64,000 nt of DNA from an uncultured Isosphaeraceae bacterium (GTDB taxonomy: Bacteria; Planctomycetota; GCA-002687715): the NCBI GenBank assembly GCA_964507445.1, contig CAZDQF010000003.1, positions 98,578 to 162,577 of the forward strand. The letters are read 5' to 3'. The notes under the pieces were generated by a model. The model was not told the origin of the DNA, did no database searches, and saw nothing but the letters and a program-made list of their open reading frames with translations. The translations under genes and the position numbers were made by a program. Of this stretch, positions 1 to 64,000 are shown piece by piece (position 1 is the stretch's first letter; each line of letters opens with the position of its first letter).

Positions 1-1243
1 CCTCCAGCCACGAAGCGAACATGGCGGACTGATGCGCCTTGGAGCTCGAAGCGGAGTCGGCTCCCTCGCGGTTCTTGATCGGAGAGAACTCCGACGCTCG
101 ATCCACCTCCATGAGCATGACCCGCTCCGCCAGCGGCAGGGCGTCGAACACGAAGGTCTCGAACTTGATCCCGGGGATTTCCGTCGGTGTCCCGTCCTGG
201 CCGATGCCGCGGAGGTTCTTCCGGGCGAAGTGATGCGGCAAGGCGAAGCCCCCTTCGTTGAGGCGCTCAACGAAAGCACGGGAGATCCCATGGACCGCGA
301 TGTTCCCTGCCCTGAAGCGCAGCCGTCCGTCCTCCTCCCTGGCGTGACGCAGGTCGTCCGCCAGGTCGGAGTACTCGATCACCCCGGGTTTGCCGTCAGC
401 GGAGACCAGGACCCCGACCTTCTCTCCCGGCTCCCGCTTCGGCACCGACTTCGAGGAGAACTCGCTGCCTGACTCACGGTGGTAGCCCATGAACACCGGG
501 TCACACATCTCCAGGAGAGGATTGTCCACCTGGAAGTAGTAGATCTCCTCGACCCCACGGCGCTTCATGTCAGCCAACGCTCCAGAGCTGGACAGAGCGC
601 GGAGCGAGCCGCCGTGCCCATCCGGGCTGCGGCAGAGGCCGTTCTTCGACTCCAGGATCAGACGCCCTCCCTCGTCGACCGCCGGCATGGTGCCCTGCTG
701 CAGGAACATGACGTCTTCGGGTTCGAGCCCAAACCAGCCGTTGCCGGCAAAGAAGGCCCGCGTGTCCCCGTCGTTGATGGGCGACGTCATGATGTACCAG
801 GGCACGACCCGCCCAGCCCGCCGGGAGACAGCCCGGAGCTTCTCGGCGAAGAGTTGGAACAGAGAATGCCCGGTCACGGCGCCGGCGGGATAGGTCCCCT
901 TCGGCCCATCAAACCCCAGCCTCGTCCCCTGACCTCCGGCCACGGTGAAGGCGCAGATCTTCCCCTCGCGGAGCATCTCCCAACCGACCTCGCCAGCGCG
1001 CGTGTCACCCTCCGGGTCTTCGCCCTTCGTCACCTGGGGCAGGGGCTCGACCCGGCTGGGCGACTCCGGGACCGCCTCGCGGGCCTCAACGCACAACGAG
1101 GCCAGATGCTCGAGGTCAACGGACGCCACGTCCTTGATGAGTTGGTCCTGCTCATCCTGGGAAAGCTGGTCCCAGAAGACGAGCACGTGCTCCTGACCCA
1201 AGCTGGCCAGCCGCTCCCGGAGCGCGTCGATCATGGAGTTCAT
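1..1243 (-). CDS. UDP-N-acetylglucosamine/UDP-sugar pyrophosphorylase (UDPGP type 1, UAP1-like), runs off window edge
   Basis: Absent from ORF track because truncated. Manual translation gives MNSMIDALRERLASLGQEHVLVFWDQL...KICAFTVAGGQGTRLGFDGPKGTYP, the UAP/UDPGP nucleotide-binding signature. Confidence 0.88.
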   Translation of the reverse strand, partial: MNSMIDALRERLASLGQEHVLVFWDQLSQDEQDQLIKDVASVDLEHLASLCVEAREAVPESPSRVEPLPQVTKGEDPEGDTRAGEVGWEMLREGKICAFTVAGGQGTRLGFDGPKGTYPAGAVTGHSLFQLFAEKLRAVSRRAGRVVPWYIMTSPINDGDTRAFFAGNGWFGLEPEDVMFLQQGTMPAVDEGGRLILESKNGLCRSPDGHGGSLRALSSSGALADMKRRGVEEIYYFQVDNPLLEMCDPVFMGYHRESGSEFSSKSVPKREPGEKVGVLVSADGKPGVIEYSDLADDLRHAREEDGRLRFRAGNIAVHGISRAFVERLNEGGFALPHHFARKNLRGIGQDGTPTEIPGIKFETFVFDALPLAERVMLMEVDRASEFSPIKNREGADSASSSKAHQSAMFASWLE

Positions 1244-1321
1244 CTCTGGTTGCTCTTGTGCGCCGACGAGAGGGCTCGACGGGGGTCCGCGCAACGCGTC
1301 CCTGTCCGGAGACTCAACCGG

Positions 1322-2560
1322 TCAGTCGACGCGAGCGAATGCCAGGGTCACGTTGTGACCGCCGAAGCCCAGGCTGTTTGACAGGGCGCAGCGGACCTTC
1401 GTCTCTCGCGGCTCACCCTTGACGTAGTCCAGATCACAACCCTCCCCGGGCTCCTCATGGTTCAAGGTCTGATGCACCACACCACGGCTGATGGACAGGG
1501 CGCAGACAGCGCCCTCCATGGCACCGGACGCGCCCAGCAGGTGGCCGATCATGGACTTGGTGCTGGAGACGCAGAGCCGGTCCCCCTGTCCTCCGAACAC
1601 CGCTCTGATAGCCGCGGACTCGCTCGGGTCGTTGATCGGCGTGCTGGTGCCGTGAGCGTTGACGTAGTCCACGTCGTCGATGCCCAACCCGGCGTCCTGG
1701 AGCGCCAACTTCATGGAGCGCTGAGCGCCCTCCGCACCCTCCGCCGGAGCGGTGATGTGATGAGCGTCCGCCGTCGCACCGGCCCCTGCCAGTTCGGCGT
1801 AGATCCGCGCGCCTCGAGCCTTGGCTTGTTCCATCTCCTCGACGACGAGGAACGCGCCCCCTTCTCCCATGACGAATCCGTCCCGGTCCTTGTCGAACGG
1901 GCGGCTCGCCCGCTGTGGGTCATCGTTCCGCGTCGACATGGCCCGGAGACTGCAGAAACCCGCCATGCCCAACGGGGTGATGGCCGCCTCTGAACCGCCG
2001 GTCAGCACCACGTCCGCCTCCCCGTAGCGGATCGCCTTCAACGCCGACGCCAGCGCGTGAGAGGCCGACGCACAGGCTGACGCGGTCACCCAGTTGGGAC
2101 CGCGAAGGCCAAGCAGGATGCTGAGCTCACCGGACAACGCGTTCATCATCAGCCGAGGGATGAGGAACGGCGTGACGCGCCCTGGGCCCCGTTCGTGCAG
2201 GACCGCGGACTGGGACTCGATGGTCTCCAGGCCACCGACACCGGACCCCGCGATGACACCCACCCGGTCCGCGTCCAGGCTTGCCAGGTCGAGCCCGGAG
2301 TCCGCCCACGCCGCCTTGCCCGCGGCGAGGCCCAGCTGCGCGAAGCGGTCGAGCTTGCGGGCGAGCTTACGATCGAGGACCGCCGCAGGGTCGAACTCCT
2401 TGACCTCAGCCGCGATCTGCGTGGTGTGGGCGGACGCGTCGAACAGCGAGATCGACCCGACGCCGGAACGGCCGGCGAGCATGGCATCGAAGCTGGTCTC
2501 GTAATCGAGCCCCAGAGGGCTCACGACCCCCAATCCCGTAATCGCTGCGCGTCGCTTCAT
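1322..2560 (-). CDS. fabF: 3-oxoacyl-ACP synthase II
   Basis: SACAS active Cys, NAHGTST, KSMIGHLLGA, SNSLGFGGHN; follows acpP. Confidence 0.97.
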   Translation of the reverse strand: MKRRAAITGLGVVSPLGLDYETSFDAMLAGRSGVGSISLFDASAHTTQIAAEVKEFDPAAVLDRKLARKLDRFAQLGLAAGKAAWADSGLDLASLDADRVGVIAGSGVGGLETIESQSAVLHERGPGRVTPFLIPRLMMNALSGELSILLGLRGPNWVTASACASASHALASALKAIRYGEADVVLTGGSEAAITPLGMAGFCSLRAMSTRNDDPQRASRPFDKDRDGFVMGEGGAFLVVEEMEQAKARGARIYAELAGAGATADAHHITAPAEGAEGAQRSMKLALQDAGLGIDDVDYVNAHGTSTPINDPSESAAIRAVFGGQGDRLCVSSTKSMIGHLLGASGAMEGAVCALSISRGVVHQTLNHEEPGEGCDLDYVKGEPRETKVRCALSNSLGFGGHNVTLAFARVD

Positions 2561-2606
2561 GGCATGTCGTCCCGGCGATCACCGGAACGTCCCACTCTCT
2601 GATCGA

Positions 2607-2855
2607 TCAGGCGCTGGCGGACTTGGCCTTGATGAACTCGACCGCGTCACCGACGGTCTGGATCTTCTCCGCCGCGTCGTCGGGGATCTCGATGCCAAAC
2701 CGCTCCTCGAACTCCATGACGAGCTCGACGGTATCAAGGGAATCGGCACCAAGATCGCCAGTGAAGGACGTCTGAGGGGTCACGCTCTCCGCGTTGGTGG
2801 AGAGCTGCTCACAAACGATCTCGACGACCCGATCCTGGATGGACTTCTCGGACAT
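2607..2855 (-). CDS. acpP: Acyl carrier protein
   Basis: [18 protein letters not shown] phosphopantetheine motif; start taken at MSEKSIQDR. Confidence 0.97.
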
Positions 2856-2936
2856 GACTGTGTTCCTATTGGTCTCCACGTGCGACCCCGGCCGAGTCCG
2901 CCCAGACCCGCGCCCGCCGCACATCGGACATGGCTG

Positions 2937-2965
2937 GTGTTACCACACCGGATGGCCCCCTTCAA
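2937..2965 (-). promoter_or_regulatory. Putative sigma70-type internal promoter for acpP-fabF
   Basis: Minus strand TTGAAG-N17-TAACAC with TG upstream of the -10, in the fabG-acpP gap. Confidence 0.35.
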
Positions 2966-2991
2966 TCGGGAACCAGATCCGGGGCGTGCAT

Positions 2992-3738
2992 CTAAAGCCT
3001 CATGCCCCCGTCTATTACGATCACTTGCCCGGTCACGTAGGAGGCGAGATCCGAGGCCAGATACAAGACTCCGCTGGCGACATCCTGGGGGGTCCCCGGC
3101 CTGCCGAGGGAAATCCCCGACACCATGGCCTCACGACCCGACTCCGGCAGGTCCCCGGTCATGTCGGTCTCGATGAAGCCCGGGGCGACCGCGTTGACCG
3201 TCACCCCACGCCCGCCGAACTCCTTCGCCAGGGACCGGGTCAGGGCGACCAGCCCTCCCTTGCTCGCCGCGTAATTGGCCTGCCCCGCGTTCCCGGACAG
3301 CCCCACCACGGAGGCCATGTTGATCACCCGCGCGCCACGGTTCTTCAGCAACCCGCGGGCGAACGCCCGGGTCAGGTTGAACGCGCCCTTCAGGTTCACG
3401 TCGACGACCCGGTCCCAGTCCTCCTCACCCATCCGCAGGAAGACGCCGTCCTTGGTGACACCCGCGTTGTTGACGAGGATGTCTACCGGGCCGAGGTCCT
3501 GCACTACGGTCCCGGCGAACTCCTGGGCCGCGCCGAAGTCAGAGACATCGACCCCGTAGGGGACCGCCTTGACCCCCAGCTCGGCGCACGCCTCCGCGGT
3601 GCCCCGAGCGCTCTCCACGCTGGTGGCCACGCACGCGACACCGACCCCCTCACCGGCCAGGGCCAGGGCCACCGCGCGCCCGATCCCTCGAGACGCACCG
3701 GTGACCACCGCCACCTTGTCTCTCAACCCCATCTCCAT
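2992..3738 (-). CDS. fabG: 3-oxoacyl-ACP reductase
   Basis: TGASRGIG, NNAG, YAASK SDR motifs; fab operon context. Confidence 0.96.
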   Translation of the reverse strand: MEMGLRDKVAVVTGASRGIGRAVALALAGEGVGVACVATSVESARGTAEACAELGVKAVPYGVDVSDFGAAQEFAGTVVQDLGPVDILVNNAGVTKDGVFLRMGEEDWDRVVDVNLKGAFNLTRAFARGLLKNRGARVINMASVVGLSGNAGQANYAASKGGLVALTRSLAKEFGGRGVTVNAVAPGFIETDMTGDLPESGREAMVSGISLGRPGTPQDVASGVLYLASDLASYVTGQVIVIDGGMRL

Positions 3739-3741
3739 GTC

Positions 3742-4653
3742 TCACTCCCCTCCCGCGGCCAACGCGACCGACTCCACATCCGGAGCGATCTTGGTCAGCA
3801 TGTTGCCGAGCACCGTGCCCGGCGGTGGCTCCGCCGCGGACACAAGGCCGTCACTGACCATGCGACGCATGGAATCCTCCCAGAGAACGGGGCTGACGAC
3901 CTGCCGCGCCAACAACTGCCCCACGTCCGCGGCGGCGGTCACGGGCTCACCGGTCACGTTGCTGTACACCGGCACCCGACCGGAGCCGAGCGCGGTAGCG
4001 GTGATGGCCGCCTCAAGGGTCTGCCGAGCAGGCTCCATCAAGGGCGAATGAAAGGCCCCTGCCACCTTCAACGGGATGGCGCGACGGACCCCGTGCTCCC
4101 TGGCCAACTCTCGCGCTCGGCCGCAAGCATCCCGTGAACCAGAGATGACCACCTGGCCCGGCGAGTTCAGGTTGGCCACCACCAGGACGTCGTCCTCGCG
4201 AGCCGCGTCGCAGAGCCGCTCCGCGGTTGCCCGGTCGCTGCCCAGGAGGCTGACCATGGCCGACTCCTGGGCCTCACAGGCAGCCTGCATGGCGGTGCCT
4301 CGTTGCTGCACCAGCCTCAGGCCGTCGGCGAACGAGAAGACCCCGGCGAACCAGCAAGCGGTGTACTCGCCGAGGCTCAAACCCGCCGTCGCCTGAAACG
4401 ACGAGGGGTCCAACTCCCCGGACGCCTCAAGCGCACGCACCGCGGCGACGGACGTGACATAGATGGCGGGCTGTGCCCTGTCGGTCCTGACGAGCTCGTC
4501 ATCCGGACCTTCAAAGCACAGACGGCCCAGGTCGTAGCCGAGCACCTCGTTGGCCTCCTCGTAGACGTCGCGGGCGGCCTCGTGACGCTCGCAGAGTTCG
4601 CGGCCCATGCCCACGTGCTGCGCGCCCTGGCCGGGGAATAGAATCGCTCGCAT
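3742..4653 (-). CDS. fabD: Malonyl-CoA:ACP transacylase
   Basis: LFPGQGAQ, AQPAI, GLSLGEY (variant of GHSLGEY), AFHSPLM. Confidence 0.95.
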   Translation of the reverse strand: MRAILFPGQGAQHVGMGRELCERHEAARDVYEEANEVLGYDLGRLCFEGPDDELVRTDRAQPAIYVTSVAAVRALEASGELDPSSFQATAGLSLGEYTACWFAGVFSFADGLRLVQQRGTAMQAACEAQESAMVSLLGSDRATAERLCDAAREDDVLVVANLNSPGQVVISGSRDACGRARELAREHGVRRAIPLKVAGAFHSPLMEPARQTLEAAITATALGSGRVPVYSNVTGEPVTAAADVGQLLARQVVSPVLWEDSMRRMVSDGLVSAAEPPPGTVLGNMLTKIAPDVESVALAAGGE

Positions 4654-4707
4654 GTTCCACGCTCCGTGTGGCTGGCCGCACCCGACGAGAGGGCGCGACA
4701 TCGCCGG

Positions 4708-5706
4708 CTACCAGCGAAGAAGCGCCGAGGCCCACGTCAGGCCGGCGCCGAACGCGATCAGCGAGAGATACTTGCCCTCTTGGGGGCGCCCCTCCCGGAT
4801 CGCCTCGTCCAGCGCGATGCCAACACTGGCGCCGGACGTGTTCCCGTACTTCTCGAGGTTCATGAAGATCCGCTCCTCAGGGACCTCCAGCTTCTTCAGC
4901 GCGGACTCGATGATCCGGTAGTTCACCTGATGCGGGACCACGAGCCCGAGTTCATCGGGGCCGAAGTCGAAGTCGCGCATCTGCTTCTCCAACAGTCGGC
5001 GAAACGCGCTGACCGCGAACTTGAAGACCTCGTTGCCCTTGATGTCCAGGAAGTGGAGCTTCTCCTGGACCGCGGCCTGATCACAGGGGCGTCGGGACCC
5101 TCCTGCCATCACGCGCATGGTGTTGGCCCCCGCCCCGTCCGCTCCGATGAAGCTGGACAGGAGTTCGCCCCGTGGCGCGCCGGCCCCGATGACCGCGGCG
5201 CCGGCTCCGTCGCCGAAGAGGATGCAGCTGGCACGGTCTTCGTAGTCAAGGATGCGGCTCATGCACTCGCCGCCGATCACGAGCGCCTTGTCCACGGTGC
5301 CGTTGACGATCAGGCCGTGGGCGACCGAGAGCCCTGTGACGAATCCTGAACAGGCCGCCTCCAGGTCAAACACCCCGGCGTTGACGCAGCCCAGGGCATG
5401 CTGGACGTATGCGGAGGTCGCCGGCACGAGATGATCCGGCGTCACCGTGGCCACCACGACGACACCGATCTCCTCCGGCGTCACCCCTGCGTCTTCCAGC
5501 GCACGCCTTCCGGCTTCGATGCAGAGGTCAGAGGTGGCTTGGTCCGGGGCCGCGATCCGACGCTCGCGCATGCCGGTACGGCTATAGATCCACTCGTCCG
5601 TGGTGTCGACGATCTTCTCCAGGTCCTGGTTGCTGAGGACCCGCTCGGGTACGTAATGCCCGGTGCCGAAGATGCCCACCGGACGCTGCCCCGTGGTCGG
5701 AGTCAT
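4708..5706 (-). CDS. fabH: 3-oxoacyl-ACP synthase III
   Basis: AACSGF, FGDGAGA, PHQVN, GNTSGAS, FGAGLTW. Confidence 0.96.
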   Translation of the reverse strand: MTPTTGQRPVGIFGTGHYVPERVLSNQDLEKIVDTTDEWIYSRTGMRERRIAAPDQATSDLCIEAGRRALEDAGVTPEEIGVVVVATVTPDHLVPATSAYVQHALGCVNAGVFDLEAACSGFVTGLSVAHGLIVNGTVDKALVIGGECMSRILDYEDRASCILFGDGAGAAVIGAGAPRGELLSSFIGADGAGANTMRVMAGGSRRPCDQAAVQEKLHFLDIKGNEVFKFAVSAFRRLLEKQMRDFDFGPDELGLVVPHQVNYRIIESALKKLEVPEERIFMNLEKYGNTSGASVGIALDEAIREGRPQEGKYLSLIAFGAGLTWASALLRW

Positions 5707-6737
5707 GATGCACCTTCTGCCTCGACGAGGCGCTGCGCCATGGCATGGAGGACCCGCTTGCGGTGAATCCGCCCCGCCTGGAGAATCCCATTGGAGATCG
5801 CGCGGGCGTCCGAACGTCCATGACAGATCATGACCATACCATTGACGCCCAGGAGGGGCGCTCCACCCTGCTCACCCCAGTCCGCGTTGGACCGGAACCG
5901 CCTGAGCGCCTCCCGCACCGCGCCGTCGCTGCCTCCCGACTCGCCGTGACTTGAGAGGGATGCGTCCAGGACCCCCTGCACCTCCTTCATCCGCCGGGAC
6001 ACCACCTCGTAGAGGCCCTCCGCGGTCTTCAGGATGACGTTCCCGACGAAACCCTCGCAGACGATCACATCACACCGACCGTTGAAGACGTCGTTACCTT
6101 CCACGTTGCCGATGAAGTTCAGCTGCGTGTCGGCGAACAACCCGGCGGTCTCCTTGACCAGGCCGGTGCCCTTGCCTTCTTCCGACCCGATGTTCATGAG
6201 ACCGATGGTCGGCCGCTCATGACCGAACACGGCGCTTGAGTACAGCGACGCCATGATCCCGTAGTGGAAGAGATGAATGGGCTTGCAGTGGATGTTGGCG
6301 CCGGCGTCGCAGAGGATGCACTGCCCCTTGGCCGTGGGAAGCGGAACCGCGATTCCCGGGCGACGAACGTGGGGCAGTCGCTTGAGCACCGTCACTGCCG
6401 CGGTCACGGCGGCGGCGGTGTTACCGGCGGCGACGAGGCCGTGGACCTCGTTGCTCTTTACGAGCTCGCACGCGCGACGTATGGAGCAGTTCTCTTTGCG
6501 ATAGCCCAGGACCGCAGGGTCTCCTGAGCCCACCACGTCCGGCGCATGGACGATCTCGAGTCGCGCGTCGTCACCACCGCCGGCGTCCTCAAGCTCACGA
6601 AGCAGGTCCGGCTCGCGACCTACCAGCACGACGCTGAGGTCGGAGTCTTCTGCCAACGCCTTGAGCGCACCGCGCACGGTCTCCCGGGGCGCGCGATCGC
6701 CCCCCATGGCGTCAAGGACTATACGTGCGGCGGTCAT
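5703..6737 (-). CDS. plsX: Phosphate acyltransferase
   Basis: LDAMGGDRAP, DAGAN, NIGSEEGKG, GGAPLLGV, HGRS. Confidence 0.96.
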   Translation of the reverse strand: MTAARIVLDAMGGDRAPRETVRGALKALAEDSDLSVVLVGREPDLLRELEDAGGGDDARLEIVHAPDVVGSGDPAVLGYRKENCSIRRACELVKSNEVHGLVAAGNTAAAVTAAVTVLKRLPHVRRPGIAVPLPTAKGQCILCDAGANIHCKPIHLFHYGIMASLYSSAVFGHERPTIGLMNIGSEEGKGTGLVKETAGLFADTQLNFIGNVEGNDVFNGRCDVIVCEGFVGNVILKTAEGLYEVVSRRMKEVQGVLDASLSSHGESGGSDGAVREALRRFRSNADWGEQGGAPLLGVNGMVMICHGRSDARAISNGILQAGRIHRKRVLHAMAQRLVEAEGAS

Positions 6738-6758
6738 GCCAGGGGCAGGCAGCCGCGA

Positions 6759-6941
6759 TCAAAACTCGTCCATCTCGACGACGGCGCCACCTTTGTAGTG
6801 ACCGCAGTTGTGGCAGACCCGATGGGGCCGAATCGCCGCTCCGCAGTGACTGCAACGGGCCAGATGCAGGCGGCTCATCCCGTGATGGGAACGCCGCTGC
6901 CGCTTCTTCATCTTCGATGTCCGCTTCTTCGGGACCGCCAT
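6759..6941 (-). CDS. rpmF: 50S ribosomal protein L32
   Basis: MAVPKKRTSK...CSHCG...PHRVCHNCGHYKG; GAGGTGG RBS upstream. Confidence 0.96.
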   Translation of the reverse strand: MAVPKKRTSKMKKRQRRSHHGMSRLHLARCSHCGAAIRPHRVCHNCGHYKGGAVVEMDEF

Positions 6942-6993
6942 GATCCACCTCGCTGACCCTTGCCAAACAAGAGCTATACCTATGGGAACCAGC

Positions 6994-7021
6994 ATCTTAG
7001 GTCCAAGCTCGGGGGTCGCAA
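6994..7021 (-). promoter_or_regulatory. Putative sigma70 promoter of rpmF-fab operon
   Basis: Minus strand TTGCGA-N16-TAAGAT. Confidence 0.35.
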
Positions 7022-7138
7022 GACGGAACCTTGGACCTTCCATGGGACCTGCGCCGGCCATTGTGACAAAAAGCAGACCGGCGAAAACCTCTGGTTCCGC
7101 GGTTGCTCGAGTCCTCCCGGAACGCGCTGAAACGAGCC

Positions 7139-7165
7139 CGGGCAGCGTCAGAAGTCCGCTGCCCG
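7139..7165 (-). terminator. Hairpin downstream of recA
   Basis: CGGGCAGCG-N9-CGCTGCCCG 9-bp stem; weak U-tract. Confidence 0.45.
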
Positions 7166-7187
7166 AAACCTCATGCAACGATCAGCC

Positions 7188-8282
7188 TCAGGAAGCGGCG
7201 GCCTTCCGGGCACCACCCTTGGCCGCCGGCTGACGGCCCCCAGCCTCCTGAGCCTCGCGTTTCGCGGCCACCTTCTCCATGACCCCGGCCCGGATCCGGT
7301 CTGCCAATCCCTGGTCGCTCTTGATCGCCTCCCGGGCCCGCTCACGCCCCTGTCCGAGGCGCTCTTCGCCCATGCTGAACCAGCTGCCGGTCTTGTCGAC
7401 CACGCCTGCCTGGACCCCGAGGTCCAGCAGATCCCCGGCACAGGAGATCCCCTCGTTGTAGAGGATGTCGAACTCCACCACCCGGAATGGGGGCGCGATC
7501 TTGTTCTTCACCACCGTGACCTTGGTGCGGTTCCCCTTCACCTCGTCTCCGTCCTTGATCCTCCCGATCCGACGAATGTCCAGACGCACGGAGGAGTAGA
7601 ACTTGAGCGCCCGACCACCGGTGGTGGTCTCCGGGCTGCCGAACATGACGCCGATCTTCTCGCGGATCTGGTTGATGAAGACGAGGCAGGTGCTGGACTT
7701 GGAGACCGCCGCGGTGAGCTTCCGTAGCGCTTGCGACATGAGCCGCGCCTGCAGCCCGACATGGGAGTCACCCATCTCCCCTTCCAGCTCCGCCTTGGGA
7801 ACCAGAGCGGCGACGGAGTCGATCACCAGGACGTCGATGGCGTTGGAGCGGATCAGCATCTCCGCGATCTCCAACGCCTGCTCACCGGTGTCCGGCTGGC
7901 TCACCAACAGGTTCTTGAAGTCCACCCCGAGCTTACGCGCGTAGGAAGGGTCGAGGGCATGCTCGGCGTCGATGAACGCCGCAACGCCGCCCTCTCTCTG
8001 AGCGTTCGCAGCGAGATGGAGCGTCAGCGTCGTCTTACCAGAAGACTCCGGCCCGTAGATCTCGACGATGCGCCCCCGCGGCAACCCCTTGCCTCCCAGC
8101 GCGATATCGAGTGACAGCGCACCGGTAGGGATGCCCTTCCCCTCCTCGATGGAACTCTCTCCGAGACGCATGATCGCGCCCTTACCGAACTGCTTCTCGA
8201 TGGAGGTCAGCGCGAACTTGAGGGACTGCTCCTTCGCCGCCCGCTCCTTGTCCGCTGCGCCTGCCTTCTCTGTCTTGGCCAT
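7188..8282 (-). CDS. recA: Recombinase RecA
   Basis: [38 protein letters not shown]; start taken at MAKTEK. Confidence 0.98.
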
Positions 8283-8438
8283 CGTCGATCCTTTCCCCTC
8301 TGTCATGCGATGCCCGCACGACCCAACCACTGCGGCCTCGAGCGGCCCCACCCGGCAACGGCGCGCATGATATCGACGAGCAGGGACACTGGGAAGAACA
8401 AAACCCAAACATCGTCCCAAGCCATTGACATAAAACGA

Positions 8439-9026
8439 CTAATGCCTGGAGCCTGACAGGGTGAAGCGCTGCAGCGGCTCGTAGGCGATCCCCTGGCGGT
8501 CACGCACGCTCTCGAACAAGGTCAGGTGCGCCGCGGAGAAGTGACCGAACTCACGTCGGACCGCGGGCCCCATGCGCTCCGTCAGCGCGTCACCACGCTC
8601 CGGCCCCCGGGCCCGCCCCAGGGTGATGTGAGGCTCGAAGCTCCGCTTCTCCGCTCGCACACGCTGTCCAGCCAGGGCCTGCTTGAGGTCCTGATGAACA
8701 GACGCCAGCGCACCGTCCCGGCCCTCCGCGTCCTTGACGCCGCACCAGACCACCCGCGGCGCCCCGGTGCGCGGGTCCGGGGCTGAACCCAGACCGCACG
8801 CAACCAGTCGGAGCGGACCATGCCGACACGCCACGTCCCGCAGCACCGGGTCCAGTTCGAGGAGCTCCACGTCCTCCACTTCCCCCAGGAAGCTGAGGGT
8901 GACATGGAAGTTCTCGGGCTTCACCCAGGACACCGGGGCCCCCACCAGCCGGAGACGGTCCCCTTCCTCCGACAACCGCTGCCGCAGCTTCGCAGGAAGC
9001 TCCAGGGCGACGAAGGTGCGAGCCAT
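8439..9026 (-). CDS. thpR: RNA 2',3'-cyclic phosphodiesterase (2H family)
   Basis: MARTFVAL, two HxT motifs (FHVTLSFLG, PHITLGR); upstream of recA. Confidence 0.9.
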   Translation of the reverse strand: MARTFVALELPAKLRQRLSEEGDRLRLVGAPVSWVKPENFHVTLSFLGEVEDVELLELDPVLRDVACRHGPLRLVACGLGSAPDPRTGAPRVVWCGVKDAEGRDGALASVHQDLKQALAGQRVRAEKRSFEPHITLGRARGPERGDALTERMGPAVRREFGHFSAAHLTLFESVRDRQGIAYEPLQRFTLSGSRH

Positions 9027-9028
9027 TG

Positions 9029-10306
9029 TCAGAGGGGGTCCTCTAACAACCCCCCGGCGAGCTCCGGATCGTAGGACCCTTGCGGCGTCACGATCAGCCA
9101 GTCCGTGAGTCGGTCCAGGGGATGCCAGACCTGCTCCCCCGACTTCAGATGAGGGACGTCCACGGGCTCACTGATCAGCCGCCCGTGGACACGACCGGGT
9201 CGGAGTTCAAGCACCTCGAACCACAGGTGCTCCCGGGAGCCGCACGACGGCTGCTCGTAGGCCATCTTCACATGGAAGGACCAGTCGAGGCCTCGATGCA
9301 TGGCGAACAACTGCCCGAAGGTCCCCCACCGAGCCAGCGACAAGGTGCGCTGCCTCTCGGTCTCATCACGCGACTTGTAGAGGGTGCTCGAGCGCTGCAT
9401 GCGGACGAGGGCGTCCACGGGGGGCTCGTCGCGAGTGGCGTCCAGCAGGACCATACGATCCCCCGCATGATCGGCCATCTCACCCGTCCGGTCGTCCAGA
9501 CCTCCGGGGACGCTGGAGGGGAACGCCGGCATGGCCTCGGTCAGCGAGGCGAGCCTCAGGGTCAAGCCCTCTCCCAGCTCGATGCGGCCGTCTTCGCCCA
9601 CCTGCATCCCCGCCAACAACGCGTCGACCACCGCATGGAGCATCTCCTCTCCGTCGTCGAGGCACTCCGGGGGCAGCCCCACGAGGTCCAGGTCCGGCAC
9701 GCCGGTGCGGAGCAACCCGTGGGTGTGGAGCCATACGGCGCCCTGGGCCTGCTTCGCGTGGGTGGCGTACAGGGTCCCGGCCCTGGGCGGGACGGGGCAG
9801 GCGCACAGGTCACGGACCTCCTGGCCCGACCGCATGATGAGGGCGTTGTCATCGTAGACGCCCACGAGCCCCGGGACCGCCACCTCGGAGATGAACCGAA
9901 GCTGCTCCTGGAAGCTGGCTTGCGGGGCGTCCACATCCAGCCGGGTCTCGACACCGATCAACCAGCGGCAATTCCGGGCCGCCTCGTAGTCCACCGGAGG
10001 CAACGCGCTGCGCAGGAACTCATCCGAAAGGTCGCCTCGCGACTCCGCCCAGACCAGGTATTCGCCCCTCGCAGCGCCCCCTGCTCCGGACACCCGCCAG
10101 GTCACGCCCCAGATCAGCTCCTCGGAGGGCTCCAGCTCCTCGAGCTCCTCGACCTCGTCGTAGCAGGCGGCGAGGGCCAGACGGATCTCCTCCCTGAGGG
10201 GCATCTCGGACTCCGGCCACACCACGAACATCGTGGAGTATTCCGGGCTATGGGACTCAGGGGCAGGCCCGCGGCCGGCGGGCTCGGGACGACGTGACGG
10301 ATCCAT
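9029..10306 (-). CDS. DUF4026-like protein with C-terminal DUF2314-like region
   Basis: WLHTHGLLRTG.PDL and EHLWFEV...GRL..EP..V motifs recalled for these families; start uncertain. Confidence 0.65.
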   Translation of the reverse strand: MDPSRRPEPAGRGPAPESHSPEYSTMFVVWPESEMPLREEIRLALAACYDEVEELEELEPSEELIWGVTWRVSGAGGAARGEYLVWAESRGDLSDEFLRSALPPVDYEAARNCRWLIGVETRLDVDAPQASFQEQLRFISEVAVPGLVGVYDDNALIMRSGQEVRDLCACPVPPRAGTLYATHAKQAQGAVWLHTHGLLRTGVPDLDLVGLPPECLDDGEEMLHAVVDALLAGMQVGEDGRIELGEGLTLRLASLTEAMPAFPSSVPGGLDDRTGEMADHAGDRMVLLDATRDEPPVDALVRMQRSSTLYKSRDETERQRTLSLARWGTFGQLFAMHRGLDWSFHVKMAYEQPSCGSREHLWFEVLELRPGRVHGRLISEPVDVPHLKSGEQVWHPLDRLTDWLIVTPQGSYDPELAGGLLEDPL

Positions 10307-10331
10307 GGGCGTGAAGCGTCGAGCCTACCAA

Positions 10332-11564
10332 CTACTGCGGCTTCACGAACAGGTAGAACATCTGCCCCACCTCCCGTGTGTAGCCGGCGAGCCGCTCCGC
10401 CTCATCACCCGTGCCGATGAACAGGTCGCAGCGACCCGCGGACCGGATCGCCCCTCCCGTGTCCTGATCCAGGGTCAGATAGGTGGCTTGGCGACGCACC
10501 ACCTGACTCGGATCGGACGGATCGGCGAAGGGCAGGGAGGTCACCACCACGCAGGGGCCACCCCGCGGGAACACGCTCTTGTCCGTAGCGATGCTGTGGT
10601 ACGGCGTCACCTTGGCGCCGATGCTCCCGAAGGGCCCCGGCTCCCGCTCCGTGAAGAACACGTAGGACTCGTTATGGGAGAGCACCCGTTCCACCTCGGA
10701 CGGGTTGTCTCTGAAGTAGCGCTTGAGGGTCGTCAGGGAGAGCTCACTGTCCTCGATCCTCCCCTCCTCCACCAAGCGCAGTCCGATGCTGCGATAGGGG
10801 CGGTCCGTCTTCCCCGCGTAACCGATGCAGAGCTGCTCCCCGGTCGGGAGGTTGACCCGAGCGGACCCCTGCACGTGGGCGATGTAGACCTCGAACGGAT
10901 CCTCCAGGTAGACGATCTCCAGGCCGTCGAGATGTCCGTTGGCGTGCAGCTCTGACCGTGAGAAGTACGGCACGACGTTCCCGTCAGGCAGACGCCGCCC
11001 CACCGGAGTCCCGTCAGCCTCCTTCACGAGATCGGCGGGCAACCCGTACAGGGCATGCCGGTAGGTGCCGTCCGGGGTCTTCCTGCCGTCGAAGATGGGC
11101 TCGCAGTAGGCGGTGAAGAGCACCTCCCCGGAGCCGTCCCATCCGCGGGATCGATAGAAGTCGAAGGAGAGCAGGCAGCGGCCCTGGAACTCCTCGGCGG
11201 ACTCGCTCCGCACGAGCGCGTCGCGGAGCACCTCGAGGGTGCGGATCTGGTCCCCGTGGGTGATGTCCCGATCGTTGGTCGGGTGAGGGAACCACTGGGT
11301 CGAGGACGGCTTGGAGAAGTAGGCGAGGCTCTCATCGAGGGCCTCGAGGGCCCGGTCCCTTTGGACGAACGTCGGGCGCATGTCTGGTATCTGGGCAGGA
11401 TCCGTGACCCGCTCCAGGGCCGGCACGCCCTCAGGCAACGGACGGGCGAAGTCCTTCCCCTCCTCGACCACCTCCGGATCGCTGGCGCAGGCGCCGAGCA
11501 TGAGGAGGACCAGCACGACCGGGGACCGCACAGCGTCCCGGGCCAGAGCGATACGACTTTGCAT
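10332..11564 (-). CDS. mltA: Membrane-bound lytic murein transglycosylase A (lipoprotein)
   Basis: Lipobox LGAC; LFTAYCEP, HVQGS, NESYVFF, DQDTGGAI and DLFIG (3D domain). Confidence 0.9.
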   Translation of the reverse strand: MQSRIALARDAVRSPVVLVLLMLGACASDPEVVEEGKDFARPLPEGVPALERVTDPAQIPDMRPTFVQRDRALEALDESLAYFSKPSSTQWFPHPTNDRDITHGDQIRTLEVLRDALVRSESAEEFQGRCLLSFDFYRSRGWDGSGEVLFTAYCEPIFDGRKTPDGTYRHALYGLPADLVKEADGTPVGRRLPDGNVVPYFSRSELHANGHLDGLEIVYLEDPFEVYIAHVQGSARVNLPTGEQLCIGYAGKTDRPYRSIGLRLVEEGRIEDSELSLTTLKRYFRDNPSEVERVLSHNESYVFFTEREPGPFGSIGAKVTPYHSIATDKSVFPRGGPCVVVTSLPFADPSDPSQVVRRQATYLTLDQDTGGAIRSAGRCDLFIGTGDEAERLAGYTREVGQMFYLFVKPQ

Positions 11565-11707
11565 GGCGAGGGCTCCCACGGCGCCACGCGGGCCCTCTCC
11601 CGCCGCGGCAATCCGCCCGTCGGCATCCTACCAGGGTGGGAGTAGTAGGATGCGGGGCGTCAGCCGGCCTCGGCTCACCGAGGCGATGGCCGGCAGGAGG
11701 AACGCCC

Positions 11708-13474
11708 ATGACCGCAAAGCTGCCGATCGTTCTGGCCGCGGCCCTGCTCTGGGCCCCCGTGACGGCCCAGGAGCACAAGCCCTCGCTCTCCGGGTGTCAT
11801 GCCATCGTAGGGGTGACGCTCATCAAGAGCCCGGGGGACGTCGTTGAAGGCGCCACCATCGTGATCCGCGACGGGCTCATCACCGCCGCGGACCGCGGAG
11901 TCTCCGTACCCGACGACGCCGAGGTCCTCGACGGTGGAACGCTCACCGTCACCGCGGGATTCACGGCGGTGGGACCCGAGCTGGGCGCGGCTCCGCCCAG
12001 CCCCGAGCGCAAGCAACCGGACGACGTCACCGCCGCCCCTCACGATCGGGGGCGTATGGGCATGACGCCTCAGCGCCGGGTCGGGCACGCGCTCAAGGCG
12101 GAGGAGGACCCGCTCCCGGGCAAACCCTGGCTCAAGCAAGGGGTCACCTCCCTCATCGTGCACCCCAAGGGTCGCCTGGTACCGGGCACCGCGGCGGTGG
12201 TCAGCACGGCCCCCGGTCCCGGCCCCGATCGTCTCATCAAGGAAGACGCGGGCGTCGTGCTGACCTTCAGCGGCGGACGGGGCTCCTACCCCGGGAGCCT
12301 CATGGGCATGGTGGCGGCCATCCGCCAGATGTTCCTCGACGCCGACAGGCTGAAGACCTGGCGGTCCCGGTTCGAGGCGAACCCGCGCGGCATTCCCTCG
12401 CCGCCCTACCAGGAGGACCTGCTGGCCGTCATCCCCACCCTCGGGGGCCAGGCCCCGACCCTGTTCCACTGCAATCGCTCAGGGGACGTGCGCCGCGCCC
12501 TGAACATCTCCCGGGAGTTCGACCTGAGACCATGGGTCCGCGGCGGCGCCGACCTCGGCAAGTCCGTGGACCGGGTCGCCACGGCCAAGGCCGTCGCCCT
12601 GCTGGAGGTGCCGGTGAAGAAGCCTGCCTACAAGGCGAACCAGCAGTGGCTTGAGGACGGCCTCTCGGCGGACGCTCCGGCCGCCCGCGACGACAGCGAC
12701 GAACGCCCCGTGGCCGTCAAGGAGAGCAGCGGGACGGAGACCCCCGCACCGACCACGGAGGACGTCTACATCCAGGAAGCCCGGGCGCTCCGGGTCACCA
12801 AGGAGCGCGAGGACCTGCGGCCGCACGTCACCGCCGGCGCCGCCCTGGCTGACCGGGGTGTGCCGCTGCTCATGGCCGCGTCCAAGCCCGACAGGTTCAT
12901 GGATCATGTCCGCACCCAGGTCCGCTTCGGACTCGCCCACGATCACGGGCTGGCGTCCCTGACCACGGGCCCCGCCGCCGCCGTGGGGTTGGGACGCTCC
13001 ATGGGGCGGGTCGAGGCCGGGTTCCGCGCCGACCTGGTGGTCACCCGCGGGCATCCTCTGGAGGACGGGGTCGTCGCTCACGTGTTCTGCCGCGGCGAAC
13101 GATTCGACCTGCCAGTGAAGAAGAAGAAGGGAGCCCCGGACGCCGACGGCGAGCAGCCCGACGGGAGCCCCCTCGTGGGTAAGTGGACCGTCGAAGTAGA
13201 GGGCCGGCAGTCGGGCGACGCGACGCTCACCATAGAGCAGGGAGACGACGGCCTGAGCGGCGTCTACGAGACCGGGTTCGGCGAAGGGCAGGTCCAGTCC
13301 GTCGAGGTGAAGGACGACGACGTGACCATCGTCTGCACCTTCTCCCGCGAGGAGTTCGAGATGGAGATCACGTTCGAAGGCACCCTCAGCAAGGACCGCA
13401 AGACCGTGGAGGGGGAGATGAAGCTCGGCCAGTTCGGAGCCAGGCCGTTCAAAGCGACGAAGGGAGGAGAGTGA
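11708..13474 (+). CDS. Exported amidohydrolase-fold protein, degenerate metal site, with C-terminal beta-rich domain
   Basis: Signal peptide; IVIRDGLI, YPGSLMG, GRVEAGFRADLVV; HxH replaced (GFTAVGPE). Confidence 0.75.
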   Translation: MTAKLPIVLAAALLWAPVTAQEHKPSLSGCHAIVGVTLIKSPGDVVEGATIVIRDGLITAADRGVSVPDDAEVLDGGTLTVTAGFTAVGPELGAAPPSPERKQPDDVTAAPHDRGRMGMTPQRRVGHALKAEEDPLPGKPWLKQGVTSLIVHPKGRLVPGTAAVVSTAPGPGPDRLIKEDAGVVLTFSGGRGSYPGSLMGMVAAIRQMFLDADRLKTWRSRFEANPRGIPSPPYQEDLLAVIPTLGGQAPTLFHCNRSGDVRRALNISREFDLRPWVRGGADLGKSVDRVATAKAVALLEVPVKKPAYKANQQWLEDGLSADAPAARDDSDERPVAVKESSGTETPAPTTEDVYIQEARALRVTKEREDLRPHVTAGAALADRGVPLLMAASKPDRFMDHVRTQVRFGLAHDHGLASLTTGPAAAVGLGRSMGRVEAGFRADLVVTRGHPLEDGVVAHVFCRGERFDLPVKKKKGAPDADGEQPDGSPLVGKWTVEVEGRQSGDATLTIEQGDDGLSGVYETGFGEGQVQSVEVKDDDVTIVCTFSREEFEMEITFEGTLSKDRKTVEGEMKLGQFGARPFKATKGGE

Positions 13475-14754
13475 TGATGCGGCTCCTTATGGCGGTGCTG
13501 GCCTGCACCGTGACCGTCCACGGACAGGACGTGTTCATCCACCGGGCCGCGGTCGTGCACACGGCCCTCGGCGCTCCCCTCCAGGACACCTCCATCCTCG
13601 TAAGAGGAGGCAAGATCGTCGCCATGGGTAGCGACCTGACGGCACCGGACGGCGTCAGGGTCATCGACGCCGCGGGGCTCCATGTCTCCCCCGGCACCAT
13701 CGACGCCCACAGTCACATCGCCGCCAGCGGCGGGGTCAACGAGAGCAGCCACTCCATCACCTGCGAGGTGCGCATCGAAGACATCCTCGACCCGGAGAGC
13801 ACCGCCATCTACCGCGCCCTCGCCGGCGGATGCACGGCGGCGCACGTCATGCACGGGAGCGCCAACGTCATCGGCGGGCAGAACTGCACCATCAAGCTCA
13901 AGTGGAAGCGCCCGGCGGAGGAGATGGTGGTGGCGGACGCCCCGAGGACGGTGAAGTTCGCCCTCGGCGAGAACCCCAAGCGCTCCAACTCTCGCGGCGG
14001 GAGGCGCGGACCACGCCGCTTCCCGACCAGCCGCATGGGGGTCGAGGCGCTGCTGCATCAGGCCTTCGAATCCGCCAAGGAGTACCGGGCGGCGTGGGCG
14101 GCGTTCCGCGAGAAGGAGAAGGCCGGCGTCAACGCCGTGCCCCCCCGCAAGGACCTGCGCAAGGAGGCCCTCGTGGACATCCTCGAGGGCCGCCTCAAGG
14201 TGCACAGCCACTGCTACCGCGCGGACGAGATCCTGATGCTCCTGGAGCTGGCGGACCGGTTCGGGTTCAAGATCTCGACCCTCCACCACGTCCTGGAGGG
14301 CTACAAGGTGGCCGAGGAGATCGCCGCCCACGGTGCCGGCGGCGCCACGTTCACGGACTGGTGGGGCTACAAGGTGGAGGCCTATGACGCCGTCCCCCAC
14401 AACGCCGCGATCATGCATCGGCACGGCGTGCTGATGAGCATCAAGTCCGACTCCGGGGACCACATCCGCCGCCTCAACACCGAGGCCGCCAAGGCCGTCA
14501 AGTACGGCGGCCTGTCGCCCCTCGAGGCCCTGCAACTGGTGACCCTGAACCCTGCCCGGCAGCTCGGCATCGACCACCGGACCGGCTCCCTCAAGGTCGG
14601 CCACGACGCGGACATCGCCATCTGGAGCGGCGACCCGCTGAGCACCCTGACCCGCTGCGAGATGACCCTCGTGGACGGCGAGGTGTTCTTCGATCGAGCG
14701 CGGGACCTGGAGAAGCGGACCGGGCATCAGCTGGCCCTGGAAGGAGGGAGATGA
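13474..14754 (+). CDS. Exported amidohydrolase (imidazolonepropionase/Xaa-Pro dipeptidase-like)
   Basis: PGTIDAHSH, KFALGENPK, HSHCYRADE, HHVLEGYK, SDS, GSLKVGHDAD. Confidence 0.88.
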   Translation: MMRLLMAVLACTVTVHGQDVFIHRAAVVHTALGAPLQDTSILVRGGKIVAMGSDLTAPDGVRVIDAAGLHVSPGTIDAHSHIAASGGVNESSHSITCEVRIEDILDPESTAIYRALAGGCTAAHVMHGSANVIGGQNCTIKLKWKRPAEEMVVADAPRTVKFALGENPKRSNSRGGRRGPRRFPTSRMGVEALLHQAFESAKEYRAAWAAFREKEKAGVNAVPPRKDLRKEALVDILEGRLKVHSHCYRADEILMLLELADRFGFKISTLHHVLEGYKVAEEIAAHGAGGATFTDWWGYKVEAYDAVPHNAAIMHRHGVLMSIKSDSGDHIRRLNTEAAKAVKYGGLSPLEALQLVTLNPARQLGIDHRTGSLKVGHDADIAIWSGDPLSTLTRCEMTLVDGEVFFDRARDLEKRTGHQLALEGGR

Positions 14755-16013
14755 ACATGCGCTTCCTGATCATCCTCGCGGTCCTGGTCGGCGGCCTGTC
14801 CGGGCAGGATCAGGCCATCGTCAACGTCTCCGTCTATGACGTGGAGGCCGGCGCCATCAAGCAGGACGTGGTGATCCTCCTCAAGGGCGACCGCATCCAC
14901 GCCGTGGCACCCGGGCTGAGCGTCCCCGACGGCGCGACCACCCTCGACGCCAAGGGCGCCACCGCCTACCCCGGCTTCATCGACGCCTGGACGACCCTCG
15001 GTCTGAACGAGATCCCCTCCGTCCAGGCCACCAACGACACCTCCGAGATCGGCAAGTGGAACGCCCACATGCGCGCGGGGGCGGCCATCAACCCTCACTC
15101 GGCTCACTTCCCGGTGGCCCGCTGCAACGGGATCACGTCCGCGGCCGTGATTCCTGGCGGCGGCACCCTGCCGGGACAGGCGGAGGTGCTCGACCTGTTC
15201 GGTCGAACGGTCCCCAAGATGCGCATCACCACTCCCGCGACCCTCCGGGTCCTCAACCTCCCCGCACCTCCGCGCCGGAACTACAGCGAGAAGGAGGAGA
15301 AGGACTACGCCAAGAAGGTGGAGAAGTCCTGGAAGGACGTGGAAGAGCAGTTCACCCAGGCACGGCGGCTCGCCAAGGTGCTCAGCACCGGCAACCAGCG
15401 CGCCGGTTCCCGGGTCCCCGGGCAGCAGAGGCTCTCCCTCCGGGCCACCGCGGAGCACCTGGACCGAGGCGCCCCTTGGCTGGTCTGGGCCAACGACCGT
15501 GATCACATCCTCGCGGTCCTCGACTTCGCGAAGAAGCACGAGCTCCGCCTGGTCATCGCCGGGCTGCAAGACGGATGGAAGGTGGCCGAGCGGTTGAAGG
15601 ACTCCGGGCACGGGCTCCTGGTGGGCTCCTCCTTCTCCAGCCCCGACACCCACGATCCGTACGACGCCGTGTTCTCCAACGCCGCCGTCATGCACCGCGC
15701 CGGTTGCCGCTTCGGCATCGTCACCAACTCCAACTCCAACGTCCGAAACCTGCCCTACCAGGCAGCAATGTCCGTGGCCTACGGCCTGCCTCGCGAGGCG
15801 GCCCTGCGCGCGCTCACCCTGGAGCCGGCTCGAGTCTTGGGGATCGAGGCGAGCCACGGTAGCCTCGAAGCAGGGAAGATCGCCAATCTGGTGATCTACT
15901 CAGCGGACCCCCTGGAGGCCAGCACCGATCCTGAGCAGGTGTTCATCCGAGGGCAACGCATCCCCCTGATCTCGAGACACACGTTCCTCGCCGGCCCCTT
16001 CCTCAAGCAATGA
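14751..16013 (+). CDS. Exported amidohydrolase-fold protein, degenerate metal site
   Basis: PGFIDAWTTLGL (no HxH), RNLPYQAA, GSLEAGKIANLV. Confidence 0.8.
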   Translation: MNMRFLIILAVLVGGLSGQDQAIVNVSVYDVEAGAIKQDVVILLKGDRIHAVAPGLSVPDGATTLDAKGATAYPGFIDAWTTLGLNEIPSVQATNDTSEIGKWNAHMRAGAAINPHSAHFPVARCNGITSAAVIPGGGTLPGQAEVLDLFGRTVPKMRITTPATLRVLNLPAPPRRNYSEKEEKDYAKKVEKSWKDVEEQFTQARRLAKVLSTGNQRAGSRVPGQQRLSLRATAEHLDRGAPWLVWANDRDHILAVLDFAKKHELRLVIAGLQDGWKVAERLKDSGHGLLVGSSFSSPDTHDPYDAVFSNAAVMHRAGCRFGIVTNSNSNVRNLPYQAAMSVAYGLPREAALRALTLEPARVLGIEASHGSLEAGKIANLVIYSADPLEASTDPEQVFIRGQRIPLISRHTFLAGPFLKQ

Positions 16014-17941
16014 CCGCAGACACCCCCGAAGGCTTCCTGGACACTCTCTCCGTCCGTCCCATGGTGTTCGACGGCGCCATGGGCACCATGCTCTACGAGT
16101 ACGGGTACTTCATCAATCGAGCCTTCGACGAGGCCAACCTGAGCAAGAAGGACAGCGTCAGGAAGATCCACGAGAGCTACGCCGCCGCGGGAGCGGATGT
16201 GCTGGAGACCAACACGTTCTCCGCCAACCGCTGCCTGCTCTCCCGTTACGGCGTCTCCGACAAGGTGCGTGAGATCAACCAGGCGGGCGTGCGCCTGGCT
16301 CGGGAGGCCAGCGCAGGTGACGCGTGGGTCGCCGGGGCCATCGGCCCCACGGGGGAAGGTCTGGGCGTCATGCCCGACCACAAGCAGGACGAGGTGCGGG
16401 ACGCCCTCCACGAGCAGATCGCCGCCCTCGTAGATGAAGGCGTGGACCTGCTCATGCTCGAGACGTTTCACCACCTGCGCGAGATGCGGATCGCCGTCGA
16501 GACCGCCAGGTCGCTGTTCGATGGCCCCCTGGTAGCGCAGATGAGCTTCCAGGAAGACGGGCACCTGCTGGACGGAACGGCCCCCCTGCGGGTCGCGCAG
16601 CTGTTGTCGTCCTGGGGCGCGGACGCCGTCGGGGTCAACTGTTGCGAAGGACCGGCGGTGGTCCATGACGTGGCGGCGGAGATGGTCCAGTCCGGTCATC
16701 TGGTGACCGCCATGCCCAACGCCGGACGCCCCCGGCGGCTGGATCAACGGACGCTCTACATGGCCACGGCGGAGTACTTCGGCGTCTACGCCAAGCGCAT
16801 GCTCAAGGCCGGTGTACGGGCCGTGGGCGGATGCTGCGGCACCCACCCGGAGCACATCGCGGCGGTGGCGGCGGCAGTCCGGATGCTCGACGGGGGCACG
16901 ACCCGCCTGGACGTATCCAGGACCAGGCGTCCCCCCGAGACCATCACGGTCCCCGGCGTCGACCCGATGCCGACGGAGCAGAAGTCCACCTTCGCCGCCA
17001 AGGTCATGGACATCTGGAATCAGCGCCTGGGCGCCGGCACGCGGCAGCAGCGGCCCGCCGGGCCGCAGGAGTTCGCGGTGTCGGTCGAGGTGAACCCCTC
17101 GCCGGGGCTGTCCGTGGACAAGCCCATGAAGGCGGCCCGCATGCTCAAGGCCGCGGGGGTCGACGTGATCAACATCGCCGACGGACCGCGGGCGGCGGTG
17201 CGCATGAGCAACACCGCCCTCGCCCTCGCTCTGCGCCGCGAGCTCGACACGGAGATCATCCTCCACGTCTGCTGTCGGGACCGGAACCTCCTGGGCCTGC
17301 AGAGCGACGTCCTCGGCGCCCACGTCATGGACCTGAAGAACCTGGTCGTCATCACCGGCGATCCGCCGAAGATGGGGGACTACCCCAAGGCCACGGCGGT
17401 CTTTGACCTGGACAGCATCGAACTGCTGAAGCTCATCGACGGGCTCAACAAGGGGATCGATCCGGCGGGCAAGATGGTCGGCGAGGCCACGTCGTTCTTC
17501 CTCGCCACGGGCGCGGAGCCGGGGGCCCTGGATTACGACCGGGAGTTGAACCGGCTGGAGATGAAGATCAAGGCCGGGGCGGAGATGGTCATGACCCAGC
17601 CGGTCTACGACACCGCCGTCGTCGAGCGATTCCTCGAGGACACGGCTTCTTTCGGCGTCCCCGTCCTGCTCGGCGTATGCCCGCTGGTGTCCGCGCGCAA
17701 CGCGGAGTTCCTCCACAACGAGGTGCCGGGCATGTCCGTCCCGCCGGCGACCCGGGAGCGCATGCAGGCCGCCGGGTCCGGTGCCCCCGGGGTCGCGGAG
17801 GGAGTGGCCATCGCGAGAGAGATGGTGGACGGGTTCGCAGATCGGATCGTGGGCTGCTACATCATGCCCCAGCTCGGTCGCTACAGCACCGCCATCGACG
17901 TCCTCGAGCCCGTGGGGTTCAAGGGGGGCGAGTCTCCATGA
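16010..17941 (+). CDS. yitJ: Bifunctional homocysteine S-methyltransferase / methylenetetrahydrofolate reductase
   Basis: DGAMGT, ETNTF, GVNC, PNAG, GGCCGT followed by MTHFR domain (CRDRNLLGLQS, TGDP, TQPVYD, LHNEVPG). Confidence 0.93.
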   Translation: MTADTPEGFLDTLSVRPMVFDGAMGTMLYEYGYFINRAFDEANLSKKDSVRKIHESYAAAGADVLETNTFSANRCLLSRYGVSDKVREINQAGVRLAREASAGDAWVAGAIGPTGEGLGVMPDHKQDEVRDALHEQIAALVDEGVDLLMLETFHHLREMRIAVETARSLFDGPLVAQMSFQEDGHLLDGTAPLRVAQLLSSWGADAVGVNCCEGPAVVHDVAAEMVQSGHLVTAMPNAGRPRRLDQRTLYMATAEYFGVYAKRMLKAGVRAVGGCCGTHPEHIAAVAAAVRMLDGGTTRLDVSRTRRPPETITVPGVDPMPTEQKSTFAAKVMDIWNQRLGAGTRQQRPAGPQEFAVSVEVNPSPGLSVDKPMKAARMLKAAGVDVINIADGPRAAVRMSNTALALALRRELDTEIILHVCCRDRNLLGLQSDVLGAHVMDLKNLVVITGDPPKMGDYPKATAVFDLDSIELLKLIDGLNKGIDPAGKMVGEATSFFLATGAEPGALDYDRELNRLEMKIKAGAEMVMTQPVYDTAVVERFLEDTASFGVPVLLGVCPLVSARNAEFLHNEVPGMSVPPATRERMQAAGSGAPGVAEGVAIAREMVDGFADRIVGCYIMPQLGRYSTAIDVLEPVGFKGGESP

Positions 17942-18582
17942 CCCGTCGCGTCCTCATCGGCATCGCCGGCGGCACCGCCTCCGGGAAGACCTCCATCGCC
18001 ACGGACATGAGCCGAACCATGGGGCCGGATCAGGCCATGGTGGTCCGGCTCGACGACTACTACCGGCAGCTCCCCGGAGACCTGGAGGAGCGCGGCCGCA
18101 CCAACTTCGACCACCCTGACGCGTTCGAGTGGCCCCTGCTGCAGACGCACATCAAGGCCCTCCTGAGCGGCCGGGCCGTACCCGTCCCCAGCTACGATCA
18201 CTCGATCCATCAACGTCGAGAGCGACCAAACCTGACGGCGGCGCGACCCGTGGTCATCCTGGAGGGGATCCTGGCCCTGTGGCCCACGGAGTTGCGACGC
18301 CTGATGAACCTGAAGGTGTTCGTGGACACCCCGCCGGATATCCGACTCGCCCGCCGCATCCGCCGTGACGTGGCGGAGAGAGACCGCACCCTCGACGCGG
18401 TGATCCAGCAATACGAAGCCACGGTGCGCCCCATGCACGAGCAGTTCTGCGAACCCACCAAGGCCCACGCCGACGTGGTGATCCCGCGCGGCGCGACCAA
18501 CCGGGTGGCCGTACAGATGGTGCTCTCCGGCACCCGCGCCCTGCTCCGTCACGACGGACAGGAGCGGTCTGAGCAGGCATGA
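17938..18582 (+). CDS. udk: Uridine kinase
   Basis: IGIAGGTASGKT, DDYY, NFDHPDA, EGIL, RRIRRD, VRPMHEQF; ATGA overlap. Confidence 0.92.
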   Translation: MTRRVLIGIAGGTASGKTSIATDMSRTMGPDQAMVVRLDDYYRQLPGDLEERGRTNFDHPDAFEWPLLQTHIKALLSGRAVPVPSYDHSIHQRRERPNLTAARPVVILEGILALWPTELRRLMNLKVFVDTPPDIRLARRIRRDVAERDRTLDAVIQQYEATVRPMHEQFCEPTKAHADVVIPRGATNRVAVQMVLSGTRALLRHDGQERSEQA

Positions 18583-19955
18583 GCCGCGGCCTGGTGGTGG
18601 TGGATGCGGTGGGGTTGACCCCCGGGCTCCTCGGCCCGGACACCCCGAACCTCAACCAGCTGGCAGCGACCGGTACGGCCACGCCTCTGGAGTGCCCGTT
18701 CCCGGCCCTCACCCTCTCCTCCCAGGCCTCCATCCTGACCGGCGCCGCGCCGACGAAACACGGCATCGTCGGCAACGGCTGGTGGTTCGACGAGCTGGCC
18801 GAGCCCCTGCTCTGGAGGCAGCCGCACGCGCTCCTGCAATGCGAGGACCTCCCCACCCGACTGCGACGGGAAAGAGACGGTTTCACGGTGGCCAAGCTCT
18901 TCTGGTGGTTCAACATGTACGCCCCCGTGGACTGGGCCATCACGCCCCGCCCCATGTATCCGGCGGACGGGCGCAAGGTCCCGGATATCCACACCCTGCC
19001 CGGCGACCTGCGCGATCAACTCCAGGGCGCTCTGGGTCCGTTCCCGCTGTTCCGCTTCTGGGGACCGGCGGCGGACCTCACCAGCTCCCGCTGGATCACG
19101 GACGCGTCCTTGCGGGTCATCGAACAACACACCCCCAGCCTCTCCCTCATCTACCTGCCGCACCTGGACTACGACTTCCAGCGGTTCGGCTCCAGCGACC
19201 CCAGGTCCCGACAGGCCCTGCGAGACGTGGACGGGCTCGTCGGCGAGATCGCGGCGACCGCTGCCCGCCTCGACATGACAACCCTGGTGCTCTCCGAGTA
19301 CGGGATCACGGACGTGAGCCGACCCGTTCATGTGAACAGGGCCCTGCGCCAGCAAGGGCTCCTGTCCATTCGCATGGAGGAAGGGCTCGAACGCCTGGAC
19401 TGCGGAGCCTCCCGCGCCTTCGCCGTGGCGGATCACCAGATCGCTCACGTCTACGTCCGCGATCCGGCGGACGCACCGGCCGTCCGAGACCTCCTCGCCG
19501 ACCTCCCAGGAGTGGAACAGGTGCTGGAAGGCCCCTCGCGCGCCGAGCAGGGTCTCGACCACGGGCGGGCCGGAGACGTGGTGCTGGTGGCGGACAGGGA
19601 CGCCTGGTTCACCTACTACTTCTGGACCGACGACCAGGTGGCCCCGGACTACGCCCGCACGGTCGACATCCACCGAAAGCCGGGCTATGACCCCGCGGAG
19701 TTGTTCCTCGACCCGCAGCTGTCATTTCCCAAGCTCAAGATCATCCGTCGGCTCCTGGGCAAGAAGCTCGGCTTCCGCAACCTCATGGACGTGATCGGGC
19801 TCGACGCCGGTCCGGTCCGCGGCTCTCACGGGCGGCGGGCGGACCATCCCGACGAGGGACCGATCCTCCTGTGCAGCGTCCCCTTCGAACACGACGACGC
19901 TCCGTACCCCCTGGCGCGGGTGCCCGAGCTCCTGGCGACCCTGAGCCCCCGTTGA
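18579..19955 (+). CDS. Alkaline phosphatase/nucleotide pyrophosphatase family protein, EboF-like
   Basis: FPALT, HGIVGNGW, FWWFNMY, YLPHLDY, DHQIAHVY, VDIHRKPGYDPAELF, GSHGR. Confidence 0.85.
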   Translation: MSRGLVVVDAVGLTPGLLGPDTPNLNQLAATGTATPLECPFPALTLSSQASILTGAAPTKHGIVGNGWWFDELAEPLLWRQPHALLQCEDLPTRLRRERDGFTVAKLFWWFNMYAPVDWAITPRPMYPADGRKVPDIHTLPGDLRDQLQGALGPFPLFRFWGPAADLTSSRWITDASLRVIEQHTPSLSLIYLPHLDYDFQRFGSSDPRSRQALRDVDGLVGEIAATAARLDMTTLVLSEYGITDVSRPVHVNRALRQQGLLSIRMEEGLERLDCGASRAFAVADHQIAHVYVRDPADAPAVRDLLADLPGVEQVLEGPSRAEQGLDHGRAGDVVLVADRDAWFTYYFWTDDQVAPDYARTVDIHRKPGYDPAELFLDPQLSFPKLKIIRRLLGKKLGFRNLMDVIGLDAGPVRGSHGRRADHPDEGPILLCSVPFEHDDAPYPLARVPELLATLSPR

Positions 19956-20002
19956 GCACCACCGACCCGAGCCCCGGCCCCAGCCCTCGCAGACGATCCA
20001 CC

Positions 20003-20878
20003 ATGCCGCCTACCCCCGGCCTCCTCGTCATAGACAAACCCCTGGGCCCCAGCAGCCGGGCCGTCCTCGACGGCATGGAGCGACGCCTCAAGATCGGACC
20101 GCTCGGACACACGGGCACCCTCGATCCACTGGCCTCTGGCCTGCTCATCGTCCTCGCCGGCAGCGCCCGCCGGCTCCAGGACATGCTCATGGCCTCCTCC
20201 AAGACCTACGACGCGGAGGTGACCCTCGGCGCCACCTCCGTGACCCTGGATGGGGAAGGCCCCGTCACGACCATGGGCACGCCCGTCCCGTCCCTCTCCG
20301 AAGGAGACATGCGGGAGTTGATAGGGCGGTTCACCGGTGCCATCGAGCAGCTCCCCCCTCCCCACTCCGCCGTCCACGTGGGTGGCAAGAGAGCGTACGA
20401 GCTCGCCCGACGGGGGGAGGCTCCTGCGCTCCGTCCGCGCACCGTCTCGATCGATCACCTGGAGTTGACCGGGCGCTCCGGGAACATCTTGAACCTGCGG
20501 GTCCGTTGCGGCCCCGGGACCTACATCCGCAGCCTGGCTCGAGACCTCGGAGAAGACCTCGGCTGTGGCGCCTACCTCTCCGGACTGAGGCGGGTCGTCA
20601 GCGGCCCCTTCGAAGTGGCGGATGCGCGCACCCCGGAAGAGGTGTCGGAGGAGCACCTCTTGCCACTGGCGGCCATCCTGGGCTCCTTCAACCGGGTCGA
20701 CGTCGACCGCCAAGACGCGGTCCGCCTGTCACTGGGCCAGAGCGTCACGGGGCTGGAAGTGGGACCCGACGCTCCGACCTTCGCCTGGCTGGACGACCAC
20801 CCGGTGTGCCGACTTCGCGCCACCGATGGAGGCGCCCGGTCGGATCTCCGCCTGCGGGAGATCCGCCGAGAGCCCTGA
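20003..20878 (+). CDS. truB: tRNA pseudouridine(55) synthase
   Basis: DKPLG, GHTGTLDPLASG, GKRAYELAR, GTYIRSLARDLG. Confidence 0.95.
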   Translation: MPPTPGLLVIDKPLGPSSRAVLDGMERRLKIGPLGHTGTLDPLASGLLIVLAGSARRLQDMLMASSKTYDAEVTLGATSVTLDGEGPVTTMGTPVPSLSEGDMRELIGRFTGAIEQLPPPHSAVHVGGKRAYELARRGEAPALRPRTVSIDHLELTGRSGNILNLRVRCGPGTYIRSLARDLGEDLGCGAYLSGLRRVVSGPFEVADARTPEEVSEEHLLPLAAILGSFNRVDVDRQDAVRLSLGQSVTGLEVGPDAPTFAWLDDHPVCRLRATDGGARSDLRLREIRREP

Positions 20879-20913
20879 GCCCCAGCGGACCCCCGTTCGA
20901 CCCCCGCAAGGAG

Positions 20914-20956
20914 CAGGGGCGACACCTCCGCCTGATCGACGGCAGCGTCGCCCCTG
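20914..20956. terminator. Inverted repeat between convergent truB and peroxidase genes
   Basis: CAGGGGCGAC...GTCGCCCCTG 10-bp stem. Confidence 0.45.
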
Positions 20957-20976
20957 TCTCGTGGAGAAGTGTGTCT

Positions 20977-22698
20977 CTACTGGATGGTCACGTGGAGACC
21001 GCTGGTGGCCGCGAATCCGTTGACCGCGGTGGGGTCCTGGATCCACCACTGCCCGAAGAACTCGAGGCCCGCCAACGCGGGCAGGTCGGGAATCGCCGAC
21101 TGATAGGTCCCGAAGCCGCCGGCCGGTCCGGAGCCCATCAACGTGGTGGTCACCAGCACGAAGGACGGGTCCAGGTGATCCACGTTCAACGGGACACCGC
21201 CCAGGAACGTGCCGAAGGGCGCCGCCACGCTGGAGATCCCCAGGAACGCCAGGGCGCCGCCGCGGGCGTTCCTCACGCCCACCTTGAACGCCCCGTTCCC
21301 GACCTGAGCGGGCGAGACCGCGATCCACTCCGGGGTGCCGCCAGCGCTACCCCAGGACAATCCGTAGATGCTCCCGGAGCCCGCGTTGACCTCGCTGCTC
21401 AAGGTCGGCCTCGAGAAGGCGCCGGTCTCATTGGCCACCCGCGGATCGTCGAAGGCCATGCTCAGGAACGCCACCAGCGCCTGCTCCTCGTTGTTGTTGA
21501 GGGGCAGGTTGACGATCCGGTTGTCCAGGCCATCGGTGAAGTCGCCGCCACGGTCATAGAAGCCCACCACCTGAGCGAGGTTGGTGAACTGACCGTTGTG
21601 CATGTATCGAGAGCGCATCCCGACGTTGCGCAGGCTCGGAGTCTTGAACTCGCCGCGGTCGTTGAAGTTGCCGGTGACGCTCATGCGACCCGGGTCCTCC
21701 TGCCACGGCCGCAGGCCGATGTTGATGAACTCGCTGTTCGACGCCAGTTGTCCGCCATGACACAGCACACAACGACCAGGACCGGTGAAGATCTGGAATC
21801 CCTGCTCCTGCTGCGGCGTGAACACCGTGTTCGGCGGCGCCCCGGCACGGACCGCGTCGATGGGAGCCTGATCCGGGACCAGGGTCCGCTGATAGGTGGC
21901 CAGGGCGAACGCGATACGGGTCGCCGTGATCGCCGAGTCCCCGAACGCCGCCTGGAACAACGCCGGGTAACTGCTGTTGGCTCCCTGGAGCGCCGAGACC
22001 AGGTCCGACGGCAGGTTGGACGCCAGCTGGAGCGGCACCACCGTGTTCAGCTTGCTGATGACGTCGTTCCAGGTCCGGCCGTCGTGGGCCATCTCATCGC
22101 TGGCCAGGATGGGCCCGACGGACTGGCTCTCCAGGGCGCCCCCGAACGGGATGATCACCGCCCCGGTCTGCGGGTCCGTGAACTGACCGGTGGCGCGGCC
22201 GTCCCAGAACAGGGCACCCGGGAACCAGGCGCTGGTGAGGTTCGTGGGCGCGTACCGCGGCGTGACCTGACGGTTGAGGCCGAACGTGCCGTGAGCCAGG
22301 TAGTTCCCGCCGGGACCCTGCCGGATCATCCCCGGCGAACCGTTGCGATCATCCGGAGTCCCGAAGACGCCGTCGGCTCCCGGATGGAGCGCGGTACGAG
22401 GATCGCTGCCGCCGTCCCCGGGACGGTGGCAGGTGCCGCAGGCCACCGTGTTGTCTGACGACAGCTGTTCATCCCAGAACAGCGCCTTCCCCAGGACCGC
22501 CTTCGCCGGCGTGATCGGGTTCATGGGCGGCGCCTGAACCGGAGGCAACCCCGGAGGCGGGGGCGGAGGCCCACCACCCGGAGGAGGGGGCGGAGGCCCA
22601 CCACCCGGAGGCGGGGGCGGAGGGGGTTGCTGCGCCACCGTGACCACGGGGGCAAAAAGCGCAAGAACCACAAGGGTGCTCAGGATCGTTCGCATCAT
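20977..22698 (-). CDS. Secreted di-haem cytochrome c peroxidase/MauG-family protein with poly-Pro N-terminus and extra C-terminal domain
   Basis: Signal peptide; LGKALFWD, CGTCH, FWDGRA, CVLCH, FKTPSLRNV..YMHNG. Confidence 0.88.
   Translation of the reverse strand: MMRTILSTLVVLALFAPVVTVAQQPPPPPPPGGGPPPPPPGGGPPPPPPGLPPVQAPPMNPITPAKAVLGKALFWDEQLSSDNTVACGTCHRPGDGGSDPRTALHPGADGVFGTPDDRNGSPGMIRQGPGGNYLAHGTFGLNRQVTPRYAPTNLTSAWFPGALFWDGRATGQFTDPQTGAVIIPFGGALESQSVGPILASDEMAHDGRTWNDVISKLNTVVPLQLASNLPSDLVSALQGANSSYPALFQAAFGDSAITATRIAFALATYQRTLVPDQAPIDAVRAGAPPNTVFTPQQEQGFQIFTGPGRCVLCHGGQLASNSEFINIGLRPWQEDPGRMSVTGNFNDRGEFKTPSLRNVGMRSRYMHNGQFTNLAQVVGFYDRGGDFTDGLDNRIVNLPLNNNEEQALVAFLSMAFDDPRVANETGAFSRPTLSSEVNAGSGSIYGLSWGSAGGTPEWIAVSPAQVGNGAFKVGVRNARGGALAFLGISSVAAPFGTFLGGVPLNVDHLDPSFVLVTTTLMGSGPAGGFGTYQSAIPDLPALAGLEFFGQWWIQDPTAVNGFAATSGLHVTIQ
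22551..22623. repeat. 27-bp tandem repeat (~2.7 copies) encoding PPPPPPGGG
   Basis: ccggagg(c/a)gggggcggaggcccaccac at 22551, 22578 and (partial) 22605. Confidence 0.9.
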
Positions 22699-22807
22699 GG
22701 AAGTCTCTCCTGCACCTCATCCCGGTGCCGCTCTATTCTCGCCCGCGCTTTCCCGAAATCGATGCTTCTCCCCTGCGAATCGGGGCAGATTCCATCAGAA
22801 TTGAGGA

Positions 22808-25363
22808 ATGCGTCGGACTTCGCTGCTGCTGTTGATCCTGCTCTCGCTCCTGCAAAGGGAATCCGCGGCTCAGAACCCCGCGGGGGTCCTCGCCGGTCAG
22901 CAGATCGTGATCTCGCCGGGTCACGGCTACTACTGGCACTCCAGCCTGGGCTGGATCACCCAGCGACCGCTCATCGACGAGCTCATCGAGGACATCCACA
23001 CCCACGAGATCGTCCACGACCACCTGCTCCCGTGGCTGGAAGGCACCGGCGTACGAACGGTCCTCTGCCGCGCCAGGAGCCGCACCGTCGAGGAACACAT
23101 CATCCAGGACGACGACGGCTTCCCCGCCTACCAGGAGACGGGTGCGTGGAGCACGAGCCTCTCCACCGGGTGGGCCGGGTCCACCTATCGTTTCACCGGC
23201 ACGTCGCCCGTGGGCGGCGCCACCGCCACGTTCCGCACCACCATCACCAGGACCGACCACTATCCCGTCTACGTGGCCTTCCGCGCCGGCGCCAACCGCA
23301 CGACCCAGGCCCGGGTAGAGGTCTCTCACGCCGGGGGCACGAGCTGGCGAACCGTGGACCAGACCCGCTTCAACCTCCGCTGGCTCCATGTGGGGACGTT
23401 CCCGTTTCGCGCCATGGAGGAGGCCACCGTGACCCTGTCCAGCGCCTCTCCCTCCGCCGGTGTCATCATCGCCGACGCGGTGAAGATCGGCGACGGGATG
23501 GGCTCCATCGCACGCGGCGGCGCCGTCTCCGGCCAACCACGCTGGAAGGAGTGCTCCCGCTACCACGCCGAGTACTTCGGCGCCCCTCCCTGGGTCTGGG
23601 ACCCCATCGTCGGGGGGCAGGACAACTCCGACGACGTCACCTGCCGCCCCTTCTACGGGGAGTGGTACTGCGACGGGCAGGCGGACCTGTACCTGTCCCT
23701 CCACACCAACGCGGGCGGCGGCAGCGGCACCAGCTCGTTCATCCACAACTCGTTGCTGCCCGCGGGCAGCGTGCCATGGCAGGACGTCCTGCATGGACGG
23801 CTCCTCGGCGACCTGACGGCTCACTGGAGCCCCACCTGGATCGATCGAGGTCAGTTCACCGCCAACTTCGGAGAGCTGCGAGAACTCTCCACCATGCCCG
23901 GCTGCCTGGTGGAGCTGGCCTTCCATGACGACGTGGGCGGTGACGTGGAGGCGATCCACCATCCCGAGTTCCGCGCCATCTCGGGACGGGCCATGGCGAG
24001 GGCGGTCCTGGAGTACCTCGCACCGGGCGCCCCCATGCTCGCCGCCCCGCCAACGTCCGTGGCCATGCGCAACTCCGGCGGTGGTCAGCTGACCCTCACC
24101 TGGAACGCGGTCCCCGGGGCCAGCAGTTACCGCGTGCGAACGGCCGCCGACGGGTTCGGCTACGACGACGGGCAGCTGGTCACCGGCACGTCCTTCACCA
24201 TCAACGGCCTCACCCACGACGCCGTCAGGTATGCCAAGGTGGCCTGCGTCAACGCCTCGGGGACCGGCCCCGACAGCGAACCGGTGGGCGCGCGGGTCGC
24301 GCCCGGGGGCGCCGCTCCCCTCCTCGTGGTGAACGGCTTCGATCGTCGGGACCGCAGCCTCAAGGAGCACCAGAATCCGCGCCATTGGCTGGTGGTGGAG
24401 GGTGGCATCATCCAGGCCGTGACGGCGGCTGGGTACCCGTTCGACGGTTGCACCAACGAGGCGGTCCAGACCCTGTTCGCGCCGCTCACGGATTACACGT
24501 GCGTCGGCTGGATACTCGGAGAAGAGTCCACCCAGGACGAGACCTTCAACGCCATCGAGCAATTCCGGGTCACCTCCTACCTGACCGGCGGCGGACGGGT
24601 CTTCTACACGGGAGCGGAGGTCGGTTGGGACCTGGACTGGCTCGGCACCGCCGCGGATCGCGCCTTCTACGAACAGACCCTTGGTCAGGACTACGTCGCC
24701 GACGACGCGGGCACCTACTGGACCCAGGCCCAGAGCGCCGGAGTCCTGGGATCTCTACCGCCCATGATGTTCGACGATGGCTCGGTCCTCAGCGACATCG
24801 GCTACCCGGACGTGGTCCAGCCGACGCCAGGCACGGGCGGGCAGGTCGTCCTGCGGTATGCCACGGGCGCCGGCGCGGCCGTCCTCCACGGCAACGGTCA
24901 GGTGCTCGGGATCGGGTTCCCACTGGAGGCCCTGGTGGACCCTGCTCACCGCGCCCTGCTCATGGAACGGGTCCTCGCTGCCATGTGTCCGCTGCCGCTC
25001 CACCCGCAGGGGACCCCGCAGCCGGGGCAGTCCCTCGCCGTGGCGGTGGAGTTCCCATCGTCGCCGGGTCAGGTGTACATCGCCGCCGCCGCCGCCGGCG
25101 TGCAGTGGGGGCAGCCGTTGCCCGACGGCCGCACCATCCCGCTGAACCCGGACCCCCTGTTCAGCCTCAGCCTGTCCCCTACGCAACCGTTCTTCAGCGG
25201 CATGACAGGGACGCTCAACAGCCAGGGCGTGGGCGCGTTCCAGGTCCATGTGCCGAACCTGCCGTCCCTCTCAGGATTCTCGGCGTGGTTCTCCGCGGTG
25301 ACGCTGCATTCGAACAACACGGTGGACGAGATCGCGCCCTGGGTCCGACTCCGCGTGCCCTAA
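22808..25363 (+). CDS. Secreted N-acetylmuramoyl-L-alanine amidase (Amidase_3-like) with inserted golvesin-like domain, FN3 and C-terminal domain
   Basis: ISPGHG, YLSLHTNAG, LVELAFHD; VIIADAVK insert; LTWNAVPGASSYRV FN3. Confidence 0.8.
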   Translation: MRRTSLLLLILLSLLQRESAAQNPAGVLAGQQIVISPGHGYYWHSSLGWITQRPLIDELIEDIHTHEIVHDHLLPWLEGTGVRTVLCRARSRTVEEHIIQDDDGFPAYQETGAWSTSLSTGWAGSTYRFTGTSPVGGATATFRTTITRTDHYPVYVAFRAGANRTTQARVEVSHAGGTSWRTVDQTRFNLRWLHVGTFPFRAMEEATVTLSSASPSAGVIIADAVKIGDGMGSIARGGAVSGQPRWKECSRYHAEYFGAPPWVWDPIVGGQDNSDDVTCRPFYGEWYCDGQADLYLSLHTNAGGGSGTSSFIHNSLLPAGSVPWQDVLHGRLLGDLTAHWSPTWIDRGQFTANFGELRELSTMPGCLVELAFHDDVGGDVEAIHHPEFRAISGRAMARAVLEYLAPGAPMLAAPPTSVAMRNSGGGQLTLTWNAVPGASSYRVRTAADGFGYDDGQLVTGTSFTINGLTHDAVRYAKVACVNASGTGPDSEPVGARVAPGGAAPLLVVNGFDRRDRSLKEHQNPRHWLVVEGGIIQAVTAAGYPFDGCTNEAVQTLFAPLTDYTCVGWILGEESTQDETFNAIEQFRVTSYLTGGGRVFYTGAEVGWDLDWLGTAADRAFYEQTLGQDYVADDAGTYWTQAQSAGVLGSLPPMMFDDGSVLSDIGYPDVVQPTPGTGGQVVLRYATGAGAAVLHGNGQVLGIGFPLEALVDPAHRALLMERVLAAMCPLPLHPQGTPQPGQSLAVAVEFPSSPGQVYIAAAAAGVQWGQPLPDGRTIPLNPDPLFSLSLSPTQPFFSGMTGTLNSQGVGAFQVHVPNLPSLSGFSAWFSAVTLHSNNTVDEIAPWVRLRVP

Positions 25364-26262
25364 CCCGAGAACGCCGACAGCATCAACTCGCCCATGACCT
25401 GGGCCAGCCGCCGGGTCACCGGACCCGGGTGGCCGTCGCCGATCCGGCGACCGTCGACGCTGATCACGGCGAGCACGGGCCGGGTCGTAGAGGTGATGAA
25501 CGCCTCCTCAGCATCCGCGAGCGCGTCCAAGGTGGTATCCCGCTCCGCCACCAGGGACGGCGCGTGCTCCAGGAGCAAGGACCGGGTGATCCCCGGCAGC
25601 ACGTTCCTGCTCAGCGGTGCCGTCACGGCGACGCCCTCTTTCACGAGCCAGAAGTTGCTGCTCCCGCCTTCCAGGAGCCGACCGCTCTCGTCCACGAAGA
25701 TCGCCTCCAGTCCCTTCGCCTCCGCGGCGGCGCGCTTGGCCAGGATGTTGGGGAGGAGCTGGGTGGACTTCAGGTGGGCGCCGTCCCAGCGGCGCTCGGG
25801 ACAGGTCGCCACCGCGATGCCGCGCCGTTGGTTGGCGGCGAGAGCCTGCATGTTGAAGGGTCTGAGGGTCCCGTAGACCGCCGGAGTGGGAGGGTGTTCC
25901 GGCAGATGATCCCGGGGCCCCACCCCACCGGTCACCTGGAGGTACAGCAGTCCGTCTCCACCGCCTCCTTCTCGAAGCAGGGCCTCGACGCAACGGCTGA
26001 TCGCCCCGGCGCAGGACCCGTGGTCGATGCCCATGCCTTCCAGGGAGCGGGCAAGACGCACCAGATGAGGGTCCAGGGCGAAGGCCTTGCCGTCACGGGT
26101 GAGCAACGCCTCATAAGCCGCCTCACCGAACAGGAACCCGCGATCCTCCAACGGGACCCTGGCCTCGTCGATGGGAACGACCTCGTCGGCGACCCACGCC
26201 ATGGGCGCGGCGATCGGCGCTGAACCCGCCTCCAGCGTCAGGTTCTCGGGCCTGCTGCTCAT
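25360..26262 (-). CDS. Aminotransferase class IV (D-alanine/branched-chain-like)
   Basis: DRGFLFGEAAYE, HLKST, EGGSSN, LPGITR, EAFITST. Confidence 0.88.
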   Translation of the reverse strand: MSSRPENLTLEAGSAPIAAPMAWVADEVVPIDEARVPLEDRGFLFGEAAYEALLTRDGKAFALDPHLVRLARSLEGMGIDHGSCAGAISRCVEALLREGGGGDGLLYLQVTGGVGPRDHLPEHPPTPAVYGTLRPFNMQALAANQRRGIAVATCPERRWDGAHLKSTQLLPNILAKRAAAEAKGLEAIFVDESGRLLEGGSSNFWLVKEGVAVTAPLSRNVLPGITRSLLLEHAPSLVAERDTTLDALADAEEAFITSTTRPVLAVISVDGRRIGDGHPGPVTRRLAQVMGELMLSAFSG

Positions 26263-26406
26263 GGCCACATGTTAGCGCGGACCGGTTGTAGACTCATCAC
26301 GGTCGGCGCGTTGACCGTCCCACCGCAATCGTGCCAGAATCGAGGACACCGGGTTCTGGTGGACCCTATCTCCTCCCCCCGCCTCTTGGACCAGGGAGTT
26401 CCCAAG

Positions 26407-28746
26407 GTGTTGAAATCAAAGACCGCCCTCGTCGTGATCCTGACGGTCATCATGCTCGCCCCCGTGGGCGCGCAGCAATTGACCATCAACGGGTCCACGA
26501 CCCACGCCAACCTGCCGCTGGACGGCGCGTTGACCCACACCCTCACTCTGACCGGGCCCGGGAACACCCCGTTCCACTGGATCGCGGATCAGGACCCCGG
26601 GCCCACCGTCACCGGCGGCGTCTCGATCCCTGTGGGGATCACCCCTGCGACCATCGACATCGGCCTCGGGCTGCCGTTCGCGCCCTCCGGATCGGCCGCA
26701 GTGGCCTTCACCGTGGCGGACCTCTCCCTCGTCGGCGTCACCTACTACTCCGCCGGGGTCTTCCTCACGCCGACGGGCACGGTGGTCTCCAACGGCGTCT
26801 CCATGACCTTCGTCCTCCCCGGCGCCGACGCCGGGCCGGACGCGGCGACATTCGTGAACCAGGGCGTGGCCCTGGACGGCTCCGGCATCCTGAACGGCGC
26901 GGGGCAGGTGCCCGCCGGCGCCAACCCCCTATGGATCGTCACCGGCGCCCCGGCGGGGTCCAACCCTCAGCTTCAGGACGCACAGAGCGCCTACCCCACG
27001 TTCTCCGCTGATGCCCCTGGCGCCTACACCGTGGAGCTGCAGGTCAGCCTCCCCGGGGGACTGAGCGCGGACCAGGTCCAGGTGGACGTGTTCGACGTCC
27101 AGCTCTCCGGCACCTCCGACGGCGCCTTTGTCACGGGCCCCGTCAGCCTCAACGGCACCGCGGATGGCCCTGGCATCGCCAGCCTTGAGATCAACGGCGC
27201 GCCCGTGAGCCTGGCGGGCAACGCCTTCTCCGGCGGCACCCTGACCCCGGCGGACGTCATGAACCCCATCACGGCCACGGTCACCACCGCCGCGGGACAG
27301 GTGATCGAACGCACCATCACGGTGATCAACGGGAGCTCCGCTCCTATCGGCTCCATCGGCAGCCCGGGCGCGGCCACACGCCTCGCCGGCGTCAGCCTCG
27401 ATCTCCTCGAACCGCCCGTGGAACTGGCCCTGGGGGCGCTGCCGCTGAACCAGGTCTTCACGGCCATCCCCACGATCCCGCTGATCCCGTCCGGCCTGCT
27501 CACCGCGAACCTGACCTTCACCGGCGCCAGCTTCGATCCCGCCACCGTGGACTTCGATCTCTTCCCCACCAGCTGTGCCATCGGCATGGCCACCACCCTG
27601 AACTCCCTCTCCATCACGGCGGACATCACCGGGACCCAGCTGTTCGGCGGTCCCTACAGCGAGACCGCCACCATCACCGCCGATTCCGTGATCATCTCCG
27701 GTGAGATGGTGGTGGGGTCGAATGCGCAGGGCGGGGTCGAGGTCACGATCCAGAACACGGACGCCACCTTCGTCAACTTCAACGCTTCCATGACCGGTGT
27801 CCTGGGCCTCTTCGTGGGACTCCTGGAGCCCCTCATCGAAGGTGCCCTGGAGGCCGCTTTGGAGAGCTCTCTCAACCTCATCCCCACGACCCTCAACCCC
27901 CTGCTCTCCGGCCTCGTCATCAGCGTCGACCTCTCCACCACCGGTGTCCCGCTCCAGGTCGACCTGCCCATCAACAGCGTCTGCTACGACGCCGCCGGGC
28001 TCACCCTGGTGAATGACTTCCGGGCGACACCCACGCAGACCAGTCCGTCAGCGCCCGCCCTGACCGGCTACCTCACCACCACCGGAGGAGTCCCGATCTT
28101 CGGCCCGGTCACTCCGGTCAACGGCGCCGCCTACGACTTCGCCCTGGGTATCGACGACGAGCTGCTCAACCAGACGTTCGCCGCCCTCACGACCGCTGGC
28201 GCCCTGGATCTGGACCTGGGAGCGGTGGGGGGAACCGCCATGACCGCCGGGATGGCGGCCACCATGCTCCCCGGAGCGGGGTTCGACCGCTTCGATCCCG
28301 GCACCCCGGTGACCGTCGAGGTGCGCCAGACCACGGCGCCCGCCGTCACCTTCTCCGCCACCGGGGACGCAGCCAGCCTCAGCCTCGGCAACCTGCGGCT
28401 CGTCTTCACCGCGGCGCCCAACCCCGGCGATCGGGTCCCCGTCCTCGAAACGGGCGTGACCGCCCACTCTGCCCTCACGGTCACCATCGACCCCACGACC
28501 GGGACCCTGTCCATCACTCCGGGAGCGACCACCGTGACCTCCACCGCCGGCGGCGCCATGGCCGGCGGTGATGCGGTGGCCGCGCTCGTGGGCATCGACG
28601 GCATCGTGCAGCAGATCCTGCCGCTGTTGACCCAACCTCTGAACGCCATCCCGCTGCCGTTCACCAACGTCGGTGGCGGAGTGGTGGAGATCTCGGTCCC
28701 GTCCAGCGGCCCGAGCATGCTGGTCACGTGGCTCGACGCGCCCTGA
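26407..28746 (+). CDS. Large secreted hypothetical protein (PKD/Ig-like domains plus possible BPI/LBP-like region)
   Basis: Signal peptide; DAGPD..V.LDGS...PTFSADAPGAYTVEL PKD-like module; T/G/A-rich. Confidence 0.65.
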   Translation: MLKSKTALVVILTVIMLAPVGAQQLTINGSTTHANLPLDGALTHTLTLTGPGNTPFHWIADQDPGPTVTGGVSIPVGITPATIDIGLGLPFAPSGSAAVAFTVADLSLVGVTYYSAGVFLTPTGTVVSNGVSMTFVLPGADAGPDAATFVNQGVALDGSGILNGAGQVPAGANPLWIVTGAPAGSNPQLQDAQSAYPTFSADAPGAYTVELQVSLPGGLSADQVQVDVFDVQLSGTSDGAFVTGPVSLNGTADGPGIASLEINGAPVSLAGNAFSGGTLTPADVMNPITATVTTAAGQVIERTITVINGSSAPIGSIGSPGAATRLAGVSLDLLEPPVELALGALPLNQVFTAIPTIPLIPSGLLTANLTFTGASFDPATVDFDLFPTSCAIGMATTLNSLSITADITGTQLFGGPYSETATITADSVIISGEMVVGSNAQGGVEVTIQNTDATFVNFNASMTGVLGLFVGLLEPLIEGALEAALESSLNLIPTTLNPLLSGLVISVDLSTTGVPLQVDLPINSVCYDAAGLTLVNDFRATPTQTSPSAPALTGYLTTTGGVPIFGPVTPVNGAAYDFALGIDDELLNQTFAALTTAGALDLDLGAVGGTAMTAGMAATMLPGAGFDRFDPGTPVTVEVRQTTAPAVTFSATGDAASLSLGNLRLVFTAAPNPGDRVPVLETGVTAHSALTVTIDPTTGTLSITPGATTVTSTAGGAMAGGDAVAALVGIDGIVQQILPLLTQPLNAIPLPFTNVGGGVVEISVPSSGPSMLVTWLDAP

Positions 28747-28769
28747 TCAGGCCCCCATCACTCCCGTGA

Positions 28770-28802
28770 AGGCTGGCCGCCCCCATGGGCGGCGGCCAGC
28801 CT
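28770..28802. terminator. Hairpin between convergent genes
   Basis: AGGCTGGCCGCC-N9-GGCGGCCAGCCT 12-bp stem. Confidence 0.55.
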
Positions 28803-30066
28803 ACTCGTGGCGCAGCGCCTCGATGGGGTCCATGTGGGCGGCCCGGATTGCAGGGTAGAGCCCCGCCAGGATGCCCACCAGGGCCGAGATGCCGAAGGCC
28901 AGCAAGACGCTCTCCGGGGTGATGACCGTCTGAGGATCATCCGGGATCAGCGCCTCGTGGATACGCGTCGCCGCCACGCCGCCGACGATCCCGATCATCC
29001 CGCCGACGACGGAGAGCAGCAGCGTCTCGACCAGGAACTGTAGGGTGATGTCCCGGCGGTGGGCCCCCAACGCACGACGTACGCCGATCTCCCGGGTGCG
29101 CTCCGTGACGCTCGCCAGCATGATGTTCATGATGCCGATGCCCCCCACCAGCAAGCTGATGGCCGCGATGGACCCGAACAGGTTCTTGGATCGACGCGCT
29201 TCCTCTTCGGCCTCGGTAAGCAGCTTGAGGGGAACATCCAGCTCGTAGTCTTCCTTCTTGTGGAAGCGCTTGAGTAACGTCTGGATCGCCTTCGACGTGG
29301 CCAACACGTCGTCCAGATCGCCCACCTGAACGATGAGCTGATGGAGATCCACCTTCTCGATCTCGACGCTGCCGGAGGAGCGTTTGACGTTGCGCTCACC
29401 GAACCGCTCCCGAACGGAGCTGAGAGGGATGTAACCAGCGCGATCCCTGGTCTGGCCCTCGCGCTCGTCGCTGGTCACCGTAGGCGCCAGCTCACCGATG
29501 ACGGTGAAGACCTTGGAACCGATGCGCAACGACTCACCCAGCGACTCTCGATAAAGGAAGATGCGTTGCTTGAGCTCCGCTCCGATGACGATGACGGGCG
29601 CGGAGCGCTCCATCTCCAGTTGGGTGAACCAACGGCCCCGGACCAGCTTCGATCGGGTGATGTCCTGATACTCGGGGATCGTCGCCATGGTGATGGTGTC
29701 GAGGCTGAACTCGTTGCGGTAGATGGTGGCGTTGATGTCCCGGATCGGGACCACCATGTCCACGCTCTCCAGCGACTCCGTGATGGCGTCCAGATCGGCC
29801 CAGGTGAGGCCGTAGGTCACCATCCGGGACCGGCTCTGCGTCTGGTTGTTCTCCTCCGACGGCTTCTTCGCCTTCACCAGGATGTTGGTGGCCCCGCGCG
29901 CACGGATCTTGCGCTGGGTCTCGGCGGAGCGCCCCTCGATGATGGCCAGCATGTAGATCACCGTGCCGACGCCGATGATGATGCCCAGGGCCGTCAGGAA
30001 GGACCGGAGCGGGTGGAGCATGAGGCTCCGCGCTCCCAGCCTCGTGATGCGCCAGAACCGGCTCAC
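28801..30066 (-). CDS. ABC transporter permease, MacB/FtsX family
   Basis: LRSFLTALGIIIGV, GGIGIMNIMLASVTERTREIGVRRALGA, PIEALRHE. Confidence 0.93.
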   Translation of the reverse strand: MSRFWRITRLGARSLMLHPLRSFLTALGIIIGVGTVIYMLAIIEGRSAETQRKIRARGATNILVKAKKPSEENNQTQSRSRMVTYGLTWADLDAITESLESVDMVVPIRDINATIYRNEFSLDTITMATIPEYQDITRSKLVRGRWFTQLEMERSAPVIVIGAELKQRIFLYRESLGESLRIGSKVFTVIGELAPTVTSDEREGQTRDRAGYIPLSSVRERFGERNVKRSSGSVEIEKVDLHQLIVQVGDLDDVLATSKAIQTLLKRFHKKEDYELDVPLKLLTEAEEEARRSKNLFGSIAAISLLVGGIGIMNIMLASVTERTREIGVRRALGAHRRDITLQFLVETLLLSVVGGMIGIVGGVAATRIHEALIPDDPQTVITPESVLLAFGISALVGILAGLYPAIRAAHMDPIEALRHE

Positions 30067-30761
30067 GAGATGTCCTCGTCGCTGAGGATCAGACCGTCCT
30101 TGAACGTGACGATGCGGCGGGCCTGCGCGGCCACGTCATCCTCGTGAGTGACCATGATGATGGTCCGCCCCTCATCGGAGAGGCCCCGCAGCATGTCCAT
30201 GATCTCGACACCGGTGCTGCTGTCCAGGTTCCCGGTGGGTTCGTCCGCCAGGATGATGGTCGGGTTGTTGGCCAGGGCGCGGGCGATGGCGACGCGCTGT
30301 TGCTGCCCACCGGAGAGCTCCGTGGGTCGGTGTCCACCACGGTCGCCAAGTCCGACCCGCTCCGCCAGCTCCACCGCACGGGCGCGGGCCTTGCGGCTGT
30401 TCCAGCCAGCGTAGAACAACGGCACCTCGATGTTCTCCAACACGTTCAACGACGAGATCAGGTTGAACGACTGGAAGATGAAGCCCACCCGCTCGCTGCG
30501 GATGGTGGACAGCTCGTTGTCGTCCATGGTCGCCACGTCCCTGCCTCCGAGGAGGTAGGAGCCGGCGGTGGGTCGATCCAGACACCCGAGCAAGTTCAAC
30601 GCGGTCGACTTGCCCGAACCGGACGGCCCCATGATGGCGACGAAGTCCCCCTCGGTGATGGTCAGGTCAATGCCCGCGAGGGCACGGACCTCCGTGTCTC
30701 CCATCTGGTAGACCCTGGTGACTCCGTCGAACTGGACGACAGCAGGCGCGGCGACGGTCAT
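30063..30761 (-). CDS. ABC transporter ATP-binding protein, MacB/LolD-like
   Basis: [33 protein letters not shown]. Confidence 0.95.
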
Positions 30762-32527
30762 CGGTCGCCGCCGCCGCCTCGAGATCGACCACCACGACCT
30801 CCTGCGCCGCGACCGCCGCCGCCCCGGCCCTCGCGCATGCGCTTCATGTACTCCGCCTTCTCTTCGTCCGACATGTTGTTGAAGCGCTCGCGCATCTTCT
30901 TCATCTGCTCGGGCGTCATGTTGCCGAACCCGGAACCCGCGCCGCCCTCCGGACGCGCGCCTGCACGACCGCCAGGTCGGCCCCGCGCACCGCCGGGACC
31001 GCTGCCCTGGTCCTCTGAAGCTGGCACGTCCGACGCCGCCATGAACTCCTTCTCCGCCGGCTTGGGCAGCGCCGGCGCATCGTCGGGTCGAGATAGGTAC
31101 ACCATCTCTCCGAGCTTCAGCCCCGACTTCACGTGGACGAAGCTCTGGTTGTTCATCCCCACTTCGACCTCACGCAGCTCGATCTGGTCGCCGTTGCTGA
31201 CGTAGATGAACGTGCGGGAACCGGACTGGGCGACGCACTGCAGCGGAACCTGCATGACGTCCTTCAGCTCGTCCACCAGGACCTCCACCTGGGCGTGCAT
31301 ACCCGGCTTGATCCCCTCCATGACCTCCTCGAGCTTGACCACCGTCTCGTAGACCTTGAGGTCCGGGTTCATCCAGGAGGACTGGCTGGAAGGCACCAGG
31401 GCCACGCGGGTGACGGTGCCGGGGAACACCGTCCCAGGCAGGGCGTCCACCGTCACCCAGGCGCGCTGGCCGCGCTTCACCTTCTTGATGGAGGACTCGT
31501 GCACGTCCAGCTGCACGATCATGTTAGACAGGTCCGGGATCCGCAGGATCTCCTCCCGCTCCCGCATCTCCTTGCCGAGCGCCACCGGCTCATCGTTCCC
31601 ACGACGGCTCCGCTCACGGGCGTACACCACCAGCCCCGAGGCCGGGGACTTGATGATGCAGTTCTTGATCTGACCCTTGAGCTTCTCGAACTGCTCGGTC
31701 TCGAGCTCGTAGTTCTTCTTCTTGGTGGTGACGATGTCCTGCTTCTGGGCCATGCTGGAGGCGCACTGCTGTGAGACTCGCTCGAAGGCGATCTCCGCCA
31801 CGTCCCAGTCCGACTTGAGCTTCTGCAACTCGTCCTTGCAGGTGAACTCGTTGAAGTGGGTGAGGTTCTTCTCGGCGATGGCCACCCTCTCAACTGCCTT
31901 CTTCTGCCCGAGTTGATCCGCCTCGAGCTGTGTCTTGGGGATGATCTCCTTCTCGAACAACCGCAGGGAGGCCTGGGCCTCGGTCTCGGCCCGCTTCAAC
32001 TCCTCCTTGGAGACCGTGAGGTCCGATTCCAGCTTCTTGCGCTCAAGCGGCAGGGTCCCGTTCAGGTACGCCTCGTAGGCGCGCTTGGCCAGGATGCGCT
32101 TGGTCTCGGCCTCCTTCATGGCCTCCAGGTTCTGCTTCTGCTGGATGGCCAGGTCCTCCTCCGACTGCTTCACGTCGGACTTGGCCCCGTCCACCTTCAA
32201 CTCCTGGGACTGGATCTCCTTCTCGAGACCAGCGCTGTCCAGCTGACAGACCACGTCCCCGACCTTGACGAAGGACCCCTCCTCCACCAGCTCGATGATG
32301 GCGTTCCGCCCTTCCACTTCGCTGCGCACGATCACCGGGCGGCCGGACTCCAGGTCCCCGCCTTCCCGCACGGAGATGCGCAACGGACCAGTCTTGACGG
32401 CGACGAGGTCGGCGTTGCGGGTCGCGTCTTCCGACGAGCCGTCGGCGCAAGCGCTCAGGCAACAGAGGAGGGCGAGCCCGACGGGCCCGAGCCTACTCAC
32501 CGACGAGGAGGTCTCGTGATAACTCAT
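30758..32527 (-). CDS. Periplasmic adaptor (HlyD/MFP) with long coiled coil and Gly/Arg-rich tail
   Basis: Lipobox LSAC; EGSFVKVGDVVCQLD, IKSPASGLVVY, IKPGM; true start may be GTG 32500. Confidence 0.88.
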   Translation of the reverse strand: MSYHETSSSVSRLGPVGLALLCCLSACADGSSEDATRNADLVAVKTGPLRISVREGGDLESGRPVIVRSEVEGRNAIIELVEEGSFVKVGDVVCQLDSAGLEKEIQSQELKVDGAKSDVKQSEEDLAIQQKQNLEAMKEAETKRILAKRAYEAYLNGTLPLERKKLESDLTVSKEELKRAETEAQASLRLFEKEIIPKTQLEADQLGQKKAVERVAIAEKNLTHFNEFTCKDELQKLKSDWDVAEIAFERVSQQCASSMAQKQDIVTTKKKNYELETEQFEKLKGQIKNCIIKSPASGLVVYARERSRRGNDEPVALGKEMREREEILRIPDLSNMIVQLDVHESSIKKVKRGQRAWVTVDALPGTVFPGTVTRVALVPSSQSSWMNPDLKVYETVVKLEEVMEGIKPGMHAQVEVLVDELKDVMQVPLQCVAQSGSRTFIYVSNGDQIELREVEVGMNNQSFVHVKSGLKLGEMVYLSRPDDAPALPKPAEKEFMAASDVPASEDQGSGPGGARGRPGGRAGARPEGGAGSGFGNMTPEQMKKMRERFNNMSDEEKAEYMKRMREGRGGGGRGAGGRGGRSRGGGGDR

Positions 32528-34139
32528 GATTCAGTCCTTCCGCGTTCACCACCAGTGCCCCGGTGTCTCGGAAGAGATCGAGGAACGCGATGCGATAGTT
32601 AACCGTCCTGTCCACCAGATCATTCTCAAACTGAACGAGGGACTCCTGGGCTTCGAGGAAGTCACGGGTGATGGCCCGTCCTTCACGCTGCAGGTCGCGG
32701 GTGTCGCTCACGCGCTTGCGCGCGAGCTCGACCGCGAGCCGGGCGATGCGGTGGTTCTCACTGGCCTGGATCAACCCCCGAAGCGCCGCCCGCACATCCA
32801 GCTTGATCCCCTCCCGAGCGTCCTCCTGGGATCGCAGGGAGACCTCCAGGTTGATCATGGATTGGCGCAGCGCGATGCTCTCCAGGTCACGGTCCAGCCC
32901 CAGGTCCATGTCCAGGGCCGCGGTGTAGGTGCCGTCGTCGTAGCGGTACTTGAGCGGGTTGAGGGTCTTGCTCACAGGGGCCGCCGCCAGGTTCAAGGTC
33001 AGGTCTGGGAGCAGGCCGTTCTCGGCCACGACGACGCGACGACCGGCGTCCGCCACCGAGTCCACCACGTTGCGGAAGTCCAGGCGGTTGGAGAACGCCA
33101 CATCCAACGCCCGTCCCTCACCGACGTCGAACTTCTGCTCCACCAGCCCGTCCAGCAAGGTCAGGTCTTCCTTGCGCACGGTGATGATCAGGTCGACGGG
33201 CAGTCCCAGGAAGTCCTTCAGCGAGTCCAGGGAAGCCTGGTACGTGAGCTTGGCGTTGATCACCCCGACCTCGCCGGACAACTCGGCTTGTCGGTTCTGG
33301 TCGACCTCGACCCGGCTCACCCGGCCCTCCGTGAAGCGCGCCTCCACCTCACGACGAGCGATCTGCAGGTTCCGATAGTTGGCCTCTGCGATGGCGATGC
33401 GCTCGGACTGGGCCAGGGTCCGCAGGTACTGAGTGAGCACCGCGACCCCGTAGGTCTGCTTGTACCGTTCGAAGTTGCGTAACGCATAGAGCGCGTCGCG
33501 ATCCGCCTGGATGAGGTTCTCGTAGGCGATCTCACGCCCCGCGTTGCGCAGGAACGGCAGGCTGATGGAGAGGTTGAGGAACGAGCTGAACCGCTCGCTG
33601 GTGGGCGAGCTGACCACTCGGAGGAAGTCCAGACCCAGGGAGAGGGCGTAAGAGCCCCCGGTCTCCAGCATCTGGGTGACACCGAACTGTGTGTCGGCGT
33701 CGATGGACTCGGAGCCCCGTGTGCTGGCGGCCCCGGTCCCGACCGTCCCGAACGGGCTGGCGCGGAAGTCCTCTCGCTCGGTCATGAGACCGAGGGCTGC
33801 CTGGAAGAGCAGCTCCTTCTGCGCCTGGAACTCGCGGCTGTTCACCGCCGCGACCTCCAGGACCGTGGCCAGATCGAGTCGAAGCGACGCCCCTTCCTTC
33901 ACCAGTCCGGTGGCCGGATCGAGGATCGTGGACATCACCCGGTGCTTCAACGGGTCCACGGAGAACGGTCTCGGCTCCCCGTACACGTCCTCCTGCTTGA
34001 CGCTGACGATGTCGTAGGCCTCGGCGTCGACCTCCGCCACCGCCTCCTCTGGGGAGAGGCAGCCGGAGACGGCGACACACATCGAACCCAGGACCAGCCA
34101 CGAAACCGGTCGGAAACCCTTGATGGTGAACGAGTTCAT
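32493..34139 (-). CDS. TolC-family outer membrane protein
   Basis: Lipobox VSGC; helical OEP-like repeats; heads the MFP-ABC operon. Confidence 0.82.
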   Translation of the reverse strand: MNSFTIKGFRPVSWLVLGSMCVAVSGCLSPEEAVAEVDAEAYDIVSVKQEDVYGEPRPFSVDPLKHRVMSTILDPATGLVKEGASLRLDLATVLEVAAVNSREFQAQKELLFQAALGLMTEREDFRASPFGTVGTGAASTRGSESIDADTQFGVTQMLETGGSYALSLGLDFLRVVSSPTSERFSSFLNLSISLPFLRNAGREIAYENLIQADRDALYALRNFERYKQTYGVAVLTQYLRTLAQSERIAIAEANYRNLQIARREVEARFTEGRVSRVEVDQNRQAELSGEVGVINAKLTYQASLDSLKDFLGLPVDLIITVRKEDLTLLDGLVEQKFDVGEGRALDVAFSNRLDFRNVVDSVADAGRRVVVAENGLLPDLTLNLAAAPVSKTLNPLKYRYDDGTYTAALDMDLGLDRDLESIALRQSMINLEVSLRSQEDAREGIKLDVRAALRGLIQASENHRIARLAVELARKRVSDTRDLQREGRAITRDFLEAQESLVQFENDLVDRTVNYRIAFLDLFRDTGALVVNAEGLNHELSRDLLVGE

Positions 34140-34286
34140 GCGCGCTCACTCTAACCGCTATGGGGATTTGCCAAAGAGCAACCCCAGCTTCTTCAACTCC
34201 AGTTGCTCAACAGACTTGAGACTCCTTGATGTCGCCCCGCGGGCCACGTGGCGCGATCGCCGTGGCAGTCCGATCTCCCCTCGGGC

Positions 34287-35072
34287 TCAGCCGTGCCCGA
34301 CTTCGGTCAGCCGCGGAAACACACGGGCCGTGCTCTCTTCGATCTGGAGAGCCAGGGCCTCCTCGCCCATGCCGGAGAGCTCTGTCACCTTCGACAACCC
34401 CACGAGGAGGTTGGCGGGCTCGTTCCGCACCTCGGCGTCGGGGCCCAGCACCGGGCTGTCAGACTCCAGGAGCAGGGACGTCAACGGCAGACGAGGGACC
34501 AGCTTCTGCTTGACCCGGCTGCGGACCACGGACGGGGGGATGGAGAACGCGATGCCACCCCTCGCGCCTTGTTCCCCGAACACCGCCCGCCCGTCAAAAG
34601 CGTGGAGGCAGGCCCGCCCCACAGCCTCCTCCAACAGGGTGGCGACCGCATGGCGTCCGGCGCCCCGTGAGTGAACCGTCACCGGCAACCGGAGCTCTGT
34701 GGCAAGTCGCAGAAAGCGCCTGAACACATCCCCTTGCCGCGCCCGCGCCCTGTCGTCCCAACAGGGCCGGTGATCCAGTCCGATCTCACCAACGGCGCCG
34801 AGCCGATGGGCCTCGGCTCGCAACAGCCGCTCCACCGCCTCCACCTCCTGGTCGTCCACCAGGGGCGCCCGATCGGGGTGGACCCCGATGGCTGGGACGA
34901 TGAAGTCCGGGTGCCGATCCGCGACCTCCAACACGCGGTGAGCGTCCGCCAGGTCCTCCGCCACCGCCAGCACCGCGACGACGCCGGCGTTCCTCGCGCG
35001 CTCGATCACGGCCTCCCGGTCCTGATCGAACACCGGGTCCTGGATGTGACAATGAGTGTCGTAGAGCCTCAT
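34287..35072 (-). CDS. tatD: TatD-family hydrolase
   Basis: DTHCH, GVHP, VGEIGLD, VHSR, LLESDSP. Confidence 0.88.
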   Translation of the reverse strand: MRLYDTHCHIQDPVFDQDREAVIERARNAGVVAVLAVAEDLADAHRVLEVADRHPDFIVPAIGVHPDRAPLVDDQEVEAVERLLRAEAHRLGAVGEIGLDHRPCWDDRARARQGDVFRRFLRLATELRLPVTVHSRGAGRHAVATLLEEAVGRACLHAFDGRAVFGEQGARGGIAFSIPPSVVRSRVKQKLVPRLPLTSLLLESDSPVLGPDAEVRNEPANLLVGLSKVTELSGMGEEALALQIEESTARVFPRLTEVGHG

Positions 35073-36373
35073 CGGTCCAGGAGGGTCACGGTCTCGACGT
35101 GAGCGGTCCGGGGGAATTGATCCACGGGCACCACCCGACGAACCTGGTAGCCCGCCGCGGTCAGCGCCGGGAGGTCCCTGGTGAGAGTGCCTGGGTCACA
35201 GCTCAGCAACACGATCCGCGGCGCGTCACAACGAGCCAACGCCGCGGTCACCTCCGCGTCCAGACCGCGGCGAGGTGGGTCCAGGACCACCGCATCCCAT
35301 GACGCCGCCGCGAGCAGCACCGGGATCAGCTGGGCGGCGTCCCCCTGGCGCACCTCCACGGCTGCGCGCTGCGACGCGTCGCGCAGCACACCCACCGCCT
35401 CCGGGTTGGATTCAACCGCCACCACGTGCTGAAAGCGATCCGCCAAGGGCAGGGTCAACGCCCCGACCCCCGCGTAGCCCTCGAGACAGCGCGCGCCGCT
35501 GCCGGCACACTCCAGCGCCACCGCGAACAAGCGCTCCGCCGCCGCCGGGTTCACCTGAAAGAAGGTGCGCGGCCCGATCTGGTGGTCGTGACCGGCCACC
35601 CGCTCCGAGACAAAGCGGTCCCCCGCCACATGATGCAGCGCACCAGCGAGGACCGCGTTGCCCGGATCATCGTTCACCAGAAGATGGGCGCCGGACACGA
35701 CCGCGGACTCCTCGAACACGCGACGCGCCAGGGCCTCCCCATCCCCGCCGCGGCCCTCCGAGGTCGCGATGGTCAGCAGGACATGCCCCTTGGCCCTCGA
35801 CAGCCTCGCCACCGCGTAACGAAGCCCCGGGGTGTCGCGGCGTCGATCATCCACCGCAGCGTCCAGCTCCCTGGCCACCTCTACCACGCTTCGAAGCACG
35901 TCACGCAGCGGCTCCGCCAGGATCGGGCAGCCTTCGTTGTCCGTCACCCGGTGGGTCCCGGCGACGTAGGAACCGAGGATGGTCTTCCCCTCACGGCGGG
36001 CGAACACCTGCTTGGCCAGGTGTCGATATCCGAACAGGCCCTCCCCCCGCAGGGTCGGCTCCGGTGAAGGCCCACTCACCGTCGCCACCGCGCCCGCCAC
36101 CCGCCCCGCCTTGAAGCGCTCCTCGTCCGCGAGAGTCGCCTGCAACAGCACGCAACCGGTGCAGTGGAAAGCGTGGGCACAGGTGGTCGGGACACGACCC
36201 GGATCCGCCCGCAAGAGCCGCGCCACCCGCCCCTGGAGGGTGCCCCCGGTGTGCCGATCCACCCGCATGGTGACCCGCTCTCCGGGGTGGGCCTGGGAGA
36301 CCAGCGCCACCCGTCGACCGACGCGGCCGCGACCGCGTCCGTCGTCGTTCCTGTCCTCGATCTCCACCTGCAC
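35069..36373 (-). CDS. RNA m5U methyltransferase, TrmA/RlmD family
   Basis: CAHAFHCTGC 4Fe-4S motif, FFQVN, YAGVG, LDPPRRG, SCDPGTL.RD, DQFPRTAHVE. Confidence 0.88.
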   Translation of the reverse strand: MQVEIEDRNDDGRGRGRVGRRVALVSQAHPGERVTMRVDRHTGGTLQGRVARLLRADPGRVPTTCAHAFHCTGCVLLQATLADEERFKAGRVAGAVATVSGPSPEPTLRGEGLFGYRHLAKQVFARREGKTILGSYVAGTHRVTDNEGCPILAEPLRDVLRSVVEVARELDAAVDDRRRDTPGLRYAVARLSRAKGHVLLTIATSEGRGGDGEALARRVFEESAVVSGAHLLVNDDPGNAVLAGALHHVAGDRFVSERVAGHDHQIGPRTFFQVNPAAAERLFAVALECAGSGARCLEGYAGVGALTLPLADRFQHVVAVESNPEAVGVLRDASQRAAVEVRQGDAAQLIPVLLAAASWDAVVLDPPRRGLDAEVTAALARCDAPRIVLLSCDPGTLTRDLPALTAAGYQVRRVVPVDQFPRTAHVETVTLLDR

Positions 36374-36430
36374 GCTGAGATTCTACGGGGTGACTGGCTT
36401 CCATGGGGCGATCCGCGTACAAGGTGGGCC

Positions 36431-37516
36431 ATGGAAAACCGCAGGGTCGCCATCATGACCGGAGGCGGCGACGCTCCGGGCCTCAACGCCGTGATTCGAG
36501 CCGTGGTAAAGCACGGCGTCACGGAGCTGGGCTGGACCGTCGTCGGCATCGAGGACTCCCTGGATGGACTCCTGGAGCACCCTCGACGGACCCGGGAGAT
36601 CGGGCGAGAGGACGTGCGGGGCATCCTGCGCCTCGGCGGCACCATCCTCGGCACCACCAACCGCGGCGACCCGTTCGCATGGGGCGAATCCACCGAGAAC
36701 CGCGCCCAGGAGGTCAAGCGCGGCCTTGAGGAAATCGGCTGCGAAGGCCTCATCGCCGTCGGTGGCGACGGGACCCTCGGCATCGCCGCTCGACTGCAGC
36801 AGGAGACCGGGCTGAACGTGGTCGGCGTCCCCAAGACCATCGACAATGACATCCCGGGCACCGAGATCACCTTCGGCTTCGACACCGCGGCCTCGTTCGC
36901 TACGGAAGCCGTGGATCGACTCCACGCCACGGCGGAAGCCCACGATCGGGTCATGGTGGTGGAGGTCATGGGCCGCGACACCGGGCACATCGCCATGCAC
37001 GCCGGCATCGCCGGCGGCGCCGACGCCATCCTCATCCCGGAGATCCCGTTCCGCTGGGAGCCCGTGGTGGCCAAGATAAAACGCCGCATGGCGTACCAGA
37101 GGCACTTCTCGGTGGTGGTGGTGGCGGAGGGAGCGAGCCCGGCCGGTGAGGAGCCTATCCGCTCCGCGGCCCCAGGCAGCACCCGGCTCAACCTCGGAGG
37201 CATCGGCCAACGGGTGGCGGAAGAGCTCGCCGTCCGGGCGGGCGTTGAGGCCCGGGCCACCGTCCTGGGGCACCTGCAACGAGGCGGCAACCCCACGTCC
37301 TTCGACCGCATGCTCGCCACCCTCATGGGCAGCCACGCGGTAGAGACCGTTGAAGCCGGCCAGTGGGGTCGCATGGTTGCCCTGGTCAACGGCAAGGTCA
37401 CCACGGTCCCACTCGACCAGGTCATCCACCAACCTGTGCGCAAGGTGGACACCGCCGGATCGCGAGTGCGCGCGGCCAAGGGCATGGGCATCGTCCTCGG
37501 CGACGAAGCGGAGTAA
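36431..37516 (+). CDS. pfkA: 6-phosphofructokinase, ATP-type signature
   Basis: [35 protein letters not shown]. Confidence 0.9.
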   Translation: MENRRVAIMTGGGDAPGLNAVIRAVVKHGVTELGWTVVGIEDSLDGLLEHPRRTREIGREDVRGILRLGGTILGTTNRGDPFAWGESTENRAQEVKRGLEEIGCEGLIAVGGDGTLGIAARLQQETGLNVVGVPKTIDNDIPGTEITFGFDTAASFATEAVDRLHATAEAHDRVMVVEVMGRDTGHIAMHAGIAGGADAILIPEIPFRWEPVVAKIKRRMAYQRHFSVVVVAEGASPAGEEPIRSAAPGSTRLNLGGIGQRVAEELAVRAGVEARATVLGHLQRGGNPTSFDRMLATLMGSHAVETVEAGQWGRMVALVNGKVTTVPLDQVIHQPVRKVDTAGSRVRAAKGMGIVLGDEAE

Positions 37517-37527
37517 CGAGGTCAACG

Positions 37528-38814
37528 ATGAGCGAACGACAACGAGTCGGGATCCTGGTCGGCGGCGGCCCCGCCCCCGGGATCAACAGCGTCATCTCCG
37601 CCGCGGCCATCCGCGGCGCAATCCACGGCTGGGAGGTCCTGGGTCTCCAGAACGGTTTCGAACACCTCATGGCCGGCGACACCGAGCATGTCACCGTGCT
37701 GGAGGAGGAGGGGGTGGGGCAGCTCCACTTCCAGGGTGGCTCCGTTCTGGGCACGTCCCGCGCCAACCCGACACGGGACCCGGCCCTCCTGGCCAAGGCG
37801 CTTGAGTCCCTGCAGCGTCTCCGCGTCGACCACCTCATCACCATAGGAGGCGACGACACGGCGCTGTCCGCCCTGCGCCTCGCCGAAGCCTCCCGGGACC
37901 GCATCAAGGTCGTGCACGTCCCCAAGACCATCGACAACGACCTGGATCTCCCCCCGTCCATCGACACCTTCGGCTACCAGACGGCGCGCTCCGTCGGCGT
38001 CCAGATCGTCCAGAACCTCATGGTGGACGCGCGCACCACCCGACGTTGGTTCTTCCTCATCGCCATGGGGCGCAAGGCCGGTCACCTGGCCCTCGGGATC
38101 GGCAAGGCCTCCGGCGCCACGCTCACCCTGATACCTGAGGAGTTCGGCCCCGCGCTCACGCCGTTCTCGGACGTGGTCGACACCCTCGTCGGGGCCGTCA
38201 TCACCGGCCTCGCGCGCGGACGGCGCGACGGAGTCGCCATCATCGCCGAGGGGGTGGCCTACGGCATCAACCCGCAGGATCTGTCCGGACTCGGAGACGT
38301 GGAGCGAGACGACCACGGGCACATACGCCTCGCGGAGTTCGACACCGGCCGGCTGCTCAAGAGAGAGGTCCGCAAGAGACTGGACGCCCTCGGTCTCTCA
38401 CCCACCATCGTCTCCAAGAACATCGGCTACGAGCTGCGCTGCGCGGCCCCCATCCCGTCCGACCTGGAGTACACCCGGGAGCTGGGATACGCCGCGGCCA
38501 AGTTCCTGACCCAGGGCGGACACGGCGCCATGGTCTCCATCCAGGGCGGTCACTTCGTCCCGGTGCCGTTCGAACAGATGCTCGACCCGGAGTCCGGCCG
38601 CACACGGGTTCGGATGGTCGACATCAACGCCGTCCGATACCGGGTGGCGAGACGCTACATGCACCGCCTCCGACGCTCCGATTTCGAAGACGAGCGGAGG
38701 GTGAACGATCTGGCGGCCACGGCGGGCATCACCCCGGAGGCCTTCCGGGACCGTTTCGAGAAGCTCACCGCCCACGAACCACCCGCCCTGGACTTCATGG
38801 CCGGGGAGGGCTGA
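37528..38814 (+). CDS. pfp: Pyrophosphate-dependent phosphofructokinase
   Basis: GGGPAPGIN, GGDDT, PKTIDNDL, MGRKAGHLAL, GYELRCA. Confidence 0.88.
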   Translation: MSERQRVGILVGGGPAPGINSVISAAAIRGAIHGWEVLGLQNGFEHLMAGDTEHVTVLEEEGVGQLHFQGGSVLGTSRANPTRDPALLAKALESLQRLRVDHLITIGGDDTALSALRLAEASRDRIKVVHVPKTIDNDLDLPPSIDTFGYQTARSVGVQIVQNLMVDARTTRRWFFLIAMGRKAGHLALGIGKASGATLTLIPEEFGPALTPFSDVVDTLVGAVITGLARGRRDGVAIIAEGVAYGINPQDLSGLGDVERDDHGHIRLAEFDTGRLLKREVRKRLDALGLSPTIVSKNIGYELRCAAPIPSDLEYTRELGYAAAKFLTQGGHGAMVSIQGGHFVPVPFEQMLDPESGRTRVRMVDINAVRYRVARRYMHRLRRSDFEDERRVNDLAATAGITPEAFRDRFEKLTAHEPPALDFMAGEG

Positions 38815-38863
38815 CCCCACCCCCGTTTGCACAGAATATCCGCCAGAAAACGGGTTTGTTCAC

Positions 38864-38885
38864 TATGTCATGAAGTTATGATCTA
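38864..38885. promoter_or_regulatory. Putative SahR operator (imperfect palindrome)
   Basis: TATGTCATGAAGTTATGATCTA with core TCAT-N6-ATGA, AT-rich, ~10 bp before the regulator start. Confidence 0.55.
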
Positions 38886-38895
38886 AGGGAGATCC

Positions 38896-42130
<3,235 letters not shown>

Positions 42131-42141
42131 CGCCGACTGGG

Positions 42142-42774
42142 TCAGCCTTCCAGCAGCTTCCTCTGCTCCTGCGCGGCCGTGAGGTGATCCCCAGGCACCT
42201 CCGGGCCGCCGCCGTAGACGTGGTCGAACGCGGCACGGACCTGACGCGCGCAGGCCTCCGGGCTCACGCCCCCCACACCCGTGCCCAGACCGGGAAGCGC
42301 GAGGTGTCGGACGTGGCCGCACACCGGCTCACCAGCGTGATCCCCGAAGGGCATGCGGCCTCGCGTCACCAGGAGCAACACGGCGCGGGCTGCCAGGTAC
42401 GGGTTCACCGTCTCCCCGAGGCAGGTCGGCAACCTCATGGTCGGGGCGGCGATCAACCACGGAACGGACGGGTCCTTGGTGGCCACGATCTCGGCCATCC
42501 CCACCAGGAGTTCTCCGTGGTGACGCACCCGGATCTGATCCTGAAGGCGTCGCTCCAGTCCCTCCCCGAACCGGGTCATGTACACCGCGTCGATCCCGCC
42601 CCGCATGAGGCCGAAGCTGTTGGCAGGGCTGACCATAGCGTCGCACCCGACGTCCAGGATGGAGCCGTGGTGGACCGTGACTCCCGGCAGATCGCCACAG
42701 GACCGGCCCCAGGCGTCCGCCAGGCCCCGTTCCTGGGCCACCAGGGTGACTTGTGCTGTCGGGACGTCCGTCAT
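42142..42774 (-). CDS. Macro domain (Appr-1-p processing) protein
   Basis: DAMVSPANSFGLMRGGIDA, APTMR, PGLGTGVG. Confidence 0.85.
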   Translation of the reverse strand: MTDVPTAQVTLVAQERGLADAWGRSCGDLPGVTVHHGSILDVGCDAMVSPANSFGLMRGGIDAVYMTRFGEGLERRLQDQIRVRHHGELLVGMAEIVATKDPSVPWLIAAPTMRLPTCLGETVNPYLAARAVLLLVTRGRMPFGDHAGEPVCGHVRHLALPGLGTGVGGVSPEACARQVRAAFDHVYGGGPEVPGDHLTAAQEQRKLLEG

Positions 42775-42837
42775 GTCAACCTCCTCACACGAGGTTGCCC
42801 TTCACCCCGCAGGCTGGCATCATGCCGCGCACCACCG

Positions 42838-42923
42838 GCCGAGGTGGCGGAATTGGCAGACGCGCTAGGTTCAGGTCCTAGTTCCCTTTTTTGGGAGTGG
42901 GGGTTCAAATCCCCCCCTCGGCA
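42838..42923 (+). tRNA. tRNA-Leu(CAG)
   Basis: GCCGAGG/CCTCGGC acceptor stem, GGCGGAATTGGCAGACGC D-arm, CTAGG-TTCAGGT-CCTAG anticodon arm, long variable arm, GGTTCAAATCC; CCA not encoded. Confidence 0.95.
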
Positions 42924-42988
42924 TCCTCCCCCCCCTGGCGGCGGAACGACCTCTCCGGTCCTGCCCGAAGCCCGCCAAGACCTGACCA

Positions 42989-43774
42989 TCACTGCAGGTA
43001 GCCGAACCGTCGCATGAGCGGCCCGCAATGGTCTTCCACGAACGCCAGGTTCTCCGGGTCCAGGTCCGTGGCGTATCGGCCAACGCTTCCCGTGACCGGA
43101 GAGGAGGTCCGCTGATACGCCAGGAAATCCGTCATCCGGATCTGCTCGAACACCTCCTCGGCGTGGGGTAGCCCCAGGTAGTCCAGGATCCCCTCCATGG
43201 TCTCCGCCGGCTGCTGGATGAACCGCTCATAACGCACCAGGTGGTAATCGCTGAGCTCGGCCAGCAGTTCGTCATAGACCTCCACCCACCGCCGCGCCTG
43301 ATTCTCCGGCGCGAACAGGTACGCCTTGGACTCGTCATCGCCGAACCGCTTGCGGTGGTAGCCCACGAAGGAGCAGACCACGTCTCTTGGGTCCCGCACC
43401 AGCATGATGAACTTGGTGTGGGGATAGTAGGCGTGGATCTGCTGCACTGCCTTGGTGGAGGGCAGCTTGTCTCCCCAGTGCGTGAAGTCCTTGTCCGGAA
43501 AACACTCGGCGAAGAACTTCTTGAGCACCGTGTCCAGGTAACGCTCGAAGAGGCTGAGCACCACGGGAGCGTAGTCCGGGTTGATCACCCCCATGATCCC
43601 CAGGTTCTCGTTCCGCTCGGTCAAAGGAGTCGTGAACACATCCACCAGACCGGAGAGCACGTCGATGACGTGCGCCTCGTTGGTCAGGGCGATCCTGGGG
43701 TGACGGTTGAGCAATCCGTGCAGATAGCTGGAGCCAGACCGTCCCAGTCCGACGACGAAGGTGGGTTGGTCCAT
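42989..43774 (-). CDS. Sulfotransferase family protein
   Basis: GLGRSGSSYL 5'-PSB, WGDKLP, RDPRDV..S, VRYE. Confidence 0.85.
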   Translation of the reverse strand: MDQPTFVVGLGRSGSSYLHGLLNRHPRIALTNEAHVIDVLSGLVDVFTTPLTERNENLGIMGVINPDYAPVVLSLFERYLDTVLKKFFAECFPDKDFTHWGDKLPSTKAVQQIHAYYPHTKFIMLVRDPRDVVCSFVGYHRKRFGDDESKAYLFAPENQARRWVEVYDELLAELSDYHLVRYERFIQQPAETMEGILDYLGLPHAEEVFEQIRMTDFLAYQRTSSPVTGSVGRYATDLDPENLAFVEDHCGPLMRRFGYLQ

Positions 43775-43784
43775 GGGTCGCTTA

Positions 43785-45056
43785 TCAGTTGAATGCGAGC
43801 GTGACGACGTTGCTCATCTTGCTGATGCCGGTAGGGGCCATGAAATCCAGGACGCCCACCTGTATATACACCCGAGACCCGGCGAACGCGCCGACGGGAA
43901 GCGGCGTGAGATCCATCAGGATCGCGGCGTTGCCCGACCCGTCCAGGGTCCCCACCCAGTTGGTGGTGAATGGCGGGACTCCCACGCCCAACGACTGCAG
44001 GAACAAGGGGGTGGGGTTCAGAGGGGTGCCCCTCGGATCACCGCCGCCAAAGGTGATACCCGGAAAGATGGACTCGGAGATCACCGTGGTGTAGGGGGTG
44101 TTGGCGTGCTGGGGAAAGGACACCGCCAAGCCGAACAGCCCCTGCGTCGCACCCGTACCCGGGTTGGGCGGTCCGGTCAGGTGGGGCGCGATGGCGGCAC
44201 ACTGCAGGATGCCGAACGTGGAGTTCCCGAGCACCAGGGTCGCCGCGCCCGTGGGGTCCACGTGCATCAGCCGGGAACCCAGCATCCCCCCTGCCTCCGT
44301 AACGTAGAAGCCACCTTCCCCATCGGGCAGGATGTCCTTGATGTTCCCCAGGACCCCTGCCGGAACCCACGTGGTGGGGACGCCGCCGTTGCGCGGGATG
44401 CGGACGATGGAGTCGGTGGAAGACAGCACCACGGCGTAGTCGCCGTTGGGGAAGTTGGCCACTCCTGTTGGGGTGGAGAGACCGCTGGCGATGGTGGTCA
44501 CGGTCCCGGCGTTGTCAATGCGCTGGAGCTCTCCCTGCAACGGCAGGGTCAGGACGTAGTCCCCGAACCCGAAGGTGCCGGTCGGCTCCACGATGACCGT
44601 GAACGGGTTGCCGATGAGGGTCGCCACGTAGGTCCAGGCACCCGCAGCATCGACCCGGAGGATGGAGGACGGGGAGCCACCGGGGGTGCCACCCCACGAG
44701 CCCGTGGCGTAGCCAGCCACGATGAACTCGCCGTTGTGGTCCTGCGCGATGCGGTTGGGGGTGTTGGTCACGAGCCCAGCAGCAGCGGAGTTGCCCAACA
44801 CGTCGACCCGCGTCAGGGTCAACCCGTTGAAGTCCGCGAAGACCACGTCACGGTCCCTCGTGACCACGATCCCCGTGGGCCAGATCAGCGTCGAGGCGCT
44901 GTTGAGGACCGTCGTGGTCCCGGTCTGCGGGTCGTACATGTTCGCCGATGGCGGCGAGGTGTCGGTCCACACAATGGAGCCACCGGGGATAGGCAGGGGG
45001 CCCTGAGCGCAGAGACACGAGACCGCGAGGAGCACGACACAGAGTGAGCGGCACAT
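43785..45056 (-). CDS. Secreted NHL/beta-propeller-like protein with C-terminal domain
   Basis: Signal peptide; repeated PTGI/PNRI/PTGV blade motifs. Confidence 0.7.
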   Translation of the reverse strand: MCRSLCVVLLAVSCLCAQGPLPIPGGSIVWTDTSPPSANMYDPQTGTTTVLNSASTLIWPTGIVVTRDRDVVFADFNGLTLTRVDVLGNSAAAGLVTNTPNRIAQDHNGEFIVAGYATGSWGGTPGGSPSSILRVDAAGAWTYVATLIGNPFTVIVEPTGTFGFGDYVLTLPLQGELQRIDNAGTVTTIASGLSTPTGVANFPNGDYAVVLSSTDSIVRIPRNGGVPTTWVPAGVLGNIKDILPDGEGGFYVTEAGGMLGSRLMHVDPTGAATLVLGNSTFGILQCAAIAPHLTGPPNPGTGATQGLFGLAVSFPQHANTPYTTVISESIFPGITFGGGDPRGTPLNPTPLFLQSLGVGVPPFTTNWVGTLDGSGNAAILMDLTPLPVGAFAGSRVYIQVGVLDFMAPTGISKMSNVVTLAFN

Positions 45057-45197
45057 GGAGGGACTCCGGGTTGGGGGATTCGGGTCCCCCCATTGTGGAC
45101 TCCGCAGTTCCCTGCGTCAAAGGTCACGAGACGCAGCTTATTATGGTCAGCGGAGAGGGCCCCGCGGTTCGCAAACTCGGCTACCCTCCTTGCAACA

Positions 45198-45692
45198 GTG
45201 GCCAGGAACACCAACAAGAAGCGTGACTCCGATGACCAGTCCTCGGTCAAGGTGGTCGCCCGCAATCGGCGGGCGCTGCACGACTTCCACGTGGAAGAGA
45301 CCGTGGAAGCGGGCATCGTCCTCGTCGGCACGGAGGTGAAGAGCCTGAGGAACGGCCTGGCCTCCATCCGTCAGGCGTTCGCCCGGATAGACAAGGGCGA
45401 GGCCTGGATCATCGGCGCCCACATCCCCGAGTACGGCGCCGCGAGCTGGACCAATCACGATCCGGACCGCCGTCGCAAGCTGCTCCTCCATCGCCGGCAG
45501 CTGCGCAAGCTGTCCCGGGCCGTGCAGATCGCCGGCCGGACCATCATCCCCCTCCAACTCCACTTCAACGAGCGAGGCATCGCCAAGGTCCTGCTGGCGC
45601 TGGTCACGGGAAAGCGCCGACACGACAAGCGAGCGGACGCGGCCAAGCGCGAGGCTCAACGAGAGATTTCCCGCACGCTCCGGGGCGGGTAA
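45198..45692 (+). CDS. smpB: SsrA-binding protein
   Basis: NRRA.HDF, EAGIVLVGTEVKSLR, RKLLLH, GKRRHDKR; GTG start inferred. Confidence 0.96.
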   Translation: MARNTNKKRDSDDQSSVKVVARNRRALHDFHVEETVEAGIVLVGTEVKSLRNGLASIRQAFARIDKGEAWIIGAHIPEYGAASWTNHDPDRRRKLLLHRRQLRKLSRAVQIAGRTIIPLQLHFNERGIAKVLLALVTGKRRHDKRADAAKREAQREISRTLRGG

Positions 45693-45739
45693 CGTATACC
45701 CAGCGGTGCTATCGGGCATCGTCGGGCTCAGGCCCAGCC

Positions 45740-46093
<354 letters not shown>

Positions 46094-46095
46094 CC

Positions 46096-46144
46096 AAGAG
46101 GAGCCACGACCGGGTTCTGCTGAACCAGAGGCGTGGCTCCTCTT
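46096..46144 (+). terminator. Terminator-like hairpin after ssrA
   Basis: AAGAGGAGCCACG...CGTGGCTCCTCTT 13-bp stem, then CCCTTTGTT. Confidence 0.6.
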
Positions 46145-46164
46145 CCCTTTGTTACGCTCTGCCC

Positions 46165-46560
46165 ATGGGCAATCTGGGTGACGCGCTCCACAAGGCGGGG
46201 CTCATCAGCGAGACGGAGCTGGCCAGGGCCAAGCAAGGGCGAGGGCCCGGGGACCAGTTGATGCGACGCCACGAGGTCGAGTCGGCGGCGACGGAAGCGC
46301 AGGCGGATGAAGCGCGCCGGCTGATCCGTGAGCGGGGGGCACCGGAGAAGGGTAAAGGCCGCAGACGCTGGCACTACGTCGCCGGGGACGGCAGCATTCC
46401 CAGCATGCAGGTGGACGACAGGCTGGCATCGCGATTGGAAGCGGGGCAGGCCGCCATCGCGACGGACGGCGAGCAGGCCCGCATCATCCCTCGCGAGGTC
46501 GCGGTCCAGGCCGACAAGCTGGACCCGTCAACGATCCTGTTCTGGATCGAGGACGCTTGA
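46165..46560 (+). CDS. DUF2058/YaiL-like small protein
   Basis: MGNLGDALHKAGLI N-terminus; L..G..AI...IIPREVA C-terminus. Confidence 0.6.
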   Translation: MGNLGDALHKAGLISETELARAKQGRGPGDQLMRRHEVESAATEAQADEARRLIRERGAPEKGKGRRRWHYVAGDGSIPSMQVDDRLASRLEAGQAAIATDGEQARIIPREVAVQADKLDPSTILFWIEDA

Positions 46561-47255
46561 TACTCGCCGCATGGATCACCTTCGCCGTCGGAGCCGCATG
46601 GATGCTCTGGTGGGGTCTCTGGGGCAGCGAACCGACCACCCCGTGGGTGCCCATGGCCATGCTGGCCATGGCTCCGGTCCTCGCCTGGGCCGGCGTTCGT
46701 AGCGAGCGTACAAGCCCTCGCCTGCTGAGCGGCGTCCTCCTCACGGCCCTGGGGGGGATCGCCTGGACCATGATCCTCGTGGTCATGGCGTTCCCCGGAT
46801 ACGACCAGCCGCGGCGGGCCCCCTCCTTCCGCTCCACCGACGCTGACGGCGCCGCCATCTCCTCAGAGAGCCTGGAAGGCCCTACGCTCCTGGTCTTCTT
46901 CCGCGGCAGGTGGTGAGCCGTCTGCCTCAAGGAGCTGGGCCAGCTCCGCGACCGCGCCCGGGAACTCCCCTCGCCGATCTGGGCTGTCTCCGCGTCCGAC
47001 CAGGAAACCGCCCGCGAGCTGCAACGCCGGTTCACGCCCCTGCGATTCGTGGCCGACGAAGAGCTGCGCATGATCTCGGCGTTCGGCGTCCGCCACGAGG
47101 GAGGCGGGCCGGACGGTGCCGATATCGCCTATCCCACTCTGGTGCTCGTTGACGCCGAGGGACAACTCTTGTGGTCCCACCGCGCGATCCGCAACACGGA
47201 CCGGCTCTCCGTGGACACCCTCATCGAGGAGGTCCGACGCTACGTCGAGCCCTGA
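46557..47255 (+). CDS. Putative selenoprotein: 3-TM membrane-anchored peroxiredoxin-like (AhpC/TSA, thioredoxin fold) protein, UxxC
   Basis: ORFs 46557-46916 and 47049-47255 share a frame with a single TGA (46914-46916) in LLVFFRGRW-U-AVCLKEL; hairpin follows; C-terminal YPTLVLVDAEG..W...DR. Confidence 0.85.
46917..46947 (+). promoter_or_regulatory. Candidate bacterial SECIS element
   Basis: GGAGCTG-GGC-CAGCTCC 7-bp stem (46931-46947) with G-starting loop 21 nt after the UGA. Confidence 0.65.
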
Positions 47256-49180
47256 CGCCCTCCCCCACCACCCCCGAGCCGCCGCACCGGCTCGTCACCC
47301 CGCTGCTGAGCCTCCTTCCGGGAGAGCCGGATGCGACCGCGGTGATCCACCCCCAGGACCCGCACGATGACCGCGTCGTCCCGAGAAGCGACGTCCGCCA
47401 TCCGTTCGGTACGACCCTGCTCCCACTCGGAGATGTGGACCCATCCGTCCGCCTGTTCACCCAGCTGCACCACGATCCCGGTGTCCAGGACCCGGGCCAC
47501 TCGACCCTCGTAGACGGCGCCGTTCTCGATCGGCGCGAACTGTCCGCGCACCCGCTCCGCACAGGCCTCCGCATCCGAACGACTCATCCCTGCGACCGAC
47601 ACCCGTCCGTCCTTGGTCACCTCGATGTCAACGCCGAACTGCTGCTGCAGCTTCTTGATGTTCGCCCCCTTGGGGCCGATGAACCGACCGACGCTGGCCG
47701 CCGGGATGCTGACGGACAAGGCCGCGGGCCCAGCGCCCCCGCTCCCCTCGCGGGGAGCTCCCAGCACGCCGTCCATGATCTCCAGGATGCGGGCGCGGGC
47801 CTCACGGGCACGGTCCAGGGCTGCCCCCAGGAGCTCGTGGCCCAGCCCGCCGATCTTGCTGTCCAGCTGCAACGCCGTGACCCCCTGGCTGGTCCCGCAG
47901 ACCTTGAAGTCCATGTCCCCCGCCCCGTCTTCCTCGCCGAGGATGTCGGTCAACAGCACCGCCTCATCCCCCTCCCTCATCAGCCCGATGGCGACTCCTG
48001 CCACGGATCGACTGATGGGGACCCCGGCGTCCATGAGGGCCAGGCTGGCTCCGCACACGGTGGCCATGGAGGAAGACCCATCCGAGCTGAGGATGTCCGA
48101 TTCCACCCGGATGGCAAACGGGAACTCCCGCTTGCCCGGCAGCACCGGGGCGAGGGCCCGGGCGGCCAGCGCGCCGTGGCCGATCTCCCGACGACCGGGG
48201 CCCCGAGGTTGGCGCACCTCCCCGACGCTGAACGAGGGGAAGTTGTAGTGAAGCATGAACCGATGCCGCTCGAGGCCGTCGAGGGTCTCCACCAACTGCT
48301 CGTTGGTCGGTGCCCCGATGGTGCACGTCACGGAGGCCTGGGTCTGCCCCCGATTGAAGAGGGCGCTCCCATGCGGCGTGGGCAGCCAACCCACCTGGCA
48401 ATGGGCCTCGCGCAAGGCCTCCGGGCTCCGCCCGTCCCGACGCAATCCGGACTCGAACAGCGCTCCGCGAGTCTCGGCCCGTTGCAGATCCTCCGGCGCT
48501 TCCTGCTCCGGAGGCGACCCCTCAGGGCCGCTCGCTATCCGCAGCTCGTCCAGCGCGGCGAAGGCCGGGTCCAGCGCCTCCCCGACCCCGGCCAACAGCC
48601 TCAGGAGTTCGGGCTCCTCCACCTCATCCGCGCCGCCATCGATCATCACTACGCCCGCTCGGGACGCGACCACCAGGACGCCGGATGCCGGGTCGGGCAA
48701 CCGCAGGGCGGCGACCGGACCGTTCCACGGGAGCGCCGACATATGCAGACACGCCGCGGCGCCGATCACCGCCAGCATGACGGGGTCCGGCCCGTCGCCC
48801 TGCGCCGAGAGGACCCAGGTGTGAAGCAGCACCTCCCGGCGGAGACCAGGCGCGAACAACGGTCGCACCCCGCGATCAATCATCCTCGAGCCGAGGACCT
48901 CTCGGTCGCTCATGCGCAGCTCGCGACGTGCGAAGCCACCAGGGATGCGCCCCGCAGCGGCGGCCTTCTCCCGGTACTCGACGGTGAGCGGCAGGAAGCC
49001 AGCGTCCTCGCGAGGTTCCTCGGAGACCGTCAGGCACGCCAGCACGACGACGTCCCGCGAGCGGACCAGCACCGAGGCTTCGGCTCGCGCAGCTACGGAG
49101 CCGGTCTCGAGGATGACCTCGTGCTCCCCCAGTTGGAATGATCGGACTTCGCTCATGTGGACCGCATGGTAGCGGCTCAC
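47240..49180 (-). CDS. pnp: Polyribonucleotide nucleotidyltransferase-like protein, divergent and shortened
   Basis: FLPLTVEYRE..AAGRIPGGF.RRE, RRDGR, HYNFPSFSVGE, RREIGHG, GSSSMA, DMDFKV, KH (IGPKG) and S1. Confidence 0.85.
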   Translation of the reverse strand: MSRYHAVHMSEVRSFQLGEHEVILETGSVAARAEASVLVRSRDVVVLACLTVSEEPREDAGFLPLTVEYREKAAAAGRIPGGFARRELRMSDREVLGSRMIDRGVRPLFAPGLRREVLLHTWVLSAQGDGPDPVMLAVIGAAACLHMSALPWNGPVAALRLPDPASGVLVVASRAGVVMIDGGADEVEEPELLRLLAGVGEALDPAFAALDELRIASGPEGSPPEQEAPEDLQRAETRGALFESGLRRDGRSPEALREAHCQVGWLPTPHGSALFNRGQTQASVTCTIGAPTNEQLVETLDGLERHRFMLHYNFPSFSVGEVRQPRGPGRREIGHGALAARALAPVLPGKREFPFAIRVESDILSSDGSSSMATVCGASLALMDAGVPISRSVAGVAIGLMREGDEAVLLTDILGEEDGAGDMDFKVCGTSQGVTALQLDSKIGGLGHELLGAALDRAREARARILEIMDGVLGAPREGSGGAGPAALSVSIPAASVGRFIGPKGANIKKLQQQFGVDIEVTKDGRVSVAGMSRSDAEACAERVRGQFAPIENGAVYEGRVARVLDTGIVVQLGEQADGWVHISEWEQGRTERMADVASRDDAVIVRVLGVDHRGRIRLSRKEAQQRGDEPVRRLGGGGGGRQGST

Positions 49181-49476
49181 CAGCCCCGTCGCAGGATCAC
49201 GTCACCGCGGACATTGGCCTGACATGCGAGACGATGTCGGGTACCCGCGTCGCCCTTCCGAGCGACCTCCGGCGGAGTGGGCGGGCTGAGCCGGTCCTCT
49301 CCCTCCACCACCGTCACCTTGCAGGTGCCGCACCTGGCGGCGCCGCCGCAGTTGGTGAAGGACGCGACCATCCCATACAAGCGCACGCCTTCGCGCATGC
49401 ACGCCTCCCTCACGTTGGCGTTCTCGGGCACCTCGATGACCCTCCCGCAGTCCCTGAACTCGAGGCTCCAGCTCAC
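49177..49476 (-). CDS. 2Fe-2S ferredoxin
   Basis: [13 protein letters not shown]...RLACQ; GTGA overlaps with both neighbours. Confidence 0.88.
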
Positions 49477-51299
49477 GAGGTCGTCCCCTCCACCGCCCGC
49501 AGCCACACCATGATGGCCCCCACATCCGCGGGACCGATCCCAGAGACCCTGGACGCCTGGCCCAGGGTGGACGGCCTGACCCGCCCCAGCTTCTCCTTCG
49601 CCTCCGCTCGCAGGTGAGGAATGGCGGCGTATTCGAGATCCGCAGGCAGGGGCGTGCCCTCCGCCTCCGCCCGACGAGCGATCAACCCCTGCTCTCGCTC
49701 GATGTACCCCGAGTATCGAGCCTCGATCAGGAGCTCCTCTCGGTCTCGCTGATCCAACCCCAACGCCGCCAGCTCCGACACCGACGCGGACACGTCCTCC
49801 CAGCCGATCCCGGGCTTCCGGAGCGCCTCACCAGCGGTGGTCCGACCCACCCGCTTCGACCTCAGCAGCTCGCGGGCCGCCCTCCGACGCTCGAACCGGG
49901 CCGCCGTGGCGTCTGCCTGGGCGGGGTCCAGCAACCCCAGGTTGCGAGCATGTGGCCACAGGCGCACGTCCGCGTCGTGATGCCGAAGCAGGAGCCGGTG
50001 TTCCGCCAGGGAGGTGAACATCCGGTAGGGCTCGCTCACTCCTCGGGTGACGAGGTCGTCGATGAGGACCCCCATGTACGCCTCGTGCCTGGCCAGAACG
50101 AAGGGCTCACCCCCAAGCACGGCGCGAGCCGCGTTCACGCCCGCCACCAGCCCCTGGCCGGCGGCCTCCTCATAGCCCGTGGTCCCGTTGATCTGCCCTG
50201 CAAGGAAGAGCCCAGGGAGCCGCTTTGCCTCCAGGGTCGGGGCGCACTCCGTGGGATCGATGTGGTCGTACTCCACCGCGTAGCCATGGGCGGCGAACTC
50301 CACCGCCTCCAGGGCCGGGATGGCGCGGACGAAGGCCTCCTGCACATCGCGAGGCAGTGAGGTGCTGATCCCGTTGGGATACACCAACTCCGAGTCCAAC
50401 CCCTCTGGCTCCAGCCAGACCTGATGCCCGTCCTTGTCCGGGAACCGGAACACCTTGTCCTCGATGGACGGGCAATATCGGGGCCCCGGACCGGAGATGT
50501 CCCCGGTGAACATGGGGGATCGATCCAGCTGCGACCGGATGACGTCGTGAGCGTCGCGCCCGGTTCGTGTGACGGCGCACTCCACGGTGTCTGACGGGCG
50601 TCGCTGGGCGGAGAATGAGAACAGGACCGGGGCCTCATCCGTGGGCTGGGCTTCGGTCCGGCCCCACTCGATCGAGTCGGCGAAGAACCGCGGCGGAGTC
50701 CCGGTCTTCATGCGACCGAGGCGGAAGCGCCGCCGCCGGAGACGCTCCGCCAGTCGGTGCGCCGCACCTTCTCCGAGCCGCCCACCGGTGGAGGACTCCT
50801 CCCCCACCCACAGCACGCCTCCAAGGAAGGTCCCGGTGGTCAGGATCACGGCGTCCGCCTCGAGGCGCCCGCCATCCGCCAACTCGACGCCGGCCACCTC
50901 ACCTTCTCGCACGATCAGATCGGCCACCTCTCCTCCGATGACCGAGACACCGGCGTCATCCACCAGAGCTCGGATCGCGGCGGCGAACAACCCTCGATCG
51001 CACTGGCAACGAGGAGATTGGACCGCCGGCCCCTTGCTCCGGTTCAGCAGCCGATGGTGAATCCCGGCTCGATCCGCGGCCTTGCCCATGATGCCGCCGA
51101 GGGCGTCCACCTCGCGGACGATCTGCCCCTTGGCCAGGCCGCCAATGGACGGGTTGCAGCTCATCCGCCCCACCGCAGCGGGGTCCAGGGTGACGATGGC
51201 CGTGCGCGCTCCGACGCGGCTGGAGGCACACGCAGCCTCCACCCCGGCGTGACCTCCGCCCACCACCACCACGTCATGACTGCGATCTGCCCCGATCAT
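49473..51299 (-). CDS. mnmG: tRNA U34 carboxymethylaminomethyl modification enzyme
   Basis: [50 protein letters not shown]. Confidence 0.97.
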
Positions 51300-51432
51300 C
51301 GATGTTGGAGAAACTCAAAGAAAAAGAAGAGATACTGAGATACTTGTACGACATTCCGGCGTCCATGGGGAGACGATGCTCCACGACGAGAACGGGAGCG
51401 CGAGGCTGCGAGGTCGCGAGACAGGGGAGACC

Positions 51433-52941
51433 ATGATGAGGGCACTACAAGACGCCAGTCGGGTGACGCTGATGGTTGCCGTGCTCCTGGCGCCCGCCGC
51501 GGCCCAGGGCCACATGGACCGGGAGTTCGGTTATCGCATCAGTCCTCCCAACAAGTGGGAGGCCGTTCCCCCGCAGCCCCGCGAGACCCACCTCAAGATG
51601 AAGTGGACCTCGCCACGCCCCGAGCGCGACCTCCCGGCGGAGATGCACGTCTACGTGTTCGAACGGACCAAGGAGGAGGAGACCGCCTCCGACGGAGACG
51701 GGGCCGAGAGCGTCGAGGCGGCGCTGCGGGCCTTCCGTCGCCGCCAGCAGGTGCGGTCCTACTCCGAGTTCATCAACTCCGACTATCGCCGCAAGGGGAT
51801 GAAGCTCGGCAAGGGGAAGAAGTTCCGAGTCAAGGGCCCGAAGGATCGCCCCATCGAGTCGGCGCTGCGCTACAAGACGTCCAGGCCCTCCAACATGGTC
51901 CGCGGAGCGACCAAGATGGCGGACTATGTCGTCTATGTGGGCGTGATCGTCACCCCACGGTTCGAGTACGCCATCGAGTGCTTCGCCAGCGAGAAGGCCG
52001 ACCGCAAGCTGGGCCCCGCGTTCAAGTCCGCCATCCGCTCCTTCCGCCTGCTCGACGCCCCCGTTCAGTCGAGGACGACCGGCGACACGGACGAGCGGCC
52101 GGCCGCGGACGGCTACAAGCGCACGGGAATGACCGCCAAGGAAGAGGCTCGCAAGCGGGCTCGGGACGAGGTCGCCCGCACGCCAGGGTGGTGGTACCTG
52201 GAGACCGATCGCTACATGATCGTGACCAACTGCGAGAAGAAGCGGAAGGGGTTCATCCAGGAGATCGGTCGGCGCCTGGAGGCCATCCGTGATCGGTACG
52301 AGGTCGACTTCCCCGCCGCCAAGCCCATCACCGAGGTGTCCATCGTCCGGGTCTGCAAGGACCGCTCCACATACATGAACTACGGCGCTCCGGGAGGAAG
52401 CGCCGGATACTGGTCCGCCTCCGCACGGGAGCTGGTCTTCTACCGCAAGGGTGGCGAGAAGACGCCGTTCCAGGTCCTCAACCACGAGGCCTTCCACCAG
52501 TACATCTACTACAGCTGCGGCAGCCTGAGTCCCCACTCCTGGTACAACGAGGGACTCGGGGACTACTACGCTGGCGCCAGGTTCCAGGGGAAACGGATCA
52601 CGCGGATCGCCCCCTTCCTGTGGCGACGGGACACCATCCGCAGCGCCGTTCGTGATGGCTCCTACGTCCCCATCAAGGACATCATCCGGTACTCCCAGCG
52701 GCAGTATTACAGCAACAGCCGACTCTGCTATGCCCAGGGCTGGAGCATGATCTACTTCCTGCAGAAGGGGATCTCCGAGGACCACCCCTGGAGACGGATC
52801 ATCCCCACGTACCTGAAGACCCTGCAGGCGACCCAGGAGCGGGACAAGGCCGTGGACGCGGCCTTCGAGGGCGTCGATCTGGACAGGTTCGAGTCCGCCT
52901 GGAAGGCGTTCACGGTCAAGGGCAAGGTCCTGACCCGATAA
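51433..52941 (+). CDS. Exported DUF1570-like / gluzincin-type metallopeptidase-like protein
   Basis: Signal peptide; NHEAFHQY...WYNEGLGDYY...YAQGWSMIYFL. Confidence 0.7.
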   Translation: MMRALQDASRVTLMVAVLLAPAAAQGHMDREFGYRISPPNKWEAVPPQPRETHLKMKWTSPRPERDLPAEMHVYVFERTKEEETASDGDGAESVEAALRAFRRRQQVRSYSEFINSDYRRKGMKLGKGKKFRVKGPKDRPIESALRYKTSRPSNMVRGATKMADYVVYVGVIVTPRFEYAIECFASEKADRKLGPAFKSAIRSFRLLDAPVQSRTTGDTDERPAADGYKRTGMTAKEEARKRARDEVARTPGWWYLETDRYMIVTNCEKKRKGFIQEIGRRLEAIRDRYEVDFPAAKPITEVSIVRVCKDRSTYMNYGAPGGSAGYWSASARELVFYRKGGEKTPFQVLNHEAFHQYIYYSCGSLSPHSWYNEGLGDYYAGARFQGKRITRIAPFLWRRDTIRSAVRDGSYVPIKDIIRYSQRQYYSNSRLCYAQGWSMIYFLQKGISEDHPWRRIIPTYLKTLQATQERDKAVDAAFEGVDLDRFESAWKAFTVKGKVLTR

Positions 52942-53022
52942 CTCCCGCCGCTCATCCCGAGGGGGCGCGAGGGACCCCCTCCTCACCGTCCGCTCCCCGT
53001 CGTGCTAAAACCACGATCGGTC

Positions 53023-53814
53023 ATGGCTGAGGACATCTTCGAGGAGATCGTACGTCTGCGTCGCGAGCGCGTGCCGTTCGCGCTCGCGACCGTGGTGAGC
53101 ACCCGGGGGTCCACCCCGGCGAAGGTCCCCACTCGCATGCTCGTCACCCTCGACGGACGCCAGGTGGGCACCGTGGGCGGCGGCTGCGTAGAAGCGGACG
53201 TCATCCGCGCCGCCCGGGACGTCATGGACACGGGCAAACCCAGGACCATGAGCTTCCGCCTGGTGGGCGAAGAGGCCGAACGAACCGGGATCGCGTGCGG
53301 TGGTATCGTTGACATCATGGTGGAGTCGTTGGAGGACCCTCGGGTCGTGATCGTCGGCGCCGGCCACGTCGGGCAGGCGGTGGCTCAGCTCGCCTCCAAC
53401 GTCGGGATCCGAGTGACGATCGTCGATGACCGTCCGGACTTCGCCAACACGGAGCGCTTCCCGACGGCGGACGAGATCCTGGTGTCGGACCTGGATATGC
53501 TGGCCGACGCCGTGAAGATCGGTCCCCGCACCGCTGTCCTCATCATGACCAGGGGACACGCGGAAGACTACGGAGTGGTCCAGTGGGCTCTCGGAACACC
53601 GGCCCTCTCCATCGGCGTCCTCGGTAGCAAGGCCAAGCGCAAGCGGTTCGTGGAAGACCTGGCCGCGGAGACCTGGAGCGAGGAGGCGATCAAGCGCGTC
53701 CGCATGCCCGTAGGTATGGAGATCGGCGCCGAGTCAGTCCCGGAGATCGCCGTCTCCATCGTCGCGGAGCTCATCGCCCTGCGCCATCGTGCCCCGGGCA
53801 ACGTCCATGGCTGA
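53023..53814 (+). CDS. XdhC/CoxI-family accessory protein
   Basis: ATVV..GSTP, GTVGGGCVE, CGG, GAGHVG, DDR, MTRGH, GS..K, IGAESVPEIAVSI. Confidence 0.88.
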   Translation: MAEDIFEEIVRLRRERVPFALATVVSTRGSTPAKVPTRMLVTLDGRQVGTVGGGCVEADVIRAARDVMDTGKPRTMSFRLVGEEAERTGIACGGIVDIMVESLEDPRVVIVGAGHVGQAVAQLASNVGIRVTIVDDRPDFANTERFPTADEILVSDLDMLADAVKIGPRTAVLIMTRGHAEDYGVVQWALGTPALSIGVLGSKAKRKRFVEDLAAETWSEEAIKRVRMPVGMEIGAESVPEIAVSIVAELIALRHRAPGNVHG

Positions 53815-55477
53815 CGCCTCCCTCGAACCACGGCTCCTGGGAGCGCTCAGTCGCATCCTCCAGGGGCTCCCGGATGCCGGCCCGACGCTCACGGACCTGC
53901 TGGAGTTCTGTGCCCGGGAACTGGAGCCCCTCGTCCCTCAGCTCAACACCACCTTCGCCTTCGCCCACGGGAGCCCCCCGAGCCTCGTGGTGCGCGCGGC
54001 CCCCCGAGACTCGGACACCTCTTCACTGCGGGGAGAAGTCCTGGTCCCGTCCGACTCCACCATCATGCCGGCGCTGTCCGCCCACGAGACCCAGGTCGTG
54101 CCCCTCTCACGATCAGGCCAGGGCGCGACCATGGCCTCCCTCGCCGCCGCCGGGTTCCAGACGTTGCTCATGGTTCCCCTCCTTGATGGCGGGGAGCTGC
54201 TCGGGAGCTGGAACCTGGCGTCGAAGAACCCGGACGCCTTCGGCGACGCGGAGATCGCACTCCTGGCTCGGATCGGTGACGTGGTGGCCTTGGCGGCGAC
54301 ACGGGCCCACCTCCATGGTCAGGTGGCGCGGCAAACGGAGCAGCTGGTGGAATCGGAGAAGCTGGCCGTCGTGGGTCGGCTGATCGCCGGGGTGGCTCAC
54401 GAGCTGGGCGGCCCCCTGCAGGCCATCATCAGCCTGGCCGAGGTGCTGAGCCGTGCCCCCGATCGTGACGACCGCGCGGAAGCCGCCAACCGCATCATCA
54501 GATCGGCCCTACGCTGCCGGGGCATGGTCAAGGACCTGTTGACCTACGCTCGCAAGCACCCGCACAGCGTGGAGCCGGTCCAGGTCAGCGACGCCATCAT
54601 GGACGCCCTCGAGTTGGACCGATTCTCCGACGTCGGCGAGGTGCAGGTGCACGTCGAGGGAACAGACGACGTCCCTCCCGTTCTCGCGGACAACCAGCGG
54701 CTCACCCAGGTGTTCCTGAACCTGATCACCAACGCCCGCCACGCCACGGCTCAGGACGGGCGCCCCGGTCTCGTCCGGATCCGCGTCTCCGCCATCGACG
54801 CCGGGGCGTCGCAGATTGACCTCTCCCCTGACTCCCAGGTGGTCCGAGTGGCGGTCGAGGACGACGGCCCCGGAGTCTCTCAGCAGGTCGCGGAGACCAT
54901 GTTCGAGCCCTTCGTCACCACCAAGCCGGTGGGCTCCGGGACCGGCCTCGGATTGAGCGTCAGCCGCAGCCTCATCATGGACATGGGCGGCGCGCTGTAC
55001 CTCGACGGGTCGTTTTCCCCCGGCGCGCGCTTCGTCGTGGAGTTGCCGTCCACATCGAGCCTCCCCACCCCCATCTCTGACGAGGAGGGGGTCCGGGAGA
55101 GCCGTGGACTGCGCATCCTCCTGCTGGACGACGACCGGGAGATCCTGGAGACCTACGAGGCCATCCTGGCCCTCGACGACCACCAGGTCACCTCATGCGA
55201 CCGCGGCAAGAAGGCCCTCGCCATCCTCGAGACCGAGGACTTCGATGTCATCCTGTGCGATGTCCGGCTCCCCGATATCCGCGGCACGGAGTTCCTCCAA
55301 CGCCTGCGAGCCCAGAACCCCGAGTGCGTGGAGCGGGTGATCTTCGCCACCGGGGACGTGGTCAATGACGAGACGCGGGCCTTCCTCGCCTCCGTCCCGA
55401 ATCAGGCGTTGATCAAACCGTTCCTGGCAGAGGACCTGCAACGAGCCATCTCTCGCATCCCACCGACGACGCGGTGA
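53807..55477 (+). CDS. Hybrid sensor histidine kinase (GAF-HisKA-HATPase-REC)
   Basis: SEKLA..GVAHEL, QVFLNLITNA, DDGPG, FVTTK, GTGLGL; ILLLDDD...CDVRLP...KPF. Confidence 0.9.
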   Translation: MADASLEPRLLGALSRILQGLPDAGPTLTDLLEFCARELEPLVPQLNTTFAFAHGSPPSLVVRAAPRDSDTSSLRGEVLVPSDSTIMPALSAHETQVVPLSRSGQGATMASLAAAGFQTLLMVPLLDGGELLGSWNLASKNPDAFGDAEIALLARIGDVVALAATRAHLHGQVARQTEQLVESEKLAVVGRLIAGVAHELGGPLQAIISLAEVLSRAPDRDDRAEAANRIIRSALRCRGMVKDLLTYARKHPHSVEPVQVSDAIMDALELDRFSDVGEVQVHVEGTDDVPPVLADNQRLTQVFLNLITNARHATAQDGRPGLVRIRVSAIDAGASQIDLSPDSQVVRVAVEDDGPGVSQQVAETMFEPFVTTKPVGSGTGLGLSVSRSLIMDMGGALYLDGSFSPGARFVVELPSTSSLPTPISDEEGVRESRGLRILLLDDDREILETYEAILALDDHQVTSCDRGKKALAILETEDFDVILCDVRLPDIRGTEFLQRLRAQNPECVERVIFATGDVVNDETRAFLASVPNQALIKPFLAEDLQRAISRIPPTTR

Positions 55478-55490
55478 GCCCCGAGAGCGC

Positions 55491-57083
55491 TCAGGTCACC
55501 AATCGGACCCAACGGATGCCCTCGTGCCCGGAGAGCTTGGCGAGCGCTTCGCCGGAGGGTGTCCCGTCCAGATTCAAGACCGCCAGGGCTTCGCCTGATC
55601 CGGCGTCACGCCCGACGCTCATGTTGGCGATGTTGATACCGGCATCCGCGAGGACGCTGCCAAGATGAGCGATGATGCCAGGGGCATCCCGATTCGCGCA
55701 CCACAGCATGGGGCCTTCGGGAATAGCGTCGATGTTGAAGCCGAAGGCCCTCACCACCCGCAGGTTCTTGGTGCCGAAGAGGGTCCCCGCCAACTCCAGC
55801 TCCCCCTCCCCATGGTGGACCCGGACCCGCAGCAGGGACTGGAACGACTTGTGGGCTCCGCGCTGCATGGAGGACACCCGGATGCCACGCTCCTCGGCGA
55901 AGAGCGACGCGTTGACCGGGTTCAGGGGCTCGCCCACGAAGCGGCTCAGGATGCCCAGCAAGACCTCTGTCGTGATCGCCTCCGGCGGACAGGTCTGTGC
56001 GATCTCTCCCACCCGGGTCAGGTCCACCTGCCGGATGCCGTCTCCCACCAGGGCGGACGCCAGCCACCCCAGTCGTCCGGCCAGGTCAATCCACGGCCTG
56101 ACCTCTGCCTCGACCGAGGGGTCCAGGGCGACGACGTTGACGGCGTTCTCGATCACGCCCTCGGTCAGGTATCGGCCCAGCTGCGCGGCGATGGCCTGGG
56201 CCACACCTGCCTGCGCCTCCGCCGTGCTGGCACCCAGATGCGGAGTCCCGATGACGGCCGGGTGCTGAATCAACGAATTGTCCTCCGGGGGTTCGGACTC
56301 GAACACGTCCAGCGCCGCCCCCGCCACACGACCGTCGTTCAGGGAGTCCAGCAGCGCCGCCTCATCCACGATCCCTCCGCGGGCCACATTGAGGATCCTG
56401 ATGCCAGGCTTGGCCGCGCTCAGCAACGTCGCGTCGATGAGATGACGGGTCGCTTCTGATAGCGGGCAATGCACGGTGAGAAAATCCGACTCGGAGACCA
56501 GCGTCTCCAGTGAACGCAACTGGATGCCCAGGTCCGCCGCTGCCTCGTCGGTGGTCAGGGGGTCATAGGCCAGGACCCGCATCCTCAGCCCTCGCCCCCG
56601 CTCCGCGACTTCGCGCCCGATGCGACCCAGCCCGATGACCCCCAGGGTCTTCCCGGTCAGCTCGATGCCCTTGTAGGTCTTACGCTCCCAGCGCCCCGCG
56701 CGGAGACTCTCCGCCGCCTGCGGCACGGACCTGGCGAGCGCCGTCATCAACGCGATGGTGTGCTCCGCCGCCGCCACCGCGTTCCCCCCGGGGACGTTCA
56801 TGACGACGACCCCTGCGCGGGTGGCGGCAGAGAGGTCGATGTTGTCGACCCCCGTGCCGGCCCGCCCGATGACCCGTAATCGGCTGCCGGCGGCGATCAC
56901 GGGAGCATCCACCACCGTACGGCTGCGGACGATCAACCCATCGAAGGCCGGGATCTCCACCACGAGCTCAGCGGCGCTGATGCCTCCCCTGTCGACGACC
57001 TCAACGCCGCAGCCAAGGAGGGGCTCCAGCTGCTCCGAATCCACCGAGTCGGCCACCAGAACACGCATGGAATCAGCGATCAT
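55491..57083 (-). CDS. serA: D-3-phosphoglycerate dehydrogenase (long form with ACT)
   Basis: RAGTGVDNID, GLGRIG, NVARGG, PHLGAST.EAQ, ACT domain INIANM. Confidence 0.95.
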   Translation of the reverse strand: MIADSMRVLVADSVDSEQLEPLLGCGVEVVDRGGISAAELVVEIPAFDGLIVRSRTVVDAPVIAAGSRLRVIGRAGTGVDNIDLSAATRAGVVVMNVPGGNAVAAAEHTIALMTALARSVPQAAESLRAGRWERKTYKGIELTGKTLGVIGLGRIGREVAERGRGLRMRVLAYDPLTTDEAAADLGIQLRSLETLVSESDFLTVHCPLSEATRHLIDATLLSAAKPGIRILNVARGGIVDEAALLDSLNDGRVAGAALDVFESEPPEDNSLIQHPAVIGTPHLGASTAEAQAGVAQAIAAQLGRYLTEGVIENAVNVVALDPSVEAEVRPWIDLAGRLGWLASALVGDGIRQVDLTRVGEIAQTCPPEAITTEVLLGILSRFVGEPLNPVNASLFAEERGIRVSSMQRGAHKSFQSLLRVRVHHGEGELELAGTLFGTKNLRVVRAFGFNIDAIPEGPMLWCANRDAPGIIAHLGSVLADAGINIANMSVGRDAGSGEALAVLNLDGTPSGEALAKLSGHEGIRWVRLVT

Positions 57084-57218
57084 GGGCGAATCTTCCCGAG
57101 TCGGTCCCGGATGATCAAGCTCCACCCCGAGATACGGGAACGGCCAGAAGGGGGCCTCACCGCTTGGTGGCCTCATCTTCCCCTTGCTACGCTCAATGCC
57201 AGCGGGAGGCAAAAAGCA

Positions 57219-58556
57219 ATGACACTCGGGACATTTCCTTCATTCCGTACGGCCCCTGATCAGGTCAAGTCTTCTCTGGATCAGCTGATCCTGGCGGACG
57301 GCCTGGACCTCATCTTCGACCCTGACCGCAGCCACGACGCCTGGCTCGTGGACGCCCGGAACGGCACCGAATACCTGGACCTGTTCAGCTTCTTCGCCAG
57401 CCTGCCCATCGGGTTCAACCACCCCGGTCTCCGGGACGAGGCCTATGTCGCCAGGCTCCTCCAGGCGGCCCATATCAAGCCCACCAATTCGGACATCTAC
57501 ACCCAGGCCATGGCGGACTTCACGGAGTCCTTCGGGCGGACCCTCCCCGCCGCCTTCAACAACCTGTTCTTCGTCGAGGGCGGGGCCCTGGCCGTCGAGA
57601 ACGCGCTCAAGACGGCGTTCGACTGGAAGGTCCGGAAGAACCTGGCCGCCGGCCGGCCGGACACCCTCGGGACCAAGGTGATCCACTTCGAGTGGGCGTT
57701 CCACGGACGATCCGGCTACACGCTCTCCCTCACCAACACCTTCGATCCGAACAAGACCCGGTACTTCCCGCAGTTCGATTGGCCGCGAGTCTCCGCCCCC
57801 GGCATCCACTTCCCGCTTGACGACGCCTCGCTGGCGCAGGTCAAGGCGGCCGAAGAACACACCCTGCGCCAGATCAAGGACGCCATACAGCAGAACCCAC
57901 ACGACATCGCCGCGCTCATCATCGAGACCATTCAGGGAGAAGGGGGCGACGTTCACTTCCGGCCGGAGTTCCTCAAGAGCCTGCGCGAGCTGGCCGACCA
58001 GGAGGAGTTCCTCCTCATCTTCGACGAGGTCCAGGCGGGCCTCGGCCTCACGGGACGCTGGTGGGCCTTCGAGAACATGGGCGTGGAGCCGGACGTGTTC
58101 TCGTTCGGAAAGAAGACACAGGTGTGCGGCATCGCAGCCACGGACCGGATCCGCGAAGTCGACTCCGTCTTCGATGTGTCCAGCCGTATCAACTCCACCT
58201 GGGGTGGCGGGCTGGTGGACATGGTGCGGTGCGAGCGGTACATCCAGATCATCGAGGAGGACGCGCTGCTCCAGAACGCCGCGGACACCGGCGCCTACGC
58301 CCTGCAACAACTCACCGCTCTGGCCGAGTCCCATGACGCCATGGACAACGTCCGAGGGCAGGGGTTGATGTGCGCGTTCGACCTGCCGGACGATGACTCC
58401 CGCGAGAAGGTGCGGAGCAACCTGATGGACGAACAGAAGGTGATCATGCTGCCCTCCGGGCGGCGCAGCCTGCGCTTCCGGCCGGTGCTGGACCTGACCC
58501 GCGCACACGTGGATGAGGCCATCAAGCGGATCGACGCGGCCCTGGGCGTCATCTGA
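57219..58556 (+). CDS. lat: L-lysine 6-transaminase
   Basis: YLDLFSFFAS, KPTNSD, GALAVENALK.AFDWK, FHGRSGYTLSLT, FGKKTQVCG, SSRINSTWGG. Confidence 0.9.
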   Translation: MTLGTFPSFRTAPDQVKSSLDQLILADGLDLIFDPDRSHDAWLVDARNGTEYLDLFSFFASLPIGFNHPGLRDEAYVARLLQAAHIKPTNSDIYTQAMADFTESFGRTLPAAFNNLFFVEGGALAVENALKTAFDWKVRKNLAAGRPDTLGTKVIHFEWAFHGRSGYTLSLTNTFDPNKTRYFPQFDWPRVSAPGIHFPLDDASLAQVKAAEEHTLRQIKDAIQQNPHDIAALIIETIQGEGGDVHFRPEFLKSLRELADQEEFLLIFDEVQAGLGLTGRWWAFENMGVEPDVFSFGKKTQVCGIAATDRIREVDSVFDVSSRINSTWGGGLVDMVRCERYIQIIEEDALLQNAADTGAYALQQLTALAESHDAMDNVRGQGLMCAFDLPDDDSREKVRSNLMDEQKVIMLPSGRRSLRFRPVLDLTRAHVDEAIKRIDAALGVI

Positions 58557-58563
58557 GAGGACC

Positions 58564-59871
58564 ATGGCACGACTCCCGGCTCCCATCATCGCTCTCCTGA
58601 TCTGCTCACTCCTGGCCGTGGCCCAGGAGGACCCGGCAGGGGCCAACGCTCAGGAGCGACGATCCGTCGAAGCGCTCCGCGATCTGGCGAAGGGAGAGGT
58701 CCGGAAGATGGAGGCCCTCTTCGAGGACCAACTGACGGAGGCCCTCATCATCCTCCGCGAGACCCCGAGGAGCGCGGACACAGCCATGGCCATGGCCGCC
58801 CGGCGCAAGCTCGCGCCCTGGGCCAACGTGTTCCCGGAGCGCTTCATCCAGCTGATCGTCGAAGCCAAGGCCCTCTTCGACCTTCGTGCCCACCTCGTCG
58901 ACGTGATCACCCTGACCGGAAACCCTCAGTGCGCGGAACGGCTGGCCGCCCTCATCGGAACGGAGGGCGACGACCTGGACCGGATCTGTGTCGAGGGGAT
59001 CGGCTACATCCCGGGCGCCACCACGCAGATCCAGCAACGGCTGATCACCCTCGCGGCGCAGTCAGAGTCCAGCGCGACACGCGGCGCCGTCATGCTGGCC
59101 CTAGCGCGCCTGAAGTCCCCTGCCGCCGCCCCCATGGCCCGGGCCACGATCAAGGACAGCAAGCTCCCCGCCGAGCGAGTCGTGGCGGTGCAGGCACTGG
59201 CCATCGCTCCCCACGCACCGCGAGAAGACGTCCGCCTTACGAGGAAGATCCTCAGCGAGGACAACCTGGACAACGGACTCAGGGTCGCCGTTCTCCAAGC
59301 GTTACGGGAGTATGAACCGAGCAGCGAGAACAGACGCATCCTTCATCGGGCGCTGAGTGAAGAACCCACGGAGTTGATCGCAGCAGCTCTGCATTCCCTT
59401 GAGACCGTCGCCAGCAAGGAGTCGTCCAAGGGCCCTCTGATCAAGCTGATCAAGAGGAAGAGCGTGGATCGCGCTCTGCGGGACAAGGCCGCCCGGATCC
59501 TCTGCGCCCTCGGCCTCAAGGAGGGCGCCCGCATCCTGGTGGAACCGTTCAAGCACGGCGCCGACGGCGAACGGTCGAGCAATCTCCTCCAGGAGGCCGC
59601 CGCAGATGCGTACTACGACCTGCACGACTTCGAGGACGCCATCGTCTACTACCGTCGCGCATGCGCCCTCGTCTCCGGCTCACGCCGCGCACGGCACCAC
59701 GTGTCCATCGCCCGGTGCTACGCTCGGATGGGGAGCTTCGACAAGGCCCAGAACGAGCTCAAGAAGGCCGGCTACGACAGCTTTCACAACTTCGCTGACG
59801 ACCCGGCCTTCACCGCCATGAAAGAGGACCCCAAGTGGGGTCCCCTGTTCACCGAAGACTCAGGCGAGTGA
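58564..59871 (+). CDS. Exported HEAT-repeat/TPR protein
   Basis: Signal peptide; HEAT-like helical repeats; C-terminal TPRs ending GY...DPAF. Confidence 0.65.
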   Translation: MARLPAPIIALLICSLLAVAQEDPAGANAQERRSVEALRDLAKGEVRKMEALFEDQLTEALIILRETPRSADTAMAMAARRKLAPWANVFPERFIQLIVEAKALFDLRAHLVDVITLTGNPQCAERLAALIGTEGDDLDRICVEGIGYIPGATTQIQQRLITLAAQSESSATRGAVMLALARLKSPAAAPMARATIKDSKLPAERVVAVQALAIAPHAPREDVRLTRKILSEDNLDNGLRVAVLQALREYEPSSENRRILHRALSEEPTELIAAALHSLETVASKESSKGPLIKLIKRKSVDRALRDKAARILCALGLKEGARILVEPFKHGADGERSSNLLQEAAADAYYDLHDFEDAIVYYRRACALVSGSRRARHHVSIARCYARMGSFDKAQNELKKAGYDSFHNFADDPAFTAMKEDPKWGPLFTEDSGE

Positions 59872-59889
59872 TCCTCGGCATCCCGTCGG

Positions 59890-61323
59890 TCAGTTGCCGA
59901 CGGGATGAGCCTCGCCGGCGAGCTCAAACGGACCCGGCTGCTGCGACTCGGAGCTGAGCAATTCGACGCTGGCCAGCAGCTCCAGGAACGCCGGCCTGGC
60001 GCGAGGGAATTCCGCCTCCGGAGCGGCGCACAGGACCGCGAAGGCCCGGGCGTCGTCGCCGCTGATGACCGCACCAAGGGTCCGGATCGTGACTCCCCGC
60101 CGACGGCATGTCGCCTCGAAGACCAGCCGGCCTGCCTCGTTCAGCGAAGGGGCCGCAGACACCGCGACCCGGAAGTCCTCGGAGCTCCGCTCCATCTGCG
60201 ACAGCAACCCCATGGTCAGCCCCTCTTCGGTGACCCCGGTCTCCGGGTCATCGAATCGGAGGACATCCACCGTGGCCCGCAGCCCCGGCCGGAGCAGAGA
60301 GAAGACGACGCCGTCTTGTCCACCGGACGCCGATTCCCAGGCCAGATCGGGTCGCAGCATGCGCACCCCGTGGCCTTCGTCGATCAGCTCGAGCGCCAGG
60401 TCGGCATGTTCCGGGGCCTCCTCCCCTCGAGCGAACGCCAGCACCTCGTTCTTGGGAGCCCGCAGGGACACCAGATGGGTCGTGCCGAGCTCCTCGCGGA
60501 CCACATGCCCGGACATGTCGAACCAGGTGACGAGTTCACGAGGCCCCGCACGCCGACGAAAGACCAGGACATCCCGGACCCGGCCCCGAAGGGTGATGCG
60601 TTCCGGGACCCGATCGACCGTCACCTCCGCGAACGTCATGTCCCGCGGCCGGAAGACCTGATGAGGCCTGTCGGTGGTCGTGGTCGGAGGCTCTCCCGCC
60701 AGCCTGCGAAGCAGCATCCCGGGGAACTGCGTACCTGGCCGAAGCAAGGCCGTGCCCTCATAGAGCCGACCACCGCGATCATCCCGCGTGCGCAGGGTGA
60801 GCCCATCCCGTCTCCCCTTGACCACACGCCCGGATCGTCCGCTGGACATGCGGTGCTCGAAGCCCCTGGGCTCCAGATCAGCGTCCACGAACTCCACGGT
60901 GGTCAGGTCGACGTCCGCGTCACCACCCGGGGCAGCCACGAACACCATCCGATCCGTGAGGGTGTACCCCGGCGTGCCGTCACGGAGCTCGCGCCTGAGG
61001 AAGAGGGTCCGGTAACCCACGCGCTTGCCATCGCGATACAGGAAGTGGAAGTCCTCGTGGTCCTGGAAGCGCGAGAGCGCCCGCAGGGACGAGGCCGCAT
61101 CCCCCCCGACAGCGTCAGGACCGATGGTGATCTCCGAGATCTGACTGCGCCGGAGCTGCATGCTCCCTCCGGCGAAGGCGATGACGACGAACTCGTCCGC
61201 CTCCTCGATGATCGTCCCCTCGAGGACCGCCCCGGTGTTCAAGCGAACCACATCCTGCCCGTTCCCAACGGCGGACAGCGTCAGCAGCAGGGTGAACGTG
61301 CACGCAACGTGATAACTGCTCAT
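59890..61323 (-). CDS. Exported hypothetical protein
   Basis: Signal peptide; N-terminal DVVRLNTGAVLEGTIIEE small beta module. Confidence 0.6.
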   Translation of the reverse strand: MSSYHVACTFTLLLTLSAVGNGQDVVRLNTGAVLEGTIIEEADEFVVIAFAGGSMQLRRSQISEITIGPDAVGGDAASSLRALSRFQDHEDFHFLYRDGKRVGYRTLFLRRELRDGTPGYTLTDRMVFVAAPGGDADVDLTTVEFVDADLEPRGFEHRMSSGRSGRVVKGRRDGLTLRTRDDRGGRLYEGTALLRPGTQFPGMLLRRLAGEPPTTTTDRPHQVFRPRDMTFAEVTVDRVPERITLRGRVRDVLVFRRRAGPRELVTWFDMSGHVVREELGTTHLVSLRAPKNEVLAFARGEEAPEHADLALELIDEGHGVRMLRPDLAWESASGGQDGVVFSLLRPGLRATVDVLRFDDPETGVTEEGLTMGLLSQMERSSEDFRVAVSAAPSLNEAGRLVFEATCRRRGVTIRTLGAVISGDDARAFAVLCAAPEAEFPRARPAFLELLASVELLSSESQQPGPFELAGEAHPVGN

Positions 61324-61502
61324 GAATTAACGTCTCCGGACCGTTGGGTACATCGGCAGCATAAGGAGAGGACCTGGATAGATTTCCGTCCCATCCAGGT
61401 GAACTGAACCGGTCGGGTGGATAGGGTCTGGGACCCTCGACGGGACGAAGGCTCCGGAGCCCGTCGTCCAAGATCCCAGCTTCATTCCCCGGGAGAACCG
61501 GT

Positions 61503-62900
61503 ATGCGTAGGTTCATTTCAACATGGGCCATTGTCCTCCTCTCGACCACCGCCCAGAGCCAGACGAAGGACCAGGACAACCCCCTCAAGTACGGCGAGCC
61601 GGTCCCCAACGGCGCCATCGCGGTGATCGACGGCATGACCGTGAGCGCCGAGGAGTTCTACGCAGAGCTCGCCCGCCAGCAGACCCGCCCGACGGCCATG
61701 GGGATGTCGGTAGTGGAGTCGCTCATCGACGAGCAGATCATCGTCCAGGCCATGAACCGCGAGGGGATCAGCGTCTCCGACCAAGAGGTGAAGTCCCGGA
61801 TCGAGGCGCTCGCTTCGCAACTGAAGGCGCAGGGCAAGGACCTGGTCGCCGAGCTGGAGAAGAACGGGGTCCCTCTCGCCACGGTCGAGGACAAGCTGCG
61901 TCGGGTCGTAGCCCTCGACAAGTTGATCCGAGCCCGGGGTACGGTCCCGGAGGGCAAGCCGATCTCCAACACCTACCGCAACGCCTGGATCGCCGACGCG
62001 CGGAAGAGCATCGCGAACAAGATCGTCGTCCCCCCTGCCAAGCTACCCGAGGGTGTGGTGGCCACCGTCGACGGCGAGGAGATCACGGCGCGCGAGTTCG
62101 CCGAGGACGTCCTCATCAAGCTGGATGACCAGGAGATCCTCCGGGTCATCGAGGACATCCTCCAGGAGAAGCTCATCGTCAGGATTCTGGCCTCGCGCAG
62201 CATGCAGATCGACGAGGCTGGTCTGCTCGCGGAATGGGAGTACAGGAAGAAGCGCTTCAACGCGGACTCCCGATACAAGGGCATCCCCTACGAGGAGATC
62301 GTCAAGCAGCAGACCGGGCTCGATCCTGCCAGCCTGCGGAGCTCTCTGGGGTTCAGGGTCAACACCGCGGTCGGGATGATCGCCGCAGCCTGGTTCACTC
62401 CGGCGCAGCTGCTCGACGCCTACGAGACGCATAAACGCCGCTATGGACCGCGCCTCTCCTGCGCCCACATCCTCATTGAAGCCACGGACGTAGAGGTCCG
62501 GCAGAAGACCGGGGTCCCGTCCTTCGCGGTGGCGAAGGCCCGCGCGGAGCACGTGCTCGGAGAGTTGGAGAAGGGCACCCGCTTCGAGGAGCTGGCTCGG
62601 ATCTGGAGCAAGGACAAGGCCACCAGCAGAAAGGGCGGGCGCTTACCGACCTTCACCCCGGAGCGAACCGTATTCGAGGAGTCCATCGTCCGTTGCGCCG
62701 AGGGCCTTCAGGTGGGTGAGATCTCCCAGCCGGTCCGGACGGCGTCCGGCTGGCATCTGGTGAAGCTCCTGGGACGGAACCCCGCTCCACCGGCGGCGGA
62801 CGCCGACGTCGAGAACGACCTGCGCCGGTTCCTCGCCACCAAGATGTTCAGCGACGCCTACAAGGCAGCCAAGATCGGCGTGGACTTCCGCCGCCCGTAA
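61503..62900 (+). CDS. SurA/PrsA-like parvulin peptidyl-prolyl isomerase
   Basis: Two SurA-N-like modules; AHILI, FEELARIWSKD..KGG.L, GEISQPVRTASGWHLVK. Confidence 0.85.
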   Translation: MRRFISTWAIVLLSTTAQSQTKDQDNPLKYGEPVPNGAIAVIDGMTVSAEEFYAELARQQTRPTAMGMSVVESLIDEQIIVQAMNREGISVSDQEVKSRIEALASQLKAQGKDLVAELEKNGVPLATVEDKLRRVVALDKLIRARGTVPEGKPISNTYRNAWIADARKSIANKIVVPPAKLPEGVVATVDGEEITAREFAEDVLIKLDDQEILRVIEDILQEKLIVRILASRSMQIDEAGLLAEWEYRKKRFNADSRYKGIPYEEIVKQQTGLDPASLRSSLGFRVNTAVGMIAAAWFTPAQLLDAYETHKRRYGPRLSCAHILIEATDVEVRQKTGVPSFAVAKARAEHVLGELEKGTRFEELARIWSKDKATSRKGGRLPTFTPERTVFEESIVRCAEGLQVGEISQPVRTASGWHLVKLLGRNPAPPAADADVENDLRRFLATKMFSDAYKAAKIGVDFRRP

Positions 62901-62916
62901 CCCCGCGGCGGCGCCG

Positions 62917-63843
62917 TCAGACGCGGTGCAACCGCTGGGGCCAGAGCAGCGCTTGGAGTTGACCGCGGCGGCGCCCGAGCACCCGCACGGCCCGCAGGAT
63001 CGGCGCCGCGCTGACCACGGCGTCGCGCTTGACGATCGCCACCGGCAGCAGCAACAGCCCCAGACAAGGGGCCAGGAACACACGCAGGACGTCCGTCAGG
63101 AGCTTCACCCCCGCATGAATCGGCGCCGCGCCGTGCTTCCGCGCCAGCAACACATCCGACTGGCCGTACCTGCGGTACTGACGGAAGAGGTCCGACAGGG
63201 TCTCCCGGTGGACGTGGTCCACGATCGCGCCGGTCACCAGACGCATGGCTCCATCGGGCCAACGCACTCGTAGGCGCCAACAGAAGTCCGCGTCGCCGCC
63301 GGAGAACAACGAGGCGTCGAAGCCCACCTCCCGCGCCCGCTCCGTCCGGACCCCGAGGTTGGCCGTCTGCAAGAACCCGCCACCGGGGTGACGCAATGTG
63401 TGGGCCTGAGAGAGGATGTTCTCACGGGCGGAGTACCGGGAGACCAGGCTGCGGGCGCCCTCCGCGGCGCACACCTCACCCCCGGCCATGAGGACCTCCG
63501 GGTCACCCAGCTCCTGGGCCATGCGCGCCACCCAGCTCGAAGTAGGGCGACAATCCGCATCCGTGAACAACACGAAACGGCCTCGAGCGGCCTCAAGACC
63601 ACGGCTCCGGGCTGCGTAAGCCCCGGGCGTCAACTCCTCCAGGACACGAACCACGTCTGGATGCGCAGCGGCCATCGTCTCGGCGATGTCGCGGGTCCCG
63701 TCATCGGAGCCGTTGTCGACGACGATCACCTCCAGGGCGGGGCACCCTGACTGACGGACCAGGGCCTCCAGGCACGACCGCAGCGTCCCCTCCGCCCGGT
63801 AGCAGGGGACGATGACGCTCACCACGGGCTCAGCGCTGGACAT
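62917..63843 (-). CDS. Glycosyltransferase family 2
   Basis: VSVIVPCY, VVDNGSDD, FTDADC, GGDADFCWR. Confidence 0.9.
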   Translation of the reverse strand: MSSAEPVVSVIVPCYRAEGTLRSCLEALVRQSGCPALEVIVVDNGSDDGTRDIAETMAAAHPDVVRVLEELTPGAYAARSRGLEAARGRFVLFTDADCRPTSSWVARMAQELGDPEVLMAGGEVCAAEGARSLVSRYSARENILSQAHTLRHPGGGFLQTANLGVRTERAREVGFDASLFSGGDADFCWRLRVRWPDGAMRLVTGAIVDHVHRETLSDLFRQYRRYGQSDVLLARKHGAAPIHAGVKLLTDVLRVFLAPCLGLLLLPVAIVKRDAVVSAAPILRAVRVLGRRRGQLQALLWPQRLHRV

Positions 63844-63892
63844 CGACCTTTCTCCATCCACCGCCTATCATCCGAGGGCGGGATGAGCGGAA

Positions 63893-64000
63893 ATGGGTGA
63901 CAACTGGGAGGAAGACTCGCACTTGCGACGGGTGTTGCCGCTCGGCGGACGGCTTCCAGTCGCCATGGTGGCAGCGTGCCCGTTCCCGGCGAACCGGGGT
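63893..64000 (+). CDS. Probable glycosyltransferase family 4, N-terminal fragment (runs off window)
   Basis: Manual translation MGDNWEEDSHLRRVLPLGGRLPVAMVAACPFPANRG resembles GT4 N-termini; divergent from the GT2 gene. Confidence 0.5.
   Translation, partial: MGDNWEEDSHLRRVLPLGGRLPVAMVAACPFPANRG

Follow-up and report, generated by a model that had tools for sequence, protein, structure and literature searches.

A C-terminal beta-sandwich domain on diverse exported proteins of a Planctomycetota-like lineage and its possible role as an envelope docking handle

Three genes in the window (the whole stretch of DNA that was analysed, 64,000 nucleotides) encode exported proteins with different cargo, and the question arises whether their C-termini are copies of one domain and, if so, what this domain does for its carriers. 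The preliminary description had aligned the tails of an amidase and a propeller protein by eye, had noticed a looser version in a peroxidase and had proposed a lineage-specific export or surface-attachment domain. The genes and domains concerned are the following:

20977-22698, minus strand: gene of an exported MauG/CCP-type di-haem peroxidase (ORF, 573 aa)
20980-21357, minus strand: peroxidase terminal domain (last 126 aa, short subtype, HMM i-E 1.2e-18)
22808-25363, plus strand: gene of an exported amidase (ORF, 851 aa; signal peptide; Pfam Golvesin_C at aa 99-227, Amidase_3 at 290-400 and fn3 at 414-493, then a region without assignment and, last, the terminal domain)
24971-25360, plus strand: amidase terminal domain (aa 722-851, long subtype, final HMM i-E 3.3e-32)
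43785-45056, minus strand: gene of an exported SGL/NHL-like propeller protein (ORF, 423 aa, signal-peptide-like N-terminus)
43788-44210, minus strand: propeller terminal domain (aa 283-423, long subtype, final HMM i-E 1.4e-27)

The genes had been placed correctly before, while the domain starts had been given about 5-7 residues inside the span matched by the HMM; in the amidase this match stops 2 residues short of the protein end. Both visual inspection and a hydrophobicity rule give all three proteins a Sec-like N-terminus (in the amidase the signal-peptide-like MRRTSLLLLILLSLL..AAQ), and the cargo differs as had been described. The peroxidase matches Pfam CCP_MauG at 1.2e-33 and, below their cut-offs, TIGR03791 and TIGR04039; the propeller protein gives weak matches to Pfam SGL/NHL and to the NCBIfam family ScyE_fam.

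One homologous domain without a family name

The amidase, propeller and di-haem peroxidase tails are one homologous domain of approximately 125-130 residues. Pairwise BLASTP of the tails is modest (amidase and propeller 31% over 134 aa, 32 bits; amidase and peroxidase 37.5% over 56 aa, 25 bits; propeller and peroxidase 14 bits, E 0.85), and the homology is settled by profile methods. An HMM built from the three tails retrieved 21 ORFs at 1e-4 in the first round, the seeds counted, and after five more rounds it converged at 65 ORFs (1e-4) or 68 ORFs (1e-3) among the 37,643 six-frame ORFs of the 5.0 Mb genome, which is 92% complete. The same HMM found nothing among the reversed ORFs at 1e-3 (best value 0.086). 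Each of the 68 ORFs bears one copy, and the copies fall into two subtypes, of which the short one lacks a helix-bearing insert; hhalign relates the short to the long subtype with 98.4% probability (E 5e-15, 119 columns). The looser version noticed in the peroxidase proved to be this short subtype, and the family is far larger than was seen at first. A search for homologues of the amidase tail gave, besides the protein of the window itself, two orthologues, none of the three bearing a name, and with the whole amidase as query an orthologue in an "uncultured bacterium" record (L069) is 64% identical, tail included.

Judged from its sequences, the family is real and has no name in Pfam or NCBIfam, as the preliminary description had suspected. 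Searching 63 tails against both collections at E up to 10 gave no family in more than one of the 63 and only unrelated single matches; CBM, Ig and macroglobulin (MG/A2M) families were equally absent. Among 97 full-length database representatives no family occurs in more than 13, and the tallied matches are cargo families. Sequence profiles of PDB chains gave no family either, the best match, complement C4, being insignificant (E 0.011). The nearest ESM Atlas clusters are labelled 'hypothetical protein, none common', and DUF7453, the only named cluster returned, scored 0.76, which is under any useful level. A literature search found no description of the domain.

The fold is, according to the predicted models, a generic Ig-like or macroglobulin-like beta-sandwich of eight or nine strands in 126-130 residues with no terminal helix. 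AlphaFold2 modelled the amidase tail with a pLDDT of 95.1 and a pTM of 0.87 (nine strands and one short helix) and the peroxidase tail, which has the same strand order, with a pLDDT of 91.5. The top structural matches in VIA-align were 6tav_A (Z 9.8, 104 residues, rmsd 3.0) and 9qk2_F (Z 8.4, 100 residues, rmsd 3.1); the remainder of the lists is flat, with Ig-like domains at Z 7-8, LILR Ig domains and the Big domains of intimin and invasin at Z of about 8, a value that, as the notes of the tool state, unrelated sandwiches commonly reach. Foldseek against the PDB returned antibody V domains only (E about 3e-4, TM about 0.5).

The domain is acidic and almost free of lysine (K 0.2%, R 1.4%; pI 4.05-5.76 across 63 copies). 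Both domain and cargo are poor in Lys, Glu and Arg, with 0.7% lysine in the cargo against a background of 2.5%. The mean column identity of the alignment is 22%, and conservation is highest at positions with Gly, Pro or Asp (G19, G80, D83, G86, P95, P98, G102 and D113). These columns look structural, and no conserved binding face is evident in the alignment. Columns 59, 61, 83, 113 and 123 (numbered by the amidase tail) are conserved Asp/Asn and might form a metal site.

Placement, cargo and distribution

The position of the domain within its carriers is strongly biased. In 59 of the 68 ORFs the copy ends at most 10 aa from the stop, in 53 of these 2-3 aa before it, and the long subtype is C-terminal in all of its 37 copies. 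Eight copies follow directly upon the signal peptide, with 370-790 residues downstream of them, and one is a fragment. The same picture is seen elsewhere: 147 of the 150 best database representatives carry the domain at the C-terminus and three at the N-terminus, two representatives (P0001 and P0002) have tandem copies, and G163, a distant genome that is complete, has the domain at the C-terminus in 24 of its 26 copies. In the genome of the window the N-terminal copies are found on Kelch and DHOR proteins, among others. The chains close with a beta-strand, whose last residues usually follow the pattern hydrophobic-x-[IV]-[QP], the last residue being Q in 20 and P in 18 of the 59.

Signal peptides were called by home-made heuristics in place of a trained predictor. 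A crude hydrophobicity rule finds a Sec-type N-terminus in 62 of the 68 carriers; under a stricter rule a signal peptide is seen in 43 of the 68 domain ORFs and in 540 of the other 4,854 ORFs, so that, in a rough tally, the domain is borne by 43 of the 583 ORFs of the genome with a signal-peptide-like start. The scan of the genome gave the many signal-peptide proteins with terminal matches that the preliminary description had expected, and where weak profile similarity, few copies or a missing bias would have spoken against a shared tag, we found strong similarity, 68 copies and a bias towards both terminus and secretion. Four proteins consist of a signal peptide and the domain and nothing else. 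One carrier is an inner-membrane Ser/Thr kinase of 1,490 aa, which has a single predicted membrane helix and the domain as its outermost part.

The cargo is highly diverse. Pfam assigns unrelated cargo families to 26 of the 59 proteins scanned, among them M14, M10, reprolysin with BNR, sulfatase, GSDH, CotH with LTD, MBL with LTD, FG-GAP/ASPIC, beta-helix and DUF1028; the cargo of the genome also comprises an amidase, peroxidases and NHL propellers. In the 97 database representatives FG-GAP (13), PD40 (8) and NosD (5) are found next to S8, C11, thioredoxin and Pkinase. Two genomes that lack the domain encode homologues of the peroxidase cargo as ORFs of 355-416 aa that match only query residues 46-427, which speaks for a modular domain. 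In a tree the domain copies cluster by cargo family, the propeller domain of the window for instance with the tails of three propeller paralogues, which indicates that the expansion proceeded mostly via duplication of genes for whole proteins.

The domain is restricted to a lineage, and its expansion tracks this lineage. Within the same order it is present in 22 of 22 genomes searched, with 17-132 matches apiece. In a sample of the phylum 65 of 301 genomes are positive, and within every family tallied the domain is present in all genomes or in none; copy numbers reach at least 150 in each of two genomes (G053 and G104). In a library of 1.84 billion proteins the domain accounts for 15,770 cluster representatives. 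Irrespective of function this is a clear annotation gap, since neither Pfam nor NCBIfam has a model for them, and a model made from the domain alignment would label thousands of 'hypothetical' proteins.

Docking, export, binding or capping

That the window holds a lineage-restricted, unnamed terminal domain on diverse exported cargo is borne out by these results, whereas the export or surface attachment assumed for it stays an interpretation, as no translocon, peptidase or receptor was found. We consider it plausible, though short of probable, that the domain is a docking or retention handle. The carrier would cross the cytoplasmic membrane via Sec, and the domain would then dock or retain it, by non-covalent contact, on a component of the cell envelope or surface that the carriers share, in the manner that dockerin, SLH or LysM-type modules do in other lineages. 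The handle role, with docking rather than translocation and the surface rather than the periplasm, is what we infer from the following points. The copies directly behind a signal peptide, the tandem copies and the kinase anchored in the inner membrane fit a docking module better than a strict C-terminal signal, and the four proteins made of signal peptide and domain alone count in the same direction. In favour of a handle we also count the copy number, the terminal placement here and in other genomes, the signal-peptide-like N-termini, the unrelated cargo, the expansion along the lineage and the modularity. Paucity of Lys, Glu and Arg is common in extracellular proteins, and the corresponding composition of domain and cargo counts, as a matter of general knowledge, towards an extracellular location. 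On the other side, the absence of a conserved binding face counts against a docking handle. Docking modules are usually preceded by a Pro/Thr-rich linker, and it counts likewise against this role that inspection by eye of the 30 residues preceding each domain revealed no recurring linker of this kind. Amidases, MauG-like peroxidases and GSDH are classically periplasmic, so that the surface location of the carriers is not established. The S-layer, named in the preliminary description as one possible site of attachment, receives no support from anything in the analysis.

The strong C-terminal bias and the patterned chain end would suit a recognition signal equally well, and the next candidate is a signal for export across the outer membrane. 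It would be read in the periplasm by a lineage-specific translocon, perhaps with removal of the domain or its exchange for an anchor, and would work like the C-terminal domain (CTD) in type IX secretion systems (T9SS), with unrelated parts. We regard this as somewhat unlikely and prefer the handle. Besides the extreme C-terminal placement in all three data sets and throughout the long subtype, the diversity of the cargo is consistent with such a signal, and its all-or-none occurrence in every family tallied is expected of a lineage-specific machine. T9SS cargo amounts to tens to hundreds of proteins per genome, a range that includes the tens to at least 150 copies seen here. Five secretins are encoded in the genome, which means that routes for folded proteins exist. 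The predicted sandwich would also agree with the beta-sandwich fold of the T9SS CTD (PMC4804311).

However, apart from the eight copies with 370-790 residues behind them, the tandem copies and the carrier held in the inner membrane, the search for a machinery argues against the export signal. Gene neighbourhoods and the largest exported ORFs yielded no candidate for a translocon or peptidase, no receptor, scaffold or partner was identified, and no giant barrel-like candidate was found among the ORFs of at least 1,200 aa. The T9SS CTD model TIGR04183 (Por_Secre_tail) matched neither the 63 tails nor anything in the whole genome, and the SprA model TIGR04189 gave no candidate in the 92% complete genome; in both genome searches the control genomes were equally matchless. 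The same applies to DUF1559, for which genome and controls gave nothing, and to PEP_CTERM, a short model that had no match at 1e-3 in the genome or in its control, so that none of these four genome searches shows absence. No sortase was found in the genome by a search in which the controls gave matches. One exosortase gene was found (G000:C16:3042-3797). Ser/Thr kinases, sulfatases, PSCyt/PSD1 proteins, an M43 peptidase and an ABC/FtsX transporter recur within 6 kb of the 68 genes; considered as anchor or partner, these neighbours provide no obvious candidate.

A wider form of the export reading assumes an undescribed system for secretion across the outer membrane or for surface attachment in a Planctomycetota-like lineage, which would match T9SS in function, though not in the origin of its components, with the domain as its cargo tag. 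It would then handle between about 20 and several hundred proteins in each genome, and the rare copies at an N-terminus or on a kinase would have arisen by secondary re-use of the fold. We judge this to be unlikely.

It is likewise doubtful, to about the same degree, that the domain is a ligand- or substrate-binding module, adhesive or lectin-like, with a conserved framework and a variable surface, tethering its carrier to polymers, particles or other cells and not to the envelope of the producer. The predicted fold belongs to a class found in adhesin and receptor domains (the macroglobulin domains at the head of the structural matches, Big domains and LILR Ig domains), antibody V domains are the best Foldseek matches, and the Gly/Pro/Asp framework is kept while the rest varies. 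Stand-alone copies behind a signal peptide and the copy that a sensor kinase bears outermost would fit such a module as well. However, no single substrate suits peroxidases, peptidases, an amidase, a sulfatase and CotH kinases alike, and the domain lacks the conserved surface residues, aromatic or charged, that usually mark carbohydrate-binding sites. Ig repeats of adhesins form internal tandem arrays, and a single terminal copy is atypical of them. Least probable, and in our view very improbable, is a passive structural cap, a stable, protease-resistant and charge-poor sandwich that aids folding, solubility or survival and has spread by duplication with its carriers and without a common partner: the clustering by cargo family, the structural look of the conserved residues and the lack of a partner agree with it, but the domain is joined to dozens of unrelated cargo families almost always at a terminus, is retained across families of the phylum at tens to hundreds of copies per genome and also occurs with no cargo to stabilise.

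If the sorting or anchoring handle is real, the domain marks a large share of the proteins that a whole lineage exports. The enzymes displayed or released by these mostly uncultured bacteria could be predicted in one step, and the domain would be a defined bait for its partner machinery, as the T9SS CTD and PEP-CTERM are for theirs.

Relation to known C-terminal tags and docking modules

A close parallel is the T9SS CTD of Bacteroidota, with which the domain shares the C-terminal sandwich, as predicted, the diverse Sec cargo and the restriction to a lineage. The T9SS CTD is a beta-sandwich at the extreme C-terminus of Sec-exported proteins (PMC4804311). It is removed by a sortase-like peptidase, and an anchor is attached. 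The domain presented here has no sequence match to it and appears larger, with eight or nine predicted strands in about 125-130 residues against seven Ig-like strands in about 70-100, and a minority of its copies is N-terminal or in tandem whereas the T9SS CTD is always C-terminal. No T9SS CTD chain is among the 50 structural matches listed by VIA-align.

The best structural matches for both models are macroglobulin domains, as in alpha-2-macroglobulin, C3/C4/C5, TEP1 and CD109. These form internal tandem arrays within one giant protein, in contrast to the single terminal copies observed here.

PEP-CTERM-type signals are about 25 residues long, in which a motif is followed by a membrane helix and the tail is basic. 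Like the present domain they tag the C-terminus of many exported proteins per genome, but in place of motif, helix and basic cluster we find a folded sandwich, as predicted, that ends in a beta-strand, contains only 1.6% K+R and has no terminal helix. The PPC domain is a C-terminal beta-sandwich on secreted enzymes; it is presumed to assist in secretion or in binding the substrate and is often removed afterwards. It is largely confined to peptidases, and no Pfam match to PPC was seen in the tails.

Dockerin, SLH and LysM modules and cell-wall-binding repeats resemble the proposed handle in their use: they are modular, stand at either terminus and give unrelated exported enzymes a common non-covalent attachment. 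The domain is not known to be related to them in sequence or fold, and they differ from it also in their frequent linkers, none of which was seen here by eye. Their partners are cohesin, a secondary cell-wall polymer and peptidoglycan.

Kinship of the three tails

The three proteins whose tails served as seeds are encoded in the window (G000:C3:98578-162577), where a tmRNA and a tRNA were also found:

20977-22698, - strand: di-haem peroxidase gene, 573 aa; CCP_MauG, 1.2e-33
22808-25363, + strand: amidase gene, 851 aa; Golvesin_C, weak Amidase_3 and weak fn3 matches (Pfam)
42838-42923, + strand: tRNA
43785-45056, - strand: beta-propeller protein gene, 423 aa; weak SGL/NHL matches
45740-46092, + strand: tmRNA, 152 bits

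A scan of the three proteins gave no Pfam or NCBIfam match inside any of the tails. Pairwise BLASTP among the tails (32, 25 and 14 bits) is only suggestive of kinship; profiles are decisive. An HMM built from the three tails matched 21 ORFs at 1e-4, counting the seeds, in a set of 37,643 six-frame ORFs (70 aa or longer) from the source assembly G000 (5.0 Mb, 40 contigs, 67% G+C). After five further rounds it converged on 65 ORFs at 1e-4 and 68 at 1e-3, one of the latter a fragment, with one significant domain copy in each ORF, and the reversed ORFs of the same assembly gave zero matches at 1e-3. The amidase, propeller and peroxidase tails are therefore akin, as the preliminary description had proposed by eye. 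It had also regarded the peroxidase tail as a looser relative, and in a tree of the copies this tail indeed belongs to a short subtype (n = 26), the other two to a long subtype (n = 37), with hhalign joining the subtypes at 98.4% probability (E 5e-15).

Some further features of the window stand out. In the peroxidase, the signal peptide is directly followed by a nearly pure Pro/Gly run of about 37 residues (22519-22629, - strand; QQPPPPPPPGGGPPPPPPGGGPPPPPPGLPP..), which may act as a rigid spacer near the N-terminus, with the terminal domain at the C-terminal end. The stretch from the amidase to the next genes holds an 825-aa Ala/Gly/Thr-rich open frame (26269-28746, + strand) with an internal hydrophobic stretch resembling, by eye, a signal peptide and no terminal domain. 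The ORF directly upstream of the tmRNA (45093-45692, + strand) is, by eye, a putative SmpB.

Position, cargo and fold of the terminal domain

In 59 of the 68 ORFs the domain ends 10 residues or fewer before the stop codon, and in 53 of these 59 the distance is 2-3 residues. The usual chain end is hydrophobic-x-[IV]-[QP]; the last residues of the 59 include 20 Q, 18 P and 6 N. Eight of the 68 copies stand directly behind the signal peptide, with 370-790 residues after them, about 375 in six of the eight; the cargo here is Kelch repeats (3), a DHOR di-haem oxidoreductase with CBM6 (1) or free of Pfam matches (4). All six N-terminal copies in the tree are of the short subtype, and every long-subtype copy is C-terminal. 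A home-made rule rather than a trained predictor assigns 62 of the 68 carriers an N-terminus that is basic and then hydrophobic after the start codon, typically ending AQ; a stricter rule is passed by 43 of the 68, against 540 of the 4,854 other ORFs considered. Four proteins consist of signal peptide and terminal domain and nothing else.

Cargo in G000 comprises peptidases (M14, M10, reprolysin), further enzymes (sulfatase, PQQ glucose dehydrogenase, amidase, two MauG-like peroxidases), CotH+LTD, metallo-beta-lactamase+LTD, FG-GAP/ASPIC, NHL and other propellers, beta-helix, DUF1028 and DUF7948, and 33 of 59 carriers in one Pfam scan had no Pfam family at all. The proposal of a common tail on unrelated secreted proteins, to be checked by an HMM scan of the proteome, is thus borne out by many copies that are mostly terminal, on diverse cargo and mostly with signal-peptide-like N-termini. 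Since the copies cluster by cargo family in the tree, much of the expansion is whole-gene duplication.

The domain is acidic throughout (pI 4.05-5.76 in 63 of 63 copies; Lys 0.2%), and its most conserved columns are Gly, Pro and Asp. The cargo parts of the 68 carrier genes are acidic as well (median pI 4.5), with less Lys (0.7% vs 2.5%), Glu (2.8% vs 5.7%) and Arg (3.8% vs 6.6%) than other long ORFs. AlphaFold2 on the family alignments gave confident models of the amidase tail (pLDDT 95.1) and the peroxidase tail (91.5) with identical strand order, the long subtype having one additional short helix. Foldseek returned only weak matches to antibody V domains. Exhaustive structural alignment placed macroglobulin MG domains on top (Z 8.4 and 9.8), above flat lists in which intimin/invasin, LILR and fn3-like sandwiches score Z 7-8. 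For these predicted models, the alignments settle the fold class and nothing beyond it.

Family identity and distribution

Neither Pfam nor NCBIfam gave a recurrent match among 63 tails at E up to 10; the NCBIfam model choice_anch_E (NF033208) matched one of the 63 at 4.7e-4 and no second member of the alignment. The best match in a PDB sequence-profile search was complement C4 (E 0.011), and the ESM Atlas offers as nearest clusters 'hypothetical proteins' without a name; where the phylum of a member is known, it is mostly Planctomycetota. No account of the domain was found in a full-text literature collection that covers only a minority of subscription journals.

All 22 genomes searched from the same order are positive, with 17-132 matches apiece. 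Of 301 genomes sampled evenly across the phylum, 65 are positive, G000 counted, and each family tallied is all-or-none: 5/5, 7/7, 4/4, 8/8 and 6/6 in carrier families, 0/16, 0/16, 0/11 and 0/11 in the others. Both the absence of a named family and the restriction to a lineage had been anticipated, and both hold. Two genomes, G053 and G104, have at least 150 copies each (150 of 150 scored candidates matched, from 411 and 445, respectively). In G104, C77:1653-9584 (- strand) is a tandem array of five consecutive carrier frames of about 550-600 aa, each with the domain at its end. A distant, complete genome, G163, yielded 26 copies (24 C-terminal, 1 N-terminal, 1 internal), and in two non-carrier genomes, proteins homologous to the peroxidase cargo are without the tail. 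Among 1.84 billion cluster representatives, 15,770 proteins matched with an E-value of 1e-3 or better, and 4,146 at 1e-10. The best 150 are C-terminal (within 10 residues) in 147 cases and N-terminal in 3, with tandem copies in 2; 97 of them, scanned with Pfam, have cargo as diverse as in G000. Among these is a Ser/Thr kinase of 1,490 aa, in which a single membrane helix is predicted and the domain occupies the far end of the chain.

A proposed common handle and its possible machinery

One terminal copy each on dozens of unrelated proteins exported by Sec, in tens to hundreds per genome and in certain lineages only, is most likely the mark of a shared handle, not of a catalytic accessory. Because several of the cargo types are classic periplasmic proteins, the carriers could reside either there or at the surface. 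Known handles are of two kinds, docking modules and export signals, the T9SS CTD being an example of the latter (PMC4804311).

We tentatively favour docking or retention of the carriers by the terminal domain over an export signal, because N-terminal, tandem and stand-alone copies and a kinase anchored in the inner membrane would sit easily with a binding module and poorly with a C-terminal translocation signal. Against docking stand the absence of a candidate partner, of an evident conserved surface and of a linker ahead of the domain, as well as the strictly C-terminal long subtype. This last feature would suit an export signal like the T9SS CTD, a reading that the same N-terminal, tandem, stand-alone and kinase-borne copies make less likely. 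That the domain is a ligand-binding adhesion module seems unlikely, and that it is a passive structural cap improbable.

Searches of G000 for T9SS CTD and SprA and for PEP-CTERM, run without positive control, gave zero matches (for PEP_CTERM, none at 1e-3 among 87 candidates); sortase was not found, with working controls. Neither the carrier gene neighbourhoods nor the largest exported ORFs of G000 hold a candidate partner or machinery. The following genes were located in G000:

C16:3042-3797, + strand: the one exosortase, PF09721 1.5e-39, within a 583-aa open frame
C6:207083: secretin gene
C8:146487: secretin gene
C10:78436: secretin gene
C14:99719: secretin gene
C14:111175: secretin gene
C2:401130-405254, - strand: very large signal-peptide protein
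C12:83155-94992, - strand: very large signal-peptide protein
C12:95384-100678, - strand: very large signal-peptide protein
C27:26434-31254, - strand: very large signal-peptide protein

The four very large proteins (1,375-3,946 aa) have a common chain end, approximately W-x-(R/K)-(F/Y)-P-D-x-(L/I), unlike that of the terminal domain, which may represent a second C-terminal family. The two C14 secretin genes lie 12 kb apart, and about 20 kb downstream C14:131738-136996 codes for a protein of 1,753 aa whose N-terminal segment is strongly hydrophobic and, by eye, putatively pseudopilin-like. PSCyt1/PSCyt2/PSD1 proteins are also encoded in G000; together with the taxa of the Atlas clusters they make Planctomycetota the probable phylum.

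On present evidence, the terminal domain is an unnamed, very abundant family that would be akin in its working to known terminal handles and belongs to none of them.

Follow-up and report, generated by a model that had tools for sequence, protein, structure and literature searches.

A mis-annotated UxxC selenoprotein gene, with a predicted membrane anchor, in an uncultured Isosphaeraceae bacterium

Introduction

Selenoproteins that combine a peroxiredoxin-like (Prx-like) domain with selenocysteine (Sec) at the first position of a UxxC motif have been in print since 2005; that such proteins are known was also stated in the original prediction for the locus described here. In the passages devoted to them, the Sargasso Sea analysis counts a 'Prx-like protein' with a thioredoxin-like UXXC among the already-known selenoprotein families (PMC1088965), the GOS analysis lists 'Prx-like 1, pfam00578, UxxC, 225 sequences' (PMC2398784), and two reviews include Prx-like thiol:disulfide oxidoreductase selenoproteins with UxxC or UxxU motifs (PMC9312934; PMC13188914), the first of which assigns selenoproteins to subfamilies according to their domain and their Sec motif (PMC9312934). 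The relevant main-text sections of the GOS analysis and of the reviews, as distinct from supplementary alignments, do not mention a transmembrane architecture for Prx-like selenoproteins. Selenoproteins have also been reported from planctomycetes, as stated in the pertinent part of PMC4807772, and the corresponding sections of the two reviews (PMC9312934; PMC13188914) do not mention these organisms.

Two further groups of proteins are close to this locus in fold, namely the ResA/TlpA/CcmG(DsbE) oxidoreductases and the BCP/PrxQ and AhpE peroxiredoxins. ResA, TlpA and DsbE are extracytoplasmic proteins held by a single membrane anchor. The active site of peroxiredoxins consists of a PxxxT/SxxC motif together with a catalytic Arg.

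Here we describe a gene found in a window of 64,000 nucleotides, the whole stretch of DNA that was analysed, from contig C3 of an uncultured Isosphaeraceae bacterium, a marine planctomycete. The host genome comprises 5.0 Mb in 40 contigs, is 92% complete and has Planctomycetota MAGs as its nearest named relatives. Our analysis makes it very likely that positions 46557-47255 form one gene for a membrane-anchored UxxC selenoprotein, which probably has its redox domain outside the cytoplasmic membrane and may well be an oxidoreductase of the ResA/TlpA type.

Results

On the plus strand, the frame 46557-47255 contains a single internal stop, the TGA at 46914-46916, which falls inside ...FFRGRW-U-AVC.... 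Conventional gene calling yields a 119-aa ORF that ends at this codon (46557..46916, TTG start) and a 68-aa ORF further downstream (47049-47255). Past the internal TGA the frame reads AVCLKELGQLRDR... and stays open up to the TGA at 47253-47255, taking in the 68-aa ORF on the way. With TGA translated as U, the complete gene (46557..47255, plus strand) has 232 codons from its TTG start to its TGA stop and encodes a protein of 232 aa, which reads ...LLVFFRGRW-U-AVC-LKELGQL... around the candidate Sec codon 120. Translation thus confirmed the original prediction that the 119-aa ORF ending in ...LLVFFRGRW-TGA continues in the same frame into the 68-aa ORF at 47049. The read-through protein could be aligned over its full length with eight orthologues, and a profile of the family covers the locus from position 4 to 247 of 248, flagged '1 TGA'.

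We infer that the selenoprotein gene starts at the TTG at 46557-46559, which has GAGGA on its 5' side (46549-46553). Orthologues possess ATG or GTG at the equivalent place, and the alternative in-frame Met of the window protein, M16, would cut helix 1 if translation began there. The TTG overlaps the TGA stop (46558-46560) of an upstream DUF2058 gene on the same strand (46165..46560; Pfam 2.8e-10), in agreement with the arrangement first proposed, in which the start overlaps a DUF2058-like gene just after a tmRNA (45740..46089, plus strand; ARAGORN, tag ANSNYALAA). As listed, the DUF2058 ORF begins at 46045, within the tmRNA; its start is likely to be the ATG at 46165.

The best matches to the read-through protein in 41 related genomes, eight in all, contain exactly one TGA each and show F[FY]RGxW-U-xxC in one alignment column, with a hydrophobic N-terminus ahead of it. 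Residues R116, G117, W119, U120, C123, D167 and R216 are invariant in all nine aligned rows, and the column of Pro193 holds Pro in eight of them. In the same alignment, the 40 codons that separate the TGA from the next start are conserved as protein. A profile search across 301 Planctomycetota genomes gave 59 listed matches at E<=4.4e-31, of which 54, located in 53 of the 301 sampled genomes, carry a TGA and 5 do not. The position of the TGA at the motif was confirmed for all distinct Sec-form loci fetched, so that the same motif column holds it in 35 of 35 distinct orthologous genes examined (34 plus the locus L070), an agreement far beyond chance. A scan of named genomes recovered U-forms in one Verrucomicrobiales member (a MAG) and in three further Planctomycetota members, together with Cys-forms in a Cellvibrionales MAG, Devosia and Mesorhizobium.

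An exhaustive profile search of 1.84 billion representatives produced 249 matches at E<=1e-30. CxxC is found at the motif in 125 of the best 150 of these 249 homologues, most of which (among the 125) have two to five hydrophobic segments at the N-terminus, and the best 150 also include two stubs ending in ...RGxW and two C-terminal pieces. Given these 249 matches, the blank result of a word-indexed homologue search at near length (no match at E<=0.001) reflects the sensitivity limit of that search and not an isolated protein. Alignment of the homologues therefore pairs the TGA of the 35 TGA-forms with the Cys of the 125 CxxC proteins at the exact column. The original prediction had placed the TGA at the first redox Cys of an FxRGxWCPxC motif of AhpC/TSA-like proteins; the position was right, and the motif turned out to be that of a Prx-like CxxC branch and not of AhpC proper.

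Contigs from two other studies span the TGA without differences (X6 over 46557-46975 and X7 over 46793-46943). A fully covering run (X1) is possibly the source of the assembly and was left uncounted, and the contigs of X5 lie outside the TGA. These observations bear on the possibility that the TGA arose by mutation in a pseudogene, reflects an error of sequencing or assembly, or is read through as Trp or Cys. Nothing specific speaks for it, apart from the general point that the source is a metagenome-assembled genome and contigs drop rare variants. Since the identical TGA occurs in contigs of two other studies, assembly error and pseudogene were rejected; the conservation of the TGA across the phylum, a full Sec machinery, a SECIS-like element and the co-occurrence of TGA-forms with SelA, the last three presented below, also stand against this explanation, which we regard as extremely improbable.

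In the description given by the Sargasso Sea analysis, a SECIS element is a stem-loop right after the UGA with a small apical loop that contains G (PMC1088965). The hairpin GGAGCUG-GGC-CAGCUCC at 46931-46947 (plus strand) corresponds to this description, being located downstream of the UGA, where it begins at nucleotide 18 counting from the U, and having GGC as its loop. Taken alone, it is as stable as shuffles of this G+C-rich stretch (z = 0.07). Considering that its energy is no better than that of the shuffles, the case for the hairpin depends on comparison. Fully paired stems, 6-9 bp long with a median of 7, are present in 34 of the 35 distinct Sec-forms and begin 16-22 nt after the U of the UGA (28 in one of them). 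Loops in all 34 are 3-5 nt long and include a G, the commonest being GGU, GGC, GUC and GGUC. In the exceptional Sec-form, L070, the hairpin scored in this way is just 4 bp long. Among the Cys-forms, a stem of at least 6 bp was found in 2 of the 12 scored, both times with a 7-nt loop and at another position; these 12 are the motif-pattern matches out of 23 Cys loci (20 plus L036, L059 and L072).

The stem was further assessed in an ungapped, codon-anchored alignment that was not fitted to structure. In the 16 sequences that are in register, 99.1% of cells pair, compared with 81.2% in column shuffles, and the covariation score is 0.432 against 0.144 for shuffled columns, neither value being reached in any of 500 shuffles. 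Both sides change in four of the seven stem pairs (for example G-C/C-G at 8:7). As a control, the partner was slid by 1-3 columns, which left pairing at 22-40%.

The genes selA, selB, selC and selD were searched for in the host genome and all four are present. The tRNA-Sec was detected by Rfam (77 bits) and by ARAGORN (SeC, anticodon tca), SelA at 6e-129 and SelD at 7.6e-106, the latter in a frame that itself holds one TGA; SelB was recognised by its C-terminal wing domain (1.8e-13) in a 713-aa frame. Contig C8 carries selA, selD and the tRNA-Sec gene side by side, and selB is on C3. Across the sampled Planctomycetota, 221 of 301 genomes have a SelA match, so that selenocysteine is in heavy use in the phylum, with this redoxin gene as one of its recurrent targets. 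Of the 53 genomes that carry a TGA-form, 51 have SelA, compared with 170 of the 248 others (Fisher p 5e-6, a figure that is overstated since related genomes are not independent). The two TGA-form genomes without a SelA match are G239 (90% complete) and G256 (84% complete, 990 contigs).

The Sec machinery, the shared Sec/Cys column, the hairpin and the independent contigs all agree with the insertion of Sec at the TGA that was originally predicted. With a high degree of confidence, then, the UGA at 46914-46916 would be recoded to Sec by SelB and tRNA-Sec, with an intragenic SECIS hairpin (46931-46947) as the signal. If the TGA were instead a true stop, the locus would consist of two genes, one for a 119-aa membrane protein and one for a redoxin fragment of 68 aa or longer. 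This is how gene callers divide it, both products are found in public records, and TGA also serves as the ordinary stop of the redoxin gene and of its upstream neighbour. Such a stop, however, would interrupt a thioredoxin fold precisely at the residue of its active site and would leave a fragment from 47049 that lacks CxxC and half the fold. It would also have to account for an identical cut in 35 genes, accompanied by a covarying hairpin that Cys-forms lack, and for the conservation as protein of the 40 codons beyond the TGA. We consider termination at this codon very improbable.

Public records contain the gene in its split form, with the 119-aa and 68-aa products present and unnamed. One split pair consists of MEE9391710.1 ('hypothetical protein') and MEE9391709.1 ('redoxin domain-containing protein'), and a second of RME02362.1 and RME02363.1, both 'hypothetical'. 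When the N-terminal 100 residues of the Cys homologue P0004 were compared with the ESM Atlas, all leads were below 0.9, and they were clusters of 'hypothetical proteins' of 124-143 aa, mostly from Planctomycetota, which are possibly truncated stubs of Sec-forms.

The relationship between the two forms was addressed by quick maximum-likelihood tree building with 34 Sec-forms and 93 Cys-forms (quick search only; database rows restricted to lengths of 215-300 aa and to motif positions from 100 onwards; L070 left out). The Sec and Cys labels interleave, with a minimum of 15 Sec/Cys changes, at least four of them forced by well-supported branches, against a mean of 30.1 for shuffled labels. In this quick tree the Cys-form L059, from a genome without a SelA match (G291), is sister to the Sec-form L063 with support 98. 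The interleaving fits the known pattern of repeated exchange between Sec and Cys.

The redox domain of the window protein was assigned by Pfam to AhpC-TSA (PF00578, residues 87-204; 4.7e-14, 52.8 bits with a cut-off of 26) and to Redoxin (PF08534, residues 87-218; 5.5e-13). An AlphaFold2 model based on the nine-row alignment (mean pLDDT 88.5, pTM 0.82) shows a thioredoxin fold after helix 3, and we place the domain at residues 87-232 (46815..47252, plus strand). U120 (46914..46916, plus strand), the first residue of the UxxC, lies immediately N-terminal to helix 121-132. With a PF00578 domain and the motif U120-A-V-C123, the protein belongs to the Prx-like UxxC selenoproteins by the reviews' own rule. 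None of the NCBIfam models reaches its cut-off for the read-through protein, the scores being 46.8 of 120 bits for the SelL-related model, 23.6 of 170 for ResA and 20.9 of 230 for TlpA.

The best structural matches found with Foldseek were Bcp4 (3hjp) and AhpE (1xxu), with a TM of 0.82 on the target, and the profile matches include BCP (2cx3, 1.3e-23) and ResA (4nmu, 1.1e-17). When compared with the PxxxS/TxxC motif of peroxiredoxins (2cx3, 2ywn, 3hjp), R116 takes the place of the Pro, U120 that of the Ser/Thr and P193 that of the catalytic Arg, and C123 is matched with the peroxidatic Cys. The residues that surround this Cys in a peroxiredoxin proper, Pro, Thr/Ser and Arg, are thus replaced. 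In the comparison with ResA (4nmu), WUAVC falls on WCKPC and P193-T194 on the cis-Pro-Thr. The codon of Pro193 is at 47133..47135 (plus strand), and the HMM alignments to 2cx3 and 4nmu place this residue in the Prx catalytic Arg column and on the ResA cis-Pro (LPT), respectively. Cys123 (TGC, 46923..46925, plus strand), the presumptive resolving partner in the UxxC, corresponds in the alignments both to the peroxidatic Cys of BCP and to the second Cys of ResA. The pattern of ResA, TlpA and DsbE, a CxxC with a cis-Pro loop, is accordingly present, with Sec as the first residue. As read from these alignments, the protein joins a Prx-like scaffold to the active-site logic of thioredoxin and ResA. 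The term 'peroxiredoxin-like' used in the original prediction is hence appropriate for the fold; the active site is without the Prx Pro, Thr and Arg and appears chemically closer to ResA/TlpA.

With Sec in the column of the Prx Thr and a ResA-type cis-Pro in that of the Prx Arg, the domain is more likely to be a thiol-disulfide oxidoreductase than a peroxidase. In the mechanism we propose, Sec120 would act as the attacking nucleophile at the start of helix alpha-1 and a selenenylsulfide would form between Sec120 and Cys123. We lean, with some reserve, towards Sec120 and Cys123 cycling as a ResA/TlpA-type thiol-disulfide (selenosulfide) oxidoreductase and not as a true peroxiredoxin. The same selenoprotein could alternatively be a membrane-bound thiol or selenol peroxidase acting on peroxides or membrane lipid hydroperoxides. 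Sec is a good peroxide-reactive nucleophile, AhpC-TSA is the best Pfam family, BCP/PrxQ/AhpE are the closest solved structures and sequences, Cys123 occupies the peroxidatic Cys column, and Cys-forms are called 'peroxiredoxin' in public records. Against a peroxidase stand the R116, U120 and P193 found in the columns of the Prx Pro, Thr/Ser and Arg, and the combination of CxxC with cis-Pro, which is the ResA/TlpA-type oxidoreductase pattern; we judge it unlikely.

Ahead of the redox domain, three transmembrane helices are predicted at residues 2-21, 30-49 and 53-76 (46560..46784, plus strand), as assigned by AlphaFold2 DSSP, hydropathy windows and charge counts. AlphaFold2 and hydropathy thus bear out the three hydrophobic N-terminal helices of the original prediction, for which no Pfam family gave a match. 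The view that this anchor is the unusual part of the protein did not hold, given that it is ordinary in the family and that Cys-forms with the same N-terminal helices abound in databases. Conserved Pro-Trp and Trp positions were observed in the membrane domain.

Topology was evaluated by a home-made hydropathy and charge count, with N-tails taken from frames extended upstream and one locus (L041) mis-parsed. In the window protein, helices 2 and 3 are joined by an Arg-rich loop (RSERTSPR). Across the Sec-forms this loop contains a mean of 3.0 Lys/Arg, and its Lys plus Arg count exceeds that of loop 1 in 21 of the 25 parsed; the N-tails of orthologues are basic as well (MRRSRM, MKK, MRK). By the positive-inside rule, a Lys/Arg-rich loop 2 and basic N-tails suggest that the N-terminus is inside and that the redox domain probably lies outside the cytoplasmic membrane. 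The opposite orientation, with the N-terminus out and a cytoplasmic redox domain recycled by cytoplasmic thioredoxin, draws on the window protein itself, which has no charged residue ahead of helix 1 and three Arg in the stretch after helix 3 (PGYDQPRRAPSFR), and on the pooled, heterogeneous Cys-forms, in which the charge bias of the loops is absent (27 of 53). The loop charges and basic N-tails of the Sec-forms argue against it, as do the extracytoplasmic location of the nearest oxidoreductase relatives by sequence (ResA, TlpA and DsbE) and the lipoprotein-like signal sequence of the Cys relative L036, and we regard a cytoplasmic domain as doubtful. A domain outside the membrane would need a membrane electron conduit, for example the DsbD/CcdA-type protein of the genome. 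A DsbD_TM-type protein is indeed encoded in the host genome and could supply electrons to the redoxin, which would not be a specific assignment.

The gene neighbourhood is variable. DUF2058 is located beside the redoxin gene in just 3 of the 35 Sec-form loci, those of the three closest relatives, and no recurrent partner was found among 101 flanking ORFs of 34 Sec-form loci. In these flanks PNPase occurs only in the three closest relatives, Dus in two loci, LigT in two, TPR in four and a VKOR-DsbA fusion in one. In the same survey of neighbourhoods, the redoxin gene was not adjacent to cytochrome c maturation genes. An operon-based assignment of function was rejected, as the flanking genes are unconserved and point to neither substrate nor reductant.

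Discussion

The gene at 46557-47255 is a mis-annotated selenoprotein of a known class. With the Prx-like UxxC selenoproteins, as the relevant passages describe them, it shares the PF00578 domain, a thioredoxin-like UxxC that opens with Sec, Cys homologues in the same column and a SECIS hairpin with a G in its small apical loop. In contrast to those published descriptions, as far as their family accounts go, it has three transmembrane helices and a probable extracytoplasmic site.

With ResA, TlpA and CcmG(DsbE) the protein has in common a thioredoxin fold with Prx-like insertions, a WUxxC in the place of WCxxC, P193-T194 in the place of the cis-Pro-Thr, and a membrane tether. It differs from them in scoring far under the ResA and TlpA cut-offs, in having Sec for Cys and in its three helices. 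The overall fold is also that of BCP/PrxQ and AhpE (3hjp, 2cx3, 1xxu), with C123 aligned to their peroxidatic Cys; these proteins, however, are soluble and hold the Prx Pro, Thr/Ser and Arg, whereas the window protein has Arg116, Sec120 and Pro193. The SelL-related redox protein NF040769 is the best NCBIfam match and has a Prx-like domain too. By the NCBI criterion the window protein is not a member of NF040769, as its 46.8 of 120 bits cover residues 94-179 only, and the motif of SelL is UxxU.

The Cys homologues P0004, P0007 and P0011 (237-290 aa) are the nearest in architecture, with N-terminal helices, a linker and a domain with F[FY]RGxW-CxxC. They differ in carrying Cys for Sec and in having no hairpin after this codon, and they are named 'peroxiredoxin' or 'redoxin domain-containing protein'. 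Judging by record names, no characterised member is found among these homologues of the same architecture.

Catalogues have listed Prx-like selenoproteins with UxxC since 2005, and the gene does not represent a new kind of biology. What is new is modest: the Sec-containing form that is spread through the phylum, occurring in 53 of 301 sampled Planctomycetota genomes, is the one with a membrane anchor. To this can be added that the residues of its active site probably favour disulfide/selenosulfide exchange over a peroxidase reaction, at a site that would lie outside the cytoplasm, as far as sequence comparison can tell. The locus is also a clean case in which standard annotation turns one selenoprotein into two products, a 'hypothetical protein' plus a 'redoxin' fragment, an error that recurs in public MAG records. 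Considering that NCBIfam has no model that claims the protein, building one from the sequences gathered here would put many records right.

More speculatively, the three-helix UxxC redoxins may be an unannotated, periplasm-facing family that ranks among the most widespread selenoproteins of Planctomycetota, the membrane domain of which would do more than anchor the protein and would dock the selenol-thiol centre, be it to a partner in the membrane or to a substrate in the lipid phase. If this tentative idea of docking were true, it would imply an extracytoplasmic selenium-based redox pathway, so far undescribed in bacteria. The interleaved Sec- and Cys-forms, for their part, provide natural pairs in which the advantage of Sec to a membrane-tethered oxidoreductase can be studied.

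Genomic neighbourhood of the redoxin gene

Upstream of the redoxin gene lie smpB (ORF 45093-45692, assigned by judging its translation by eye), placed just before the tmRNA gene (45740-46089), and a DUF2058 ORF listed at 46045-46560, the first bases of which fall inside the tmRNA gene. The Pfam DUF2058 match begins only at residue 57 of the listed ORF, and a start at the ATG at 46165 (MGNLGDALHKAGL...) is more likely than the listed one at 46045. On the downstream side, a polynucleotide phosphorylase gene (47240-49180, minus strand) with RNase_PH, KH and S1 domains is transcribed towards the redoxin gene, the final 16 bases of which are common to both genes; this neighbour is also present in the two closest relatives (loci L015 and L016). 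VKOR-DsbA fusions are a disulfide-forming module of the periplasm, and one is encoded downstream of a Sec-form, on the same strand, in a single genome (G229, L055:2298-3614), being the sole neighbour of Sec-forms with an obvious thiol-redox link.

An atypical Sec-form, possible Sec-form stubs and other TGA-bearing redoxins

The Sec-form at locus L070 (G166:C2) carries the motif FSRGVW-U-LFC, and its best hairpin 3' of the UGA has only 4 bp, in which it differs from the other 34 Sec-forms; this Sec-form may rely on an alternative structure or may be in decay. The ESM Atlas contains several clusters with similarity (scores 0.76-0.80) to the N-terminal portion of P0004, a Cys-form. Each has 50-78 members, which are 'hypothetical proteins' 124-143 aa in length, and most come from Planctomycetota and Acidobacteriota. 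These may be truncated stubs of additional Sec-forms and are taken as leads only.

Further redoxin-fold genes with an in-frame TGA were found in relatives (L027, L028, L029 and L030, in genomes G024, G018, G020 and G015, respectively). They comprise a peroxiredoxin of the TxxU type (FTGG-U-TFE), a TlpA-like protein with a single anchor (WGFW-U-SAC), a type with the motif RHYG-U-VFC and a soluble form with FFRGTW-U-PYC. The soluble form has Cys counterparts, L038 and L039, from Devosia and Mesorhizobium.

Selenocysteine machinery and its distribution

The host genome encodes selA, selD and tRNA-Sec adjacent to one another on the minus strand of contig C8 (195048-197414; taken together, loci L001, L009 and L011). 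Since the selD match holds one in-frame TGA, SelD is probably a selenoprotein as well. Across the phylum, SelA (PF03841 match, E<=1e-20) is present in 221 of the 301 genomes sampled, which is a very high share of Sec users for a bacterial phylum.
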